Source: a virus
Lineage: Duplodnaviria > Caudoviricetes
Reading direction: 5' to 3' (one strand)
IMG/VR virus record: IMGVR_UViG_3300021400_000063
DNA length: 64,000 bases
Shown: piece by piece, positions 1 through 64,000 of the stretch
How positions within the stretch are numbered: position 1 is the stretch's first letter
Layout of the letters: each line of letters starts with the position of its first letter
Translations under genes and position numbers: made by a program
The notes under the pieces: model-generated
The model's input: the letters and a program-made list of their open reading frames with translations, nothing else
Databases searched by the model: none
What the model was told of the DNA's origin: nothing

Positions 1-1484
1 TTTGTGTATTTCTTATCTTTTACAACTTTCTTAAAGTTTTCATTTACGAGTGTTTCACCTTTATGATCCACTGTAAGATCATCAACTTCACCATCAGAAT
101 ATTCATCATTCTTAATTTCAAGTTCGTCAATGAAAATAAATTCAGTTTCTTTTGTAAAATATTCTTTACCAGGTTCAAATTCTTTAAGATCATCACATTC
201 AATATAAGTAATAACTTTATTAGAATTATCTGTAGTAGTTTCAACATGTTTTGTATAATATATTACATCAGGTTCAAACTCAGTAAGCTCACTATATTCT
301 CTATAAACTATAGTATCAGTTTCATCTACAGATTTAACATAATAAACTTCACCAGCAATAGGTGTAGGAGTTTCATCTTTATTTACAATTGTGTAAACTA
401 TATTTGTTTCAGTATTACGATCGTCGTCATAATCATCAATACTCTTAACATAATATATTTTGTTAGGATCAACTTTTTCAGTTGGATCTACAGCATGGAA
501 TGCCCAATAATTACCATGATCTGAAGGGAAAGCAGCATTTGTATCAAAAATAAATTTACCAACAAATACACCAGAAAGTTCAAAATTATAAACTTTAGAA
601 ACATCTTCAGAATCAGAAGTTAATGTAAATACATATCTCCAAATATTAGAAGCTGTAATATATTTATAAATATTAATTTTGATTCCGTAATTACAAAGTT
701 TAAAATGTTCTTCTTTTGTAATATGGAATTCTCCATTATCAAGAATAACATTGAAGTTATAATATAAATCTCCATTCTGGAGTTTCATATTAAAAATCAT
801 ATTATCTGGTTCGGGGCATTCTACTTCAAATGCAATGAGTTCTGTACCAGGACGTTCAAACATAAGATTTATATTTCTTGTATAGTTTGCAACGTTTGGA
901 TTAAGACGCATAATTTCATCACTATTTAATTTAACAGAATTCTGTTTCATAAAATCAGTTTCATCGTTTTCTTTTTCTTCAAGAATAGAAGCTTGAGCGG
1001 AATTACCGAAAATAGATGAGATTTTATTATCAAGTGATGTTTTAAGATTTAAGAAAATATTCTGAAATTCATTTTTCCATTGATCGCTTTCAGCATCATT
1101 TCCAAGATATTTAACAAATTCATTATAATATTTTTCAAGATCAGTAATAAGATTATCAATAGATGCTGAACCCTGATCAGGTATGATAGTATTACCAGAA
1201 CTATTATCATCACCAAATTTATCGGAAGTTGTTGATTTAAGACCTACAACATTACCATCCGCATCAAACTCGATAGCATCGGCAAGATTGTATTCTATTT
1301 CTTTTAATTTATAAGCAATTGAGTTAACATCTGATGATTCAGATGTATTTATCGAACTTATTTTCTTAACAATTTCGTTAAGTTTTTCATCAAACTCTTT
1401 AAGCTCTGTGAGTGGTATAAAATCGAAATCACGAGTTTCCTGATTAATGGTTGATAACGGTGGCAAATGATTTTCGTAAGCCAT
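1..1484 (-). CDS. Partial hypothetical (probably virion/tail) protein, runs off window start
   Basis: Not in the ORF track. ATG at 1484 with AAGGAG RBS; frame open to the window start (MAYENHLPPLSTINQET...); repeated FEP/VDPxxxYYxK-type motifs; late-type promoter AACA-N6-TA at ~1542-1553. Confidence 0.75.
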   Translation of the reverse strand, partial: MAYENHLPPLSTINQETRDFDFIPLTELKEFDEKLNEIVKKISSINTSESSDVNSIAYKLKEIEYNLADAIEFDADGNVVGLKSTTSDKFGDDNSSGNTIIPDQGSASIDNLITDLEKYYNEFVKYLGNDAESDQWKNEFQNIFLNLKTSLDNKISSIFGNSAQASILEEKENDETDFMKQNSVKLNSDEIMRLNPNVANYTRNINLMFERPGTELIAFEVECPEPDNMIFNMKLQNGDLYYNFNVILDNGEFHITKEEHFKLCNYGIKINIYKYITASNIWRYVFTLTSDSEDVSKVYNFELSGVFVGKFIFDTNAAFPSDHGNYWAFHAVDPTEKVDPNKIYYVKSIDDYDDDRNTETNIVYTIVNKDETPTPIAGEVYYVKSVDETDTIVYREYSELTEFEPDVIYYTKHVETTTDNSNKVITYIECDDLKEFEPGKEYFTKETEFIFIDELEIKNDEYSDGEVDDLTVDHKGETLVNENFKKVVKDKKYT

Positions 1485-1604
1485 AATTTATCTCCTTAAT
1501 TTATTTTAAAGGTATAATTTCTTTATATCCAATATAAGGTTATATAGTAATGTTTTCTAGTCAATAATAAATATACCAGGGATTAACCCTGGTATATTCT
1601 TAAT

Positions 1605-3476
1605 TTAAACATGATCTTGCAATTTGTGGTCACCAGCATAAATACTAATTTTACCAGCATTTAATTGATCGGTAGTTATATAGTAATTTTGAAGTCTATC
1701 AAACTTTTTAAGATCTTTACATTTAATATAACTATCAGAATTACGATCATAAATATAAAAATCTAATTTAGGATTAGGTACCAAAATATTATCGATATCT
1801 ATTAAAACGTATTCACCATTAATAAAAATAAATAATTCCATATTTCTATTATTTAAAATTTGATTAGGAGATACTTTATAATATTTAAATTCACCATGTT
1901 CATAAAGTCTTGTATAATATTCAAATTCAGTATCTATTGTTAAGAAATTATCAGGCATAGCTCTTATAAATTCTTTAACTTCTCCACGATCAGGATCATA
2001 AGATTTGTCTATAATCATATTGATCGTACCTATACCACTACGATTAGTATCTACTATAAAATCATTTAATGGAGGTTTATAATTAGGTTCATCAGTATTT
2101 ATTCCTAACTTTTTTAGAAAATCCTTCATCCTATCAATTATATTAGCATAAAGATGTCTGTTTACAAAAACATCAATATAGTATGGTACAGTTAAATCAC
2201 AATTAATAATATGGAAATTAAAATTCTTATCAATAGAACATTCATGTTTATCTAGTGGCGTATCATCCTTATAAACAACAACCTTAAATAAATCATCGAA
2301 TTCTTTTTGTGTTTTTACTGTAGACAAAACAGCTTTCATTACAGCATAATGTGACGGTGTTTCTTCTTTAGTTATAATATCATCAAGAATATTAAAATCT
2401 TCAACTTTAGCACTCATCATTATTTCACGTTCAAAATAAAAATGTTGATAATAATCACCATCTACAGGGGCTAATCGTCTATTATCTTTAAAAACTTCTT
2501 TAAACTTCATTATATGATAATAATTATTTCTATCAGTTTCTGAAGAAGTTTTCATCATCCAATTATTCTTAGTACCTCTAATAATAGCTGGGACAGATGT
2601 TATAAATCCAATAGGATTACCATATTCAATCCATCCGTTTAGATTAACATTGAAATTAGTCCAAGCATTTCCTTTTTTAGTACCTTCATCAGCATCATAT
2701 TTATCAAAATGAATTGTAACTCTTTGAGTTTGCCAATAACCAAATACGTAATCATGGTTATCATTTTTAGGATCCAATAATTTATAAGGTTTAATATGGT
2801 TTTCAGAAAATTTGTACATGTGTTCTGTGAACATAAGATTTATTTTCTGTTGATATTCTAACTTTTCTTTTGAATCCGCTTTCATTTTACCCAAAACATT
2901 TATTTCAGATTTGAATATGGAAGCTCTTAAATATTCCATCATCAATCTGTGCATAGGAATAAATGTTTTTATTTCTACAACACTAACATAATTCATTTTA
3001 AGATTCGAATCTAAATAATTACAACAAGCTAATTGATCATCTTTAGAATCAAAAGTCATGTTTATATCGAATGTGTTTCGGATCGTTCGTTCATTAAGTG
3101 CTATGATAACTCCATAAGGATCGTAAAGAATAGGTCTATAACCTGTAAGATCTGTATCTATAGCAAATGCTCCAGGTTGCTGATTTACATTCCAAATATC
3201 ACCACCAAATGGATCTACAGTATTATTAGGTCCATGTTTTATATTAAATCTCATCGATGGATTATTTATCTTTTTACCAGTTTCTATTTTAATCAAATCG
3301 CCTTCAGGATTAATATTATAATTTCCTGATGAACCAGTTTGATTATCCATATACATATTGGTAAAAAAGTTTCTAGGAAAATGATTTAAAAAATAAAATA
3401 AAATACCTTTATCTATACAATCTGTTAATTTCTTATTATTGAGGGAGGGAAAATTACCCAATCGTACTGTTCCCAT
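1605..3476 (-). CDS. Hypothetical protein, probably virion structural
   Basis: 623-aa ORF, GGAGG RBS, late-type promoter GACA-N6-TA upstream. Confidence 0.7.
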   Translation of the reverse strand: MGTVRLGNFPSLNNKKLTDCIDKGILFYFLNHFPRNFFTNMYMDNQTGSSGNYNINPEGDLIKIETGKKINNPSMRFNIKHGPNNTVDPFGGDIWNVNQQPGAFAIDTDLTGYRPILYDPYGVIIALNERTIRNTFDINMTFDSKDDQLACCNYLDSNLKMNYVSVVEIKTFIPMHRLMMEYLRASIFKSEINVLGKMKADSKEKLEYQQKINLMFTEHMYKFSENHIKPYKLLDPKNDNHDYVFGYWQTQRVTIHFDKYDADEGTKKGNAWTNFNVNLNGWIEYGNPIGFITSVPAIIRGTKNNWMMKTSSETDRNNYYHIMKFKEVFKDNRRLAPVDGDYYQHFYFEREIMMSAKVEDFNILDDIITKEETPSHYAVMKAVLSTVKTQKEFDDLFKVVVYKDDTPLDKHECSIDKNFNFHIINCDLTVPYYIDVFVNRHLYANIIDRMKDFLKKLGINTDEPNYKPPLNDFIVDTNRSGIGTINMIIDKSYDPDRGEVKEFIRAMPDNFLTIDTEFEYYTRLYEHGEFKYYKVSPNQILNNRNMELFIFINGEYVLIDIDNILVPNPKLDFYIYDRNSDSYIKCKDLKKFDRLQNYYITTDQLNAGKISIYAGDHKLQDHV

Positions 3477-3559
3477 AACAGTAAATCCTCCTTTAAATTA
3501 TATAAAAATGTCGAAGATGAAAAAAAAGAAAGGAGTTACTACAACTCCTTTCTTTAAAA

Positions 3560-4294
3560 CTAACATTCTGGCGATGCAAGATCTAAAAAGTTCACACGTG
3601 TTTGAAAATTTTTATCATATTTAAGAATATTCTTTACAACTTTTTCTATTTTTTCATCAGTATTCCATTTCTTTGATAAAGCTGGAATTGATTTAATTGT
3701 TGTTATATAAGAATTCTTAAAAGTATCATACAATAAATTTACACATTCTTTTATTGAAATTTTCATAGAAACGAATGATGCTATATCGGCTGCACATTCT
3801 TTTTCAATAGATGAATTGATTTTCTTTGAGAAAATATCCTCACCAACGAAATCACCATTTGCGATATGACCGAGTTCGTGACCAACACAGAATTGACTTA
3901 ATTTCTTATCGTTACAAAATGAAGAAGGTATAAGGATTAAAAACCCTGCCAAACTATGATTCAAATTATTAATCACTGGACATACTATTGGTGATATAAT
4001 ACCTAATTCATAAAGTACGGGTATGTATTTACCTAAAAATAGTAATTCTTCATCGGTGATATGTTCAATCCATACAGGATATTCTTTTCCAGTTTCGTCT
4101 CCTCTACAAGATGTTTTAATATCCATAGTTTGTTCACCATTCATAATATATTTATTTGAATTGGCTAAAATTTTGGATAAAATTTCAAAACTTTTATCCT
4201 GATATTTAACACTATTCGCATAAAAACTAACTTTAAATGCGTACATAAAATTGATTGTAAATTTATCAATCTTAGCTTTAATTTTATTAAACAT
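3560..4294 (-). CDS. HExxH zinc-metallopeptidase-like protein
   Basis: GHELGH motif followed by ECAAD; GGGGG RBS favours start 4294; early promoter upstream. Confidence 0.65.
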   Translation of the reverse strand: MFNKIKAKIDKFTINFMYAFKVSFYANSVKYQDKSFEILSKILANSNKYIMNGEQTMDIKTSCRGDETGKEYPVWIEHITDEELLFLGKYIPVLYELGIISPIVCPVINNLNHSLAGFLILIPSSFCNDKKLSQFCVGHELGHIANGDFVGEDIFSKKINSSIEKECAADIASFVSMKISIKECVNLLYDTFKNSYITTIKSIPALSKKWNTDEKIEKVVKNILKYDKNFQTRVNFLDLASPEC

Positions 4295-4384
4295 ATAATT
4301 TACCCCCATATAGTTTAATCTTACATTAATATAATATATAATATAATTTGTTTATAAAAAAAGAAGGGAGATTATTCTCCCTTC

Positions 4385-4651
4385 TATATTTAATAAATGT
4401 ATATGTAACAATTATGTATATATACATTTATTTGTAACTGGATTAATCCCAGTTTCTTTAATGAACTGATCCCTAGTCAACTGTTTGGTGTCAACTAAAG
4501 GGAATTTAGTTCCATGATATTCGAACGGTACACTAAAATAATAAGTGTACATTTGGTTATCATTCATAGTTTTCACCTCCTTGGTAAAAGCTATATTTAG
4601 AGAGGGGTGCTACAACACCCCTCTCTATCTTTTATCCATAATTATAATATA
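4385..4651 (-). repeat. ~270-bp duplicated cassette, copy 1 (promoter, leader hairpin, 51-aa ORF, 3' hairpin)
   Basis: Near-identical to 26559-26827. Confidence 0.95.
4412..4567 (-). CDS. 51-aa small protein, copy 1 (MNDNQMYTYYFSVPFEYHGTKFPLVDTKQLTRDQFIKETGINPVTNKCIYT)
   Basis: GGAGGTG RBS; reading frame conserved with the copy at 26588-26743. Confidence 0.8.
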   Translation of the reverse strand: MNDNQMYTYYFSVPFEYHGTKFPLVDTKQLTRDQFIKETGINPVTNKCIYT

Positions 4652-4692
4652 TAAAAAATAAGAGTAGACCACAAAGGTCTACTCTTAATATA

Positions 4693-7600
4693 TTATTTAT
4701 TTATTTTAACTTTTCGTTTAGATTCAGGAATATCTTCACCAATTTCTTTTAAGAAATCTCTAGCAGTTTTCTTAGTAAATTTATAAAGAATAGTTCCTAA
4801 GAATTGATACCAAATACTTTCAATCATACGAGCATTGATAGAAATCCAACTGAAAATACCATCGAGTTTGTTACCACTTTCTGTATATGGTTCTTTACCC
4901 TTTGGTACAACTGTTGAGTTAATAGTTTTAAGAGATGAATTCAATGCGATTTTATCTCCGGTACCCATTTGATCTTCATGCCCAATATAATATTCAATAA
5001 CAATACCTTCAAGACCGACTAATGCTCCATTAATACGAGGATCAGTTTTATCTTTATTTACAGTTGTAACTTCTATAGTTTTTCGTTTTTCAGAAGTTTT
5101 ACCGGTAAATTTTTCTTCATCAATAATTTCACGTTTATGAGTCTTAATATATTCGTTAACAAATTTAGCCACGGTAGGAGACATTTTATCAATTGGACAA
5201 GTCCAATAAACTTTCATGTCTTTTATAACGCCTGTTAAATTAGCTTTAGGAGTTTTATGAATCATACCAGCTAATACATTAGAATCAATTCCTTGGAATA
5301 AATCGTTAAGAATATCTTCTTCAGCATCATCAGATGTAGAATCATTAAGTGCTCCAGTATCATCAAATACAAAAATAGGATCTCCCAACATTACATGGTC
5401 TCCAACTTTTTTATAATCAATGATTGTAGCTTCATTAGCATTTGTAATAGAAATTTGCTTACACTTAGTAAAATTCATCGTCAATTTCTCAGAAAATTCC
5501 TGAGTAATTAAGTCAGCATCATCTTCTGTATAAGCACCTTCCATAATTGCTACCATAGCGTTTGCAGTCTGAGTATATATTAACTCACCGGTAATAGGAT
5601 CTACTTTAAAGAATCGTTTATCAGCAACAATTACATCACCAGCTTTAACTTTTGCACCTTCTTTAACAAAGCAATTATATACGGCTTCATTAAATGCATC
5701 TGAATTTTTAAGTAACATATTATTAAAATCTAAAACTTCTTTAGATCCGTCTTTATATGTTATATAAACTTTCTTTCCAACTTCATCAACTTGTGTAATA
5801 GTTCCGTCTTGCTTAGCACATTTAACGAAATTTTCACCACACTGATACTGAATAGTTCTTTCAACACCAGTACGTACACAAGGTAATGATGAACCTAATA
5901 AACCACCGACATGGTTATTCTGTCCAGAAACGAATGCAATACGAGAAGGGTCATCCTTAGTATTAACGAATGGAGTCAATGCTTCTGCAATCGTACCAAT
6001 ATCATTCAAACTAAAATTATTCTTATCTTGAGGTTCAATGAATCCAAGAGTGTTAGAAATTTTAGGATTAAGTGTTAATTCTTTAACAATACCAGCATTT
6101 GAGTTATCTGGTGTAGAAACTCCGAAAGTTCCAAAATAACTAGGATCGTAAGCACGTTTCTTTGTAGTAAACGCCTGTTCCATCTTAGTTCCACCAGGAC
6201 CTTTAAATGTTGTTAATCCCATATTACGAATTTCTGCAACAGGATTCAAACAATCGTAATTTTCAAGAATTTCAGTACTGTAAACTTTAGACATTACAGA
6301 ATCGATTGGAATAGTCATTGTAACTTTTTTTCCAGATCTTTTCTTGAAAGTTGTATATTGATCGTTTAATACTTGATACAAACATTGTGAGATTATTTCA
6401 TTAGAACGAATACGATAATTAGTAATATCAGATTCAGATTTAACCTGATTATCTACAAGTAAATCGTTACAGTATAAGAAAAGCTCACATAAATCTGTAG
6501 GAAGACCAAGCTCTTCAAGAATCTGAAGAGTTTTCATGTCTAACATAGATTCACGAGCTGTAACCCAACCCTTTACAATGTTACGTGTACCATATTTTTC
6601 TTGTGTAAAATCAATATATAAACCAGGATTGTTAAGATCTTCATAATTATATTGCTCAGTACTCATTTGAGTTAAACCATTTAATAAAATGGTTCCATTA
6701 ATAGGATACTGATTATAATATAAGAATCCATTTGCAAATCTTACACAAAGTTTATTAGTATTAACTTTACGTTTTTCACTAAATTCTATTTCGTTTTCAG
6801 GGAAATATGAAATAACTCTATCCCAACCAAATAAATATCCTAAAAGAGAAATCAAAGGAACTTTCTTACTCTGAATTTCAATCATAGAACAAATTCTACG
6901 TTTAGGAACTTTTACTTTTTCTATGAATTCAGAAATTCCAGAATCATTAAGTGTATTTTGTAAAATCATAATAATTGTACTAGATACAGATCCATCCTTT
7001 CTCACATCAATAGAATAAAGAGATTTAGTTGTATAGTTAATTGCTATAGGAAGAATATATGGTGGAAGAACATTATCTTTAAATCCTGTATTAATATTGT
7101 GTTCTTTAATTTTTTCTCTAATAACACTCTGATCAAAATAAACAATAACATGTTCACCATATTCTGATCCATCATTAATATTAAAGTAGAAATATTTATC
7201 AGCCAAAATATCATATTCGATAGTAGTAATATAATCTACATTATTTTTAGAACAATCACCACGTTCGATACGAATGTTAGGATTATCGACAAAATATTCT
7301 GTTACTAATCTTCTTACAACTTCAGATACTTTATTAAGAGTATAGCCGTTACGCATAACCTGATAAGAGTTGAGTTGAGTAGTGATATAAACTTTATCGG
7401 AACCAATTTTTACAACAGGTTTACGAATAAGCTGATTTTTAAGATATTTAGTACGTCCTTGGATTTTCATAAATCCATTTTCATCAAGTTTAGGAACATT
7501 GAATTTCAATTCATGTTTCTTTTTAAATTGATCTTCGAGTGTAAAATGATAAGTTAATCTATCGTTAAATTGATCGGATGTATCATCTACTTTAATATTT

Positions 7601-9756
7601 GTAATATAAAGTGGTACATCTTTATTTACAGAAAGAGAACGTACAGCATTAATAATATCAGGTTGATAATTATTTTTAACGTAAGATTTTTGGAAATCCA
7701 TAGCATTAAGTTTTGTTACATTTGGATCCTTTGTTCTAGGTTTCTTTGAACCGAAATCAACAGAAGATTCAATGTTTATTTTCTTAGCATTTCCAATAAT
7801 ATCTGTAACAGCTTTTCCATCAATCTTAAGAGATTTATATTTATCTTTTAAGATTTCTATACGTTTTATATCAGCTGCAGAAAGATTAGACATACGTTTA
7901 TTAGGATCGATATAATTTACGTCGACATTCTTAATAGTTTTAGCTTTAAGAATTTCAACATCATCATCTTCATATTCTTCAACTACTTCATCATCAGGTT
8001 CATTGAATTCATATTCCATCAAATCGATGTCATCTTCAAAATCATTATCAGAAGCAATTTCATTTGAATTTCCAACTCCTACTGGATCATTTTCCAATTC
8101 ATCCAAAGCTTCTTCAACAACATTATCAGATTCTAACTGTTCTTCTTCTTCATTTATTTCTTCTTCATCATCATATTCATCACCATTGAGTTCTTCTTCA
8201 TCGAATTCGTCAACAGCATCAAACATATCATTTATATCTGAATCAGATAATTCTGTAGTTCCTTCTTCATCAACTTCAGGTTCTTTACTAGCAGAACTAG
8301 GTTTACCAAATACATTAGTAAGTTTTGTTAATTCAGCCATAGCTGTTTTGCTCTCTGCAACATTTTCAGGAGTAATAATGAGATGAGATTTATTTTCAGG
8401 AACTTCTTCAGAAGGTTTATCAGATGCTACTATTTCATCAGACGTTTTACTCTTAATGAGAGTTCTAATAGCAAGATCAGAATCTAATACAGATTTTACA
8501 TCTTCTTTCAATCCTGATTTTAATACATCTTTAGTATCTGAAGTAATAGATGAAGTAAGTTGAGAAAATTCCTTTTCTATATCTGCGTCATCCAATTTAT
8601 CAAGATCGGATTCTGTTACAACACCAGTATTACACATAGTAATAAGATTCAAACGTAACACTAACATAGCGTAAAAACGCATAGGATTATATTTGAGTCC
8701 ATTTTTAATTTCATTAAAATTCAAACAGAATCCTAAACCAGTATTACCATAAATATGGAATGTAACATTATGTTTACATATTTCAACAATGTATTCAGAT
8801 GTAGAAGAATTTAAAGGTTCGCCATAATAATAACAATATGCTTCATAAATAAATTGGATAAATGTAATTTGATAGATTAATGAAGGGTCTAATTTCACAT
8901 TACGTGGTAATGGAACTTTCTGAAACATAAATGCTTTAGTAAGATATTTCTTAGTAGTAAGTTTATAATTAAATGAAACAATAAATTTATCAAATCCATA
9001 AGCACTTAAACCTAAACCCTGTCCACCCATAGCAAAAGTTTTTGTTTCTTTTGTAAGATGCTCATTAAATGCTTCATCTGACATTTCCATTTCAGCTTTA
9101 AGATCTTCAAATTCATTATTTGACATTTCTACGAATGGTTCTTTTAATTTATCATCAGGATTATCAATATAACTGAATCCTGAAGGAATTGTTTTAGTTT
9201 CAAAGTCAGGTCTATCTCCTAAATCTTCCTCAGATTCTTCAATATCATTTTTCTTATCATGTTTAGGATTACTAAAAAGAATATAACAAATAAGTTCAGG
9301 ATAAATATTCTGAAGATAATTAATTACACTAGGTTTCATCATTATAGTTCTATCTTCTGGAACTAATAATTTAAAAATATCAGTATAATCTATTACCAAA
9401 TTCTTTCTATTAAATATACGATTTCCTATACGTCCACTAAGTTGTAATCTTGATTTAACAAACCGTTCACGTTCTTTAGAATCGATATATTCTCTAACAA
9501 CTGGTTTCGGATAAAGAACAGATCTCCAAATATAACGTTTAAGAAAGAAATAATTAAAGAATGATTTCTTTATTCCAACTGGTCCTAAAAGAGTAGTTAA
9601 AGCTTTAACAATATCTTCTTTATCGTCAACAATTGGAAGGAATAAAATGTTATCACGTTTCTTAGTATAAGTAGACATCGGCTTAAATGTACCCGATTGT
9701 GTTTTAGGTCTCATTAATCTAAACGATTTCGCTGTGTCTGTAAGTATATCATTCAT
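4693..9756 (-). CDS. rpoB: Phage multisubunit RNA polymerase beta-like subunit with long, partly acidic N-terminal extension (probably virion RNAP)
   Basis: Beta-family motifs TTFKGPGG, RAYDPSYFG..STPDNSNAG, EDD, GDKI..LKT, PYTESG, SINARM; late-type promoter upstream. Confidence 0.88.
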   Translation of the reverse strand: MNDILTDTAKSFRLMRPKTQSGTFKPMSTYTKKRDNILFLPIVDDKEDIVKALTTLLGPVGIKKSFFNYFFLKRYIWRSVLYPKPVVREYIDSKERERFVKSRLQLSGRIGNRIFNRKNLVIDYTDIFKLLVPEDRTIMMKPSVINYLQNIYPELICYILFSNPKHDKKNDIEESEEDLGDRPDFETKTIPSGFSYIDNPDDKLKEPFVEMSNNEFEDLKAEMEMSDEAFNEHLTKETKTFAMGGQGLGLSAYGFDKFIVSFNYKLTTKKYLTKAFMFQKVPLPRNVKLDPSLIYQITFIQFIYEAYCYYYGEPLNSSTSEYIVEICKHNVTFHIYGNTGLGFCLNFNEIKNGLKYNPMRFYAMLVLRLNLITMCNTGVVTESDLDKLDDADIEKEFSQLTSSITSDTKDVLKSGLKEDVKSVLDSDLAIRTLIKSKTSDEIVASDKPSEEVPENKSHLIITPENVAESKTAMAELTKLTNVFGKPSSASKEPEVDEEGTTELSDSDINDMFDAVDEFDEEELNGDEYDDEEEINEEEEQLESDNVVEEALDELENDPVGVGNSNEIASDNDFEDDIDLMEYEFNEPDDEVVEEYEDDDVEILKAKTIKNVDVNYIDPNKRMSNLSAADIKRIEILKDKYKSLKIDGKAVTDIIGNAKKINIESSVDFGSKKPRTKDPNVTKLNAMDFQKSYVKNNYQPDIINAVRSLSVNKDVPLYITNIKVDDTSDQFNDRLTYHFTLEDQFKKKHELKFNVPKLDENGFMKIQGRTKYLKNQLIRKPVVKIGSDKVYITTQLNSYQVMRNGYTLNKVSEVVRRLVTEYFVDNPNIRIERGDCSKNNVDYITTIEYDILADKYFYFNINDGSEYGEHVIVYFDQSVIREKIKEHNINTGFKDNVLPPYILPIAINYTTKSLYSIDVRKDGSVSSTIIMILQNTLNDSGISEFIEKVKVPKRRICSMIEIQSKKVPLISLLGYLFGWDRVISYFPENEIEFSEKRKVNTNKLCVRFANGFLYYNQYPINGTILLNGLTQMSTEQYNYEDLNNPGLYIDFTQEKYGTRNIVKGWVTARESMLDMKTLQILEELGLPTDLCELFLYCNDLLVDNQVKSESDITNYRIRSNEIISQCLYQVLNDQYTTFKKRSGKKVTMTIPIDSVMSKVYSTEILENYDCLNPVAEIRNMGLTTFKGPGGTKMEQAFTTKKRAYDPSYFGTFGVSTPDNSNAGIVKELTLNPKISNTLGFIEPQDKNNFSLNDIGTIAEALTPFVNTKDDPSRIAFVSGQNNHVGGLLGSSLPCVRTGVERTIQYQCGENFVKCAKQDGTITQVDEVGKKVYITYKDGSKEVLDFNNMLLKNSDAFNEAVYNCFVKEGAKVKAGDVIVADKRFFKVDPITGELIYTQTANAMVAIMEGAYTEDDADLITQEFSEKLTMNFTKCKQISITNANEATIIDYKKVGDHVMLGDPIFVFDDTGALNDSTSDDAEEDILNDLFQGIDSNVLAGMIHKTPKANLTGVIKDMKVYWTCPIDKMSPTVAKFVNEYIKTHKREIIDEEKFTGKTSEKRKTIEVTTVNKDKTDPRINGALVGLEGIVIEYYIGHEDQMGTGDKIALNSSLKTINSTVVPKGKEPYTESGNKLDGIFSWISINARMIESIWYQFLGTILYKFTKKTARDFLKEIGEDIPESKRKVKINK

Positions 9757-9851
9757 AGGAATACTCCTTTTTAATACTTTAGGTATATTAGTTTGTCGAC
9801 TATCATAAAAATAAAAAAAGAAAGGTGGGTAGTTATCTCACAATTTCTTTT

Positions 9852-10202
9852 TTAGATCCGAGATTTCAGAGCTTCAAAAATATATTTATATTTCTGATAC
9901 TCATTTCCATACATTTCAGTTTGAATTTGTATCTCAGTTTTAGCAACTTCGTTAATCTTTGTCATAAGATTAACAATGGCCTCATAAACATCCAATCTTA
10001 TCGAATAGATGTTTTCTAAATCCGACATATTACAATCGATTTTGCCATCTTTAACCATCTTGATAACATCTTCAACATTATCGAGATGGCTCTGTATTCC
10101 TTCTACAAGACCATTCATCAAATTTTGTGATGTCTTGACCCAGTTTGTATTGGAATCAGCTAAACTCTTAACTCCACCAAATACATTATTTACGTCTGCC
10201 AT
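9852..10202 (-). CDS. Hypothetical protein
   Basis: 116-aa ORF with GGAGG RBS and early promoter. Confidence 0.7.
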   Translation of the reverse strand: MADVNNVFGGVKSLADSNTNWVKTSQNLMNGLVEGIQSHLDNVEDVIKMVKDGKIDCNMSDLENIYSIRLDVYEAIVNLMTKINEVAKTEIQIQTEMYGNEYQKYKYIFEALKSRI

Positions 10203-10306
10203 ATTTCTTACCTCCTCATATAGCTATTACTATAATATACAAAAATAAACAATTTGTTTACAAAATAATAATTAGGAGGGAACTAAATCCCTCCTAATTT
10301 AATCAA

Positions 10307-11107
10307 TTAAACACCTAAATGTTCTGCTCTAATAAATCTATGAGTCATTTTGAAATTGGAATTGTTTAATGGTTTGAAATCAGATACACATTTATTAAAT
10401 GGTATCCAAACATCATTACCAGATAAACCTTTTCCATACTCATAAGTTTTACCATAAGGATCATCGACTATCAGATAAGAAGGTTCCTGACATTTTCCTG
10501 GTTCGTTCTGATCTTCTAAATGATCATAAGCTACACCAACTACAAGAACCATATGATTCAAATTACTAAATAATCCTGATACACCTACAGGTGTTCCATT
10601 GTAGATAATATCTTCAATAATATTTTCCCAAGGAGTATGCATACTAAAATAAGTAACAGCTCCAATATCTAAGAATTTATTAGCAGACCAATTTAATAAA
10701 TTGTGTAATTCATTAGGACATACCGCATCTTTATCATTACCTGCTTTAAATATTTTATAATAATTAGGAAAACGTTTTTTGAAATATTTATCCATTTCTG
10801 GATCTTCAAAAATATATTTAGCTAATTTATCTGGTAATCTTGTTAATTCTGGATATTTAGCATTATATTCTGCTGATAAACGTTTTTCATATCCAGAATA
10901 AATCAATCCCATAGCCATCATGTGTACATTACAGAATGTATAAGCATTACTCTTAATATTTTTATTTATGAAACTATATTTCGATTTCAGCTGAGAATAA
11001 TTATCAAATCCGTCTGAAACATTGTAAACCCAATAATTTTTACCATTTGCCAATTCAACTAGTTTTGGCAACTTATAAGGTTCGATATCTAAGACGTTAT
11101 TGTTCAT
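10307..11107 (-). CDS. C39-like cysteine peptidase (possible endolysin)
   Basis: Cys (FCNVH), His (NHMVLVVG) and DDPYG motifs in papain-like order. Confidence 0.7.
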   Translation of the reverse strand: MNNNVLDIEPYKLPKLVELANGKNYWVYNVSDGFDNYSQLKSKYSFINKNIKSNAYTFCNVHMMAMGLIYSGYEKRLSAEYNAKYPELTRLPDKLAKYIFEDPEMDKYFKKRFPNYYKIFKAGNDKDAVCPNELHNLLNWSANKFLDIGAVTYFSMHTPWENIIEDIIYNGTPVGVSGLFSNLNHMVLVVGVAYDHLEDQNEPGKCQEPSYLIVDDPYGKTYEYGKGLSGNDVWIPFNKCVSDFKPLNNSNFKMTHRFIRAEHLGV

Positions 11108-11970
11108 AAATCGCCTCCCGAACTTTGTTGTTCTTCTGTTGAATTACTATCATCCAACTCAGGATTCAATTTCTTAAGAACTTTTATAGCTGCATCAGAT
11201 ACATGATCTATAGCATCACTAGTTTCTTTTTCATTAGACTCACCAAGATTTACTTCAATTTCAACTGGATTAGCTATATTAGCATTTACAACTTCATCAT
11301 TTGTATTTGTTGAAAAAGGTTGTAAAACTGATGGAGCACGATCTGCTAAAATGAGAATTATGAGAGTTGATATTACACCTGTATAAGATAAAGCTACTTC
11401 AAATTCTATCTTTTCAGATCCTATAATGATAGTATATATCGACGCCAAAATTGCGATTGCGCACCAGATTAAGAAAATAAATTTTATTCGAGTTCGTTTG
11501 ATAAGTGGTAATTCAATACACATTCCTTTAGGAACTTTAAGAGTCTTAAATGATGATATCAAACCTTCTGCACCAGCATACAAAGCTGTACAGAAAATAT
11601 TGCCCATTACTAAAATATCAAAAGGAATATTTCGATAATGCTCGATAAAATTTATAAAAAATATCGAATCTAGAACAGGTTTTAATTCATCTAGATTTAA
11701 TTTACCATATTCATTTAAACTTATAATCATAGCTGAAATAAATTCAATATTCATATCAACTATAATCATTCCGAATATAATTAAAACTCCACCTAAAGCA
11801 AATCTAGATAATCCATGAGTTTTTGTATTTACAGGTTTATCCACTTTTTTGAAAAATAAAAATGTGATAATTAAATACGCTATGAAAATAGGTATAGTTA
11901 ATAAAAAACATACAAAAATATCTATAAATGCTATATTTGTAATTTGAGATGTTACTATATTAATTTCCAT
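11104..11970 (-). CDS. Multi-pass membrane protein (possible holin-like)
   Basis: About 5 hydrophobic segments; overlaps the peptidase start. Confidence 0.65.
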   Translation of the reverse strand: MEINIVTSQITNIAFIDIFVCFLLTIPIFIAYLIITFLFFKKVDKPVNTKTHGLSRFALGGVLIIFGMIIVDMNIEFISAMIISLNEYGKLNLDELKPVLDSIFFINFIEHYRNIPFDILVMGNIFCTALYAGAEGLISSFKTLKVPKGMCIELPLIKRTRIKFIFLIWCAIAILASIYTIIIGSEKIEFEVALSYTGVISTLIILILADRAPSVLQPFSTNTNDEVVNANIANPVEIEVNLGESNEKETSDAIDHVSDAAIKVLKKLNPELDDSNSTEEQQSSGGDL

Positions 11971-13117
11971 AGTTCAAAACCTCTTTAAGATAAGAATAAG
12001 TTAATTCTTTCTTTATTGTAGCTTCATGAATAGGATTCATACTTCTAAACATATCTTTAACATGAATTTGTCCACCTGGTTCTTTTATAGATGTATATGA
12101 TTTGATATAAAAAGTTTGAATAAAAATATTTGTATACGCTAATAAAATAGCAAATAATAATTCAAACTCGGTTTCAGGTGTAACATTCTCTCTTATTAAA
12201 TATCGTAAGTTAATCGCATTTTCACAATATGAAACTATTGTTTTAGTAGTACTAACTGTTGTAGGATCGAATTCACCAATATCGAACATAGGATGAATAA
12301 TATTTAATGTATATTTCTTACGAAGTTCTTCATCAATAAATAAACTTAAAACTTTATTAGAAAAATAATCTGAAAGACTAAACATATCTGATAATTTTTT
12401 AACATTTTTAAGGTTATCTATAGTTTTTGTATATGATTTGAAAATTGGACTAATATCTCCGATTAAATCTTTTACAGAAAAATAAAGAGCTAAAATTGTA
12501 AATACACGATCGATACTATTATAAACAATGTGCATATTACGGAAATTAACATTATCTTTATCAGATACTGTAGCTTCAATTAATGTATGTAATGGATATT
12601 TTGAAAGAATTCTTATATTTTCAACACATAGATGCAATTCTTCCATTACATAATTATCTAATTTTTCAGCTAAAATAAGTTTCTTAGAATCTTCATCTTC
12701 ACCATCTTCAATAAGATCCAAAACGTTATAATCTTCACTTGTAAAAGGTTCGATCAATTTAAAGAATTTTGCTGTATTTGGGGTTAATAATGAGCTCATA
12801 AAATCATAATAACCTACAACATTTAGCTTAACAACCGAATCTACATCAGTATAAATGTCTTTTATACTTCTGTTTGTATCGTATAAAAATAATTTCTTAA
12901 ATTCCTCTTTGTATAAAGTATCAACCCTTTCTTTATACAGATCTTCAATTCGTTTAGAATTGTAATAGAAAAATCCTCGAGCAATCAACGAACGTGTTAG
13001 ATATTTTTTATAATCTTCCTCACCATATCTAACAGGATTAGAGTTTTTATACTCATTATAGTAGGCGGATGCTGAAGGCTTAACATTATTTCGTTCTAGA
13101 TATTCGTCTTCATACAT
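11960..13117 (-). CDS. Hypothetical protein
   Basis: 385-aa ORF, late-type promoter upstream. Confidence 0.7.
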   Translation of the reverse strand: MYEDEYLERNNVKPSASAYYNEYKNSNPVRYGEEDYKKYLTRSLIARGFFYYNSKRIEDLYKERVDTLYKEEFKKLFLYDTNRSIKDIYTDVDSVVKLNVVGYYDFMSSLLTPNTAKFFKLIEPFTSEDYNVLDLIEDGEDEDSKKLILAEKLDNYVMEELHLCVENIRILSKYPLHTLIEATVSDKDNVNFRNMHIVYNSIDRVFTILALYFSVKDLIGDISPIFKSYTKTIDNLKNVKKLSDMFSLSDYFSNKVLSLFIDEELRKKYTLNIIHPMFDIGEFDPTTVSTTKTIVSYCENAINLRYLIRENVTPETEFELLFAILLAYTNIFIQTFYIKSYTSIKEPGGQIHVKDMFRSMNPIHEATIKKELTYSYLKEVLNYGN

Positions 13118-13204
13118 AATATCACCTCTGGTAATAAAATATTATATAGAAATGTCGAGAAAGAATATGTGTAGTAGGAATAAACCTACTACACATACGA
13201 ATTT

Positions 13205-14020
13205 TTATTTAAAAGCTTTTAAATTAGCTTTAAGAATATTTGTATTTTTATTCTTAATCTTTTCAAGTTTTCTAGTTTGCAAAGTATTCTTAAATACATG
13301 AGTTAACGGATTATCCAATATCGATGCTTTTTGAATATATCGTTTATCATTATTTGAAGATGATTTGTTTTTCATTCTTTCTTTTTTATTAGCATCTCTA
13401 ACCATTTCCTGCATAGCTTTAATTTCTTTTAATTTTTCTGGCTGAGTTTCTATTAATCTTAAATAATAATTTTCATTATTTTTAGAAACTAAAGTTTGCA
13501 AAGTTTCTTTATTAAGATATCCATTATGATAAAGATGAAAGAATGCAACCCATGTTGTTTTTTCAACGGTCATAACTTCATATCTATTTCTAATCTCTGG
13601 TGGTCTAGTACAAGCAATATTTGATAAATATCTAGATGGTAAACATTTAGGAAATCCAAATCTATGTTTAATTACATAATCAAATGAGAACACAAATGAA
13701 GGAGAATTTGAATAAATATAGATATTATAAGGTTTCAGATCAGCTGAAGCTTTTGCCGATGACTTGCTACTGTTAGGTGGATCGAATTCTATAATAACAT
13801 CATAATCTATTTCTGTAGGATATTTATCATTACTTTCAGAAGGCACTTTAAAGAAAAACATGTATCTATCTGTATATTTATTGTATACACAAGCTACCTT
13901 TATTTTACTAGAATAATATTCATAGTAATGCTTTTTATAATTTTCCAAAATAGGTTTTAAATTAAAAACAGCATTACCTTTCATAGGATTTATAAAATCA
14001 TCAACGTTCAATATGTTCAT
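13205..14020 (-). CDS. Hypothetical protein
   Basis: 271-aa ORF, RBS, late-type promoter GACT-N6-TA. Confidence 0.7.
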   Translation of the reverse strand: MNILNVDDFINPMKGNAVFNLKPILENYKKHYYEYYSSKIKVACVYNKYTDRYMFFFKVPSESNDKYPTEIDYDVIIEFDPPNSSKSSAKASADLKPYNIYIYSNSPSFVFSFDYVIKHRFGFPKCLPSRYLSNIACTRPPEIRNRYEVMTVEKTTWVAFFHLYHNGYLNKETLQTLVSKNNENYYLRLIETQPEKLKEIKAMQEMVRDANKKERMKNKSSSNNDKRYIQKASILDNPLTHVFKNTLQTRKLEKIKNKNTNILKANLKAFK

Positions 14021-14107
14021 AAATATATCCTCTTTATATTATAAAGTCCATAATAAAAAGAAAAAAAAGAGAAGAAGATATAAAATCAATCTTCTTCTCT
14101 GTTACCA

Positions 14108-14392
14108 TTATTTATATGGTAAATCTGGAACTTCTTCATCATTTTGATTGATGTAATAATTATACAAATTATTACTAATGTTATTTACAGTTTCGATCCC
14201 TTTTTGCAAACTTGTTATAAAGTTAACATTTTTGGTTTTTGCCAATTCATTGTTACTGATATACATTTCTTTCAAATTGTTAACAAATTTGTCAAAAGTT
14301 TCAGGTTTATTTTGAGCCCATTGCAGTTCTTCATTTTCGAACTTAACATCGATGGAAGTTTTTCCATTAGTTTCAGACATTTGTATTTTCAT
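14108..14392 (-). CDS. Hypothetical early protein
   Basis: 94-aa ORF; promoter/leader shared with the gene at 45326. Confidence 0.7.
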   Translation of the reverse strand: MKIQMSETNGKTSIDVKFENEELQWAQNKPETFDKFVNNLKEMYISNNELAKTKNVNFITSLQKGIETVNNISNNLYNYYINQNDEEVPDLPYK

Positions 14393-14523
14393 ACAAAATT
14401 TCTCCTTAATAAAATTATAATATTAAGAACTCATACGAATTCTTTACATTATAATAATATATAAAAGAAAAAAAAGAGGAGCACATCCGTGTGCTCCTCT
14501 TTATTGTTTCAGAATTTTAACAA

Positions 14524-15828
14524 TTATTCTTCAACTACACGAAGATCTGTGAACATACACTGATCAATGATTTCAACATCATTATCAAACTGTGCCCACT
14601 TATTGTCTTCTCTAGGCGCACCAAGCATAGTGCACAAGATTTCAACATCACCTTCGTCCTGGAAAATTGTTTCAAACTTAGGCATTGTCATACCATAATT
14701 GAACTCTTCCTTCTTGATGGTTGTTTTTACACCATCTGTAATAAAGATCTTTCCGAAAGCTTTGTAGTCGCGTAGATTGATATCACAGATGTAACGAACC
14801 AGCTTAAAGTTGTTGTCTTCTTTCAACATTTCCCAGATGATACAAGCAAATCTTTTTCCAAAGTTGATATCATGATGACTGATCGGATCGAATTTTACAC
14901 CCTTTCCAAAAAGATTCATTTTACAAACATTGAGATTTGCTTTGTTTACGTATGAAATGTCCTTCTGTTTGAAGTCCATTGTTTCGTTTGCATACAGACC
15001 TGCAGAAAGTGTTTCTCTTGCAGATTTATTTGCATTTTTAGACTTGCTGTATGTGAGAGACTGGAATCCCTTAAAGCATACATAGCCTTCGCCCTGTTTT
15101 GAACTGTCAACGATAAGATCTGCATAGTTTCCAATTCTTACAAGGAATTCTACAGAATCGTCAGTGATAGTTTTGTTTAACAAAGCAGTTGTGTTCCGCA
15201 TTTCCTTAACAACTTCATTGATGTTAGCATGGAATGGAACATGAACGCTGATTACATTGTAGAATTTTTCAGTTTCAACATACGATGGTGTTTTAACTTC
15301 TCTTACAACGATATCAGGATCATTGAGTTTGTTCAAAGCAGCTTTCACATATGAAATACATTTGTTTTGTTCATTGATGAAATCTACTTCAGTGTTCTTC
15401 ATTACAAATCCGAAACGGAATTTTTTCATGAGAACAGTTGATACGAATCCGTTAGGATCAAGTCCCAACTGGAAACCTTCTTTTCTAAATCTGTAGAAAT
15501 GAGCTTTAAGATTCTCATTTCCTTCTTCTGGAACTTCAGCAGTTTTAGCATCATCCATGATGTTAAGTTCTTCTGAAGCGTCAGCAGCTGCATCCTCATC
15601 AGCTTCTACAGATTCCTCTTCTTTTGCCTCGACAACCTTACCCCCGTTGTCTTCAGAAGTTGTTTCTTCAGCAACAGTTTCTGTTGATTTCTTAGAAGAC
15701 TTTTTAGTCTTCTTAGGTTTTTCTTCAACAGTCTCTGCGACTTCCTGTGTAACTTCTGTTGATGCTTCTACTGCAACATCTGCAGCCTGTTCAACAACTT
15801 CATTTTCAGTTGTTTCATCATTTGCCAT
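14524..15828 (-). CDS. Hypothetical protein with acidic disordered N-terminus
   Basis: 434-aa ORF, strong RBS, terminator downstream. Confidence 0.75.
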   Translation of the reverse strand: MANDETTENEVVEQAADVAVEASTEVTQEVAETVEEKPKKTKKSSKKSTETVAEETTSEDNGGKVVEAKEEESVEADEDAAADASEELNIMDDAKTAEVPEEGNENLKAHFYRFRKEGFQLGLDPNGFVSTVLMKKFRFGFVMKNTEVDFINEQNKCISYVKAALNKLNDPDIVVREVKTPSYVETEKFYNVISVHVPFHANINEVVKEMRNTTALLNKTITDDSVEFLVRIGNYADLIVDSSKQGEGYVCFKGFQSLTYSKSKNANKSARETLSAGLYANETMDFKQKDISYVNKANLNVCKMNLFGKGVKFDPISHHDINFGKRFACIIWEMLKEDNNFKLVRYICDINLRDYKAFGKIFITDGVKTTIKKEEFNYGMTMPKFETIFQDEGDVEILCTMLGAPREDNKWAQFDNDVEIIDQCMFTDLRVVEE

Positions 15829-15925
15829 AGGTGGCCTCCTTAAATTGTGCTTGAGTTTATCAATCTAATATAAACATTAAATTGTTTTACTCATTATAAT
15901 AATATATTAAAGAAAAATAAATAAA

Positions 15926-16008
15926 AAAGAATGACTGGATTCGAACCAGTGACCTTTCCAAGGCCCTTTCGGGCCATAGGAACGCTCTACCAACTGAGCT
16001 ACATTCTC
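15926..16008 (-). ncRNA. tRNA-like RNA with anticodon loop replaced by a GAAA-capped helix (copy A)
   Basis: Acceptor GAGAATG/CATTCTT, D arm GCTC-AGTTGGTA-GAGC, T arm ACTGG-TTCGAAT-CCAGT; central arm TTCCTA-T-GGCCC-GAAA-GGGCC-TTGGAA. Confidence 0.85.
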
Positions 16009-16061
16009 AGAAATAAAATATATAAATAAAATTCCTGGCTATATTAGCCAGGAATCTTTTA

Positions 16062-17339
16062 TTATTTCAAATCATCAGGATCGAAAACACCTTCAAGAGA
16101 TTTATATTCATCTTTAGAGTACAAATCGTAATCTGTGATTCCTAAAGCTTCTTCAGAAGTTTCTTTAACTTCCAATTCATCTTTATTATCACCAGTTAAT
16201 ACACCGCCTGCAGAAGCTTCTTCATTGTGTTCTGTTTCAGCTTCAGTAGGTTTAGCATCTTTAACTTCAGAATCTTTTCCAGCATCTTCTTCAGTTGTAG
16301 TTTCATCTTCTACAAGACACTGCATACAAACACCATCTTCACCAGTTTCTTCTAATGAATAAGCAGGATCATCATACCAAGCTTCTGTAGAATTTGTATC
16401 TGTTTCAGTAGGTTTAACTTCAAGGTCATCTTTATTATCAGGAGTTACAACTCCACCAGATGAAGCTTCTTCATTATGAGCAGAATCATCCTGAGGAATA
16501 TTAATATCTGTAACTTCGGAATCTTTTCCAGCATCTTCTTCAACTGTAGTTTCATCTTCAACCAAATCAGTCATAGATACTTCATCAGTTTCATTAGAAA
16601 CTTCTAAATCTTCTGAAGATTTAATAGACGGATCAATGACACCATTACAGAAACGTTTAGCAGATATCTGTCCATTTTCATTTTTAAAAAGAGCCCAAGA
16701 ACCAAATATTCTCAAATCCTTAGATTCATTTTTATTTTTAAGTTGTTTACCAATTGCATAATATGCAACAGATGATAATTTTAAAGCTAACTGTGCTGAT
16801 AAGAATCCTGCTGTTAAACCACCAATTTTAGCAGTACCAAATCCAGCTGTCAAACTACCTGTTTTTCTATATACAGCGTTAGCAGCTCTTCCTGCAACAG
16901 AACCGCCCAATTTACACAATGCTGGGAAAGATACACCAAATACAATTAAGAAAACAACGCATAAAGCAACATATTGTTGTTGTGTAACAACTGTGTCTAT
17001 AGAAATAATATTGACACCGTTAACTTTTCTAACTTTAATATATTTCAAACATTCCTTAATAACAGAATCTTCAACTTTCATAACACCACGCTGTGCTAAT
17101 AACATTTGAAGTATATTTGTAGGAAGTTTTTTAGTGTCAACTGTAAAATTTAAACTTAACTGTTTTTTAGCAGCATACTGTTTTACTTTATCTATCGCTT
17201 TCAAAACTAATGGATTTTTCCATATTTCTTCTTCGCTAGCAACTCTAAATGATCTAATTGATGGTAAACCAAAACCTTCTTGAGAAAGTTCATGATATGT
17301 CAACCCAACAAATGTGTTTTCATTTATATTTCCAGACAT
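16062..17339 (-). CDS. Probable virion (inner head) protein with acidic C-terminal ~55-aa duplication
   Basis: LVEDETTxEEDAGKDSEV...HNEEASxGGVxTxDNKDxLEVK occurs twice; many S-x-E motifs resembling phiKZ-type head protease sites. Confidence 0.65.
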   Translation of the reverse strand: MSGNINENTFVGLTYHELSQEGFGLPSIRSFRVASEEEIWKNPLVLKAIDKVKQYAAKKQLSLNFTVDTKKLPTNILQMLLAQRGVMKVEDSVIKECLKYIKVRKVNGVNIISIDTVVTQQQYVALCVVFLIVFGVSFPALCKLGGSVAGRAANAVYRKTGSLTAGFGTAKIGGLTAGFLSAQLALKLSSVAYYAIGKQLKNKNESKDLRIFGSWALFKNENGQISAKRFCNGVIDPSIKSSEDLEVSNETDEVSMTDLVEDETTVEEDAGKDSEVTDINIPQDDSAHNEEASSGGVVTPDNKDDLEVKPTETDTNSTEAWYDDPAYSLEETGEDGVCMQCLVEDETTTEEDAGKDSEVKDAKPTEAETEHNEEASAGGVLTGDNKDELEVKETSEEALGITDYDLYSKDEYKSLEGVFDPDDLK

Positions 17340-17353
17340 AAAAATTCTCCTTA

Positions 17354-18580
17354 TTATTTAAGAGTCATTATATACATAATCAAGTATAAATAAATAGCTT
17401 GTTTAAAACTTCCGATTGTACCACGATTAGCAGCCATAGTATATTCAGGATTATACTTAAGAATTAATTCACCAAGAGTCTTTTTAAGATCTATAATGAA
17501 AATATCGTAAGTATTTGATACCGAATAAGCTTTTGAGCATTTAGCAGCAAATTCTTTAGAATGTATACTATCAACGCTCTTTTTCATAGAAATTAACCAA
17601 TATGAAACTATATCAGTCATAATTCTAAGAAGCATTTCACTATCACCAGATTCTCGTATATTTTTAAGTACAATTTTAGTTTTAGTACAAGAAACTTTAT
17701 TTGAATGTTTACAAGCACTTTGAATTAATTGTTCACGGATAACTGTATCTTGAACAAATGTATTCATAAGTTTCTTACTTGTAATATCTACAGCATTTGA
17801 TACTGAATCAGAAATAACATAAAATTCATCTCCTTCTTCATTATGCGCTGTTAAATTTTCCGTTTTAATACCAAGTTTATGATCGTGAGAATATAAACAA
17901 AGTACAAAGAAATTTTTCATTTGAGATTTAAATTTATTAAAAATATCATTTACCCATTCATAAGTATCATTATCTTCTGCTTTTTCTCGTTTAGCCATTT
18001 GAGCAAAACGTGGAGCTTCTTCAATCGTGAATGCTTTATTCTTAATAATTTCGTAGATATTTTTAAATTTAATAATATCGGACTTATTACTAAGATGCGC
18101 AATAGCATATTCTGCATCTTGTTCAGGGAAAGGATGTGCAAAAATATATTTCTGAGACCAAGAATATAATCTCATACCAAAATACAACTGTATAATATGT
18201 TTAGGACTTCTATCAGAATTAATATCAGGATCAAGTTTATACAATTTTACGAGCTCATTATGTTTAACTGTATAAAATTTTGAAAGGATATACAATAGTT
18301 GATAAAGAGGTGTTGTTCCTTTTGCGTTAGGTTTTATAGTATCTGACTCAGAAATTAATTTGATTAAGATACTTTTATCTACACCAGCAGCATCCATAAA
18401 CGCATTTTCATCAACAGCTGTAAAAATTAGTTTGTTACTCATGTATTTAGTTTGTAATACATCAGCTCTAGCATTAATATATTTATTCACACATCGCACA
18501 ATTGCGGGGAAGTTTTTAATAAAATCATTCCCATAAGTAGCAATTACATTATCATAGATATAAGTTTTAGGTGTAGCCAT
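17354..18580 (-). CDS. Hypothetical protein
   Basis: 408-aa ORF; AACA-N6-TA motif abuts the ATG (possibly leaderless). Confidence 0.7.
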   Translation of the reverse strand: MATPKTYIYDNVIATYGNDFIKNFPAIVRCVNKYINARADVLQTKYMSNKLIFTAVDENAFMDAAGVDKSILIKLISESDTIKPNAKGTTPLYQLLYILSKFYTVKHNELVKLYKLDPDINSDRSPKHIIQLYFGMRLYSWSQKYIFAHPFPEQDAEYAIAHLSNKSDIIKFKNIYEIIKNKAFTIEEAPRFAQMAKREKAEDNDTYEWVNDIFNKFKSQMKNFFVLCLYSHDHKLGIKTENLTAHNEEGDEFYVISDSVSNAVDITSKKLMNTFVQDTVIREQLIQSACKHSNKVSCTKTKIVLKNIRESGDSEMLLRIMTDIVSYWLISMKKSVDSIHSKEFAAKCSKAYSVSNTYDIFIIDLKKTLGELILKYNPEYTMAANRGTIGSFKQAIYLYLIMYIMTLK

Positions 18581-18645
18581 ATATTAAAATGTTTCAAAAA
18601 AGAAAAAAAAATAAGAAAGAGAATTCATCTCTTTCTTAGTAAACA

Positions 18646-18957
18646 CTATTGAAACAATTCAAAACGAATATAATAATGTTTAAACATAGGCTCATTAACA
18701 TATATTAATTCTACTTCACAATCATATTGTATACAACATAAAGTTTCTACAACACATATAGTATCGGAAGCATTATTTTCATCGAATTTATTCAACGCTT
18801 GATTTAATACTATTTTTATTGAGCCTATGAAAGATTCTTCTGAAACTTTCGGATGATTGCCCGCATTTTGTATACATTTCACAATAGCTTCAGTTAAACC
18901 ACCACATATAGCAGCTTCTTTATTAGGAGCTACACCAGCGTAATACACATTTCCCAT
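18646..18957 (-). CDS. Hypothetical protein
   Basis: 103-aa ORF, GAGGAGG RBS, early promoter. Confidence 0.7.
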   Translation of the reverse strand: MGNVYYAGVAPNKEAAICGGLTEAIVKCIQNAGNHPKVSEESFIGSIKIVLNQALNKFDENNASDTICVVETLCCIQYDCEVELIYVNEPMFKHYYIRFELFQ

Positions 18958-19054
18958 ATTAACTTACCTCCTCATATAACATGGCTATTAATATAATATA
19001 TAAAAATAAACCTGGGTATTTCACCAGGTTTATTTTAATCGTTACATCCATGAA

Positions 19055-19555
19055 TTATAATTTGGATTCTCGAAGTTTTGATGTTATTGATTTTGTTTTA
19101 ATAGCATCAACAATATCAACATGTGGCGAAACAGAAACTGCACAAGGGTTACAATCTTCATCATATTTTACAACATAACAATTACTTTTAGTTTCAATAA
19201 AATCGTTATCTAACAATAATGATGCAACTAATTGTTTTTCTGAATCAAATATCAATTCCAATTCTTCTGGAGAATATTTACCATTGAATTTTTCACTTAA
19301 TCGTTTATAAAACTCTGTAATATGAATCATAGGTTGTTCAAATACAGTTTCAAAATACGATATCAATGATTTAATTGAATATCTTTCAGGATCGGATGCT
19401 GTATTTAAAATATTACGAATGAGTTCATGTATTTTATCATTATCAAGTCCACTCAATTGTGTTCTAATAGTTTCTTTATCAACTCTCATTGTAAATGCTA
19501 CATAGTCGACAATCGCATTATACAACATTTCATCTTCTAAAAATGTACATTTCAT
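19055..19555 (-). CDS. Hypothetical protein
   Basis: 166-aa ORF with RBS. Confidence 0.7.
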   Translation of the reverse strand: MKCTFLEDEMLYNAIVDYVAFTMRVDKETIRTQLSGLDNDKIHELIRNILNTASDPERYSIKSLISYFETVFEQPMIHITEFYKRLSEKFNGKYSPEELELIFDSEKQLVASLLLDNDFIETKSNCYVVKYDEDCNPCAVSVSPHVDIVDAIKTKSITSKLRESKL

Positions 19556-19558
19556 AAG

Positions 19559-20089
19559 TTATCTTTCTCCTCTATCAGATTTATATGAACCAAGTTGAAT
19601 ATAATAAGCTCGGCTTTCAATTTGAAGATTTTTATTTAAAATTGAAAGTTCGAAACCCTTATCAACTCGACCATTTTTAAATTTAATTAAACCTTCTTTC
19701 CAGATGTATAATATATTTCTATACACCATTCCAAACATAATAATATCTTCACCATCGAAATTAAATTTTCTTTTTGAGAAAATACTTTTCTTTGATTCTG
19801 TCGACATTATACACATAGATTCAGGAATTGAAGGTTTACATGTGTTTTCAAAATTAATTACATCATATGATTGACCGAAATCAGAAGTCATAAAATATGA
19901 TTCAAACATATAACTATTAAATCCTGATTTTGGTACAACGAAACCAACATCCATAACTTTTAAAAGTTTTGCATTTGGTAAAACATTAACAACATTTTTA
20001 TTTTTATTATCAGGATCATATAAAGGTCCTTCTAATAATGGTAAATTACAATTTTTTAATCGTAATTCGTTCGCTTCATTTCTAGTCAT
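19559..20089 (-). CDS. Hypothetical protein
   Basis: 176-aa ORF with RBS and early promoter. Confidence 0.7.
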   Translation of the reverse strand: MTRNEANELRLKNCNLPLLEGPLYDPDNKNKNVVNVLPNAKLLKVMDVGFVVPKSGFNSYMFESYFMTSDFGQSYDVINFENTCKPSIPESMCIMSTESKKSIFSKRKFNFDGEDIIMFGMVYRNILYIWKEGLIKFKNGRVDKGFELSILNKNLQIESRAYYIQLGSYKSDRGER

Positions 20090-20214
20090 ATTTACTTACC
20101 TCCTCAAATATAACATATTCATAAATATAATATATAAGATAAAAAATAAAAGAGCTGTGGGAAAACTCCCACAGCTCTAATAAGATTTCACCTCTGCGAA
20201 TAACATTCGCATAG

Positions 20215-20287
20215 CTGGGTCGACAGGATTCGAACCTGTGGAATGTTGGCACCAAAAGCCAATGACTTACCGCTTGTCGACGACCCA
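20215..20287 (-). tRNA. tRNA-Gln(TTG)
   Basis: Cloverleaf; acceptor TGGGTCG/CGACCCA; anticodon arm TTGGC-TTTTGGT-GCCAA. Confidence 0.92.
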
Positions 20288-20289
20288 AT

Positions 20290-21075
20290 GGTGGAAGATC
20301 ATAACGCTATCTTCCTGTTATCAAAACACTTCAATACATCAACGAGAGGTCGAATTGTTTCGATAATCGAATCTAAAAAGGACTATTCTAACTCGATAAC
20401 TAGTATTCAGATTATATACAATCATTAAAGATATAGCTAGGCCCATATAACGGGTTTTACCATTATAAAAACTCATAAATTTAGGCTATGAAAGTAAATT
20501 ACCGCATTGATACCTCCACTATATGAGAGAGTACCCATTTGCCTCTACGATACAAATTTTACCTAAGTTTACCACCCAATCCATATCCACTTTACGAAAA
20601 CAAGAGCTAACATCTAGTACGACTAGAAGAGATTGTTATTCGATTAGAGTTTCCATTTCACGAGCGTTGAGGAACTTACTACTTTCATTATAAAAACATT
20701 CCGATCCTCGCAACCGAAATTACGACAGAATGGATTTATGTTCAAAAGGATGACGGTTTATCCATAACTCATAAAAACTCCAATCCAACTCGTTTATGTG
20801 CACGATTAGAGATTTAAAAGTCCGTCAAGGTCTGGACTTAATACCGATACGAATATTTGTCTAAGCTTCGACAAACATTGTAGTTTAAATGAAACAAATA
20901 CACCATCTATATTCATTTCATCTTAGCCAAGTATATCAAGATTCATCTTTTATAGATAAACCATTGAGATCAAAAACATGGAGCCCGTCAAAAATAAAAA
21001 TTAGTTTATTGCCTCCAAGGGTGTGACTACCCCTGCTTTTCAATAACGAAACTCCACTACCAGTAACACTGGTTT
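20290..21075 (-). ncRNA. Candidate large structured ncRNA inside the tRNA cluster
   Basis: ~790 nt with no credible ORF, less AT-rich than neighbouring spacers, many short hairpins, bracketed by tRNA-fold genes on the same strand. Confidence 0.55.
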
Positions 21076-21077
21076 AA

Positions 21078-21158
21078 TGGACTATATGAGACTCGAACTC
21101 ATGACACTTCCAAGCCCTTTCGGACCACAGAATACTCTACCAACTGAGCTAATAATCC
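21078..21158 (-). ncRNA. tRNA-like RNA with anticodon loop replaced by a GAAA-capped helix (copy B)
   Basis: Acceptor GGATTAT/ATAGTCC-A, canonical D and T arms; central arm TTCTG-T-GGTCC-GAAA-GGGCT-TGGAA. Confidence 0.85.
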
Positions 21159-21279
21159 ACCTACAATCTTTTCGGTACTACTTACTCACATATAGATTTA
21201 AAATATAACTACTAAGACTGACAGCCATTTCATTATACTAATAGGATTGTAGAGATAAACATATATGCTTTCATTTATC

Positions 21280-21352
21280 TGGGCCATCTAGGATTTGAAC
21301 CTAGGACAGACGGATTATGAGTCCGCTTCTCTAACCACTGAGATAATGGCTC
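21280..21352 (-). tRNA. tRNA with CAT anticodon (Ile2 or elongator Met)
   Basis: Cloverleaf; anticodon arm GCGGA-CTCATAA-TCCGT; one acceptor mismatch; lacks initiator GGG/CCC anticodon stem. Confidence 0.88.
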
Positions 21353-21449
21353 AAAAAAATAAGGTAAAATATCTACAGTTTAAACAACTTACACTTTACC
21401 TTATTCAATGTATTTAAATACATTATATTATTTCGATAGTTTTAAAAAA

Positions 21450-21848
21450 TTATTCAGAAAAATTAACAAAAGATATAATCCTTGTATACTTTTTATTGTT
21501 AAATTTAAAGTTTCGTTCTTCATCAGCACGATATCGTTCATAATGATAATAACCTATTTGTTTTGTAAAATCTTCTAAACAACGCTTCAAAGATACTATA
21601 GCATCCGAATAATCAAACACTTCAAAATCATCGTCATAGATAATTCGTGCTTGTTTAGTCAATGGATAATAATAAATCGTAACTCTTACTGTTTTATGTT
21701 CAGAATGAGTATTTTGAATTTTATATACTTCCATAAAAGTTTGTATCGATTCTATTTTAGCTTCTTCATTAGTAATTACTTCTTCACTAGATAAAGTAAA
21801 TAAAGGCATTAATAATGTGATTAATAATATTAATAATTTTCTTTTCAT
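21450..21848 (-). CDS. Secreted hypothetical protein
   Basis: N-terminal signal peptide MKRKLLILLITLLMPLFTLSS. Confidence 0.7.
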   Translation of the reverse strand: MKRKLLILLITLLMPLFTLSSEEVITNEEAKIESIQTFMEVYKIQNTHSEHKTVRVTIYYYPLTKQARIIYDDDFEVFDYSDAIVSLKRCLEDFTKQIGYYHYERYRADEERNFKFNNKKYTRIISFVNFSE

Positions 21849-21930
21849 ATTTCCTCCTTAAAAATAAACCCTCTAGAAATTTCTAGAGGGTTATAATATT
21901 AATTATTCTTTTTCTGGCATATTTTCTCCA

Positions 21931-24900
21931 TTAAATATGTTCTACACGATCACCAATATCACCCATTCTACCCTGATTCATATAATTTACAGTACCAGGA
22001 TATCCACATACACGTCTAGAAACATCCATCTGATGAGGATCTGTATTTCCACAACATGAACATTTCCAAATACGTTTATTTGTAATAGGATCACGAGCCA
22101 TATCAATATGATCAAAGTTTTTACAAATGTAACAATAGTCTGGTTTAGTATTTGCTTCGAAATACATAATATTTTTATAACCGGCTTCAATTACTTTGTG
22201 GAAAGCTTTCATATTATTGATGATGTTTCTTGAGCATTCGAAATAAGAAACAGCTCCACCAGTTGTATACTTCTGGAATGGTGCTTCGAATTCTAATTTA
22301 GAAATAGCATCGATCTTTTCTTTTACATTAATCTTTTATACCCTCAGTTTCCTGATATTTTAAAGGGAATAGACTATCTCATTAATTGTTAAAAACAATT
22401 ACTTTGCACTTCGCAATAAGGAATTTCACCTTAAAGCTACTCTACTCGGTTATTCCGAATTATATAAAATAATTCATATCCTTTCGATAGTCGTTACACT
22501 TCTATTCAATTCGTTCAAATTTATACCCTTTAGCACTTTTGGATCTACCATTTAAACAATCACTTACTGCTGCCGGATGAATACCATGAGAGATGGCAAA
22601 ATCAGTAGCATTTTTATGAATTTCGGTATGTCCATCAGGATATATAGCTTTGAATTTAACAGTTCGAGATGTGTTTTTAGGTTGATCTTGTTTAGGAATC
22701 CAAATACAATTATCGGGATCATAGTTACCATTTACATCTTTTCTTTCTAACGAAACATTATGTGATCCAATTTTATTAGCTAATTCTAAATATGAATCAT
22801 ACATTGCATCGTAAAAATCGATAAAGTTTTTAAATGCTTCACTATTTATACCCCTATTAACATACCTATCAGCATGTTCGTAATTTGGATTAGTGGTTCT
22901 AGTACGCATTGCTTGCCATCTATCATAAAATACAGGATCTAATGTTTTTAAACCCTTTCCACAAGATTTATGAAAAATTCCTGCAGATCTATAGATTGTA
23001 GCACCAAGCATTTCTTTGCGTCTACCACATTTTTGACATTCCATGACGTAGTATTTACTTATATAAGGATACTTTCCAGTATGCCTTTTTTTAATTATAT
23101 CTACGCATTTGTAGTCACCCATCACATCTCCAATTGAAATAACATAAAACGGATGCATATTAAAACTCCATAAAATAAAATATATTATTTATGTTACGAA
23201 CTTCTTTTTAATATACATTATGTTACGAATTGAAAATTTAGCACGGTATTTCCATGTCCTTAAAAAGGATTTAGGATCTCTTACCACTTTAATCTTTCGA
23301 TTTAGTTGACCGTTAGCCGGATATTAATCGTATCCGACACCCTAGATTTCTAGGTTCACAAAGTTTTCCATATGCATTTACATACATAGGCCACCTCATT
23401 ATTTATACTCGTATAATGTTTATGCAACATTTAAAAGTTGATGGTACGAGTTAGTCACGTAATCTTTATCGGTAATGCCTTCAATAATACCATGACGTCT
23501 TTGTAAAGCTTTTGCGAATTCAAATGTTGCAGATTCTTCAGGAGTTCCATAAACAGAATAACCATAGTCATCTTGTTTATTCCATTCTTCACACTTATCA
23601 GCCATATGTTTAACAATAGAAAGAGCAAAATCTCTAGCAGATGGATCTGTATGAGGTACACCTTTAAGAGCCATAACAGTTTCATACAAACCTACATAAC
23701 CTAATGATGTAGTAGAATATCCGCCAGTTAAATATTTATCGATTGTTTCACCTGGTTTAAGGCGAGCAATTGCTCCGAACTGCCAATGTACTGGAGAAAC
23801 ATCGGATTTAGTACCAAACAAACGTTTTTCAATACGCTGTTTATGTGCTTTATGACAAAGTTCAAGACGTTCATCGAGAAGTTCCCAGAAATCTCTTCCA
23901 GTTTCTTTAGAAGTAAGAGCAACATCAGGAAGATTAATTGTAACAACGCCTTTGTTGACTGTGGGCGTAAACACATAGTAGACTATCTCTTCAATAATAA
24001 ATGTAAATTTATCATTGTCGTGCGCTTCGAATAGTATCAATCTCTATTCTACAGGGCTACACTCATCACCCTTAGTCGTTACACCTTTATTCTTAAAAAA
24101 GAATACTTGGCACGGTATTATTTCTTTATTCAATAAAGAACCTTCACCGTTAGCAATGGCTTATGTTTTTAAGCGACCATCACACCCCTTTGATATGGGT
24201 TCACACGATTTAACGACGGCTCAACTGCGTTAGTTAACCGTCCCCAGAATTTATAATTACCATTTTCATCTTTCCAAGGAGAAAGGAATGAACGACAGTT
24301 ATGACTAAGGAAAAAGTTTGCCATAAAATGGCCTGTTTCAGTAGTAACATCATAAACAAATTCTGGAGTTTCAACACATTCTTTTATAACAACACGTCTA
24401 GCAATAGGTTTATACTTATATTTTTCATTGCCGGTGTCAAGGCTATCATAAATACAAAGTTCTTTTCCAAGCATATCTTCAACTTTACATTCATATGCTT
24501 TTTCAGGATCATAGAATTTTCCTTCTTCAGAAATGTCGGCAACAATCATAGGATGATCATTTGTAGCATAAAGAGAATGATATTCTTCACCATTTTTAAG
24601 AATTGTAAGTTCATACATCTTAAAACTTGATCCGACATTTTTATTCATCATAGTACATTTAACAAATTTTTGAACACTATTGTCGAAAATTTCAATATTA
24701 AGATTCTTAAGATTTAAATCTTTATTAGGATTACCAGTTTGTCCAAATTGATCTTCTTCTTTAAGATTGAATGTATTTTTAATACTGTTATACATACCAC
24801 CGATACAACCAACATATGTTTCGCCATTAATTTTATACATAACATCTGTATCAGGATGTACAGCTCCCATACAGGCAAATACATTTCCTTCTTTAAGTTC

Positions 24901-26442
24901 ACGCATAACTTTAGCAGAAATATAATCTGGAGCTAAACGTTCAACAGAACATCTTTCTGCAATTTCAGTAAGATAATAATATTCAGAATTTTCCCAAACA
25001 TTATTTTCATCAAGTACATAAAGTACTTTAGGGAAAGCTGGTCCAAAGTATACACCAACTTTATTTTTAACACCAAGAAGTCTCTGTCTTAAGAAAGCTT
25101 CAATTACCATAGCGTAATCTTTACGATCTTCTTCAGGAGCATCATTAATGTTAATATATGTAGAAACAAAGGGAGACTGCATTTATTCCCTTCTCCAAAC
25201 GTTATTTATTATTCCGTTTGGATTAGACTATCTCTTCAGCCTATTATTTATATAAATAATAGGTTGGGTGGCACTTCGCAATAAGGAATTTCACCTTAAA
25301 GCTACTCTACTAAGTTCCATAGATAATATCTATGTCTGTTCGATAGTCGTTACACCTTTATTCTTAAAAAGAATACTTGGCACGGTATTAGCATAAGATA
25401 TAATAAAATGCTTTCACCGTTAGCTATTCATAAAAAAATGAATAACACCCCATATTTATGGGTTCACCACCTTTTCACTTACATGTTACCATGTAAGGCG
25501 GCCAGTCAGTTAACCGTTTGTAGTCATATGAGTAAGAACTTGATATTGAAGGAGTTGAATGCCATCATCGATGTGTTGTTTTAACTGCATTTCAACATCA
25601 TCTAAAAGTTGTTCTTCAGTATAAGTCATTCCAATATCTTCATAACGTTTACGAGTACGTTTAATAAATTTTTCACGAGTAATTTTAACAAATTGAGCAA
25701 TATGCCAAAGATTTACAGTTTGACCACCATATTGACCTGATGCAATATGTGATTCAATTTGTGTAGCAACAGTACATGCGACATCAAATGATTTAGGAGT
25801 ATCAATGAATACACCATTGATAACTGTACCATTTTTATACATATCATCAAGATTGATTAAACAACAATTAAATAATCTGCGTGCAGAATATCCCATATCG
25901 TGAATCTTGATAATCTTTTCAGCATTTGCTTCCAATACATCTTTACTGAAAACTTCTTTATAGTCAAGTAATTCTTTATCCAATTCACAAGCTGCATAAT
26001 CTGCTTGTGTAGAAAGTAAATATGCATTTTTATTTGCATTTTCCTGTTGAATATCTTCTGAAGTACATTCATAGATATTCCAAGCTCTTTCCATAAGAGC
26101 TTTATATTTAGATGCTAATTCAGCATTAAGTGCTGTAGTATCACCATCTCTTTGTAAAGCATGTGTATAACGATAAATTGTAAATGCTTTAGCTAACTCC
26201 CATGAATATACAGAAATTTCTTTTTCTACCAAATCTTGAATTTCTTCAACATTAAATTGGCGATTATAACTCTTGATTTTTTCAACAACATTTTCTGTAA
26301 TTTTATCAATAGTTTCATCTGAAATTTTAAAAAGATCATCAAGTGCATTATTAGCCTTAGCTATTGCATTCCTAATTTTAGAAGATTTAAATAACTCTTC
26401 TTGTCCATCGCGTTTAATAACGTTGGATTTAAATTCGTCCAT
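21931..26442 (-). CDS. nrdD: Anaerobic (class III) ribonucleotide reductase; 4 exons (26442-25513, 25179-24237, 23958-23441, 22332-21931) plus intein
   Basis: N-terminal ATP cone (VIKRDG); spliced junctions restore TTNG|QSPF, GR-F|NKGVVTINL, TNSYH|INV; MG-CRSFL; C-terminal CxxC pairs and glycyl-radical motif RVCGY. Confidence 0.95.
22333..23440 (-). mobile_element. Group I intron 3 of nrdD (1108 nt) carrying a homing endonuclease
   Basis: Upstream exon ends in U, intron ends in G; core motifs GTAACGACTA and GAGATAGTCTA shared with the other introns. Confidence 0.9.
22502..23158 (-). CDS. Intron-encoded HNH homing endonuclease with C-terminal NUMOD1/IENR1-like DNA-binding domain
   Basis: RWQAMRTR..., SLERKDVNGNYDPDNCIW motif; C-terminal AVSDCLNGRSKSAKGYKF. 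Confidence 0.85.
   Translation of the reverse strand: MHPFYVISIGDVMGDYKCVDIIKKRHTGKYPYISKYYVMECQKCGRRKEMLGATIYRSAGIFHKSCGKGLKTLDPVFYDRWQAMRTRTTNPNYEHADRYVNRGINSEAFKNFIDFYDAMYDSYLELANKIGSHNVSLERKDVNGNYDPDNCIWIPKQDQPKNTSRTVKFKAIYPDGHTEIHKNATDFAISHGIHPAAVSDCLNGRSKSAKGYKFERIE
23959..24236 (-). mobile_element. Group I intron 2 of nrdD (278 nt, no ORF)
   Basis: P1 GACGGU pairs with GCCGUC, U.G at the splice site; terminal G; shared core motifs. Confidence 0.9.
24298..24864 (-). mobile_element. 189-aa mini-intein with Ala1, inserted before the catalytic Cys of NrdD
   Basis: CMG|AVHPDT...ATNDHP...VYDVTTETGHFMAN..SHN|CRSFL; no endonuclease domain. Confidence 0.9.
25180..25512 (-). mobile_element. 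Group I intron 1 of nrdD (333 nt, no ORF)
   Basis: Exon ends GGU, intron ends G; P1 CGGU/GCCG; ~40-nt block identical to intron 3. Confidence 0.9.
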
Positions 26443-26558
26443 AAAATACCTCTGTACGTTTATAATAAGTATCCATCATAATTCTCGGCCCTATGGATAC
26501 ATATGTATGTCAAACAGTATTAATAAAAAAAAGAAGAAAGATTAATCTTTCTTCTTTT

Positions 26559-26827
26559 TATATTTAATAAATGTGTATATACAACAATTATGTATATACA
26601 CATTTATTAGTTACTGGATCTATACCAGTTTCTTTAATGAACTGATCCCTAGTCAACTGTTTGGTGTCAACTAAAGGGAATTTAGTTCCATGATATTCAA
26701 ATGGTACACTAAAGTAATAAGTGTATGATTGATTATCACTCATAGTTTTCACCTCCTTGGTAAAAGCTATATTTAGAGAGGGGTGTTCCAGCACCCCTCT
26801 CTATCTTTTATCCATAACTATAATATA
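26559..26827 (-). repeat. ~270-bp duplicated cassette, copy 2
   Basis: Near-identical to 4385-4651. Confidence 0.95.
26588..26743 (-). CDS. 51-aa small protein, copy 2
   Basis: RBS-supported ATG at 26743; 4 aa differences from copy 1. Confidence 0.8.
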   Translation of the reverse strand: MSDNQSYTYYFSVPFEYHGTKFPLVDTKQLTRDQFIKETGIDPVTNKCVYT

Positions 26828-26829
26828 CA

Positions 26830-26991
26830 AAAAAAGAAGGAGATATATCAACGACACATCTCCTTCAAAGAGGGGTAAGTTAAGAAGTAGGTGTAACCTT
26901 TCCAAATCCTTACCCTAAACAAAGCAACATCATTTCTCCTATATTAATAAACATGTGATGTTAGAAATGGAAATAAAAATTTCCTACTTCT
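26830..26991 (-). ncRNA. Candidate early sRNA
   Basis: Early promoter at ~26993-27007, closing stem AGAAGTAGG/CCTACTTCT, own terminator; only a 7-codon ORF. Confidence 0.5.
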
Positions 26992-27055
26992 ATCATTATA
27001 ATATATAATTATAAAAAAATATAAACTACTGGTTTTAAACCAGTAGTTTATTTAA

Positions 27056-29083
27056 TTAAATTGGAGTTAAAGTATATCTTAAATAATCTATTACATTACT
27101 TTCATATTCTTTACTAGAAGTTATACTCATTTGTTTTTCAGAATCATTCAGAACCTTTGTTACAGGTTCATCTTCAGTCGAATATAAATCAATTGTAGAA
27201 CTTTGAGTTGAAGTATAATCTTTAAAAAGAGCATGAATATATCTACTATCAAAATTATAAACTTTTGTTTTAATAGGTACATTTGTAACGATCTTTGTAT
27301 TAGGAGATTTTTCAACTGCAATTAAATCTAAAGGATTTATAGATAAAAATTGAGCTTCATCGTTAAGATTTAAAGTAAATGAATTTGTAGATCCATTAGT
27401 AGTAAACATAATATTACCGCTAACAGAACTATTTACATTAAATACAGTATCAGTATTTTCTTCTCTATAATTAACTAAAACACTTAAAAATTTAGAAGAT
27501 TTCTTATTGTTTATAGTTAATTCATTAGTACATATAACTGAACTTGAGAAAGTCGGATTGAATTTATCTAAAAGTATTTTAGTAACATTGTATTTACATT
27601 CGTTATCAAAAAATGGCATATCAACTTCTGAAGCATCGTTTATGAAATTTAAATTTCCGCCACTAAATTCTGCTTTATTAATATCTATTTTTGATACTGG
27701 ATAAGATTCATATGAACCAACATTCATATTTAAAAATCTATAATATCCACCACTTATAGTTACATAAGCACTAGAAAGATTCAAATCACCAGATATTGTA
27801 AAATCACAATCAGATAAATTTATTTTTGTAGTGTCTGTTAAATCAAAAGATGATCCCTTAACTACACAATTATTAAAACAAAGTTTTTCTAATTTAGCAT
27901 TAGTACGTTCAAACAATGTAACATTTTCATTAATCTTTGTATCAGAAAGATACACTTTATTAATTTCTACATTTTTCATTCTAAAAATAGTTAAATTTCT
28001 AGAATGTTTATTTATAATATTTGAACTGTAAAGGTTTATAGATCTTGTGGTTCCAGTGGTATCTTCCAAAAATTCAATGAGAGCATACTTAGAAGATATA
28101 GATGCTGAACTCTTAATCACGACATCGATTTCATGTAAATTGGTAACTGCGACTCTACCTACTTTAATCATAGGAGCTGTAGGATCAACTTCACTAATAT
28201 TTCGTTTAATACCCGATATAGTTAATTTATCCATTCTATCGAGTTTAAGAATTCCACCATATCTTACAGGATCATCAACTTCAATCTTATTAATAAAACA
28301 CTTACTAAAACCTTGAATAAGAATTCTTTCAAACTTAGCATTTTCATTTATTTTTTCTTTACCAAAAATTCGAATAAATGCTGCAGTGAATTTAGTATCA
28401 AGATAATTATTAGCATCTTTATTATAGTTAGAAAATGTTGTAAATATTGTACTATAAATAGCCATATTAACAACATCCATTTGATCTTTAACCAAAATGC
28501 TAAATGAACAACTTTTATCAGAATCCTTATTAAATGTGTCAATTGTACAATATGTAATATCTAATTTCTTTACAATTAGAGTAACGTTATCTTCTAACAA
28601 AAATGTACCAGAATTTATTTCAAGTGAGTCAATTTCACCATAATCAGTTGAATCTAATCTGATAGATCCACCATAATTACCTTTTTCAGAAGTATCGACT
28701 GATCCCATATCAATGTAAATTTTCTTACAATTTTTAACAGCAGCAGCAAATACTTTAGATTGAATTACAAATTTATGATTTCTTGAAGTGTTTATGATAT
28801 TAAAACTTTTGTATCCATTTCTAGCATTAATATAATTAGCTATATCATCATTCATTTTATTTATAGCTTTAAAATTATCATTAATGGTAAATGTTTTAGT
28901 TTGTACAGAATCGATATTATCAAGTAATGGTAAATAACCACTTTCAATTTCAGTTTTATCTGAATCTGTAATTACACTAGTAGAATGTAAAAGATATACA
29001 TAAATATCTTTATCAGTTGTAGATAACAATACATAACGTGTATTACAATCTAATTTTTTAAGTAAATGAAAATCATCAGCCAT
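27056..29083 (-). CDS. Probable beta-helix-type virion/tail protein
   Basis: 675 aa, alternating hydrophobic and Asn/Ser-rich strand pattern. Confidence 0.6.
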   Translation of the reverse strand: MADDFHLLKKLDCNTRYVLLSTTDKDIYVYLLHSTSVITDSDKTEIESGYLPLLDNIDSVQTKTFTINDNFKAINKMNDDIANYINARNGYKSFNIINTSRNHKFVIQSKVFAAAVKNCKKIYIDMGSVDTSEKGNYGGSIRLDSTDYGEIDSLEINSGTFLLEDNVTLIVKKLDITYCTIDTFNKDSDKSCSFSILVKDQMDVVNMAIYSTIFTTFSNYNKDANNYLDTKFTAAFIRIFGKEKINENAKFERILIQGFSKCFINKIEVDDPVRYGGILKLDRMDKLTISGIKRNISEVDPTAPMIKVGRVAVTNLHEIDVVIKSSASISSKYALIEFLEDTTGTTRSINLYSSNIINKHSRNLTIFRMKNVEINKVYLSDTKINENVTLFERTNAKLEKLCFNNCVVKGSSFDLTDTTKINLSDCDFTISGDLNLSSAYVTISGGYYRFLNMNVGSYESYPVSKIDINKAEFSGGNLNFINDASEVDMPFFDNECKYNVTKILLDKFNPTFSSSVICTNELTINNKKSSKFLSVLVNYREENTDTVFNVNSSVSGNIMFTTNGSTNSFTLNLNDEAQFLSINPLDLIAVEKSPNTKIVTNVPIKTKVYNFDSRYIHALFKDYTSTQSSTIDLYSTEDEPVTKVLNDSEKQMSITSSKEYESNVIDYLRYTLTPI

Positions 29084-29088
29084 AGTTA

Positions 29089-29598
29089 TTATTTTCCAGA
29101 TGCTTTAGTTGAATTGAATCTATCGATCATAGCAAAATCATTATCATTCATTCCTAATGCTTCAGGATCCAATTTATCTAATGCTTCTTTTCCACGATTA
29201 TCGCGAATTTCAGACATAGATGGTTTAGAAACATCTCCAACTTTTCTAGAAATTTCGTTAAGAAGATTTTGCATAAGGAACTGATTAGTACCAGCATCAG
29301 TTTCCTGAGATTTAGAATTTCTTTCACGAATCTCAAGATCCGCAATAGTTTTGATAACATTAGATTTTTCTTTAATGATATTTACTTGAGTTCCTCTTAT
29401 TTCGGAAAGAACCTTACCAGTTTCAGCGATAGATTTTGATGGTGATGTAGAACCTATCATACGTTCACCATTTAATCTGCTTAAATCTTTTTCAAGAGAT
29501 TTATGTACTTCATTATATAATTCGGTATTAAGTTTTGCTTGCTCATTTAATTCTGTAATAATAGGAGCAAATTGTTCTTCATAAGATTTTACAGCCAT
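29089..29598 (-). CDS. Hypothetical coiled-coil protein
   Basis: 169-aa ORF, late-type promoter. Confidence 0.7.
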   Translation of the reverse strand: MAVKSYEEQFAPIITELNEQAKLNTELYNEVHKSLEKDLSRLNGERMIGSTSPSKSIAETGKVLSEIRGTQVNIIKEKSNVIKTIADLEIRERNSKSQETDAGTNQFLMQNLLNEISRKVGDVSKPSMSEIRDNRGKEALDKLDPEALGMNDNDFAMIDRFNSTKASGK

Positions 29599-29683
29599 AT
29601 ATTTACCTCGCTAATTATATGAATTTGTCAAACAGTTATATATAAAACGATATTTATATTCTATATGGAGTTAATAAATTATT

Positions 29684-29896
29684 ATGATTTCCCAAGAGTC
29701 AATAGATTGGTTAACTAATAATGTACACAATGATGGTACATTAAGTTCATCTATAAAGAAACCAAAATTTATTAAAATGTATGGAAAAACTAGATCAGAT
29801 ATGATATGGTATAAATCCATTGTAAATAATCAAGATGGTTCAGAAATTTTAGTACCAGCTAAACCTGAAGAAATTAAATTTTGGAAATTAAAATGA
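29684..29896 (+). CDS. Small hypothetical protein
   Basis: 70-aa ORF, GGAG RBS, terminator downstream. Confidence 0.6.
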   Translation: MISQESIDWLTNNVHNDGTLSSSIKKPKFIKMYGKTRSDMIWYKSIVNNQDGSEILVPAKPEEIKFWKLK

Positions 29897-29927
29897 TAAA
29901 CTGGGAGAGAAATCTCCCAGTTTTATA

Positions 29928-31289
29928 TTATTCATTATTTACACCAACTTCATAATTTTCATCATATCCTTCAGTCTTATTAACTAATTTCATTACAGCA
30001 TGACAATAAGTAGAAAAGTTTTTACCTTTCTTATCAGTATTTTCATATATGAAATCTATATTAGCTATATTATAAAGACCCGAATATAATTTATGAGATT
30101 CCGGAGTATCGCAAGTTATTCTAACATTTTTATTTGGAGAAAAATGTGAAGCGTTAATTCCTGTCATTACAAATGAAATTGGTACTCCTAATGATTTTTC
30201 ATACATATATGATGACATGTTAAATCCATTATTTAGCATATCATAATCTGTAATAATTTTTGTTCCAACATCAACTCTAGACTGTCTAGGTTTTAATACT
30301 TCATGTAATGGTGAAACAAATTGTGTATTATCGTCTCCAGAAAAAGCACTATTTATAACAGATGCAAAATTAGAATAAACAAACTTATCACCATGTAATG
30401 CACCTTCTATAGATTCATAATCTTCTTTACCAACTTTAGTTCGTCTTTCATAGAAAATTATTTTTTCTTTTTTAGCTTCAGTTACATAATCTGGAGCATT
30501 TGGAGTTCCAACTTGTTCACACAATTTAACATTAATTTCAGTAATTTCATCTTTAGCACCACTATGACGATTCTCAAGTTTATTTAAAACATAAAGCATT
30601 CCATTGTCAAAAAATAATTCAAGAGATTTATCATAAATACCATAATTGTGTTGAATTCCTAATATAGCATTTTTGAGATCTGCTGGTTTAACTATAAGAT
30701 CACGATATGCAATAGTATTTGTTGGTTTATCAACTAAACAAGATTCTACATATGGATTTTGCTCAATAATAGACATTACAGCTGTCATAGGTGTAGCACC
30801 TTTATCAGCTGAACCAAAAATATAATTATGTAAAAAAGTTCGCATTTGAACATCTTTCTTGAGTAATAGGCTTAAATTCAATTCAACAGCGTTCATTTCA
30901 CCCATAGTTTCAGGTTCATATGTAGCTTTAGGTTTTTCTACAGATGAATTGACTTTTTTAGCAGAAGATGTTAATGAAGGAATTCTTTCTTTATCACAAT
31001 AACAAGCAAATTCATATTCGTTAACAATTTCATGATTAGTTAAACTTTCTTTATTTTCACCATAATAAACATATTGTTTAACAGTAGCATTTATCTCTTT
31101 ATCTAACATTCTAAAAACATCAAGATCTTTATCATATACTTTACAAACCATATTGTAAGTAGGCATAAAATTATCAAAATAATTAGAATGTTTTTCAAAT
31201 CTACATAAAGCATAAGGTCTAAATTGTATATTTCTAGAAGGAATATTAAATATTATATCCCAAAAATATTCGTAATAAAGTTTAGCCAT
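29928..31289 (-). CDS. Probable baseplate hub/tail structural protein
   Basis: 453 aa; C-terminal SGLYNIANIDFIYE pattern resembles hub-like proteins; late-type promoter. Confidence 0.5.
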   Translation of the reverse strand: MAKLYYEYFWDIIFNIPSRNIQFRPYALCRFEKHSNYFDNFMPTYNMVCKVYDKDLDVFRMLDKEINATVKQYVYYGENKESLTNHEIVNEYEFACYCDKERIPSLTSSAKKVNSSVEKPKATYEPETMGEMNAVELNLSLLLKKDVQMRTFLHNYIFGSADKGATPMTAVMSIIEQNPYVESCLVDKPTNTIAYRDLIVKPADLKNAILGIQHNYGIYDKSLELFFDNGMLYVLNKLENRHSGAKDEITEINVKLCEQVGTPNAPDYVTEAKKEKIIFYERRTKVGKEDYESIEGALHGDKFVYSNFASVINSAFSGDDNTQFVSPLHEVLKPRQSRVDVGTKIITDYDMLNNGFNMSSYMYEKSLGVPISFVMTGINASHFSPNKNVRITCDTPESHKLYSGLYNIANIDFIYENTDKKGKNFSTYCHAVMKLVNKTEGYDENYEVGVNNE

Positions 31290-31560
31290 AATTGTATTCC
31301 TATATTATAAAGTCCATAATAAAAAGAAAAAAAAAGTCCCTGGTCACGGACCAGGGACTAACACAGAATTGTATTCGAATTATCTGAGGTTGAATAATTC
31401 GATGTTGGCATCAAAATAATTTATCTTACGAATGTGCTGAAAGATAAACATTTCAAAAGCCGTAAGGAGGTCTTCAAGACATTAATGTTTATGTCGAGAA
31501 CAAGTAAAAGCAAAAAAAGTTGAGTTTTAATGTAGAAGAGGAATTAAACTTCAACTTTAT

Positions 31561-31629
31561 TTGGTGTGATAGGATTTGCACCTACAATCACGGAAATTGT
31601 AATTTCCATTACCTAAGATTTACACACCA
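31561..31629 (-). ncRNA. D-armless tRNA-like RNA (family 2, copy A)
   Basis: Acceptor TGGTGTG/CACACCA, T arm GTAGG-TGCAAAT-CCTAT, linker TAAATCTTAGG, stem ATGGAAA-TTACAA-TTTCCGT. Confidence 0.7.
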
Positions 31630-31662
31630 CACACATACATATGGAATATATTATATTATCTA

Positions 31663-32109
31663 CTAATATATACCATTTGATAAGTCTGACAATTCGGTAG
31701 GACTGAATTCACAATAACCACCGATATCTTCACCAAGTCCTTCAATAGAACAATCTGGTGAATCGATTCCGAATTCATAAGGATCGAATGCGATAGCTAA
31801 TGTATCTCCAGCCAACTGATAGTAATCAGATGGGAATTGTTCAATTCCAGAGAAATCTCCAGAAAGATCAAGATTCATAACAGAACTTCTATTCAATGCG
31901 TTAGCATCGATTACAATAAGTTCAGCATTTTCAATTTCGTCACGATAAGCCGCATATCTAGAATAATACGGATCGCCACGTCCAAATTCATCCATTGGTC
32001 TGCCAAGATCAGGATTCAATCCTTTGATCTTACAGATCAAATCGTCGGAAATCAAATCTTGCGCAAGGATCTGATTACCTCCAAAGTCCATTGGTTCCTC
32101 AATAGTCAT
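31663..32109 (-). CDS. Acidic hypothetical protein
   Basis: GGAGG RBS favours ATG at 32109. Confidence 0.7.
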   Translation of the reverse strand: MTIEEPMDFGGNQILAQDLISDDLICKIKGLNPDLGRPMDEFGRGDPYYSRYAAYRDEIENAELIVIDANALNRSSVMNLDLSGDFSGIEQFPSDYYQLAGDTLAIAFDPYEFGIDSPDCSIEGLGEDIGGYCEFSPTELSDLSNGIY

Positions 32110-32215
32110 GAGATTCCTCCACATACGTATATGAAATTAGTAAGTTTAACCCTACTTGTTAATATTAAATTATATAAATTTAATCTTTTTTAAAAAACGG
32201 TAATATTATATACAT

Positions 32216-33295
32216 TTATACCTTCGTGTTTAAAATATTATTAATTTCTTCTTGAGAGAATTCCATATGATAATCATCTTTAGCGATTTTCTGAGTTATT
32301 TGTATAAAATTCATATTTTCGAAACCTTTCATTTTATTATGAAGTTGTTCCTGCTGTTCTTTAATATCTGCAGTAATTTCTTCTTGTTTTTCAATAACTC
32401 GTTTAGATTTCATACGTAAAACACAACAGTTTTTATGATTTTTAACAAATCCTTCGATTGTATTACGTTTATTATCATCGTCGATATCTAATTTAATTCT
32501 TAAGAAATCATTTGATTCTTGATATCCTCTAAGCATATTTAAAAGAGGATCAATATCATTTGGTAATTTAGATGCTAATATAGTTGTAAAGGTCATAGCG
32601 TCTGGATTTTTCATAAAAGTCCATTTAGATTTATCACCTTTAACTTCTACTTCAATCCAACCTTTATCTTCTTCTTCACCAAAATTTAATCTTCCATAAG
32701 AACCACAATAAATAATATTCTTATAACAACTATGGGTATGAATATGACCACCTATAACAAAATGTTTAATATTATCTTTAAACATTTTCCAATCAAAATT
32801 ATAAGCATGTCTTACAATTTCATCAGACACATAACCATTGATACCAACATGTGTAAACATTCCATGAAAGAATGCAAAATCATAATTATCATTAAGATAA
32901 TCTTTATAATAATCATCATTTATTACATATTCTTCAGGAAGTAATAATAATTTCAATCCACAGACATTCAATTTAGTTACAGTATTAACAATAAAGAATT
33001 TATCAGATGAATAATGTAATAAACCATTTATTTGATGCCTATCGTGTGATTCTGTGCCTTCAATAACAATAATTGCAGCGCCAGTTGCTATACAATCGTC
33101 TATGAATTTTCCATAATAAATATTAGCGGGAGATCCGATTCCTTGTCTAGAATCAAATGAATCTCCTGGTATTACTATAAGATCAGGATGAACTTCGTTG
33201 CAATGTTTTATGAAATGGTTTTTTAAAGATTCATAAAACTTTTCTTCATTACCAGTTCTTCCAAAATGTAAATCCGCAATAGCTTCAATAATCAT
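32216..33295 (-). CDS. sbcD: SbcD/Mre11-family metallophosphoesterase nuclease
   Basis: ADLHFG, GDSFD, GTESHD, FHG, GHIH motifs. Confidence 0.88.
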   Translation of the reverse strand: MIIEAIADLHFGRTGNEEKFYESLKNHFIKHCNEVHPDLIVIPGDSFDSRQGIGSPANIYYGKFIDDCIATGAAIIVIEGTESHDRHQINGLLHYSSDKFFIVNTVTKLNVCGLKLLLLPEEYVINDDYYKDYLNDNYDFAFFHGMFTHVGINGYVSDEIVRHAYNFDWKMFKDNIKHFVIGGHIHTHSCYKNIIYCGSYGRLNFGEEEDKGWIEVEVKGDKSKWTFMKNPDAMTFTTILASKLPNDIDPLLNMLRGYQESNDFLRIKLDIDDDNKRNTIEGFVKNHKNCCVLRMKSKRVIEKQEEITADIKEQQEQLHNKMKGFENMNFIQITQKIAKDDYHMEFSQEEINNILNTKV

Positions 33296-33513
33296 ATAAT
33301 ACCTACAATTTTAAAAATAGACGATAATATCAAACATATCATAGCTGTAGATAATACATCACCAAAGGTAATAGGATGCTGTTTCATCGTAATTTTTCCT
33401 TTAGATATAAACTTGATAAATTTAGCATAGAAATATACTATGTAATAAGCCATATATCTTGTAAATAATAAAGCTATAGTTAAAGTTAATATAGTAAAAA
33501 GCAAATCAACCAT
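33292..33513 (-). CDS. Small two-TM membrane protein
   Basis: Two hydrophobic segments; overlaps both neighbours. Confidence 0.65.
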   Translation of the reverse strand: MVDLLFTILTLTIALLFTRYMAYYIVYFYAKFIKFISKGKITMKQHPITFGDVLSTAMICLILSSIFKIVGII

Positions 33514-34090
33514 GTCTCATATTCTCCTTAATATTTAATAATGTAACTTCATGATTTTCAAAAGTTTTCTTCATATCAATTAATCTCTGATTTGAAGAAC
33601 CTCTAAAAGCAAGGTTTAAATCTTTATTTTCTTCAACAAATGGACCATCGACTAAAACATCGATATTATTTAAAATATATTCCAAGTCATCAATATACCA
33701 ACATTCTGGACCATATCGCATAGAATCGCTCAACAATTGAATTAATAAATTTTCAAAAGTTGAACCGGTCCATAACCAAATATTTAATGGTTTATTACAT
33801 GTTTGTTCATAATAACGACTGCACTGTTCAATAATATATTTTACCTGATGTATATTTTCTTTTTCTAAAGGATCCCCACCTAATATAGATAACCCTTCAA
33901 CATAGTCTTTTGTTAAAGCAACTTGTAATTGAGCTAAACATTTTTCGGTAAATTCTTCACCGGCTTCAAAATTCCAATATTCTGAACTATGACAACCTTT
34001 ACATTTATGTGTACAACCTGAGACATACAATCCTACTCTAATTCCAGGACCATCTGCTGAATCAAATTCGTCAATTTTAAAAAAGTTCAT
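33506..34090 (-). CDS. nrdG: Anaerobic RNR activating enzyme (radical SAM)
   Basis: DGPGIR, CTHKCKGC, LGGDP, DVLVDGPF, FRGSSNQR. Confidence 0.95.
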   Translation of the reverse strand: MNFFKIDEFDSADGPGIRVGLYVSGCTHKCKGCHSSEYWNFEAGEEFTEKCLAQLQVALTKDYVEGLSILGGDPLEKENIHQVKYIIEQCSRYYEQTCNKPLNIWLWTGSTFENLLIQLLSDSMRYGPECWYIDDLEYILNNIDVLVDGPFVEENKDLNLAFRGSSNQRLIDMKKTFENHEVTLLNIKENMRHG

Positions 34091-34369
34091 ATTAAAGTAC
34101 CTCTCATATATTTATCTTCTTATTATTATATAAAAGAAAAAAAAAGAGAAGAAATATCAACGATACTTCTTCTCTTATAATTAAAGGAGATTATCTTATA
34201 TGAGTATTTTTAAAAATACTATAAAAGAAGGTGAAGCCATAACTTTGAGATACTCGAATGGGTGGGAGGGGAATATCGAATACCCCTTAGTTACAGCTCA
34301 AGAATATAATATATAAAGTATTTATTTTTTATTAACTCGACATTTTTATATAACTTAAGGAGTAATTTT

Positions 34370-35050
34370 ATGAAACTCGAGATAAACAAGTCATACATTC
34401 TTTTTACAAATTCAGATTATATTCTTAATAAAAAAATTAGAGTACTTTCATATATGAATTATGATCGTGCTTCAGAATATGCTTCATTTACTGAAAATGT
34501 TGCCATTAATGAAAAATTCATAGATTCTTCTGGAGACGCAGATTATCTTAAAAAACAAACATTCTACGATTGTGGTGTAATTAAACTTGAAGATGGTGAA
34601 TGGAAACTCACTGGTGAAACTGTAATTGTTTGGGATGATATCATTGATACTGATCGTACTCAACGCCTTTATGAAGATTATGTTTATAAACTTAATTTTA
34701 AATTTAAAGATGTTTCTGATACTGATATTATATCTTATGAAGATGTAGTGAAAACAATCACAGATGCTATAAATAACACATATAATATTAGTAAAACTAA
34801 AGTTGAATTCGAATTGGAAAAAATAAATTCTTCCGATTTAAATGATGCTGAAGCAGAATTAACAAATGTGAAAAATGTATTAAATGACGCAAAGAATACA
34901 TTAAATGCATTTATAAGTTTAGAAGATTCCGCAAAAGCTATAAACTCAGAATTCTCAGACAATGATATTTTGACTAAAGTGAATACACTTTCTTCAAATG
35001 TTAATACTATTCTTAAGAATACCAATACAATCATCGCTCAAACATCATAG
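34370..35050 (+). CDS. Hypothetical (probably virion) protein
   Basis: 226 aa, late-type promoter GACA-N6-TA at 34339. Confidence 0.7.
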   Translation: MKLEINKSYILFTNSDYILNKKIRVLSYMNYDRASEYASFTENVAINEKFIDSSGDADYLKKQTFYDCGVIKLEDGEWKLTGETVIVWDDIIDTDRTQRLYEDYVYKLNFKFKDVSDTDIISYEDVVKTITDAINNTYNISKTKVEFELEKINSSDLNDAEAELTNVKNVLNDAKNTLNAFISLEDSAKAINSEFSDNDILTKVNTLSSNVNTILKNTNTIIAQTS

Positions 35051-35087
35051 CAAAAAAAGAAGGGAGATTTTTCTCCCTTCTTTAATT

Positions 35088-36071
35088 TCATTTTTTCTCC
35101 TGTGCTTTTAACCAATTATTCTTACGTTTCTTATCGTTTCGTTTTCTAGCAAAACGTTTATAAGCACGAACAATATTTGGAGCTGTTTTATCTGTTAAGA
35201 AACCAAATATCTGATCAATCGAAACAAAGTTAAGTACCAAATCTTTAACACCTGATACTATAGTTTTAATACCTTCTTTCTTTCGTTCTTTTATTTCATT
35301 TCTAACATAGCCATTGTAAGATCTAGTTTGACCTTCTCTTACCATAGCTATAAATGGTGTAGTTAAACCTTCACGTACATCATTACGATAATAAGCAGCA
35401 TTAGGTTTACTATTAAACATAAGATAACCCGTTAATGGTGAAATCATGAATGGTATAGGTCCAACATCGATTCCATTATCATTAACCCAAAATGATTTAA
35501 TAAAGACATTTCCATTTTCAGAAATAATATCAAAAATTAATCTTTCCGATTTTACATCATGATGTTTAGATTTAATGTCTTCATACTTAATATATTCTAT
35601 AAGAATATTATTAAGTTCATTGTTTTCATTAGATCCATGGACCAATTTTATTTTTTCATTATGATCCAGATATCTAATCTCCATAGCATTAATATTATCC
35701 AATTGCGAATCAAACTCACTATAGGAATATAATCCAGAATTAATACCATTAGATTTTGTTCTATAACAGTCAGTTTCATGCATATTTATTTGGATTCCAT
35801 TCTGAATCATCAAGTCCTGATTCTCTGGCTCTTCCATCATAGCAACACCTGTTATAGCATCTTCTTCAGTTTCAAACAGAACTGTATTAAGTTCTGGTAT
35901 AACTGTAAGATTTTTACAAATAGGATAATTTGTAATATGATCATCTTTTATTATCTGAATTTGTTCAGCATCAGAATACACATTTTGAATATATCCTATT
36001 TTACCTTCTTCATCTATATACCATAATGGTTTTCTAGACAAAATTTTAATTTGATTAACATTTGTGAACAA
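35088..36071 (-). CDS. Hypothetical protein
   Basis: Long ORF; AAGGAGG lies 9 nt before the TTG at 36071. Confidence 0.65.
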   Translation of the reverse strand: MFTNVNQIKILSRKPLWYIDEEGKIGYIQNVYSDAEQIQIIKDDHITNYPICKNLTVIPELNTVLFETEEDAITGVAMMEEPENQDLMIQNGIQINMHETDCYRTKSNGINSGLYSYSEFDSQLDNINAMEIRYLDHNEKIKLVHGSNENNELNNILIEYIKYEDIKSKHHDVKSERLIFDIISENGNVFIKSFWVNDNGIDVGPIPFMISPLTGYLMFNSKPNAAYYRNDVREGLTTPFIAMVREGQTRSYNGYVRNEIKERKKEGIKTIVSGVKDLVLNFVSIDQIFGFLTDKTAPNIVRAYKRFARKRNDKKRKNNWLKAQEKK

Positions 36072-36231
36072 TTGACTTTGCCTCCTTACTTCCTGCAACT
36101 ATAGTTGTTTTAGATTTCCATTCTTCAAAAGAATTTTGAATCTGTATAGCACAAGATGTTGGAATAATTCCTTCCATAGCTTTAGTTGTTACTTCATCCA
36201 CCAATGTTTGAAATTTTTCATAATAAGTCAT
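36055..36231 (-). CDS. 58-aa hypothetical protein
   Basis: GAGGAGG RBS and early promoter; below the ORF-track length cutoff. Confidence 0.6.
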   Translation of the reverse strand: MTYYEKFQTLVDEVTTKAMEGIIPTSCAIQIQNSFEEWKSKTTIVAGSKEAKSIVHKC

Positions 36232-36348
36232 ATTTACTTACCTCCTCAAATATTTCTTATTCATAAATATAATATATTAAGAAAAAATAAATAAAAAGAG
36301 GCGGATTTATTCCGCCTCTTTTCTCAAAACATTGTTACAAATTACAGC

Positions 36349-36555
36349 TTAGTTAGCAGCTTTTGGAGCTACCTTAGCAGCTTTTGGAGCTTTCTTTGTA
36401 ACTCTTCCGAGTAAGAAAGATCCTACTGTAAGAATTCCAGCTCCACCAGCAACTACAACTTTTGTTGTTTTGCTACTTGCTTTTACATCCTTTGATACTT
36501 TTGAAGGGATGCTCTTGATTGTTGTAACGAACTTGTTTTCTTTTGTGTCTGCCAT
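36349..36555 (-). CDS. Small basic single-TM protein
   Basis: GGAG/GAGG RBS; hydrophobic VVVAGGAGILTVGSFLLG segment. Confidence 0.7.
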   Translation of the reverse strand: MADTKENKFVTTIKSIPSKVSKDVKASSKTTKVVVAGGAGILTVGSFLLGRVTKKAPKAAKVAPKAAN

Positions 36556-36747
36556 AATTGGAGACCTCCTAGATAATTATTTTTGAACCTTGGCGCCAAG
36601 TTGCTTATGGTTCATATTGTTAAGGTAATTATGTCATACGACTTTTTCCTTAATCATCAATAAAATATATAATTCAAAAAAAAGATAAATTTACACTTAT
36701 ATCTTTCAATAAATTATGATACTTTTATGTTATATTATTGTAAAAAA

Positions 36748-37578
36748 TTATAAAACATCATTACCAGGAGCAGGAATTATAAAGATATGATTACCATCTT
36801 TTTTAACTTCGGCACAATTTAAATCTTTTAATGTTTTTATAAGATCATTAAAATCTGTATAATCTTTATCAACGATCTTAATAAAATTAAATTTATCCAA
36901 TTTAATAACAGCTTCTTCTTTCATAGCCATCTTAGCTTTAGAATCAAGAGGATATTTAGACCCATCTTTAATCTCTATAGCAAGATTTAATGAAGGTATC
37001 CAGAAATCAGGAATATAAAAACGTTCTACATTAGTAAATTTATCAAGATATTTAATAGCCATATTTGTAGGGAATGGTATTACATCAGAACTTGTAAAAT
37101 GAAGAGTATTTTCACAGTATTGTAAAAAGTCCAATTCATACTTGCCTACATAGATAATTTGTACACCATCTTGCCAAGTATATTTACCAGAGATCTTTCT
37201 GTTAGCAAGCATTTCTGCCTGATGTTCAGGATCATTAAGTAAGTTATCTGTTCCATAAATACGTTTCATATTTTTCTGAAACATTTCCCTTGCTTTCTTT
37301 TTACATTCGGGATTTGTACAATATCTAGCATATTTATGCTTAACAGGATTCCATTCACAAGTATTTTTCTTACAAATTACACAGAGTTTAATTCCAGGAT
37401 TTCGTTTATCAAAAAGATATTTATAAGGATCTTCATTACCTATAAGATCAGCATGTATTTTAGTAGCATGTTTAAATAACTGATCGAATGTACCAAAACG
37501 TTGTCCACAATCTTCACATTTAAATCTACGACGTCCGGTTACTTCTCGTTTATTATTTTTAGAGTATTTTTTAGCCAT
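36748..37578 (-). CDS. Zinc-finger plus PD-(D/E)xK nuclease-like protein
   Basis: C2H2 finger CEDC...H....H, second Cys cluster, YIPDF...IEIK. Confidence 0.75.
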   Translation of the reverse strand: MAKKYSKNNKREVTGRRRFKCEDCGQRFGTFDQLFKHATKIHADLIGNEDPYKYLFDKRNPGIKLCVICKKNTCEWNPVKHKYARYCTNPECKKKAREMFQKNMKRIYGTDNLLNDPEHQAEMLANRKISGKYTWQDGVQIIYVGKYELDFLQYCENTLHFTSSDVIPFPTNMAIKYLDKFTNVERFYIPDFWIPSLNLAIEIKDGSKYPLDSKAKMAMKEEAVIKLDKFNFIKIVDKDYTDFNDLIKTLKDLNCAEVKKDGNHIFIIPAPGNDVL

Positions 37579-37716
37579 AATATTCTACCCTTTATTTTAT
37601 GATATATCAAATTGTCATTCTTCGCAAAATAAAAAAAGAAGGAACTATTAAAGTTCCTTCTTACGATTTAATTAAAATTTCAACTAAGATCTACCCCAAG
37701 TAGGATATCCCGATCC

Positions 37717-38295
37717 CTATGGTGATTGTCCTGACATCGGTCCTGTTGATGCTCTAAGTTTTGTAGCCATGATATGAATGAAATTCATTACATTAGGATC
37801 CATCATTTTATCATCAGCTATAAAAGTAAATAACTTTGAAATAAGACCATCGTTCATTTTGTTATTAGGAGCGTGTATTTGAAGATTGATACTACCATCT
37901 TCCTCAATATTTAAATTGAATTTAAATTCATCTCCATCTTTGGCACAATTGCCTATTGTAGCTCCTATAGCATTGACCAATAATGAATTGAGAGGGATTG
38001 TATCAGAAGAATGAATTACTTTACCATTTTCCCTTGTAATGGAAAGATCTATTCTCCGTTTTACAATGCGTCCATTATTAGATTCATTTGAATCGATAGT
38101 AGGATCATTGATGTGATCATCAATTTCATCAGCAAAATCTTTATAAGCTTTTGCGGTTGGATCATTTTCGTTATTCAATACGTTGTTAGCAAAATTTTTA
38201 TCTTTGCATGTATTACAATAACCCTGTTCGATCGGATCATCCGGTCTTTCTAACTCTCTCAATTTGTCAGCAATCTGATCATCTTTCATATTCAC
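37717..38295 (-). CDS. Hypothetical early protein
   Basis: 192-aa ORF; leader duplicated with the next gene. Confidence 0.65.
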   Translation of the reverse strand: MNMKDDQIADKLRELERPDDPIEQGYCNTCKDKNFANNVLNNENDPTAKAYKDFADEIDDHINDPTIDSNESNNGRIVKRRIDLSITRENGKVIHSSDTIPLNSLLVNAIGATIGNCAKDGDEFKFNLNIEEDGSINLQIHAPNNKMNDGLISKLFTFIADDKMMDPNVMNFIHIMATKLRASTGPMSGQSP

Positions 38296-38419
38296 TTACC
38301 CTTCCTTTATAAAAGTATTATTTTCGTAGAGATTAAGTTTAACAAACTTATTTATTCCTACATTATTTAAATATATAAATAAAAAAAGAAGGAACTTTAA
38401 TAGTTCCTTCTTTTAATTA

Positions 38420-38782
38420 TTAACCAACTGATTGTTGATTATTAATTGTAGGTTGTTCTACTATAGGGTTTGATTCATCAAATCCATTAATAGTATTACA
38501 AACAATAGTAACAGCATTAGCCACATCACTGATCGTTTGTAATTTTGTAACTTTTGTACCAGATTCTGTACATCTAACTTGTAAAATTTCTTTTTGAGTT
38601 TTATTACGATCTAATTCAATTTCTTTTAAATTATTATCATGATGTATTTCAATCTCTTTAATAGATTGAATTAAATCATTAAATGATTTCAACATTTCTT
38701 TAGCCAATTCTTCAGAAATCTTTTTTTCTGATAATAATTTAGAAACATTTTCTAAATATTCACAATAATTTGTATTATCCAT
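38420..38782 (-). CDS. Hypothetical early protein
   Basis: 120-aa ORF, AAGGAG RBS. Confidence 0.7.
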   Translation of the reverse strand: MDNTNYCEYLENVSKLLSEKKISEELAKEMLKSFNDLIQSIKEIEIHHDNNLKEIELDRNKTQKEILQVRCTESGTKVTKLQTISDVANAVTIVCNTINGFDESNPIVEQPTINNQQSVG

Positions 38783-38926
38783 GATATTTAATCTCCTTAA
38801 TATTTTTCGTAAAAATCAAGTTTAACAAACTTATTTATTCCTACATTATTAAAATATATAAGACAAAAATTATCATATTGTATATAAAAACAAATCGATA
38901 TAATATATTTTTCTAAGGAATATTTT

Positions 38927-39337
38927 ATGGATAAAGTAATAGTAAATCCAACTTTTCGATCAGATATAGATGGTAAACTTTTCAAAAATAAAGATACCAA
39001 TAAAGATATTCAGGAAACTGTTATATTTAATGCTTTGACAACTAGATTATCTATTTATAAAGGTGATTTAGCTTTATTTCCTAATTTAGGTTTAAAACAA
39101 CACTTATTTAATTTTTCATTCGAAGATGAATCTGGCGTAGCTGAAGCAGCAAGTAATATGGAAACTGATATTGAACAACAATTGAATAAATCATGTACTG
39201 TTCAATATGAGTTAAATCCTGATACAAAAATTATAAAACTATCGATTCATATTACAGGTATAGAATATGCTTACGAATATGAATTTACTAATATTAATAA
39301 TTCTATACGAATTATAAACAACACCATTACTAATTAA
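38927..39337 (+). CDS. gp25-like baseplate wedge protein
   Basis: Size and motif KGDLALFPNLG resemble the gp25/GPW family. Confidence 0.6.
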   Translation: MDKVIVNPTFRSDIDGKLFKNKDTNKDIQETVIFNALTTRLSIYKGDLALFPNLGLKQHLFNFSFEDESGVAEAASNMETDIEQQLNKSCTVQYELNPDTKIIKLSIHITGIEYAYEYEFTNINNSIRIINNTITN

Positions 39338-40074
39338 TGGAGGAATTTATTATGGTACAAAGTAACGAAAATAAACAACCAAATTATACTTCTAAATTCG
39401 GTTTAGTAAATATTATGTCTGCTGAAGAAAAATCAGATTATAAAAAATTCAACGATCGTCTTTTAAGCATGAGCTATGGAGATCTTGAAAAATTAATTTC
39501 TGGTTCAGCGGGAGATATCTTAACTAGTGAACAACGTGATCTTGTAGCTTGGCAATTTAAAATCCGTGAACTTGATGAAATGAAACGTCGTGGTGTAAAC
39601 ATGGCTGAAACTTACAATGTAAACAATGTTAAAAATGTTGATTATGATCCTGAAACACCTAATTTGGTAAATTGGCAAATTGCTGAAAGAAATAGAATTG
39701 AAGGCATGTCTCTAGAAGCTCTGGAACGAGCTAAAAAATTAGTAGATGATACACCAGTTGTTATTTCAAAAGATCAGATGCATAACATGAATGGTGGCGG
39801 TATTAATGTAGCTTGTAATAAATATGTAGTTGTTGATGAGAATGGAGATGAAGTTCTTGTTAATAATAGAAACATTCAGGAAATGTTTAGAAAACGCTAT
39901 ATTAAAGCTATGTCTGATGTTACAGGATTCGATTTTACTAAATATAATCTTGATGGTAATATGGATGAACCAGATTTAGATTATACTGCGATGGTCGATG
40001 GTCATGAACCTCTTCCACAAGAAGATAGTTTTAACAATATTAAGTTGAATACAGATGATTATGAAGATGACTAA
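39337..40074 (+). CDS. Hypothetical protein
   Basis: 245-aa ORF (true start may be 39352). Confidence 0.7.
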   Translation: MEEFIMVQSNENKQPNYTSKFGLVNIMSAEEKSDYKKFNDRLLSMSYGDLEKLISGSAGDILTSEQRDLVAWQFKIRELDEMKRRGVNMAETYNVNNVKNVDYDPETPNLVNWQIAERNRIEGMSLEALERAKKLVDDTPVVISKDQMHNMNGGGINVACNKYVVVDENGDEVLVNNRNIQEMFRKRYIKAMSDVTGFDFTKYNLDGNMDEPDLDYTAMVDGHEPLPQEDSFNNIKLNTDDYEDD

Positions 40075-40422
40075 TATTAAATGAATCCTGGATTTTATTC
40101 CAGGATTTTATATTTTCTATTTTTTATACCCTGTAAATCAAAAAAATTTTCATTTATTTATTGTGTATCGAAATAATTGATTTTATTGTTTATTATGATT
40201 TCAAATTATCCTATTAGCTTAGTTTTCAATCATTTCGACTTTTCGTTGAAAAGTCGATCATTGGAAACTATTATGATTTATATAACGAAAGTTCAGATTA
40301 ATTAAGGGGAATATTTTCTTATTAAAGAAATAATATAGTTTAACTTTCAAATATTTATTTTTTTTTCTATATCTATATTTTTGACATTTAGATATAATAC
40401 AATTATTTGGAGAAATACTTTT

Positions 40423-41445
40423 ATGAATAGAATATCTGATACAAAATTTTTCAATTTCGTAAATAAAAAATATAATTATAATAGTAAACTTTCAAAAATC
40501 AATTTTAAAGACTATTATATTCCATCTGATCTTATAAATGATAAATTAAATAATTTCAAAGGATATAAATATCCTTTAGTAACTGAAATTATTGAAGCTG
40601 TTAAATCTGGTAAAATTATACCTTGTAATTTCTCAGAATCTAATAATCCTAAAAAAGTTAATGTTAATTTACACACTGATCTTAAATGGCCACATGCTAT
40701 ATTTAATTTAACTGGAATGAATGAAAAAGGTAATTTAATTGTAATGTGTGACCTTTCAACTAAAGGAAAATATCAATATGCTCCAACTGGAGAATTAATA
40801 TTCTTCAATATTCCAGATATTATTTTATTCCATATGTTAATGGGAGCTTATATTACATATAAACTTGAATCTCAACCAGAATTATCTTCAAATCCATCTT
40901 TAGTAACTAAAGTAGCAGAATGTTATGCATTAATCAATTCTAAAATCATTGATAATATGTTCCCTATTATTCAGACATCTAGAACAGATTGGAATAAACT
41001 TCAAATGATTCTTCAAACATATTGTATGGAAGTTATGTTTGATATTTCTCATGATGATGCTATTAAATACGCATTAAAATCAAGATTAATTCAAGATAAA
41101 AATGCTGTTATGAGTGAATCTAACTTCATTATGACTAATAAAGATTTTACATCATCTGCTAATTATAATGATAAATTCCCTATTGATATTTTATGTGATA
41201 TTCTTTGTGAAGAATTCCCCAACTTTATTAAACCTACAGAATTTAATGCAAATATCTTTAATATGAAATTTACTCAAAGAATGAATAAAAATAGTGCATT
41301 TTGTTTGGATCATTCTATTAGTTTTATCATTATGTTACTATTTGGAAAAGCTTCAATTGGTATTTATAATGATATGCTTATTAAAGATTATTTAAGTTTA
41401 GCATCTTTTGATATAACAAAAGAATTAGCTATTCTTTGCAAATGA
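40423..41445 (+). CDS. Hypothetical (probably virion) protein
   Basis: GGAG RBS before ATG 40423; late-type promoter at 40383. Confidence 0.7.
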   Translation: MNRISDTKFFNFVNKKYNYNSKLSKINFKDYYIPSDLINDKLNNFKGYKYPLVTEIIEAVKSGKIIPCNFSESNNPKKVNVNLHTDLKWPHAIFNLTGMNEKGNLIVMCDLSTKGKYQYAPTGELIFFNIPDIILFHMLMGAYITYKLESQPELSSNPSLVTKVAECYALINSKIIDNMFPIIQTSRTDWNKLQMILQTYCMEVMFDISHDDAIKYALKSRLIQDKNAVMSESNFIMTNKDFTSSANYNDKFPIDILCDILCEEFPNFIKPTEFNANIFNMKFTQRMNKNSAFCLDHSISFIIMLLFGKASIGIYNDMLIKDYLSLASFDITKELAILCK

Positions 41446-41566
41446 TTCCCGATGTTTTCTAATTGACGGTGGAGCTTAGGCGGCTCCACCAGTTTTATAT
41501 TTTTATAAATATTAACGCATATTTAAATATATCACTTATACTTAATATTATGGAGGTTAAATTAAA

Positions 41567-42175
41567 ATGTTTAGTAATAAAAGTGAACAATGTGCTAAGA
41601 ATTTTTACATTTTTTGTATTTTAAGTATTGTATTATGTATATCTACTTTATGTCTTACTATTTTCATTTGTAAACGTAATTTGAAACCTGAAACTAAATA
41701 TGTAGAAATTGAAAAAATTGTAGAAAAAGAAGTAATTGTTGAAAAAACTATTGATGAATATTTTAACGATTATTATAAATCTCCTATGAATGAACCTGTA
41801 TGGGTTTCATCTCCAGTTGGTCCTAGAAATTTAGAAATTACATCTGAAACTTTTCATAGAGGTGATGATTTTGTAGGTATTTCTAAAAATACAGAAATTA
41901 AAGCTGCTGCTGATGGAATTGTTGTAGAACATTGGCCAGCTCCTAATGGATATTATAAAGGTCATCCTGTTTATGGTGGATATATTGTAATACAACATGA
42001 TAATGGAACTTATACTGTTTATGCTCATATGAGTGATACAACTGTACATACAGGTGAAAAGGTTAAACAAGGTCAAAAAATAGGTGTAATTGGAGATACC
42101 GGTCTAGCCACAGGTGTCCATTTACATTTTGAAATAGTTCTCACACCACATAATTTTATAAAAATTACAACTTAA
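41567..42175 (+). CDS. Membrane-anchored M23 peptidase
   Basis: N-terminal TM; HRGDD, YAHM, TGVHLHFE. Confidence 0.9.
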   Translation: MFSNKSEQCAKNFYIFCILSIVLCISTLCLTIFICKRNLKPETKYVEIEKIVEKEVIVEKTIDEYFNDYYKSPMNEPVWVSSPVGPRNLEITSETFHRGDDFVGISKNTEIKAAADGIVVEHWPAPNGYYKGHPVYGGYIVIQHDNGTYTVYAHMSDTTVHTGEKVKQGQKIGVIGDTGLATGVHLHFEIVLTPHNFIKITT

Positions 42176-42193
42176 TTTTAAGGAGAAACATAA

Positions 42194-43057
42194 ATGAAAG
42201 TTGAACATTTAAAAGTTGTTGGAATAGAAGAAGCAATGCGTGGAATGCGTAATGCTTATGATTCTTGGGATAAAGCTGACAGTTATATTATTCCAAATGT
42301 CGTTCCTGGAACCCCAGAATTTGAAAACAAATTAAAAACATATCCAGTTAAATTATTATCTCAAGGTGATACGATTACACATGTTGTTGAAAAAACATCT
42401 GAATGTATTCATTATAATCCTTGGGCTCAAACTTACAATATTAATAAAACTGCAATTGATTCTGAAAAATATCCAGAATATAATTGTAATATTAATGTTG
42501 AAACTGATAGAGTTGCTATTATTGGTAAAAATGATATAGATCTTATGCAGAGATTGGTATCTCATGATCAAACATCGATTAACGGTGGAGAACCAAATTC
42601 TAAATATCTTCGTGATATTACAGTAACTCTTGATATTACAGCATCTTTCGATTTCTGGAAAGAATTCGATACTTATAAAGTAGGAACAGTTGCTAATTCA
42701 TGTTCAACTATGCACACAATTACAAAACATCCTATTACTATCGAAAATATTTCTACAGCAGATCTTCGTGAAAAAGATATTAAGAATATCGAAGAAAAAT
42801 GGTTACCGATCCTTAACGAAATTGTTAATGATGAATCATTATCTGTAATTGAAAAAACAAGAATTCTTAGTAAAATGAATCTTGTTGGTTTCGAACAGAA
42901 AAGAACCATTAAACTCAATTATCAAGTAATTAAGAATATGGATGTCTGGAGGATGGGACATAAACTTAAAGAATGGAGAGTTTTGATTAATGTATATTTC
43001 AAAAATCTTCCTTATGTTGAATCTCTTTTCATTAGAAATCCATATTTAAAAAAATAA
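42194..43057 (+). CDS. ThyX-like (flavin-dependent thymidylate synthase family) protein
   Basis: AMRGMRN, KYLR, FWKEFDTYKVG, NSCSTMH, NYQ..KN...R.GHKLKEW. Confidence 0.7.
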   Translation: MKVEHLKVVGIEEAMRGMRNAYDSWDKADSYIIPNVVPGTPEFENKLKTYPVKLLSQGDTITHVVEKTSECIHYNPWAQTYNINKTAIDSEKYPEYNCNINVETDRVAIIGKNDIDLMQRLVSHDQTSINGGEPNSKYLRDITVTLDITASFDFWKEFDTYKVGTVANSCSTMHTITKHPITIENISTADLREKDIKNIEEKWLPILNEIVNDESLSVIEKTRILSKMNLVGFEQKRTIKLNYQVIKNMDVWRMGHKLKEWRVLINVYFKNLPYVESLFIRNPYLKK

Positions 43058-43087
43058 TTCTAATCATATAAGGAGAAAATAAATATT

Positions 43088-53433: not shown

Positions 53434-53468
53434 AAAAATAAGGGGGATATGATTCCCCCTTATTTTTT

Positions 53469-54154
53469 TTAAAGATCATAGATTTTTGTAGCAATCATAT
53501 CAGCATGATGGAGAAGTAAAACTTCAGGATATCGTTCACTCATCGTACTAAAATTCTGCATTTCAGTATTAGAAACACCGAATACACCTCATATGATAAG
53601 CGATAGCAATTTGCCAAGGTTCCGGTATTAATTCACCAACACCTTCAATATTTAATAAACGTCTTAAGCTTTCAGCACCATGTTCAATTCCATTATACCC
53701 ATTATTATAAGCATATTTAAATGAATCGTCGCCTTTTTTATCATCTTTTACAAGTTTGTATTTGCCAACTTTACAGATATCATGGAACAAACATGCTATT
53801 GGATTAACGTCAGAAGCTTGTATTCCATAATGAATTGAAGTTCTTATAGCTGCTAAATATACAGCTAATGAATGGTCTATTAAGCCTCCTTTGTAAGCAC
53901 CATGATATTTAGTAGAAGCTGGTTCATTAAAGAAAGTGCAATATTTAGTTAAGATTTTAGATATAGCCTTTTTAATTAATTTATCTTCTTCAGCATTTAA
54001 TGAATAAAATAAATCGTTTTTCAATAATGTTAAGATTTTACCATTAGAATCATTGTTTCTTTCTTCATTAGATAAATGCTTACAAATCTTTATTTCATTT
54101 TGAATCCGAAATTCTTTAGATCGTCCTTTTTTTTGATTCTAAAAAGTTTTTCAT
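53469..54154 (-). CDS. HD-domain phosphohydrolase requiring two +1 shifts (or a frameshifted pseudogene)
   Basis: PASTKYHGAYKGGLIDHS, FHDICK, HG.ES, YHM-G, LHHADM; frame breaks at AGG 54127-54125 and 53589-53587. Confidence 0.8.
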
Positions 54155-54158
54155 ATTT

Positions 54159-54803
54159 TTACTCCTTAAATATATCTATTTGATGTTTTCGATAAAGTTT
54201 AGATTCATCTCTTGTTCCAGTTTTCATTTCTGCTACACACTGTAATAATTTAGGATATTTGCGTGTAATTTCTTCATTATCCGAAAGACTAGATTTTAAT
54301 TTATAAAATGGTTTATTTGTAAATGCTATTGGATATGACTCATTACGTGATGGATAAGAAATCGTAATTATGTATGTTTTCCTCCATCCTATACGTTTAT
54401 CCGGTTTCTCATCATAACACCAAGTGTTTAAATAATCCCAGTTAAATTCTTTATCCCAATAAGCCCATTTTTTATATACCCATTCTGCAAATTGCTTAAG
54501 ATTTTTAAGTTTAGCAGATTGTTCCATTGCTTCTGTTACAGTCATCATGCTTGCAGCTGGTCTGATTGTTACAGTATTAATGTGTAGTGAAATAAAATCT
54601 AAAATTTTCGATCCGGTGGTTGTGAAGATATTTTTAATAGATAAAAATATATTTTTAAAGAATAATATTATTTTTGGAGTTTTAATATCATGTATAAGAT
54701 ATTTTAATATACATTTATTCGCACTCATAACCATATATTCTCCCATTATACGTCGTTGATATTCATCCCATGATTCTTTTTCTGGATTATATTCTTCGTT
54801 CAT
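54159..54803 (-). CDS. Hypothetical protein
   Basis: 214-aa ORF with RBS. Confidence 0.65.
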   Translation of the reverse strand: MNEEYNPEKESWDEYQRRIMGEYMVMSANKCILKYLIHDIKTPKIILFFKNIFLSIKNIFTTTGSKILDFISLHINTVTIRPAASMMTVTEAMEQSAKLKNLKQFAEWVYKKWAYWDKEFNWDYLNTWCYDEKPDKRIGWRKTYIITISYPSRNESYPIAFTNKPFYKLKSSLSDNEEITRKYPKLLQCVAEMKTGTRDESKLYRKHQIDIFKE

Positions 54804-54815
54804 AAAGTTTCCTCC

Positions 54816-55133
54816 TTATTTTAAACAAAGTTTTTCATACCAAGTTTTTCTATTTTCTCTATCATAAATATAAATAGAGTATAAATAATCTTTAGGATTA
54901 TCAACAATGTTATTTTTTATTATTAATTGTGCTGCTTTATAAGCAGCTTCCCATGAGCATTTAATTGTATAATAATACCTATTATCGATTCCATTTCTAT
55001 GATAAGAGATATCTCCGAATATTTGATATAATTTTCCAAGGTCTCTTTTACTTTCTCTAAGTAAATAGTTTACTTTATTGTAAAAACCTGATGGATTACG
55101 GTGATGTTCACCATTTCTAAATTTTACAGCCAT
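54816..55133 (-). CDS. Hypothetical protein
   Basis: 105-aa ORF with RBS. Confidence 0.65.
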   Translation of the reverse strand: MAVKFRNGEHHRNPSGFYNKVNYLLRESKRDLGKLYQIFGDISYHRNGIDNRYYYTIKCSWEAAYKAAQLIIKNNIVDNPKDYLYSIYIYDRENRKTWYEKLCLK

Positions 55134-55136
55134 AAT

Positions 55137-55700
55137 TTAAATCCTCCTTAAAAATCCTCTTTTAGGATAATGATCTATTTTAATTATATTATCTATAAGA
55201 GGATTTATTTGTTTTAATAAAAATTTTTCACAAATTTTATATTCTGTTTCAGATAGTCTGATATCAGTGAAAGTTTTTTCACAAAACGTATCTCGATAAA
55301 CTATTAATTCTGGTAATCTTTGTATAAATTTAATTTTTTGAAAATTATCGTATACTGAACAATATTCATTTATTATTTCATTCATATTGGAATAACTATA
55401 GTTTCGATATCCGAAACATAAATGATAATATATTATGAATAAATTATTCTCTAACTGTCTACGATCTTTTCCAAAGAATATCATAGTTTCTTTTAATTCA
55501 TTTAAGAATTCTGAATGAAATCTGATTAAATAAAACCCTTCAAATTTACAATAATTAAAAAGTTGCATTTTATTTTTAATCATATTAGATGGTTGATCAT
55601 ATACAGGTTTTATTAGTTGTAATGTAGTTACATCTTCATTAAAACCATAATATTTATATTTTTCATATAATTCATCATTGTGCTGTTCTTCGTACATCAT
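55137..55700 (-). CDS. Hypothetical protein
   Basis: 187-aa ORF. Confidence 0.65.
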   Translation of the reverse strand: MMYEEQHNDELYEKYKYYGFNEDVTTLQLIKPVYDQPSNMIKNKMQLFNYCKFEGFYLIRFHSEFLNELKETMIFFGKDRRQLENNLFIIYYHLCFGYRNYSYSNMNEIINEYCSVYDNFQKIKFIQRLPELIVYRDTFCEKTFTDIRLSETEYKICEKFLLKQINPLIDNIIKIDHYPKRGFLRRI

Positions 55701-56013
55701 CCCAAAACTTCCTCAAATTGTCAGTTGTATCAAGATCATAAAGCATTCTGGCTACATTTGATACATGTCCTTCTGTAGAGTTTTCCATAATTCTTGTAAC
55801 AGTTGATAATTGTGTCACTGTAATATAATCTAAGGAATTATGTGCATTCGCAATATCTGCTAAATTTTTATAAATAGATTTATTATTAGTTATATGACGA
55901 GCTACAAAAATTTTAGCTTCTTTTTCATTCTTAGCTTTAGTTATAAATACCATTTCTGTTAATCTTATAGATACTAGATAAATTTTATTTTCTTCATTAA
56001 TCTTTTCGTTCAT
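55675..56013 (-). CDS. Hypothetical protein
   Basis: 112-aa ORF in operon. Confidence 0.65.
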   Translation of the reverse strand: MNEKINEENKIYLVSIRLTEMVFITKAKNEKEAKIFVARHITNNKSIYKNLADIANAHNSLDYITVTQLSTVTRIMENSTEGHVSNVARMLYDLDTTDNLRKFWDDVRRTAQ

Positions 56014-56383
56014 AATAGTTTACCTTCTTTCCTTTAAATAATTTATTTAAATCTTTTTCTAGTCTATCTGGATTTAAATACATTGTTTCCATCCCACAAG
56101 AAAAAGCTCCACCACGTCTTGTTAATATAATTTCATAAACAGTATCATCTTTTCTATTGAAAATTACATTAGCACAAGTATAACCAGGAATTCTTAAATA
56201 CCAAAAATAATATTTTTCACTATCTTTATTATCAAGATAAGTTCCTATAATAGGTTCACCATCTTTTGCGAAAATATATGTATTCATATATTCTAAATTA
56301 CATTGTTTAGGATCTCTAAATTTATCCATATATTCTGTAATTTCACATACTAAATCGTTACACATAAGTATTAAATCCTCCAT
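55997..56383 (-). CDS. Hypothetical protein
   Basis: 128-aa ORF at head of operon. Confidence 0.65.
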   Translation of the reverse strand: MEDLILMCNDLVCEITEYMDKFRDPKQCNLEYMNTYIFAKDGEPIIGTYLDNKDSEKYYFWYLRIPGYTCANVIFNRKDDTVYEIILTRRGGAFSCGMETMYLNPDRLEKDLNKLFKGKKVNYYERKD

Positions 56384-56765
56384 AAATTTAAAGAGTAATA
56401 TATAAATTTATATGAATTAAAATAACTATTTATAGATTTTTAAGATATCTATTTTTAAAAATTAAATATTTATTTTACAATGTAGTAAAGTACAATAGTT
56501 TAAAAATAATTGATTTTTGATTTTAGATATTATAAAAATGATTAAATTATTTAAAAATATGTTTAAAAATGTGCATTTTTTATAAAAATATTATAACATA
56601 TAGATATACTTGTGAGAAAATAACGCGTTTTTAATTAAGTATATTAAATTCACAATCTTATTCCGAATTTCAGCATTTTTATGATAGCAATTGATTGAAA
56701 TTGTATGCTTTCGGAATAATAATTTTTTACATACATTACCACAAAGTAATGTATTAAACATATAT

Positions 56766-56855
56766 GGGTGAGCAGACTGTGTTTGGTGTGCAGTGTTTCA
56801 GATTGTGCTTATGCTAGTCTGATTTCGGCGTGCGGTTCAAATCCCACCTCACCCG
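56766..56855 (+). ncRNA. tRNA-like RNA with long D stem and extended central arm
   Basis: Acceptor GGGTGAG/CTCACCC, T loop TTCAAAT, D stem ACTGTG/TGCAGT, central stem TCAGATT/AGTCTGA with no 7-nt anticodon loop. Confidence 0.7.
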
Positions 56856-56865
56856 CTTTATTTAT

Positions 56866-56938
56866 GTCTCTTTACTTCAGTTGGTAGAAGGGTAGACTGT
56901 TAATCTATTGGTCCTAGGTTCGAGTCCTAGAAGAGACG
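56866..56938 (+). tRNA. tRNA-Asn(GTT)
   Basis: Cloverleaf; anticodon arm GTAGA-CTGTTAA-TCTAT. Confidence 0.92.
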
Positions 56939-57109
56939 TATTAATTTGGAATCTCGTATTCGTCTCAACAAATTATAGGGCGTGTGATGATGGATATGAA
57001 TAAAATACATTAAAAAAAAATAATTAGTGTATAATAGTTATCGTATTATCGACACTAAATAAAATCTACTCCGAAGATGCATCGGAAAATGTAAGATTTC
57101 AAATTATTT

Positions 57110-57198
57110 GGAGCGTTCGCATAGTCCGGTCGAGTGCAGTAGTCTTGAAAACTACCGATTCCGCAAGGTTTCCGAAAGTTCGAATCTTTCACGCTCCG
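57110..57198 (+). tRNA. tRNA-Ser(TGA)
   Basis: Cloverleaf with long variable arm; GTAGT-CTTGAAA-ACTAC; G73. Confidence 0.92.
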
Positions 57199-57368
57199 TC
57201 CAAGTTGTTACATATAACACTCTGGTCTAGTTGACAAAAGATTATATTAATCTTTGTAATTTTACATAAACCTCTCTTATATAAACATTAAATTCTCCAG
57301 CACTAATGTCGTACATTGTGCATTTATTTTTCTTCCATCTAATTATAGATGTTTATTATATATTTCTT

Positions 57369-57440
57369 AGGTGAGTAAATTATTAGGATATAGATTTACT
57401 TATCTATATAAGTTGTAGGTTCGAATCCTACTCTCACCAA
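57369..57440 (+). ncRNA. D-armless tRNA-like RNA (family 2, copy B)
   Basis: GGTGAG/CTCACC acceptor, linker TAAATTATTAGG, stem ATATAGAT-TTACTT-ATCTATAT, T arm GTAGG-TTCGAAT-CCTAC. Confidence 0.72.
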
Positions 57441-57670
57441 TCTCGGGTTGCCTTTTACGGATTTATATCCGTTGTGATCCGGCACGTGTGGTTACCGACG
57501 TGAGGAAACGGTAAAATAGTAAATCTCGTACGAGTGGAACCCTGGGTTATTCCCAGGGTTCCTATATTTTGCAAAAGGTCTATGATAGTTGATATATTAT
57601 AATAATGAATAAGGAGAATGTAAAAAGTTAAAATAAATCAAATCTCCTTATAATCGAGGAGAAAATTATT

Positions 57671-57937
57671 ATGATTATCGATCTTACAAAAACTATAAAT
57701 AATCTTCATATTGAGGAGAATGAACTTGATAATGAAAAGATTATTAGTTGGTTCTTTATGAATAAAAAATTCATAGAGAAATTAGTTAGTAGCTATATCC
57801 AAAATTTTGGATGGGCATTTGGAGGTGCATCTGAAATGTATCTCGATATTAAGCAGCTTTATAAGGAGCATCCTTATAATTTGGAAGATAAGTATGGTGA
57901 AGAATCACCATCAATTTATATTCCAATTGCTGCTTAA
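57671..57937 (+). CDS. Hypothetical early protein
   Basis: Promoter, RBS and terminator. Confidence 0.7.
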   Translation: MIIDLTKTINNLHIEENELDNEKIISWFFMNKKFIEKLVSSYIQNFGWAFGGASEMYLDIKQLYKEHPYNLEDKYGEESPSIYIPIAA

Positions 57938-58005
57938 ATAAGGGAGAATAAAAATCTCCCTTATTTTTTTTCTTATATATTATATTTATAGGAGGTAAGT
58001 GTAAT

Positions 58006-58329
58006 ATGCTTACATTAATATTTGGTAATAAAAGTAAAGAAGATGCTCTTGCTATGAGAGATCTATTCTGTTCAAGTGCAACAGGAATTCCAGGATTTAT
58101 TGAGAATGAAATTTTGATTTCATCTCAATTGACAAAATCTGACGGAACAGTATTTGAAGATGGTGAATCTGAATACAATGTTTGTGGTAAAGATTACAAA
58201 CATGTTGTTATGGTTTGTTTATCTAGTGATAATCAACCGGAAGGAACACCAGAATTTGATTTTGGAATCGATTGTTCAGATCAGGATATGACTAAATATC
58301 TCGATTTGCTTAAAAACTTGAAAGGATAA
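58006..58329 (+). CDS. Hypothetical early protein
   Basis: Promoter, RBS and terminator. Confidence 0.7.
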   Translation: MLTLIFGNKSKEDALAMRDLFCSSATGIPGFIENEILISSQLTKSDGTVFEDGESEYNVCGKDYKHVVMVCLSSDNQPEGTPEFDFGIDCSDQDMTKYLDLLKNLKG

Positions 58330-58424
58330 CAATCGATTTTATCTATAGAAAGAGAATGCATTAGTATTCTCTTTCTTTTTTTATTACTATTGATATATTT
58401 AAATATATTAAGTGAGGTGAAACT

Positions 58425-59120
58425 ATGGTAAATAAATATTCATTAGATAAAAAATTAAAAGACAGAGAAAATGCTGCTGTTTTAAATGAAATTGAAGATG
58501 CTAGACGATTTGTAAGATATTTTGTAAATCTTATGGAAGGTATTTTAAATTATGAATATGACGAATTAAAGTCATATTTTGAAGAAGATAAAACTGAAGT
58601 CGATATACGGATAGTTGAAAATCGATATGAATTAGTAACTGCTGGTATGAAAAGTTGCTGGATATCAGCATGTGTTAAATTATGTCATGAAGATTATACA
58701 TATCCTAAGTTAAAAGTTGTTGAATTTAAAGTTTATGATAAATTTTTCAATTATACGATGAATATTGATCGGTTTATTTATGGTTCTATAGATGATGAAG
58801 AATTTGTTACCGATTATTTGCAAATTATAAAAAGTGAGATATTTAAAGATTTTAAATATAAATGGTCTTATAATAAAGATAAAATCTTTAAACGTTATAT
58901 TATGGATAAGAATATTACTCCTTCTGAGTATATTATTGGATGTATAAATAAATATATTTATGATTGTATTATTAAGCCTAAATCTAAAACAATGACTTAT
59001 GACGAATTTATAAATTCAGAATTTAAATTCGATGTTGATAAAAAGACTCAACGAATATTCAATAGATATTTCTTTGAAAATATTCCAAATATAAAAAGGA
59101 GAATAATAACACATGCATAA
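58425..59120 (+). CDS. Hypothetical protein
   Basis: 231-aa ORF with RBS. Confidence 0.7.
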   Translation: MVNKYSLDKKLKDRENAAVLNEIEDARRFVRYFVNLMEGILNYEYDELKSYFEEDKTEVDIRIVENRYELVTAGMKSCWISACVKLCHEDYTYPKLKVVEFKVYDKFFNYTMNIDRFIYGSIDDEEFVTDYLQIIKSEIFKDFKYKWSYNKDKIFKRYIMDKNITPSEYIIGCINKYIYDCIIKPKSKTMTYDEFINSEFKFDVDKKTQRIFNRYFFENIPNIKRRIITHA

Positions 59121-59586
59121 ACGTAAATATGAAAGATTTCTACTGAATTTATTGATTGAAAGAACGTTATTTATTTATAATATAGTTCTTTCTACTCAAT
59201 TTAATATAACGAAAAAATATAAGAATAAATGTATACGTTTATTAGTAGATATCCAAAAATATTTCAAAAATATAAGATATCAAAATTTTGATGTAAAATC
59301 TGTAAAATATGAATTTAATCAATATAAAATTTTAATGAATAAAACTGATTATTTGTTGAAAACATTTGATAAAATTGATAAAAATAAAAATATCAGAAAT
59401 ATTTGGTGTATAAATTTCAGCAAATATAATACTGAAGGACAATTTCCAATGTTTTATAATCCTAATTATGATAAAAATTATATTAGAGATTTTGTTAAAT
59501 ATTTCATAAATTTAACTAATATAAAATCTTTGATAGATGAAGAAATGAAAATTATTTATTATACTAATAAGTTTTATTTATTATAA
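59113..59586 (+). CDS. Hypothetical protein
   Basis: 157-aa ORF. Confidence 0.6.
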   Translation: MHKRKYERFLLNLLIERTLFIYNIVLSTQFNITKKYKNKCIRLLVDIQKYFKNIRYQNFDVKSVKYEFNQYKILMNKTDYLLKTFDKIDKNKNIRNIWCINFSKYNTEGQFPMFYNPNYDKNYIRDFVKYFINLTNIKSLIDEEMKIIYYTNKFYLL

Positions 59587-59618
59587 AAATAGGGAGAAAA
59601 ACTCCCTATTTTTTTATA

Positions 59619-60828
59619 TTATTCTAAAAATGCTACTGTTACAGCTTTTTTCGACCTAGTTATAGCAGTGTAAGTCCATTTGTTATAGAAGTCTAGAGTT
59701 TTTCCATGTATATCCATTACTACTAACGGATGTTCATATTCAGAACCTTGACTTTTATGTACTGTGAATGCGTAACCAAAATCAATCATACCAACTTCAC
59801 CGAGAGCATCATCTTCAAGTTCATTATTATATAATTCTTCAATAAATGCTTCTTTACTAGGATCTTTTTGATACTGTTCAAATATTTCTCTAAAACATAC
59901 AGAATTAAAAACCATATTAGGATCTCCACAATCCATTAAGAAATCTGGAGTAAATTTAAGATTTAATAATTCCATATCGTTTTTATCTTCTATATAAGAA
60001 TCTTCTTTAACGTAACCTGTTAATCCATTAATAAGATAAATAGGAACGTCATTATATTCTAATTCGTAATTATAATTGTTTAAAAGACATAAAACTTTTT
60101 CACCTTTTTGAGGATAAATAGATTTATAACCTTTTTGTTCTCTAACCATTTGATTTAATATACGGCGTGTTTTATTAGCATAACATAAGATAACCGAATA
60201 ATCTCCAAGATGATCTTGAACTTTATCAAATGTAGTTACTAATGAGTTTTTACAATATCCCATAGGGAGTGGTTCACCATTACGAGCTTTCATAGCAAGA
60301 TCAAGAATTCCAGATTCATCAGACTGTCTCATAACTTGTGTTAAGAAAACATCCAGATTATTTGGATCTTCAACATACTTATTTGTACCGAAAACAGGTG
60401 GAACCTGACCAGGATCCATAAGTAACATAGTCGGTAAACCAAATGAAAGTATATCATTAAGCATAGCTTCATTAACCATTGAAGCTTCATCTATTACAAT
60501 TAATCTTATATTTGAAGGAACTCTATGCTTTTTATTAAATAAAAACGAATTTCCTTTTTTATAAACTGTATAAAATGTTTTATGAATAGTATTAGAGGGG
60601 TTTCCTTTAAGACGTAGAACCAACGATGCTTTAGCTGTTAAAGTTGCAAATATTACATCATTAATTGGTATACCTAACATCTTAATTATGGTATTTACTG
60701 TTGTTGATTTTCCTGTGCCTGGCTAAGCCACCAAGAGCAAATACCTGTTGGTTAAAACTATCAACAAAGTACCATTTGATTGCTTTCTTAATGGCTTGAA
60801 GCTGTCCGTCATTAAATTGGATAGCCAT
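59619..60828 (-). CDS. Dda/RecD2-like SF1B helicase with a +1 frame break inside Walker A
   Basis: MAIQFNDGQ...GGLA-[A]-GTGKSTT, TIH, VIDEASM, DPGQVPP, QVMRQ, YAFTVHKSQGSE, YTAITR. Confidence 0.88.
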
Positions 60829-60985
60829 AATTAAATATCACCTCCTTTTTTTTATTTAAGATTTATATTCAAGTGTCAAAGTGTAAATTTCTTATATATT
60901 ATAATAATGAATAGAACTCGTATGAGTTCTTAAATACTATTAAAGATAGAAAGAATACTATCTATAAATAAACTAGGGGTAAAAT

Positions 60986-61660
60986 ATGTTAGGATACGAT
61001 GATATGATTAAGTGTGGGCAGAAATATGACCTTGAAAAGAAACAGATGTATTTGCAAAAATATAAAGCATTTGTTGAATATTTTAAAAAAGTTATCCATA
61101 TAACTTTCAAAGATGATGAGAAGCAAATCGCTTCTTATTTAAAAGAAACACATGATCAATCTTTCTTATTAGATTGGTGTGTTGGTGGCATCCATTATGA
61201 TGGATTCCATATTAGTAGATTAACAGATGAATCAATCGATGTCGTTTCATTGCGAGCTCATGACTCTTACTATGATCCAGTTCTAAAATTAGAATCAAAT
61301 ATAGATGACGAAGAGCTTTTATCATTCTTCAATAAAGAATATAAATATTTCGTAGAATTATTTGTACCAAATTATTATTTGGAAGAATATGAAAACAAGC
61401 TTATTGATGAACGATATAGCTTGGTTTGTAAAATAGCAGAAAAATTTAATGAAGAATGTTACAGTGCTTTTCGACCATATTTTGAAACACTTGGTATAAA
61501 TGAAACACGTTCATTTAACGATTCAAAGTTTGCATTAAGTTTTACAGATGAACGAAGAAAGGAACTTGATAAAGAGGTTCTTGATGAATACAATTTGTTC
61601 CATGAAAAAATTGTTGAAATGACAAAAAAGTTTGATGAATCTGTTAAAGATTTGAAATAA
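60986..61660 (+). CDS. Hypothetical early protein sharing the tasA promoter/leader
   Basis: 224-aa ORF; ~95-bp upstream region nearly identical to that of tasA. Confidence 0.75.
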   Translation: MLGYDDMIKCGQKYDLEKKQMYLQKYKAFVEYFKKVIHITFKDDEKQIASYLKETHDQSFLLDWCVGGIHYDGFHISRLTDESIDVVSLRAHDSYYDPVLKLESNIDDEELLSFFNKEYKYFVELFVPNYYLEEYENKLIDERYSLVCKIAEKFNEECYSAFRPYFETLGINETRSFNDSKFALSFTDERRKELDKEVLDEYNLFHEKIVEMTKKFDESVKDLK

Positions 61661-61759
61661 CTGTTATTTGCTATTCTAAAAAAGAAGGAGAGAAATCTCC
61701 TTCTTTTTTTTTTAATTTATATATTAATCATAAAATAAATAATATAAGGAGTAACAATA

Positions 61760-63302
61760 ATGTCAGAAGAAATGTGTGTAGATGTAGCTATGAATGAAGA
61801 AGATAGTATGCCTAGAAAGATGTATTCGATTGAACAATCTGATGAACGAAAAGCTAGTGATGAGTTTGAAGATGAGTGTTGTGAAAAAGCATGTGATGTT
61901 GAAGTTTCTGAGAAATTGAAAACTGAAAAGCGTGGTTTATTAAAACAGTGTGATGAAATTAATAGACAAAACGATGTTAGTTTCATATCAAATATAAAGT
62001 TTGGATCTGATTATGAAATAAAATCTGAAGATAAATATAATATTATTAAACGATATTCACCGACAATGAAAATGGTTTTTAGACATAAAACTTCTCTTGA
62101 TGATCCGAAATTATTATTTACTATAAATATGATTAAGTCTAAACCTAATAAAGTTTTAAAAGAATTGGATTCTTTGGAAACGGTTAATAAATTATTTAAG
62201 TTTGGTAATTTAAATGATATTCGTATTATACATTTAAGTAAACGTACACTCGATCCAATGAATATCGGAAATTATAAAGAATTGAGATTACGTTCTGAAC
62301 ATGATGAAAAAACTAAACCTAATAATTGTACGTTTTTTAAAACTGGACAGTTAAGTTTAGATTATGATAATATTGGGTGTGATTATTCTAATTTTTACCC
62401 TGCAACTATAAACATCATATATTCTAATTTAAAACGATATTTTATGGATTTATGTAATACTTTACCTTTATATGATTATTCAAATGCTAAAGTTGTAGGA
62501 TTGTTATATAGTGGTGGTAAAGATTCTACTTGTAGATTATTAGAATTGTTGGAACAAGGTGAACATGTTGTACCTATTGTAAATACATTCAATTCTCATG
62601 ATAGTACAGATTTATTACTTCGCGACATAGCAACTGTTTATAATCTTTCTAAAGTGTACAAAACTAATAAATTTAAAGGTACATTATATAAACCTAAGTT
62701 TTTAACTTATTTGAGTTGGGGTTTTGATTCCGATTATCTTGGATTATGCCAACAACCATATAACATGATGTCGTTAACCGCATTAGGTAATTCATTTTTA
62801 AATAATTGTAAACGTATAGAATGTTGTTTGATTAATGGTGATATGGGAGTTTCTTATATTTCAGAAATGACAAAACTGTACAAAACTGTACAAAACTGCA
62901 ATGAAATTTAATTATAATGTTGTAAATGGTAATGTTAAATCTATACCGCCACTAGTTTTCCCATATATAAAAATGATTAAAGATAATATCATTGAAAATT
63001 TAGAAGTGCGACTTGGTAATATTATAGATGATAAATCATTTTATACAATAATACCAACCTGTCAAAAAATTACCGTTCGTTCTATAAAAATAGCTTTTAG
63101 TCAAAATAAATATTGGTTATACATTTCATTAGAAAATTGTGGAAACTGTTCATATTGTAAAACTCATGATAACAATTATTACTACACAATATGTATACCT
63201 CTTAGTGAAACTAAACCTATTGATAAGAACGATATAGTTTTATCAAGTGATGAAATATGTGATATAAATTCTAGATTTTCTAATATTTTTAGAGCTTACT
63301 AA
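61760..63302 (+). pseudogene. QueC-like PP-loop protein split by a 10-nt tandem duplication
   Basis: SGGKDS in 61760-62911; TC...CGNCSYC in 62901-63302; CAAAACTGYA x3 at 62871-62900; removing one copy fuses the two frames. Confidence 0.75.
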
Positions 63303-63344
63303 AAAATAAATATTAATAGATGGGATTGTATCCCATCTATTTTT

Positions 63345-64000
63345 TTAATAGTTCATAAGAAGTTCTATATTAATTCGTTTATTTTTTGGAACGTTTAATA
63401 TTTCATTCACTTTATAAATACTATTATCTTTTATAACGTGTCTCCAGTTTCTCATAGTTACTTCTATCATATTCTTATAAATTAATGAGTTTAAATCACC
63501 CTCCAGTTTTTTTAATCTGTTTTCGATCTTTTTCATTTTTGTGAATTTTTTGATTATTAATAATTTGGTTTTTATATCATTAAAATCTTCGGTTCTATGT
63601 TTCTTTATAAAATCCATAATTATATTATCGACTTTAAATTTATTTGTCAATTGTAATTCATTTAAAGTTTCATATATGGTTAACAAATTTATTACAGTAT
63701 TCATGTATAATGGTTCTACATCTGATAAATTTTCTTCTTTAAAATTTTGAAAACCGTATAAATGTATTCCATCATTATTTATAAAGAAATAATAATTTTT
63801 TGTAAGTTTATAAATCAATTCATTCATATTGAATTTACAAAGATCGAAGAATAATATTTCTTTATTTGAATCGGAACGACTAATACAAATAGTTCGTATC
63901 AGATTATACTTCATGAAGAAACCTTGATTAAAGTTATCATAATAATAAATATAAATTCTAGGAATCATTGTTATTAAAGGAATTAACTTTTTAATTAAAG
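63345..64000 (-). CDS. Partial hypothetical protein
   Basis: Frame remains open upstream of 63968 to the window end. Confidence 0.6.
   Translation of the reverse strand, partial: LIKKLIPLITMIPRIYIYYYDNFNQGFFMKYNLIRTICISRSDSNKEILFFDLCKFNMNELIYKLTKNYYFFINNDGIHLYGFQNFKEENLSDVEPLYMNTVINLLTIYETLNELQLTNKFKVDNIIMDFIKKHRTEDFNDIKTKLLIIKKFTKMKKIENRLKKLEGDLNSLIYKNMIEVTMRNWRHVIKDNSIYKVNEILNVPKNKRINIELLMNY

Follow-up and report, generated by a model that had tools for sequence, protein, structure and literature searches.

Closed-arm, anticodon-less tRNA-shaped RNA genes in a group of sheep-rumen phages

The usual explanations for tRNA genes in phages are codon supply and evasion of defences that cleave tRNA. 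tRNA-like elements also act as processing signals, such as mascRNA at the 3' end of MALAT1 and the tRNA punctuation of mitochondrial transcripts. Besides, the stable RNAs C and D of phage T4 (species 1 and 2) are reportedly small, without an assigned function, and co-transcribed and co-processed with tRNAs. In phages, tRNAs are found beside or inside the GOLLD and ROOL RNAs (bioRxiv 10.1101/2024.12.08.627333; PMC5737381). YrlA (RF02553) is a tRNA-like Y RNA bound by Rsr/Ro60 (bioRxiv 10.1101/312249), and b7a-tRNA is a predicted Band-7-associated tRNA-like RNA (Burroughs and Aravind 2016, per bioRxiv 10.1101/312249).

Here we describe two RNA genes, RNA1 and RNA2, of a large sheep-rumen phage (IMG/VR record IMGVR_UViG_3300021400_000063). 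The whole stretch analysed, 64,000 nt, is called the window; the sequence recurs identically in seven or more independent assemblies from sheep rumen, so it is not an assembly artefact. It was compared with its nearest complete relative (G001), a sister phage (L001), related lineages including L237, L238 and L239, and two unrelated phages, L020 and L080 (234 kb). Both RNAs keep all the features of a tRNA except codon reading and are conserved, which argues that the tRNA shape itself is in use.

Two tRNA-shaped genes with a closed anticodon arm

Candidate genes were scored with the Rfam tRNA model (RF00005, gathering score 29), and tRNA calls were made with ARAGORN. The first-pass annotation had reported two tRNA-like RNAs with canonical arms, and both were recovered, on the minus strand:

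15926..16008 (-), RNA1, 83-nt tRNA-shaped RNA gene; 55.3 bits with the Rfam tRNA model, 100.9 bits with model R1
21078..21158 (-), RNA2, 81-nt tRNA-shaped RNA gene; 46.5 bits with the Rfam tRNA model, 91.4 bits with model R1
15962..15975 (-), GAAA-capped distal helix of RNA1 (GGCCC-GAAA-GGGCC), replacing the anticodon loop; direct reading
21113..21126 (-), GAAA-capped distal helix of RNA2 (GGUCC-GAAA-GGGCU) with one bulged U ahead of it; direct reading

On sequence reading, RNA1 has the acceptor stem GAGAAUG/CAUUCUU, a discriminator U (U73), canonical D and T arms and no encoded CCA, and RNA2 has the acceptor stem GGAUUAU/AUAGUCC and a discriminator A. The Rfam tRNA model aligned the acceptor, D and T arms of both, giving each a cloverleaf with a 7-bp acceptor stem, and set 19 nt of each opposite 9-11 positions of the anticodon-loop region. 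The minimum free energy fold of RNA1 is a cloverleaf with an extended arm (-30.1 kcal/mol, z -2.8). Direct reading of both RNAs found the nucleotides for tertiary contacts complete (U8, A9, A14, G15 with C48, G18 and G19), and purine 26 with purine 44, G46, U54, U55, C56, A58 and G53-C61 are kept as well; U8, A14, G15-C48, G18, G19, U54, U55, C56 and A58 are invariant columns in the alignment of relatives. Both pass the RF00005 gathering score, a trivial match, and no other Rfam family was matched (gathering score; E up to 1), in line with the earlier view that they belong to no named family. A tmRNA was rejected, since neither ARAGORN nor Rfam found a tRNA-like domain with a tag reading frame. 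The window also holds two further odd tRNA-like elements.

A 5-bp anticodon stem with a 7-nt loop, U33, anticodon and purine 37 is absent from both RNAs. Direct reading of the arm gives UUCUG/U/GGUCC-GAAA-GGGCU/UGGAA for RNA2, with a clean single bulged U, and UUCC/UAU/GGCCC-GAAA-GGGCC/UU/GGAA for RNA1, with a 3x2 internal loop for which the alternative drawing has a U.U mismatch, one A-U pair and one bulged U. Of the arm as first described, the shared GGYCC-GAAA-GGGCY holds for both copies, but the bulged U is strict only in RNA2. Because the closed GAAA-capped helix replaces the loop, U33 and the anticodon, RNA1 and RNA2, as read from their sequences, cannot decode, just as the first-pass annotation had stated. 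Its expectation that tRNA finders would return undetermined or pseudogene calls was wrong: ARAGORN calls Pro(tgg) and Thr(ggt). We rejected these calls as artefacts, since the triplets consist of the bulged U and the first two G of the distal helix and so fall inside a closed helix. Such mislabelling as tRNA-Pro and tRNA-Thr distorts surveys of phage tRNAs and codon usage.

The ARAGORN anticodons might suggest intron-containing tRNA genes, in which the helix is spliced out to leave a normal 7-nt loop, and giant-virus tRNA-Tyr genes with short introns did appear in the same pattern scans that found closed-arm RNAs elsewhere. This explanation is hardly credible at all. In both RNAs, no excision of 8-10 nt restores U33, an anticodon and purine 37 on direct reading; there is no bulge-helix-bulge motif, and a group I intron would need a far longer insert. 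Searches of G001 found no tRNA_int_endo splicing endonuclease, RtcB or Rnl2-type RNA ligase (the Rnl1 ligase search also gave nothing in G001, but its control matched in no genome), and a short form of RNA2 in related phages (4 bp plus GARA) has no room for an anticodon.

Conservation of RNA1 and mosaic origin of RNA2

Seven related lineages of rumen phages carry RNA1 in one shared intergenic position, and it is still present where the neighbouring protein has fallen to 72% identity. Its acceptor stem, discriminator U and arm are nearly invariant across lineages and its T stem covaries freely; the whole intergenic region is highly conserved too. Covariation was assessed in two sets. In nine sequences, 99.1% of stem cells are paired, a level reached by none of 500 shuffles (33-54% in slid controls), and both partners have changed in 10 of 25 pairs; CCC-GAAA-GGG is unchanged throughout, and the pair at the foot of the distal helix goes from G-C to A-U in L237. 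In seven sequences that take in the unrelated 234-kb phage, both-sided changes reach 15 of 25 pairs, including three in the extra helix.

The stem covariation indicates that these are not decaying genes. Functionless tRNA pseudogenes left by turnover of the tRNA cluster are conceivable in that the gene content of the cluster shifts between phages: L001 and L239 have a tRNA-Lys that the window and G001 lack, G001 carries a Lys-like gene (a 6-nt loop with CUA and a damaged D stem, at the place of the window's tRNA-Met), and the window has its two odd elements. We consider decay very unlikely, because about 99% of stem cells are paired and double changes are numerous, the insert forms a clean, stable helix that does not look like random damage, RNA1 persists beside a diverged protein, and all tertiary-contact nucleotides are retained. 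These comparisons mark RNA1 and RNA2 as genuine RNA genes of tRNA shape that are under selection and do not decode, belonging to a group of large sheep-rumen phages, and the earlier preference for selection over decay is borne out.

Over nucleotides 8-65, RNA2 departs from the RNA1 body of L001 at only six positions, all of them pair-preserving transitions, which points to gene conversion and not to slow co-evolution. The RNA2 acceptor stem is that of a conserved tRNA-like RNA of 68-75 nt with a GCAG-GARA-CUGU arm. RNA2 reads as a mosaic, in which the acceptor stem of the RNA2 locus is joined to a body copied from an RNA1 variant. The first-pass annotation had found stronger conservation in the odd arm than in the acceptor and T stems. 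For the two copies in the window this is true, but the implied cause gives way to gene conversion, and the compensatory changes noted between the copies are largely due to the mosaic origin of RNA2.

Gene neighbourhoods and possible roles

The RNA2 locus forms an RNA-only unit, in the order promoter-like motif, leader, RNA2, 790-nt RNA, tRNA-Gln and terminator:

21279..21353 (-), tRNA-Met(CAU), upstream neighbour of the RNA2 unit (ARAGORN, Rfam)
21232..21243 (-), promoter-like TATTAGTATAAT, about 70 nt upstream of RNA2; putative promoter
20288..21077 (-), ORF-free conserved 790-nt stretch, likely a large non-coding RNA, flanked 5' by RNA2 and 3' by tRNA-Gln
20214..20287 (-), tRNA-Gln(UUG), 3' boundary of the 790-nt RNA (ARAGORN, Rfam)
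20151..20178 (-), terminator-like hairpin closing the unit; 12 pairs, then a T-run

The 790-nt stretch shares 94% identity with G001 and 89% with L001, and a nearby protein has 62% amino-acid identity. Rfam gave no match to it, even with E values up to 10 allowed, and no minus-strand ORF of at least 50 aa lies inside it; a 68-aa frame (20082..20288) merely touches its first base. A second copy of the TATTAGTATAAT motif lies at 59569(-), and the spacer between motif and RNA2 is conserved in G001. If this promoter is used, RNA2 has a 5' leader that RNase P must remove. A tRNA-shaped element always stands 1-6 nt before the start of the 790-nt RNA: in G001, L239, L237 and L238 it is the short-arm RNA of 68-75 nt, with a stem of only 4 bp, a few nt before the start (CCAGUGUUACUGG); in L001 a true tRNA-Lys(UUU); in the window the hybrid RNA2. 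Since these three forms alternate, it is the tRNA shape that is kept, not a particular arm or anticodon.

RNA1 adjoins no non-coding RNA and sits between a terminator and a promoter:

16028..16058 (-), terminator-like hairpin belonging to the upstream gene, with RNA1 following 19 nt later
15892..15925 (-), T-run immediately following RNA1, and behind it the recurrent phage promoter motif TTAATATATTATTATAATG, which belongs to the next gene

The hairpin is found in five lineages with a conserved stem and a variable loop. The TTAATATATTATTATAATG motif is invariant in five lineages and also follows terminator hairpins at 14454(-) and 45265(+).

Our leading interpretation, with a probability of about 0.4, is that RNA1 and RNA2 are translation-inert tRNA-shaped modules, which RNase P and RNase Z would excise and which would act as handles setting the ends of neighbouring RNAs. 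They would be transcribed within longer precursors, and host enzymes would take them for tRNAs: RNase P would make the 5' cut, RNase Z or exonucleases would act behind the discriminator, and the CCA-adding enzyme would follow. Being recognised in this way, they could serve as cutting handles, or "punctuation". RNA2 would define the 5' end of the 790-nt RNA and tRNA-Gln its 3' end, and RNA1 would be a free-standing copy closing a late transcription unit, between the terminator hairpin and a strong promoter. The closed tetraloop-capped helix may preserve the L-shape that processing enzymes need, while sealing the arm may prevent miscoding and remove a single-stranded loop attacked by anticodon nucleases and other RNases. 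Ordinary tRNA genes would be equally good as punctuation, so these reasons for sealing the loop are conjectural. Of the three roles first offered for the RNAs, the processing signal is the best supported, at least for RNA2, which abuts a bounded RNA at a conserved position; for RNA1 it is not evident, as it is unclear from the locus what a free-standing copy would punctuate. The reading also gains from the absence, in G001, of partner-protein genes of known tRNA-mimic systems; the decoy or inhibitor role first proposed finds no support there. A pure signal should not need the near-invariant sequence of RNA1, although its whole intergenic region is conserved too, and in L020 a similar RNA lies behind a promoter motif of its own. 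Should the cutting-handle reading hold, these genes would illustrate how RNA-only operons are built and matured in large phages, among them a new conserved RNA of 790 nt.

Closed-arm RNAs also occur in other phages. L020 has an RNA1-like gene (UUCA/C/GCCC-GAAA-GGGC/A/UGAA, U73), and no protein shared with the window was detectable in the 11-kb locus compared. In L080 an extended-arm tRNA-like RNA is present twice and another closed-arm one once, and these alternate with short non-coding segments in a stretch with no ORFs of at least 80 aa. A pattern scan gave about 20 other closed-arm look-alikes in unrelated viral contigs, with caps including GAAA, UUCG, CUUG, CUCG, GUAU and UGCG, which fits closure of the arm, rather than a specific loop sequence, as the selected property. 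Their neighbours include no recurrent Pfam family, and PTH2 lies beside only one of the roughly 20. The conserved RNA1 and RNA2 are probably handles for host tRNA-cutting enzymes or tRNA mimics.

It is possible that the mature CCA-ended RNA, above all RNA1, is a trans-acting mimic, which binds and titrates a protein that recognises the tRNA body and, for lack of a loop, is itself neither cleaved nor used by the ribosome. Candidate targets are a tRNA-directed nuclease or toxin of host defence, such as the anticodon nucleases PrrC, RloC, PARIS AriB and retron PtuAB or acceptor-end modifiers (CapRel- and MenT-type toxins), or a host tRNA-handling enzyme. Several of the above observations suit such a mimic: a single RNA1 gene kept at one locus in seven lineages, near-invariant in acceptor, U73 and arm while the T stem covaries; the same design behind its own promoter motif in L020; the spread of closed-arm RNAs among large phages; and the gain of an RNA1-type arm by RNA2 through gene conversion, which suggests that the arm is worth spreading. 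However, no binding partner is known or encoded nearby, the anticodon loop on which known anticodon nucleases strongly depend is absent, the RNA-repair genes that usually mark anticodon-nuclease pressure were not found in G001, and the cap varies in the wider class. Protein-binding mimics would represent a new RNA-based interference with host translation or defence. It is also possible, though less likely than not, that RNA1 is the founding member of a dedicated phage family of CCA-ended, anticodon-less tRNA mimics acting in trans as sponges or inhibitors of a tRNA-recognising host defence or factor; if so, the closed-arm design would be a general RNA-based device for counter-defence or host takeover and not a processing handle.

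Alternatively, the tRNA body might provide only stability and processing for a bulged GAAA-capped helix as the working part, shown to a protein or docking by its GNRA loop with an RNA receptor, for instance the 790-nt RNA. The GAAA cap is common to all members of the window's phage group (GAGA in one short-arm copy), the distal helix is almost invariant in sequence, the arm has moved between loci, and RNA2 adjoins a large conserved RNA. Still, we think such a cargo function unlikely, because no receptor or partner is identified, the short form of RNA2 has only its 4-bp stem, caps differ in the wider class, and the arm matches no motif in Rfam.

Comparison with known tRNA-like RNAs

YrlA, too, mimics a tRNA in its D/T elbow without having an anticodon loop. 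It has a closed acceptor end, a bulged helix that binds Ro60 and a gene beside rsr, whereas the acceptor end of RNA1 and RNA2 is open. A YrlA or Y RNA identity was rejected on this ground, with no match to the Rfam YrlA family and no TROVE protein in G001; a Pfam scan of 40 window ORFs found no Ro60 (TROVE) either. A Ro60 site in RNA2 was also rejected, since GGUCCGA pairs with GGGCU and not with the UUGAC strand of such a site. b7a-tRNA is similar in being predicted non-coding, close to a real tRNA and presumed to act outside translation. Linkage to the Band-7 and RtcB genes is its defining feature, and it was rejected because both are absent in G001, where the searches also found no Ro60, PTH2 or CCA-adding enzyme. 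The T4 RNAs C and D are a lead only, likened by description.

With RF00005 tRNAs, RNA1 and RNA2 share the cloverleaf, the D- and T-arm sequences, the tertiary-contact nucleotides and the setting in a phage tRNA cluster; they differ in having a GAAA-capped closed helix instead of the 7-nt loop, U33 and anticodon. Relative to the known processing signals, RNA2 is a complete cloverleaf with a sealed anticodon arm, and its cleavage is putative; the 790-nt RNA matches neither GOLLD nor ROOL in Rfam. As in those systems, RNA2 abuts a long conserved RNA in a phage tRNA island, with tRNA-Gln at the other end, and a true tRNA can take its place, as it does in L001.

Two tRNA-shaped RNAs with a sealed anticodon arm

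The data show that the window carries two selected, non-decoding tRNA-shaped RNAs, in which a closed helix with a GAAA cap replaces the anticodon loop:

16008..15926, minus strand: RNA1, 83 nt, 55.3 bits with the Rfam tRNA model
21158..21078, minus strand: RNA2, 81 nt, 46.5 bits with the Rfam tRNA model

The gathering score of this model is 29. The acceptor, D and T arms of both RNAs align to it in full, and the anticodon loop region takes up 19 nt versus 9-11 model positions. Direct reading gives the arm as UUCC/UAU/GGCCC-GAAA-GGGCC/UU/GGAA in RNA1 and UUCUG/U/GGUCC-GAAA-GGGCU/UGGAA in RNA2, in agreement with the alignment, so the tRNA-like D, T and acceptor arms with a GAAA-capped central arm are found where the first-pass annotation had placed them. 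We give hardly any credence to an intron-containing tRNA. All the nucleotides of the classical tertiary contacts are present in both RNAs, and the minimum-free-energy fold of RNA1 is a cloverleaf with the long arm. CCA is encoded in neither RNA, nor in the adjoining ordinary tRNAs. Both also lack G3.U70, the mark by which AlaRS can recognise and charge an RNA with no need to read an anticodon. A tRNA finder had been expected to return undetermined or pseudogene calls, but ARAGORN gives Pro(tgg) and Thr(ggt) instead; these calls are artefacts, since the triplets consist of the bulged U and two G of the distal helix.

The window has a G+C content of 24-34% and genes of phage type. Among them are nrdD (NrdD), which introns and an intein interrupt, endonucleases of the HNH and I-HmuI kinds, and genes for a GyrB-like protein, a dUTPase and an M23 peptidase. 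The nearest record is G001, a viral contig of 276 kb with a completeness rating of 99%. Contigs from several sheep-rumen assemblies carry exact copies of a neighbouring protein; the source is therefore a large, uncultured phage of the rumen. The cow-rumen-4 RNA motif has two matches below threshold (26748-26804, minus strand, 38 bits; 4572-4628, minus strand, 31.6 bits; gathering score 48.5), which fits an origin in the rumen. Two group I intron matches, also below threshold (23959-24246, 33 bits; 25215-25504, 31 bits; both minus strand), fall within the split nrdD, adjoining an ORF for an HNH/I-HmuI-type endonuclease and a segment that resembles an intein.

Conservation and setting of RNA1

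We searched IMG/VR, JGI metagenomes and GTDB genomes (241 million metagenome records and 185,579 prokaryote genomes), and the exact motif SGYCCGAAAGGRC occurred in a tRNA frame only in this phage group, in the unrelated 89-kb viral contig L020, and in L021 and L028; on reading the sequence, we judged the L021 match to be chance. Among cultured phage records, the closest match reached only about 73% similarity in the tRNA body. Deeper relatives were reached through homologues (100% to 70% identity) of the 434-aa protein downstream of RNA1, and in every lineage (the window, G001, L001, L239, L234, L238 and L237) RNA1 lies in the same intergenic gap of 232-236 nt.

Across these lineages the acceptor GAGAAUG/CAUUCUU, the discriminator U and CCC-GAAA-GGG are near-constant, the T stem covaries (ACUGG/CCAGU, GCUGG/CCAGU, AUGGG/CCCAU, GCGGG/CCCGU, GUGGG/CCCAU), the foot pair of the distal helix is A-U in L237 instead of G-C, and the arm junction varies as UAU/UU, GU/U or U/U. 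In the nine-sequence set, pairing is kept in 99.1% of stem cells and both sides have changed in 10 of 25 pairs; none of 500 shuffles matched the observed pairing, and slid-partner controls pair at 33-54%. When two copies from L080, an unrelated 234-kb phage whose distal helix reads GGGUA-UAU-UACCC, were included, 15 of 25 pairs had changed on both sides, three of them within the extra helix, in an alignment that was fitted to the model and is thus biased toward structure. Covariation with pairing kept indicates that RNA1 is not decaying, which bears out the earlier claim of selection. The same stem covariation among the orthologues leaves very little to the view that these RNAs are pseudogenes. 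Because RNA1 is conserved in sequence and also occurs in an unrelated phage, two other readings deserve serious weight: a mimic acting in trans, which is possible though we would not expect it, and a hairpin cargo scaffolded on a tRNA body, which we consider unlikely.

The terminator-like hairpin of the upstream gene ends 19 nt before RNA1, and directly 3' of RNA1 there is a T-run and then the promoter motif TTAATATATTATTATAATG, which also follows other terminator hairpins in the window. The intergenic region, with its strong AAGGAGG ribosome-binding site, is near-invariant in five lineages. The RNA1-like gene of L020 is preceded by a terminator and a promoter motif of the same type, and followed by the ribosome-binding site that serves a small ORF. 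From these settings, the RNA1-type gene stands last in a unit in this phage group and within a 5' leader in L020, both being places where ordinary tRNA genes can occur. Related motifs recur in the window:

15892-15911 (minus), 14454 (minus), 45265 (plus): AT-rich promoter-like motif, TATATATTATTATAATG and variants
27001, 44421, 50471, 57596, 60898: similar promoter-like motifs

Their usual place is directly after a terminator hairpin and T-run, and this AT-rich motif is a marker of the unit boundaries of the phage.

The gene upstream of RNA1 evolves fast and is a local hot spot of divergence, and its flanking genes are 98-99% identical in the same phages:

16062-17339, minus strand: gene directly upstream of RNA1, 48-62% identity between close relatives

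The RNA1-neighbour proteins (434, 425 and 408 aa) had no Pfam match and no PDB sequence match, their hits being limited to PHROGs of unknown function; the protein atlas gave no informative match, and an AlphaFold model from this set, with a mean pLDDT of 45, was of too low quality for a structure search.

The mosaic RNA2 and the adjoining 790-nt stretch

At the RNA2 site, G001, L239, L237 and L238 carry a tRNA-like RNA of 68-75 nt, whose anticodon arm is only GCAG-GAAA-CUGU (with a GAGA cap in L239) and whose acceptor GGAUUAU/AUAAUCC has the covarying variants UGACUAU/AUAGUCA and AGAUUAU/AUAAUCU. The window RNA2 keeps the short-form acceptor stem, and its nt 8-65 equal the L001 RNA1 body except for six transitions, all of which preserve pairing. 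The most economical reading is that this body came by gene conversion from an RNA1 variant. The compensatory changes proposed between the two copies come largely from this mosaic make-up, an RNA2 acceptor joined to an RNA1-type body.

In L001, tRNA-Lys(UUU) occupies the RNA2 position. The order in L239 is tRNA-Met, tRNA-Lys, short RNA2, long RNA and tRNA-Gln, and this adjoining pair argues against RNA2 being a tRNA-Lys(UUU) orthologue, and so a Lys decoy; it also means that RNA2 was lost in L001 and tRNA-Lys in the window and G001. At the place of the window's tRNA-Met, G001 has a gene (L002 2071-2145) whose acceptor and T arm are those of the phage tRNA-Lys. Its D stem is damaged, and its loop is 6 nt long and includes CUA; fully zipped, the arm would read CGUCC-UCUA-GGACG. 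A broken amber-suppressor-like tRNA and a further closed-arm variant are both candidate identities.

Downstream of RNA2 is a long stretch without ORFs:

20288-21077, minus strand: ORF-free stretch, 790 nt, from 1-6 nt past the RNA2 discriminator to the base before tRNA-Gln

It contains no minus-strand ORF of at least 50 aa, has no Rfam hit at E values as high as 10, and shares 94% identity with G001 and 89% with L001, far above the conservation of a nearby protein. Its 3' end consists of a 7-bp hairpin (GGAAGAU...AUCUUCC), ACCA and one U, followed by tRNA-Gln. Some 70 nt upstream of RNA2 is the promoter-like TATTAGTATAAT; on the 3' side of tRNA-Gln is a hairpin that resembles a strong terminator. 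This stretch is likely a new large phage non-coding RNA. Its 5' boundary is formed by three alternative tRNA-shaped elements (the short form, the hybrid and a real tRNA-Lys) and its 3' boundary by a real tRNA. GOLLD and ROOL are large ornate phage RNAs known from tRNA islands, sometimes with tRNAs inside (bioRxiv 10.1101/2024.12.08.627333; PMC5737381). The 790-nt RNA, too, has tRNA-shaped elements at its borders, and it matches neither of the two in Rfam.

Our tentative preference, with a probability of about 40%, is that RNA1 and RNA2 are a processing module. Its best-supported part is that RNA2 would act as a processing handle fixing the 5' end of the 790-nt RNA, because of its position and the interchangeability of tRNA-shaped elements there; RNA1 fits this reading less well. 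A sealed loop would keep the fold needed by RNase P, RNase Z and the CCA-adding enzyme, and would prevent miscoding and remove the usual target of anticodon nucleases.

Closed-arm RNAs elsewhere and known systems

A scan of IMG/VR for a class-I D arm and T loop spaced 4-13 nt beyond normal found at least 89 distinct cloverleaf-consistent sequences. Among the matches listed, giant-virus tRNA-Tyr genes of the intron type form the majority, and about 20 of 89 have a closed anticodon arm; the two types were sorted by hand, automatic sorting by folding being unreliable. The arm in these 20 or so has 4-5 pairs, in many cases a single mismatch or bulge, then 3-7 further pairs and a small cap (GAAA, UUCG, CUUG, CUCG, GUAU and UGCG among others). 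Since the caps vary across this wider class, it may be closure itself, not the cap sequence, that matters. They lie on unrelated contigs, often within tRNA clusters, and no Pfam family recurs among 92 neighbouring ORFs (terminase twice, integrase twice, PTH2 once). One contig has an array:

L080 231-676: ORF-poor, two near-identical extended-arm look-alikes and a third closed-arm RNA

Its extended arm is UUCG/C/GGGUA-UAU-UACCC/U/CGAA, the third RNA has a 4-bp stem and 5-nt loop, and the spacers are non-coding segments of 85-125 nt. Two further look-alikes (L219 42-118 and L209 2786-2865) have the acceptor GGGGAAU/AUUCUCC with G3.U70 and A73, the alanine identity set, with CCA encoded in L219; they might be charged without an anticodon, like tmRNA.

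Two weaker elements were observed in the window:

57370-57439, plus strand: tRNA-like element on the 3' side of tRNA-Asn and tRNA-Ser (Rfam, 27 bits; R1, our search model for RNA1-type RNAs, 23 bits)
31561-31629, minus strand: degenerate tRNA-like element (R1, 19 bits; G001 counterpart 30 bits in Rfam)

The former, kept in G001 at 206078-206147, lacks a D arm; its acceptor stem and T arm are good, and where the anticodon arm would be it has a stem of 8 bp and a 6-nt loop (UUACUU). The latter has the T loop UGCAAAU. Its anticodon stem, long and AU-rich, can be folded either with 8 bp and UACA or with a 7-nt loop that has ACA.

A search of the G001 genome found no TROVE/Ro60, RtcB, PTH2, Rnl2-type ligase, CCA-adding enzyme, splicing endonuclease or Band-7 protein, and a Pfam scan of 40 window ORFs found none of these proteins; the Rnl1 search had no match, and its control likewise matched nowhere. 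A likeness of RNA2 GGUCCGA to a Ro60 site was rejected, as the opposite strand is mismatched and RNA1 reads GGCCCGA. Known tRNA mimics are the tRNA-like domain of tmRNA, YrlA, mascRNA and viral tRNA-like structures; in Rfam, neither RNA1 nor RNA2 matched YrlA or tmRNA. In the literature searched, we found no description of anticodon-less tRNA-shaped phage genes with complete cloverleaves and a sealed anticodon arm. What is new here is the history of the locus, the mosaic RNA2 and the link to the new 790-nt RNA.

Follow-up and report, generated by a model that had tools for sequence, protein, structure and literature searches.

Interrupted genes at the locus

The window, a 64,000-nucleotide stretch of viral DNA, contains two minus-strand genes with broken reading frames (Table 1). 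An earlier note had described three +1 breaks, each with AGG as the 0-frame codon and a GGN codon in the +1 frame, and all three are present as described. The first gene encodes a helicase that starts at the ATG at 60828, with the ribosome-binding site AAGGAGGTGA upstream. Its codons 33–36 (GGT GGC TTA GCC) are followed by an extra A at 60720 and then by GGC ACA GGA AAA TCA. Without a shift, the 0 frame continues as GCC AGG CAC and ends at a stop at 60682–60684; the corresponding short ORF has also been called in other samples (P0285). When AGGC is taken as a single step, a 402-aa protein with an intact GGLAGTGKST motif results; the note had described restoration of GLAGTGKS. Family matches cross the break, with Pfam AAA_30 aligned to residues 5–186 and a phrog_325 Dda-like helicase match covering residues 3–397 (E 1e-84). 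The Walker A motif, AAA_30/AAA_19 core and UvrD_C_2 domain identify a Dda/RecD-like SF1 helicase in which G34, A36, G37, G39 and K40 are invariant (alignment A1). The 5' peptide is conserved across relatives, with synonymous changes (nd 1–8, sd 2–15), and no start codon occurs between the upstream TAG of the +1 frame and the P-loop. The position of the GGTGG element in the window is occupied by GGGGGT in L020 and GGAGGT in L021.

AGG accounts for a rare 1.8 in every 1000 codons, and AGA is the common Arg codon. No tRNA-Arg gene is present in the related phage G002. The note itself had cautioned that AGG is also read in frame elsewhere. Normally decoded AGG codons number about 24 in the window; one of them specifies Arg391, an invariant residue of this helicase, and three occur as NNN-AGG-C.

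Table 1. Positions of the helicase and HD hydrolase features in the window
Feature	Position	Strand	Description
Helicase 5' part	60721–60828	-	ATG and 36 codons in the translation-start frame, ending GGT GGC TTA GCC (..FALGGLA)
Proposed shift site GCC-AGG-C	60717–60723	-	P-site Ala GCC; rare AGG in the A site; extra A at 60720; +1 codon GGC is Walker A glycine G37
SD-like GGTGG (Gly-Gly codons)	60728–60732	-	Candidate RF2-like stimulator, ending 4 nt 5' of the P-site codon
Helicase 3' part, +1 frame	59619–60719	-	GTGKSTTVNTIIK, then Met50 to stop; 366 codons
Unshifted 0-frame tail	60682–60720	-	RHRKINNSKYHN, then stop; dead-end peptide of 48 aa
HD-domain phosphohydrolase gene	53469–54154	-	Two +1 breaks; ATG at 54154
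HD site 3, A8 run	54127–54134	-	0-frame AGG at 54127–54125; A8 also in L029–L032
HD site 2, ATG-A-GG(T)	53587–53592	-	CAT ATG A GGT; extra base at 53589

Authenticity of the breaks

The helicase break is genuine. Its junction is unchanged in Logan contigs from three runs, one of which belongs to a separate sheep-gut study from 2019. GCC-A-GGC also occurs in ENA contigs L020 and L021, whose flanks have diverged, and the GCC-AGG-C heptamer is found again in run X4. The extra A is kept in a 158-nt contig from a metatranscriptome (RNA) library (X18), although in a contig minor RNA species would be invisible. In L029–L032, HD site 3 is likewise A8 and HD site 2 likewise has an additional base. Sequencing or assembly error might be suspected at the A8 homopolymer, which the note had flagged and which is confirmed, but the same bases recur in independent assemblies and studies (L020, L021, L029–L032 and runs X1, X3 and X4), and this explanation is effectively refuted. 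In a comparison of ORFs of at least 90 aa over the 64 kb with G002, a 276-kb relative with 93% identity, the breaks described here were the only frame-breaking differences found; the helicase was not flagged because it is interrupted in both genomes.

The HD hydrolase gene

Read through both breaks, the HD gene yields a product of 227 aa, compared with 225–228 aa for intact homologues. Matches to Pfam HD (residues 92–219) and phrog_28876 cross HD site 2, and the H..HD..H..D motifs fall in one frame only after read-through; all family matches begin downstream of HD site 3. Neither site is broken in dozens of relatives, and the gene is broken only in the window's 99.7–99.9% identical lineage. 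L005, an intact relative, shares the start and ribosome-binding site but has A7 in place of A8. At HD site 2, intact relatives read ATG GGT and the sister contigs L029–L032 read ATG-G-GG(T). The window's lineage has expanded A7 to A8 and gained a single base in a G-run. These breaks look like recent, ordinary homopolymer slippage in one very young lineage, and the gene is probably either a recent pseudogene or the bearer of a "savior" indel, in which case any compensatory shifting would be low-level at best.

Two observations on this gene count against that reading. The branch leading to the window (WIN) has a dN/dS of about 0.11, with no apparent relaxation of selection, and position 53589 is the only difference in the gene between the window and L029–L032; both are compatible with a selected shift site. 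In favour of the reading, the L025 copy carries an independent nonsense mutation.

Walker A alleles in related phages

Among relatives, the helicase Walker A motif is interrupted in at least 14 different ways, by gaps of 1, 6, 9, 10, 11, 13, 14 or 45 nt that use all three frames (Table 2); it is uninterrupted in L013 and L072. A stop codon (TAA, TAG or TGA) directly follows the last sense codon in 12 of the 14 alleles, whereas we estimate that a random first codon would be a stop about 8% of the time at this base composition. The other two, GCC-A-GGC and ACG-A-GGC, are one-base gaps that open with AGG. With gaps distributed over frames 0, +1 and +2, and with several stops in each frame of those of 45 nt, no single frameshift or readthrough event fits all of them.

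Table 2. Interrupted Walker A alleles of the helicase gene
Last codon before gap	Gap	Next codon	Found in
GCC	A	GGC	Window, L020, L021
ACG	A	GGC	L022/23/24/26/28
GCG	TAAAGGTCT	GGY	L014/15, L025
GCG	TAACTTGTT	GGA	L016–18
GCG	TGATTATATAGTT	GGA	L001
GCT	TAAATTATAGAGCC	GGC	L027
GCT	TGA..45 nt..GAGCC	GGA	L005 (= G002)
GCG	TAG..45 nt..AGTT	GGA	L019
GGC	TGAACTCT GGT	ACA	L006–9
GGC	TGAACAT GGT	ACA	L064
GGC	TAACTAT GGC	ACG	L050
CTT	TAG CTT	GCA	L010–12
GGG	T	AAG	L002/3
GCT	TAAAGAGAGTT	GGT	L051

Several alleles have take-off and landing codons read by the same tRNA: GGC/GGT (L006–9, L064), GGC/GGC (L050), CTT/CTT (L010–12) and GCT/GCC (L005, L027). Others lack a cognate landing codon, with GTT after GCG or GCT (L001, L016–18, L019, L051) or TCT (L014, L025); such matching is not applicable to the one-base allele of the window. 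RNA structure predicted around the gaps was no better than in shuffled sequences (z -1.35 to +1.3). L005 has a 14-nt palindrome just 3' of its stop. The short form makes up nearly all of the 15 listed members in each of three 90%-identity clusters (265, 63 and 45 members). Some alleles may be dead, given a 45-nt variant with TGG in place of TGA (P0289), an N-peptide variant that looks point-mutated (P0291, GLAETEK*) and another that may carry two breaks (P0288). The helicase start in L004 is a non-ATG codon.

In L005, L017 and L018, the next gene downstream of the helicase encodes an HNH endonuclease (phrog_2081/3377), with 82% identity between the L005 and L017 copies, and an HNH_3 gene occupies this place in L004. 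No HNH gene was found beside the helicase in the window, L014, L016 or L023.

Selection on the two halves

Both helicase frames are held by strong purifying selection as one protein. Interrupted alleles of cluster 1 have dN/dS values of 0.006–0.14 at dS 0.2–0.35. Alleles that share a gap position differ by 3–6 synonymous and no nonsynonymous changes over the 13 P-loop codons that separate the gap from Met50. L006 and L050, which share a homologous gap differing in length by one base, have a dS of 0.69 and a dN/dS of 0.096 over 366 codons without a stop codon. Selection could look stronger than it is if endonuclease-driven gene conversion carried null patches into genes that are otherwise under selection; the L006/L050 pair speaks against such an effect.

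A recoding model and its relation to known systems

We lean towards a reading in which the Walker A gap is a cassette for gene-60-like bypassing or +1 frameshifting, with the window carrying its one-base form, and in which the HD breaks are separate, recent slippage events. In the window, a ribosome with peptidyl-tRNA-Ala on GCC would meet the slow, rare AGG in its A site, advance by one base and read GGC, to give GGLA-GTGKS. The P-site tRNA on GCC-AGG-C is unable to re-pair in the +1 frame, which counts against recoding. Relatives apparently skip a variable gap of 1–45 bases in translation. In these rumen and gut jumbo phages, the gaps of 6–45 nt begin with a stop and often end with a codon that matches the take-off codon, for which take-off and landing would be the simplest decoding. 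Bypassing fits better than a fixed +1 shift because the gaps use all three frames and reach 45 nt. The window allele would be the shortest of the series, with AGG filling the role of the stop codon.

T4 gene 60 with its MobA-type HNH endonuclease provides the closest set of likenesses. In both systems a conserved gene of DNA metabolism harbours a non-coding gap, a stop (or AGG in some cassettes) comes directly after the take-off codon, insert positions agree to within about one or two codons, and a free-standing HNH gene is adjacent but variably present. Several helicase alleles share the matched or wobble-matched take-off and landing codons of gene 60, and gaps of about 45–50 nt occur in both. 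In gene-60 bypass cassettes, a stop or rare AGG follows the take-off codon, and a stop-to-AGG swap has been reported (Manning & Atkins, bioRxiv 10.1101/2022.08.31.505936). The differences are also clear. Gene 60 encodes a topoisomerase subunit, whereas the P-loop of a Dda/RecD-like helicase is affected here, in rumen and gut jumbo phages with about 28% GC rather than in T4. The helicase gene is not split by the endonuclease, its gaps range from 1 to 45 nt with a single base in the window, no significant take-off stem-loop was found, many alleles are without a cognate landing codon, and there is no immediately apparent sequence relationship to the gene-60 cassette. Bypassing of the helicase gap is proposed from sequence comparison.

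Escherichia coli prfB (RF2; CUU-UGA-C with an upstream SD-like element) resembles the site proposed in the window in its +1 shift at a slow A-site codon, and helicase alleles have a G-rich, SD-like GGUGG, GGAGG or GGGGG 3–4 nt 5' of the P-site codon. The likeness extends to GGG-UAA-G of L002, where tRNA-Gly can slip onto GGU. The window, in contrast, has AGG rather than a stop, its P-site GCC cannot re-pair, and its SD-like element is no more than the pair of Gly codons that the motif requires. Unlike for prfB, we know of no autoregulatory logic for a helicase shift. Among yeast elements, Ty1 (CUU-AGG-C) shares AGG-C with a presumed hungry Arg codon, and Ty3 (GCG-AGU-U) shares an Ala codon in the P site that has no possible re-pairing, but the present system is bacterial and its heptamer, kept in L020, L021 and X4, gives way to stop-initiated gaps in other relatives. 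The synthetic "stop-hops" of E. coli, in which matched codons flank a stop (PMC5009743), are comparable to CTT-TAG-CTT of L010–12; no natural in-frame stop-hops were known in 2016 (PMC5009743). The byp elements of Magnusiomyces mitochondria (PMC5009743) are likewise short inserts corrected in translation, with a slow or unassigned codon after take-off as proposed for the helicase series, although they are GC-rich and numerous in each genome, whereas one gene is affected here.

Alternative explanations

A reading without any recoding is unlikely, although it carries some weight. All three breaks would be null, the P-loop DNA would be targeted by a homing endonuclease or the active helicase sensed by host defence, null patches would spread by gene conversion, and the helicase would be dispensable. 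It accommodates the HNH gene adjoining the helicase in several genomes, synonymous and indel diversity that is extreme precisely at the P-loop, the plainly dead appearance of P0291 and P0288, and the unusual start in L004; T4 dda is non-essential. However, the members listed for the clusters of 265, 63 and 45 retain intact ORFs downstream of the gap, the low dN/dS values above include the L006/L050 pair with its homologous gap, and the P-loop codons, which lack their own start codon, show no nonsynonymous change in same-position alleles. Neither the immediate stop in 12 of the 14 alleles nor the matched flanking codons would be predicted.

Less probable still is the model of the earlier note, which interpreted all three breaks as programmed, Ty1-like +1 shifts at slow AGG that may tune the helicase and HD hydrolase to the host supply of tRNA-Arg(CCU). 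The 0-frame AGG with a +1 GGN codon at three of three window sites, the rarity of AGG, the second allele ACG-AGG-C, perfect re-pairing of tRNA-Lys at AAA-AGG-A, the recurrence of both HD breaks in several samples and the low dN/dS on the WIN branch are all in its favour. Yet AGG is not a conserved feature, with stops in most helicase alleles, gaps of up to 45 nt and GGG at HD site 2 in L029–L032. The Ty1-type slip is impossible at GCC (to CCA) and ATG (to TGA) and possible only from AAA to AAA at HD site 3. The HD breaks are missing from all other relatives and lie in or beside homopolymer runs, two shifts in one gene would leave very little product, and elsewhere AGG serves many times as an ordinary in-frame codon, also within NNN-AGG-C. 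The "AGG then Gly" pattern exceeds chance only for the helicase, where it recurs in ACG-A-GGC, because HD site 2 is GGG in the sisters and AGG at HD site 3 follows automatically from an A-run beside a Gly codon. What survives of the programmed-shift proposal is the helicase break as a recoding site with both halves under selection; the HD breaks are better described as lineage-specific slippage. That the frame is restored in the RNA itself, through editing or slippage of the polymerase, and not during translation is very improbable. The A8 run of HD site 3 is close to the tract length that makes RNA polymerases slip (reviewed in PMC5009743), but neither the helicase site nor HD site 2 is a homopolymer, slippage cannot remove gaps of 6–45 nt, and the extra A persists over the helicase junction in the RNA-library contig, within the limits of a contig noted above.

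Implications for the helicase family

Under the favoured bypass or frameshift cassette, a putatively slow A-site codon is the common theme of the series, namely AGG in the window and a stop in its relatives. The gaps probably arose and persist by breaking the target of an HNH homing endonuclease, and lowered helicase output may be a side effect of carrying them.

Helicase break in the window

In the zero frame, the Dda/RecD-like helicase gene of the window reads ..GGT GGC TTA GCC AGG CAC.. and runs into a stop after 48 codons. If the A of this AGG is skipped, GGC ACA GGA AAA TCA (GTGKS) follows and leads into an open frame of 366 codons. The joined helicase has 402 aa and matches PHROG 325 (Dda-like helicases; E 1e-84). 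Its Pfam AAA_30 match crosses the break, and its predicted junction peptide is ..QVFALGGLAGTGK. The earlier note had described this break together with two in an HD-domain phosphohydrolase (HD) gene, and its positions and sequences were correct at all three. All three sites are also present in Logan contigs from two samples from which the window may derive. The helicase junction recurs in an independent 2019 sheep-gut run (X4), in which no contig clearly spans the HD sites, and a metatranscriptome-library contig of 158 nt crosses it with the extra A kept. With the HD extra bases also present in four sister contigs (L029-L032), the insertions are not errors.

GCC-A-GGC occurs in two further ENA/Logan contigs (L020 and L021) despite synonymous differences in flanking codons; GCC-AGG-C is thus kept in three diverged sequences as well as in the independent run. 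AGG is used 1.8 times per 1000 codons and the commonest Gly codon is GGT, whose tRNA can presumably also read the +1 codon GGC by wobble. A Shine-Dalgarno (SD)-like GGTGG lies 4 nt upstream of the window site (GGGGGT in L020, GGAGGT in L021) and may parallel the SD-like element upstream of the prfB shift site. AGG is decoded normally about 24 times elsewhere in the window, three of them as NNN-AGG-C and one at Arg391, an invariant residue of this helicase, so AGG alone is insufficient for a shift.

Coordinates of genes and other features in the window and related phages
Feature	Sequence	Position	Strand	Remark
Helicase gene	window	start 60828, downstream frame to 59619	minus	strong RBS upstream; skipped A at 60720
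HD gene	window	54154-53469	minus	A8 run ending in AGG at 54127; ATG-A-GGT at 53589
nrdD	window	21931-24043	minus	split by insert of ~1.1 kb
nrdD insert	window	22336-23419		
Endonuclease gene in nrdD insert	window	22502-23188		HNH / I-HmuI-NUMOD (I-HmuI-like)
257-aa gene	window	44440-45210	plus	
Stretch with repeat arrays around a 304-aa gene	window	49776-51789		few ORFs
HD gene of a relative	L025	4496-5173		
Helicase start and intact P-loop of a relative	L004	6700-6860		
tRNA gene (L043)	G002	243277-243351		

The phage and its relatives

The window has a base composition of about 28% GC. Searches of the phage collection with the window, for near and distant DNA matches, returned nothing, and a pattern scan of viral contigs returned only G002, a 276-kb relative that is 93% identical. 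Gut metagenomes, among them those of sheep, cattle and pig, contain relatives of the window on contigs 250-276 kb long. The six tRNAs of G002 include neither a tRNA-Arg nor a suppressor tRNA; next to its tRNA-Leu lies a predicted tRNA to which ARAGORN assigns no identity and whose 'anticodon' has two bases (ct). No genome-wide excess of broken genes was found: among ORFs of at least 90 aa, the HD gene is the only one that is frame-broken in the window and not in G002. The 257-aa gene of the window corresponds to two ORFs in G002 (L042 region). The split point has gained a GAGGAGG RBS and an ATG, which makes this a true gene fission, unlike the helicase gaps that lack a start codon. A gap in the ORF map of the window is explained by repeat arrays and the 304-aa gene that they flank.

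Gap alleles in related helicases

Protein searches return many intact helicase homologues of about 400 aa alongside entire clusters (90% identity; 265, 63 and 45 members) of short forms starting at an internal Met50. In the largest, which is closest to the window, one of the 15 members listed is full length (402 aa); the other two have no full-length form among the 15 listed for each. At the 40-odd loci where the DNA was read, every short form is interrupted inside the Walker A codons, with gaps of 1, 6, 9-14 or 45 nt that represent all three frames. A stop codon (TAA, TAG or TGA) directly follows the last sense codon in 12 of the 14 alleles, and the remaining two, whose gap is a single A, have AGG at the gap start; by our estimate, this base composition would place a stop at a random first codon in about 8% of cases. 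In five alleles, one and the same tRNA reads both the final gap codon and the codon that precedes the stop. Shift plus insertion in an L001-type allele would yield a product such as ..GGLADYIVGTGK.

Helicase alleles in the window's own cluster (>90% aa identity) and in more distant lineages (54-70% identity)
Lineage	Last sense codon	Gap	Resumed frame	Remark
Window cluster	GCC	A	GGC	one-base gap
Window cluster	ACG	A	GGC	one-base gap
Window cluster		9 nt		two inserts, different from each other
Window cluster		13 nt		
Window cluster		14 nt		
Window cluster		45 nt		two unrelated inserts
Window cluster		none		intact: L013, L072
Distant	GGC	TGAACTCT GGT		
Distant	GGC	TGAACAT GGT		
Distant	GGC	TAACTAT GGC		
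Distant	CTT	TAG CTT		L010-12
Distant	GGG	T	AAG	
Distant	GCT	TAAAGAGAGTT	GGT	

Three N-terminal helicase peptides come from other samples: P0288 may carry two +1 breaks (..GGLARHWVSQQQ, then a stop), P0289 has a 45-nt gap with TGG in place of TGA, and in P0291 Glu replaces Gly residues and a stop follows GLAETEK. The helicase of L004 is 54% identical and has an intact P-loop. Its start position reads ACG behind a good AAGGAG RBS, with ATT one codon upstream, and gene callers therefore begin at the internal Met.

Selection on interrupted helicases

Comparison of the interrupted alleles in the window's cluster over the downstream 353 codons gives dN/dS values of 0.006-0.14 at dS 0.2-0.35. The stretch of 13 codons from the gap to Met50 (GTGKSTTVNTIIK), which no start codon is able to serve, carries 0 nonsynonymous and 3-6 synonymous changes between alleles that share the position of the interruption, and the 36 codons upstream of the gap are likewise conserved. 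The cleanest test of selection on the interrupted gene is the comparison of L006 with L050, in which the gap is homologous and the common ancestor was therefore already interrupted. Over 366 stop-free codons, dS is 0.69 and dN/dS 0.096, a pattern that would not be expected of a pseudogene. Both loci retain a stop behind GGC and resume the frame after a Gly codon, and their gap lengths are one base apart (+2 and +1). That change argues against a shift of constant size (+1 or -1); both alleles would be explained by a bypass that takes off at GGC and lands on GGY.

Proposed decoding of the helicase gaps

Comparative support is strong for a putative gene-60-like coding gap in the helicase, which is a kind of recoding already known. 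We propose that the ribosome would leave the message at the stop or hungry codon of each gap and resume downstream. In the one-base allele of the window, a slow A-site AGG would drive the forward shift at GCC-AGG-C. The Ty1-like +1 frameshifting at in-frame AGG suggested in the earlier note captures this slow codon and forward shift, and misses the putative gene-60-like gap. Even at the window site the closer likeness is to Ty3, because tRNA-Ala is unable to re-pair on CCA.

Other decoding routes were rejected. Against termination and reinitiation, most gaps offer no start codon ahead of the P-loop, and a TAG stands two codons before GGC in the downstream frame of the window. Stop reassignment or a suppressor tRNA conflicts with the use of all three stops, with neighbouring genes that are long under table 11 and with the lack of a suppressor in G002. 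Readthrough of the stop might be enough for the in-frame alleles (6 and 9 nt); it is excluded for the 45-nt gaps, which contain several stops and which a single frameshift cannot serve either. RNA folds around four helicase alleles gave no significant structure.

For the coding-gap reading, parallels exist in known systems. Gene-60 cassettes have a stop, or a rare AGG in one clade, right after the take-off codon, and all known ones lie in topoisomerase genes (Manning & Atkins, bioRxiv 10.1101/2022.08.31.505936). Matched codons around a stop permit 'stop-hops' in E. coli, for which a review knows of no natural in-frame case (Atkins et al., PMC5009743). The CTT-TAG-CTT of L010-12 matches the E. 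coli form exactly and would be a natural in-frame stop-hop.

Neighbouring homing endonucleases

A free-standing HNH gene lies directly downstream of the helicase in G002, L017 and L018 (82% identical between two genomes), and an HNH_3 gene occupies this place in L004; the window and several other genomes have no HNH gene beside the helicase. Other mobile endonucleases are present in the same phages. The nrdD gene (anaerobic ribonucleotide reductase), a single 334-aa ORF in G002, is split in the window by an endonuclease-encoding insert that is intron-like, although Rfam gives no intron model for it. The helicase gap and neighbouring HNH gene mirror T4 gene 60 and its MobA cassette, and conflict with the adjacent homing endonuclease may have driven the gap series. 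Evidence is about evenly balanced on the full proposal that rumen and gut jumbo phages have a second, independently evolved bypass system, in which a Walker A gap series with stop or hungry-codon take-off, including CTT-TAG-CTT and GCC-AGG-C, would be driven by HNH conflict.

The HD gene

Read through both breaks, the HD gene encodes an HD-domain protein of 227 aa; its Pfam match crosses the second break, and dozens of homologues are full length (225-228 aa). The second site is ATG GGT in three relatives, and the A8 run is A7 in G002, the sole relative alignable there. Sister contigs L029-L032, which are 99.7-99.9% identical to the window, have both the A8 run and the extra base at the second site. 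The Ty1-like model finds no support in this gene: the breaks are found only in the window's own lineage, and each insertion lengthens or adjoins a homopolymer run (A7 to A8; GGG to GGGG in L029-L032 and to AGGG in the window). An independent nonsense mutation (TGG changed to TGA) and a deletion of 3 nt show that L025, another lineage, is losing the HD gene on its own. Recoding stays an option because the inserted base is the sole HD-gene difference between the window and its sister contigs, and the WIN branch (dN/dS ~0.11) has no relaxed selection. The HD gene is without the long-term, multi-lineage evidence of recoding that the helicase has, and cautions that AGG-adjacent indels need not be programmed sites in every case.

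Significance

A warning for annotation is that helicases that look truncated, in hundreds of jumbo-phage contigs from metagenomes, may be complete genes. To our knowledge, nearly all that is known of efficient ribosomal bypassing in phages comes from a single cassette family in topoisomerase genes, that of T4 gene 60 and homologues. If the proposal is true, recoding would be tied to homing-endonuclease conflict in a second gene, and the helicase clade would provide a naturally graded and independent series whose smallest member is a one-base shift and whose largest is a 45-nt hop, with matched and unmatched landing codons and take-off at a stop or AGG, that would show which signals are truly required for take-off and landing.
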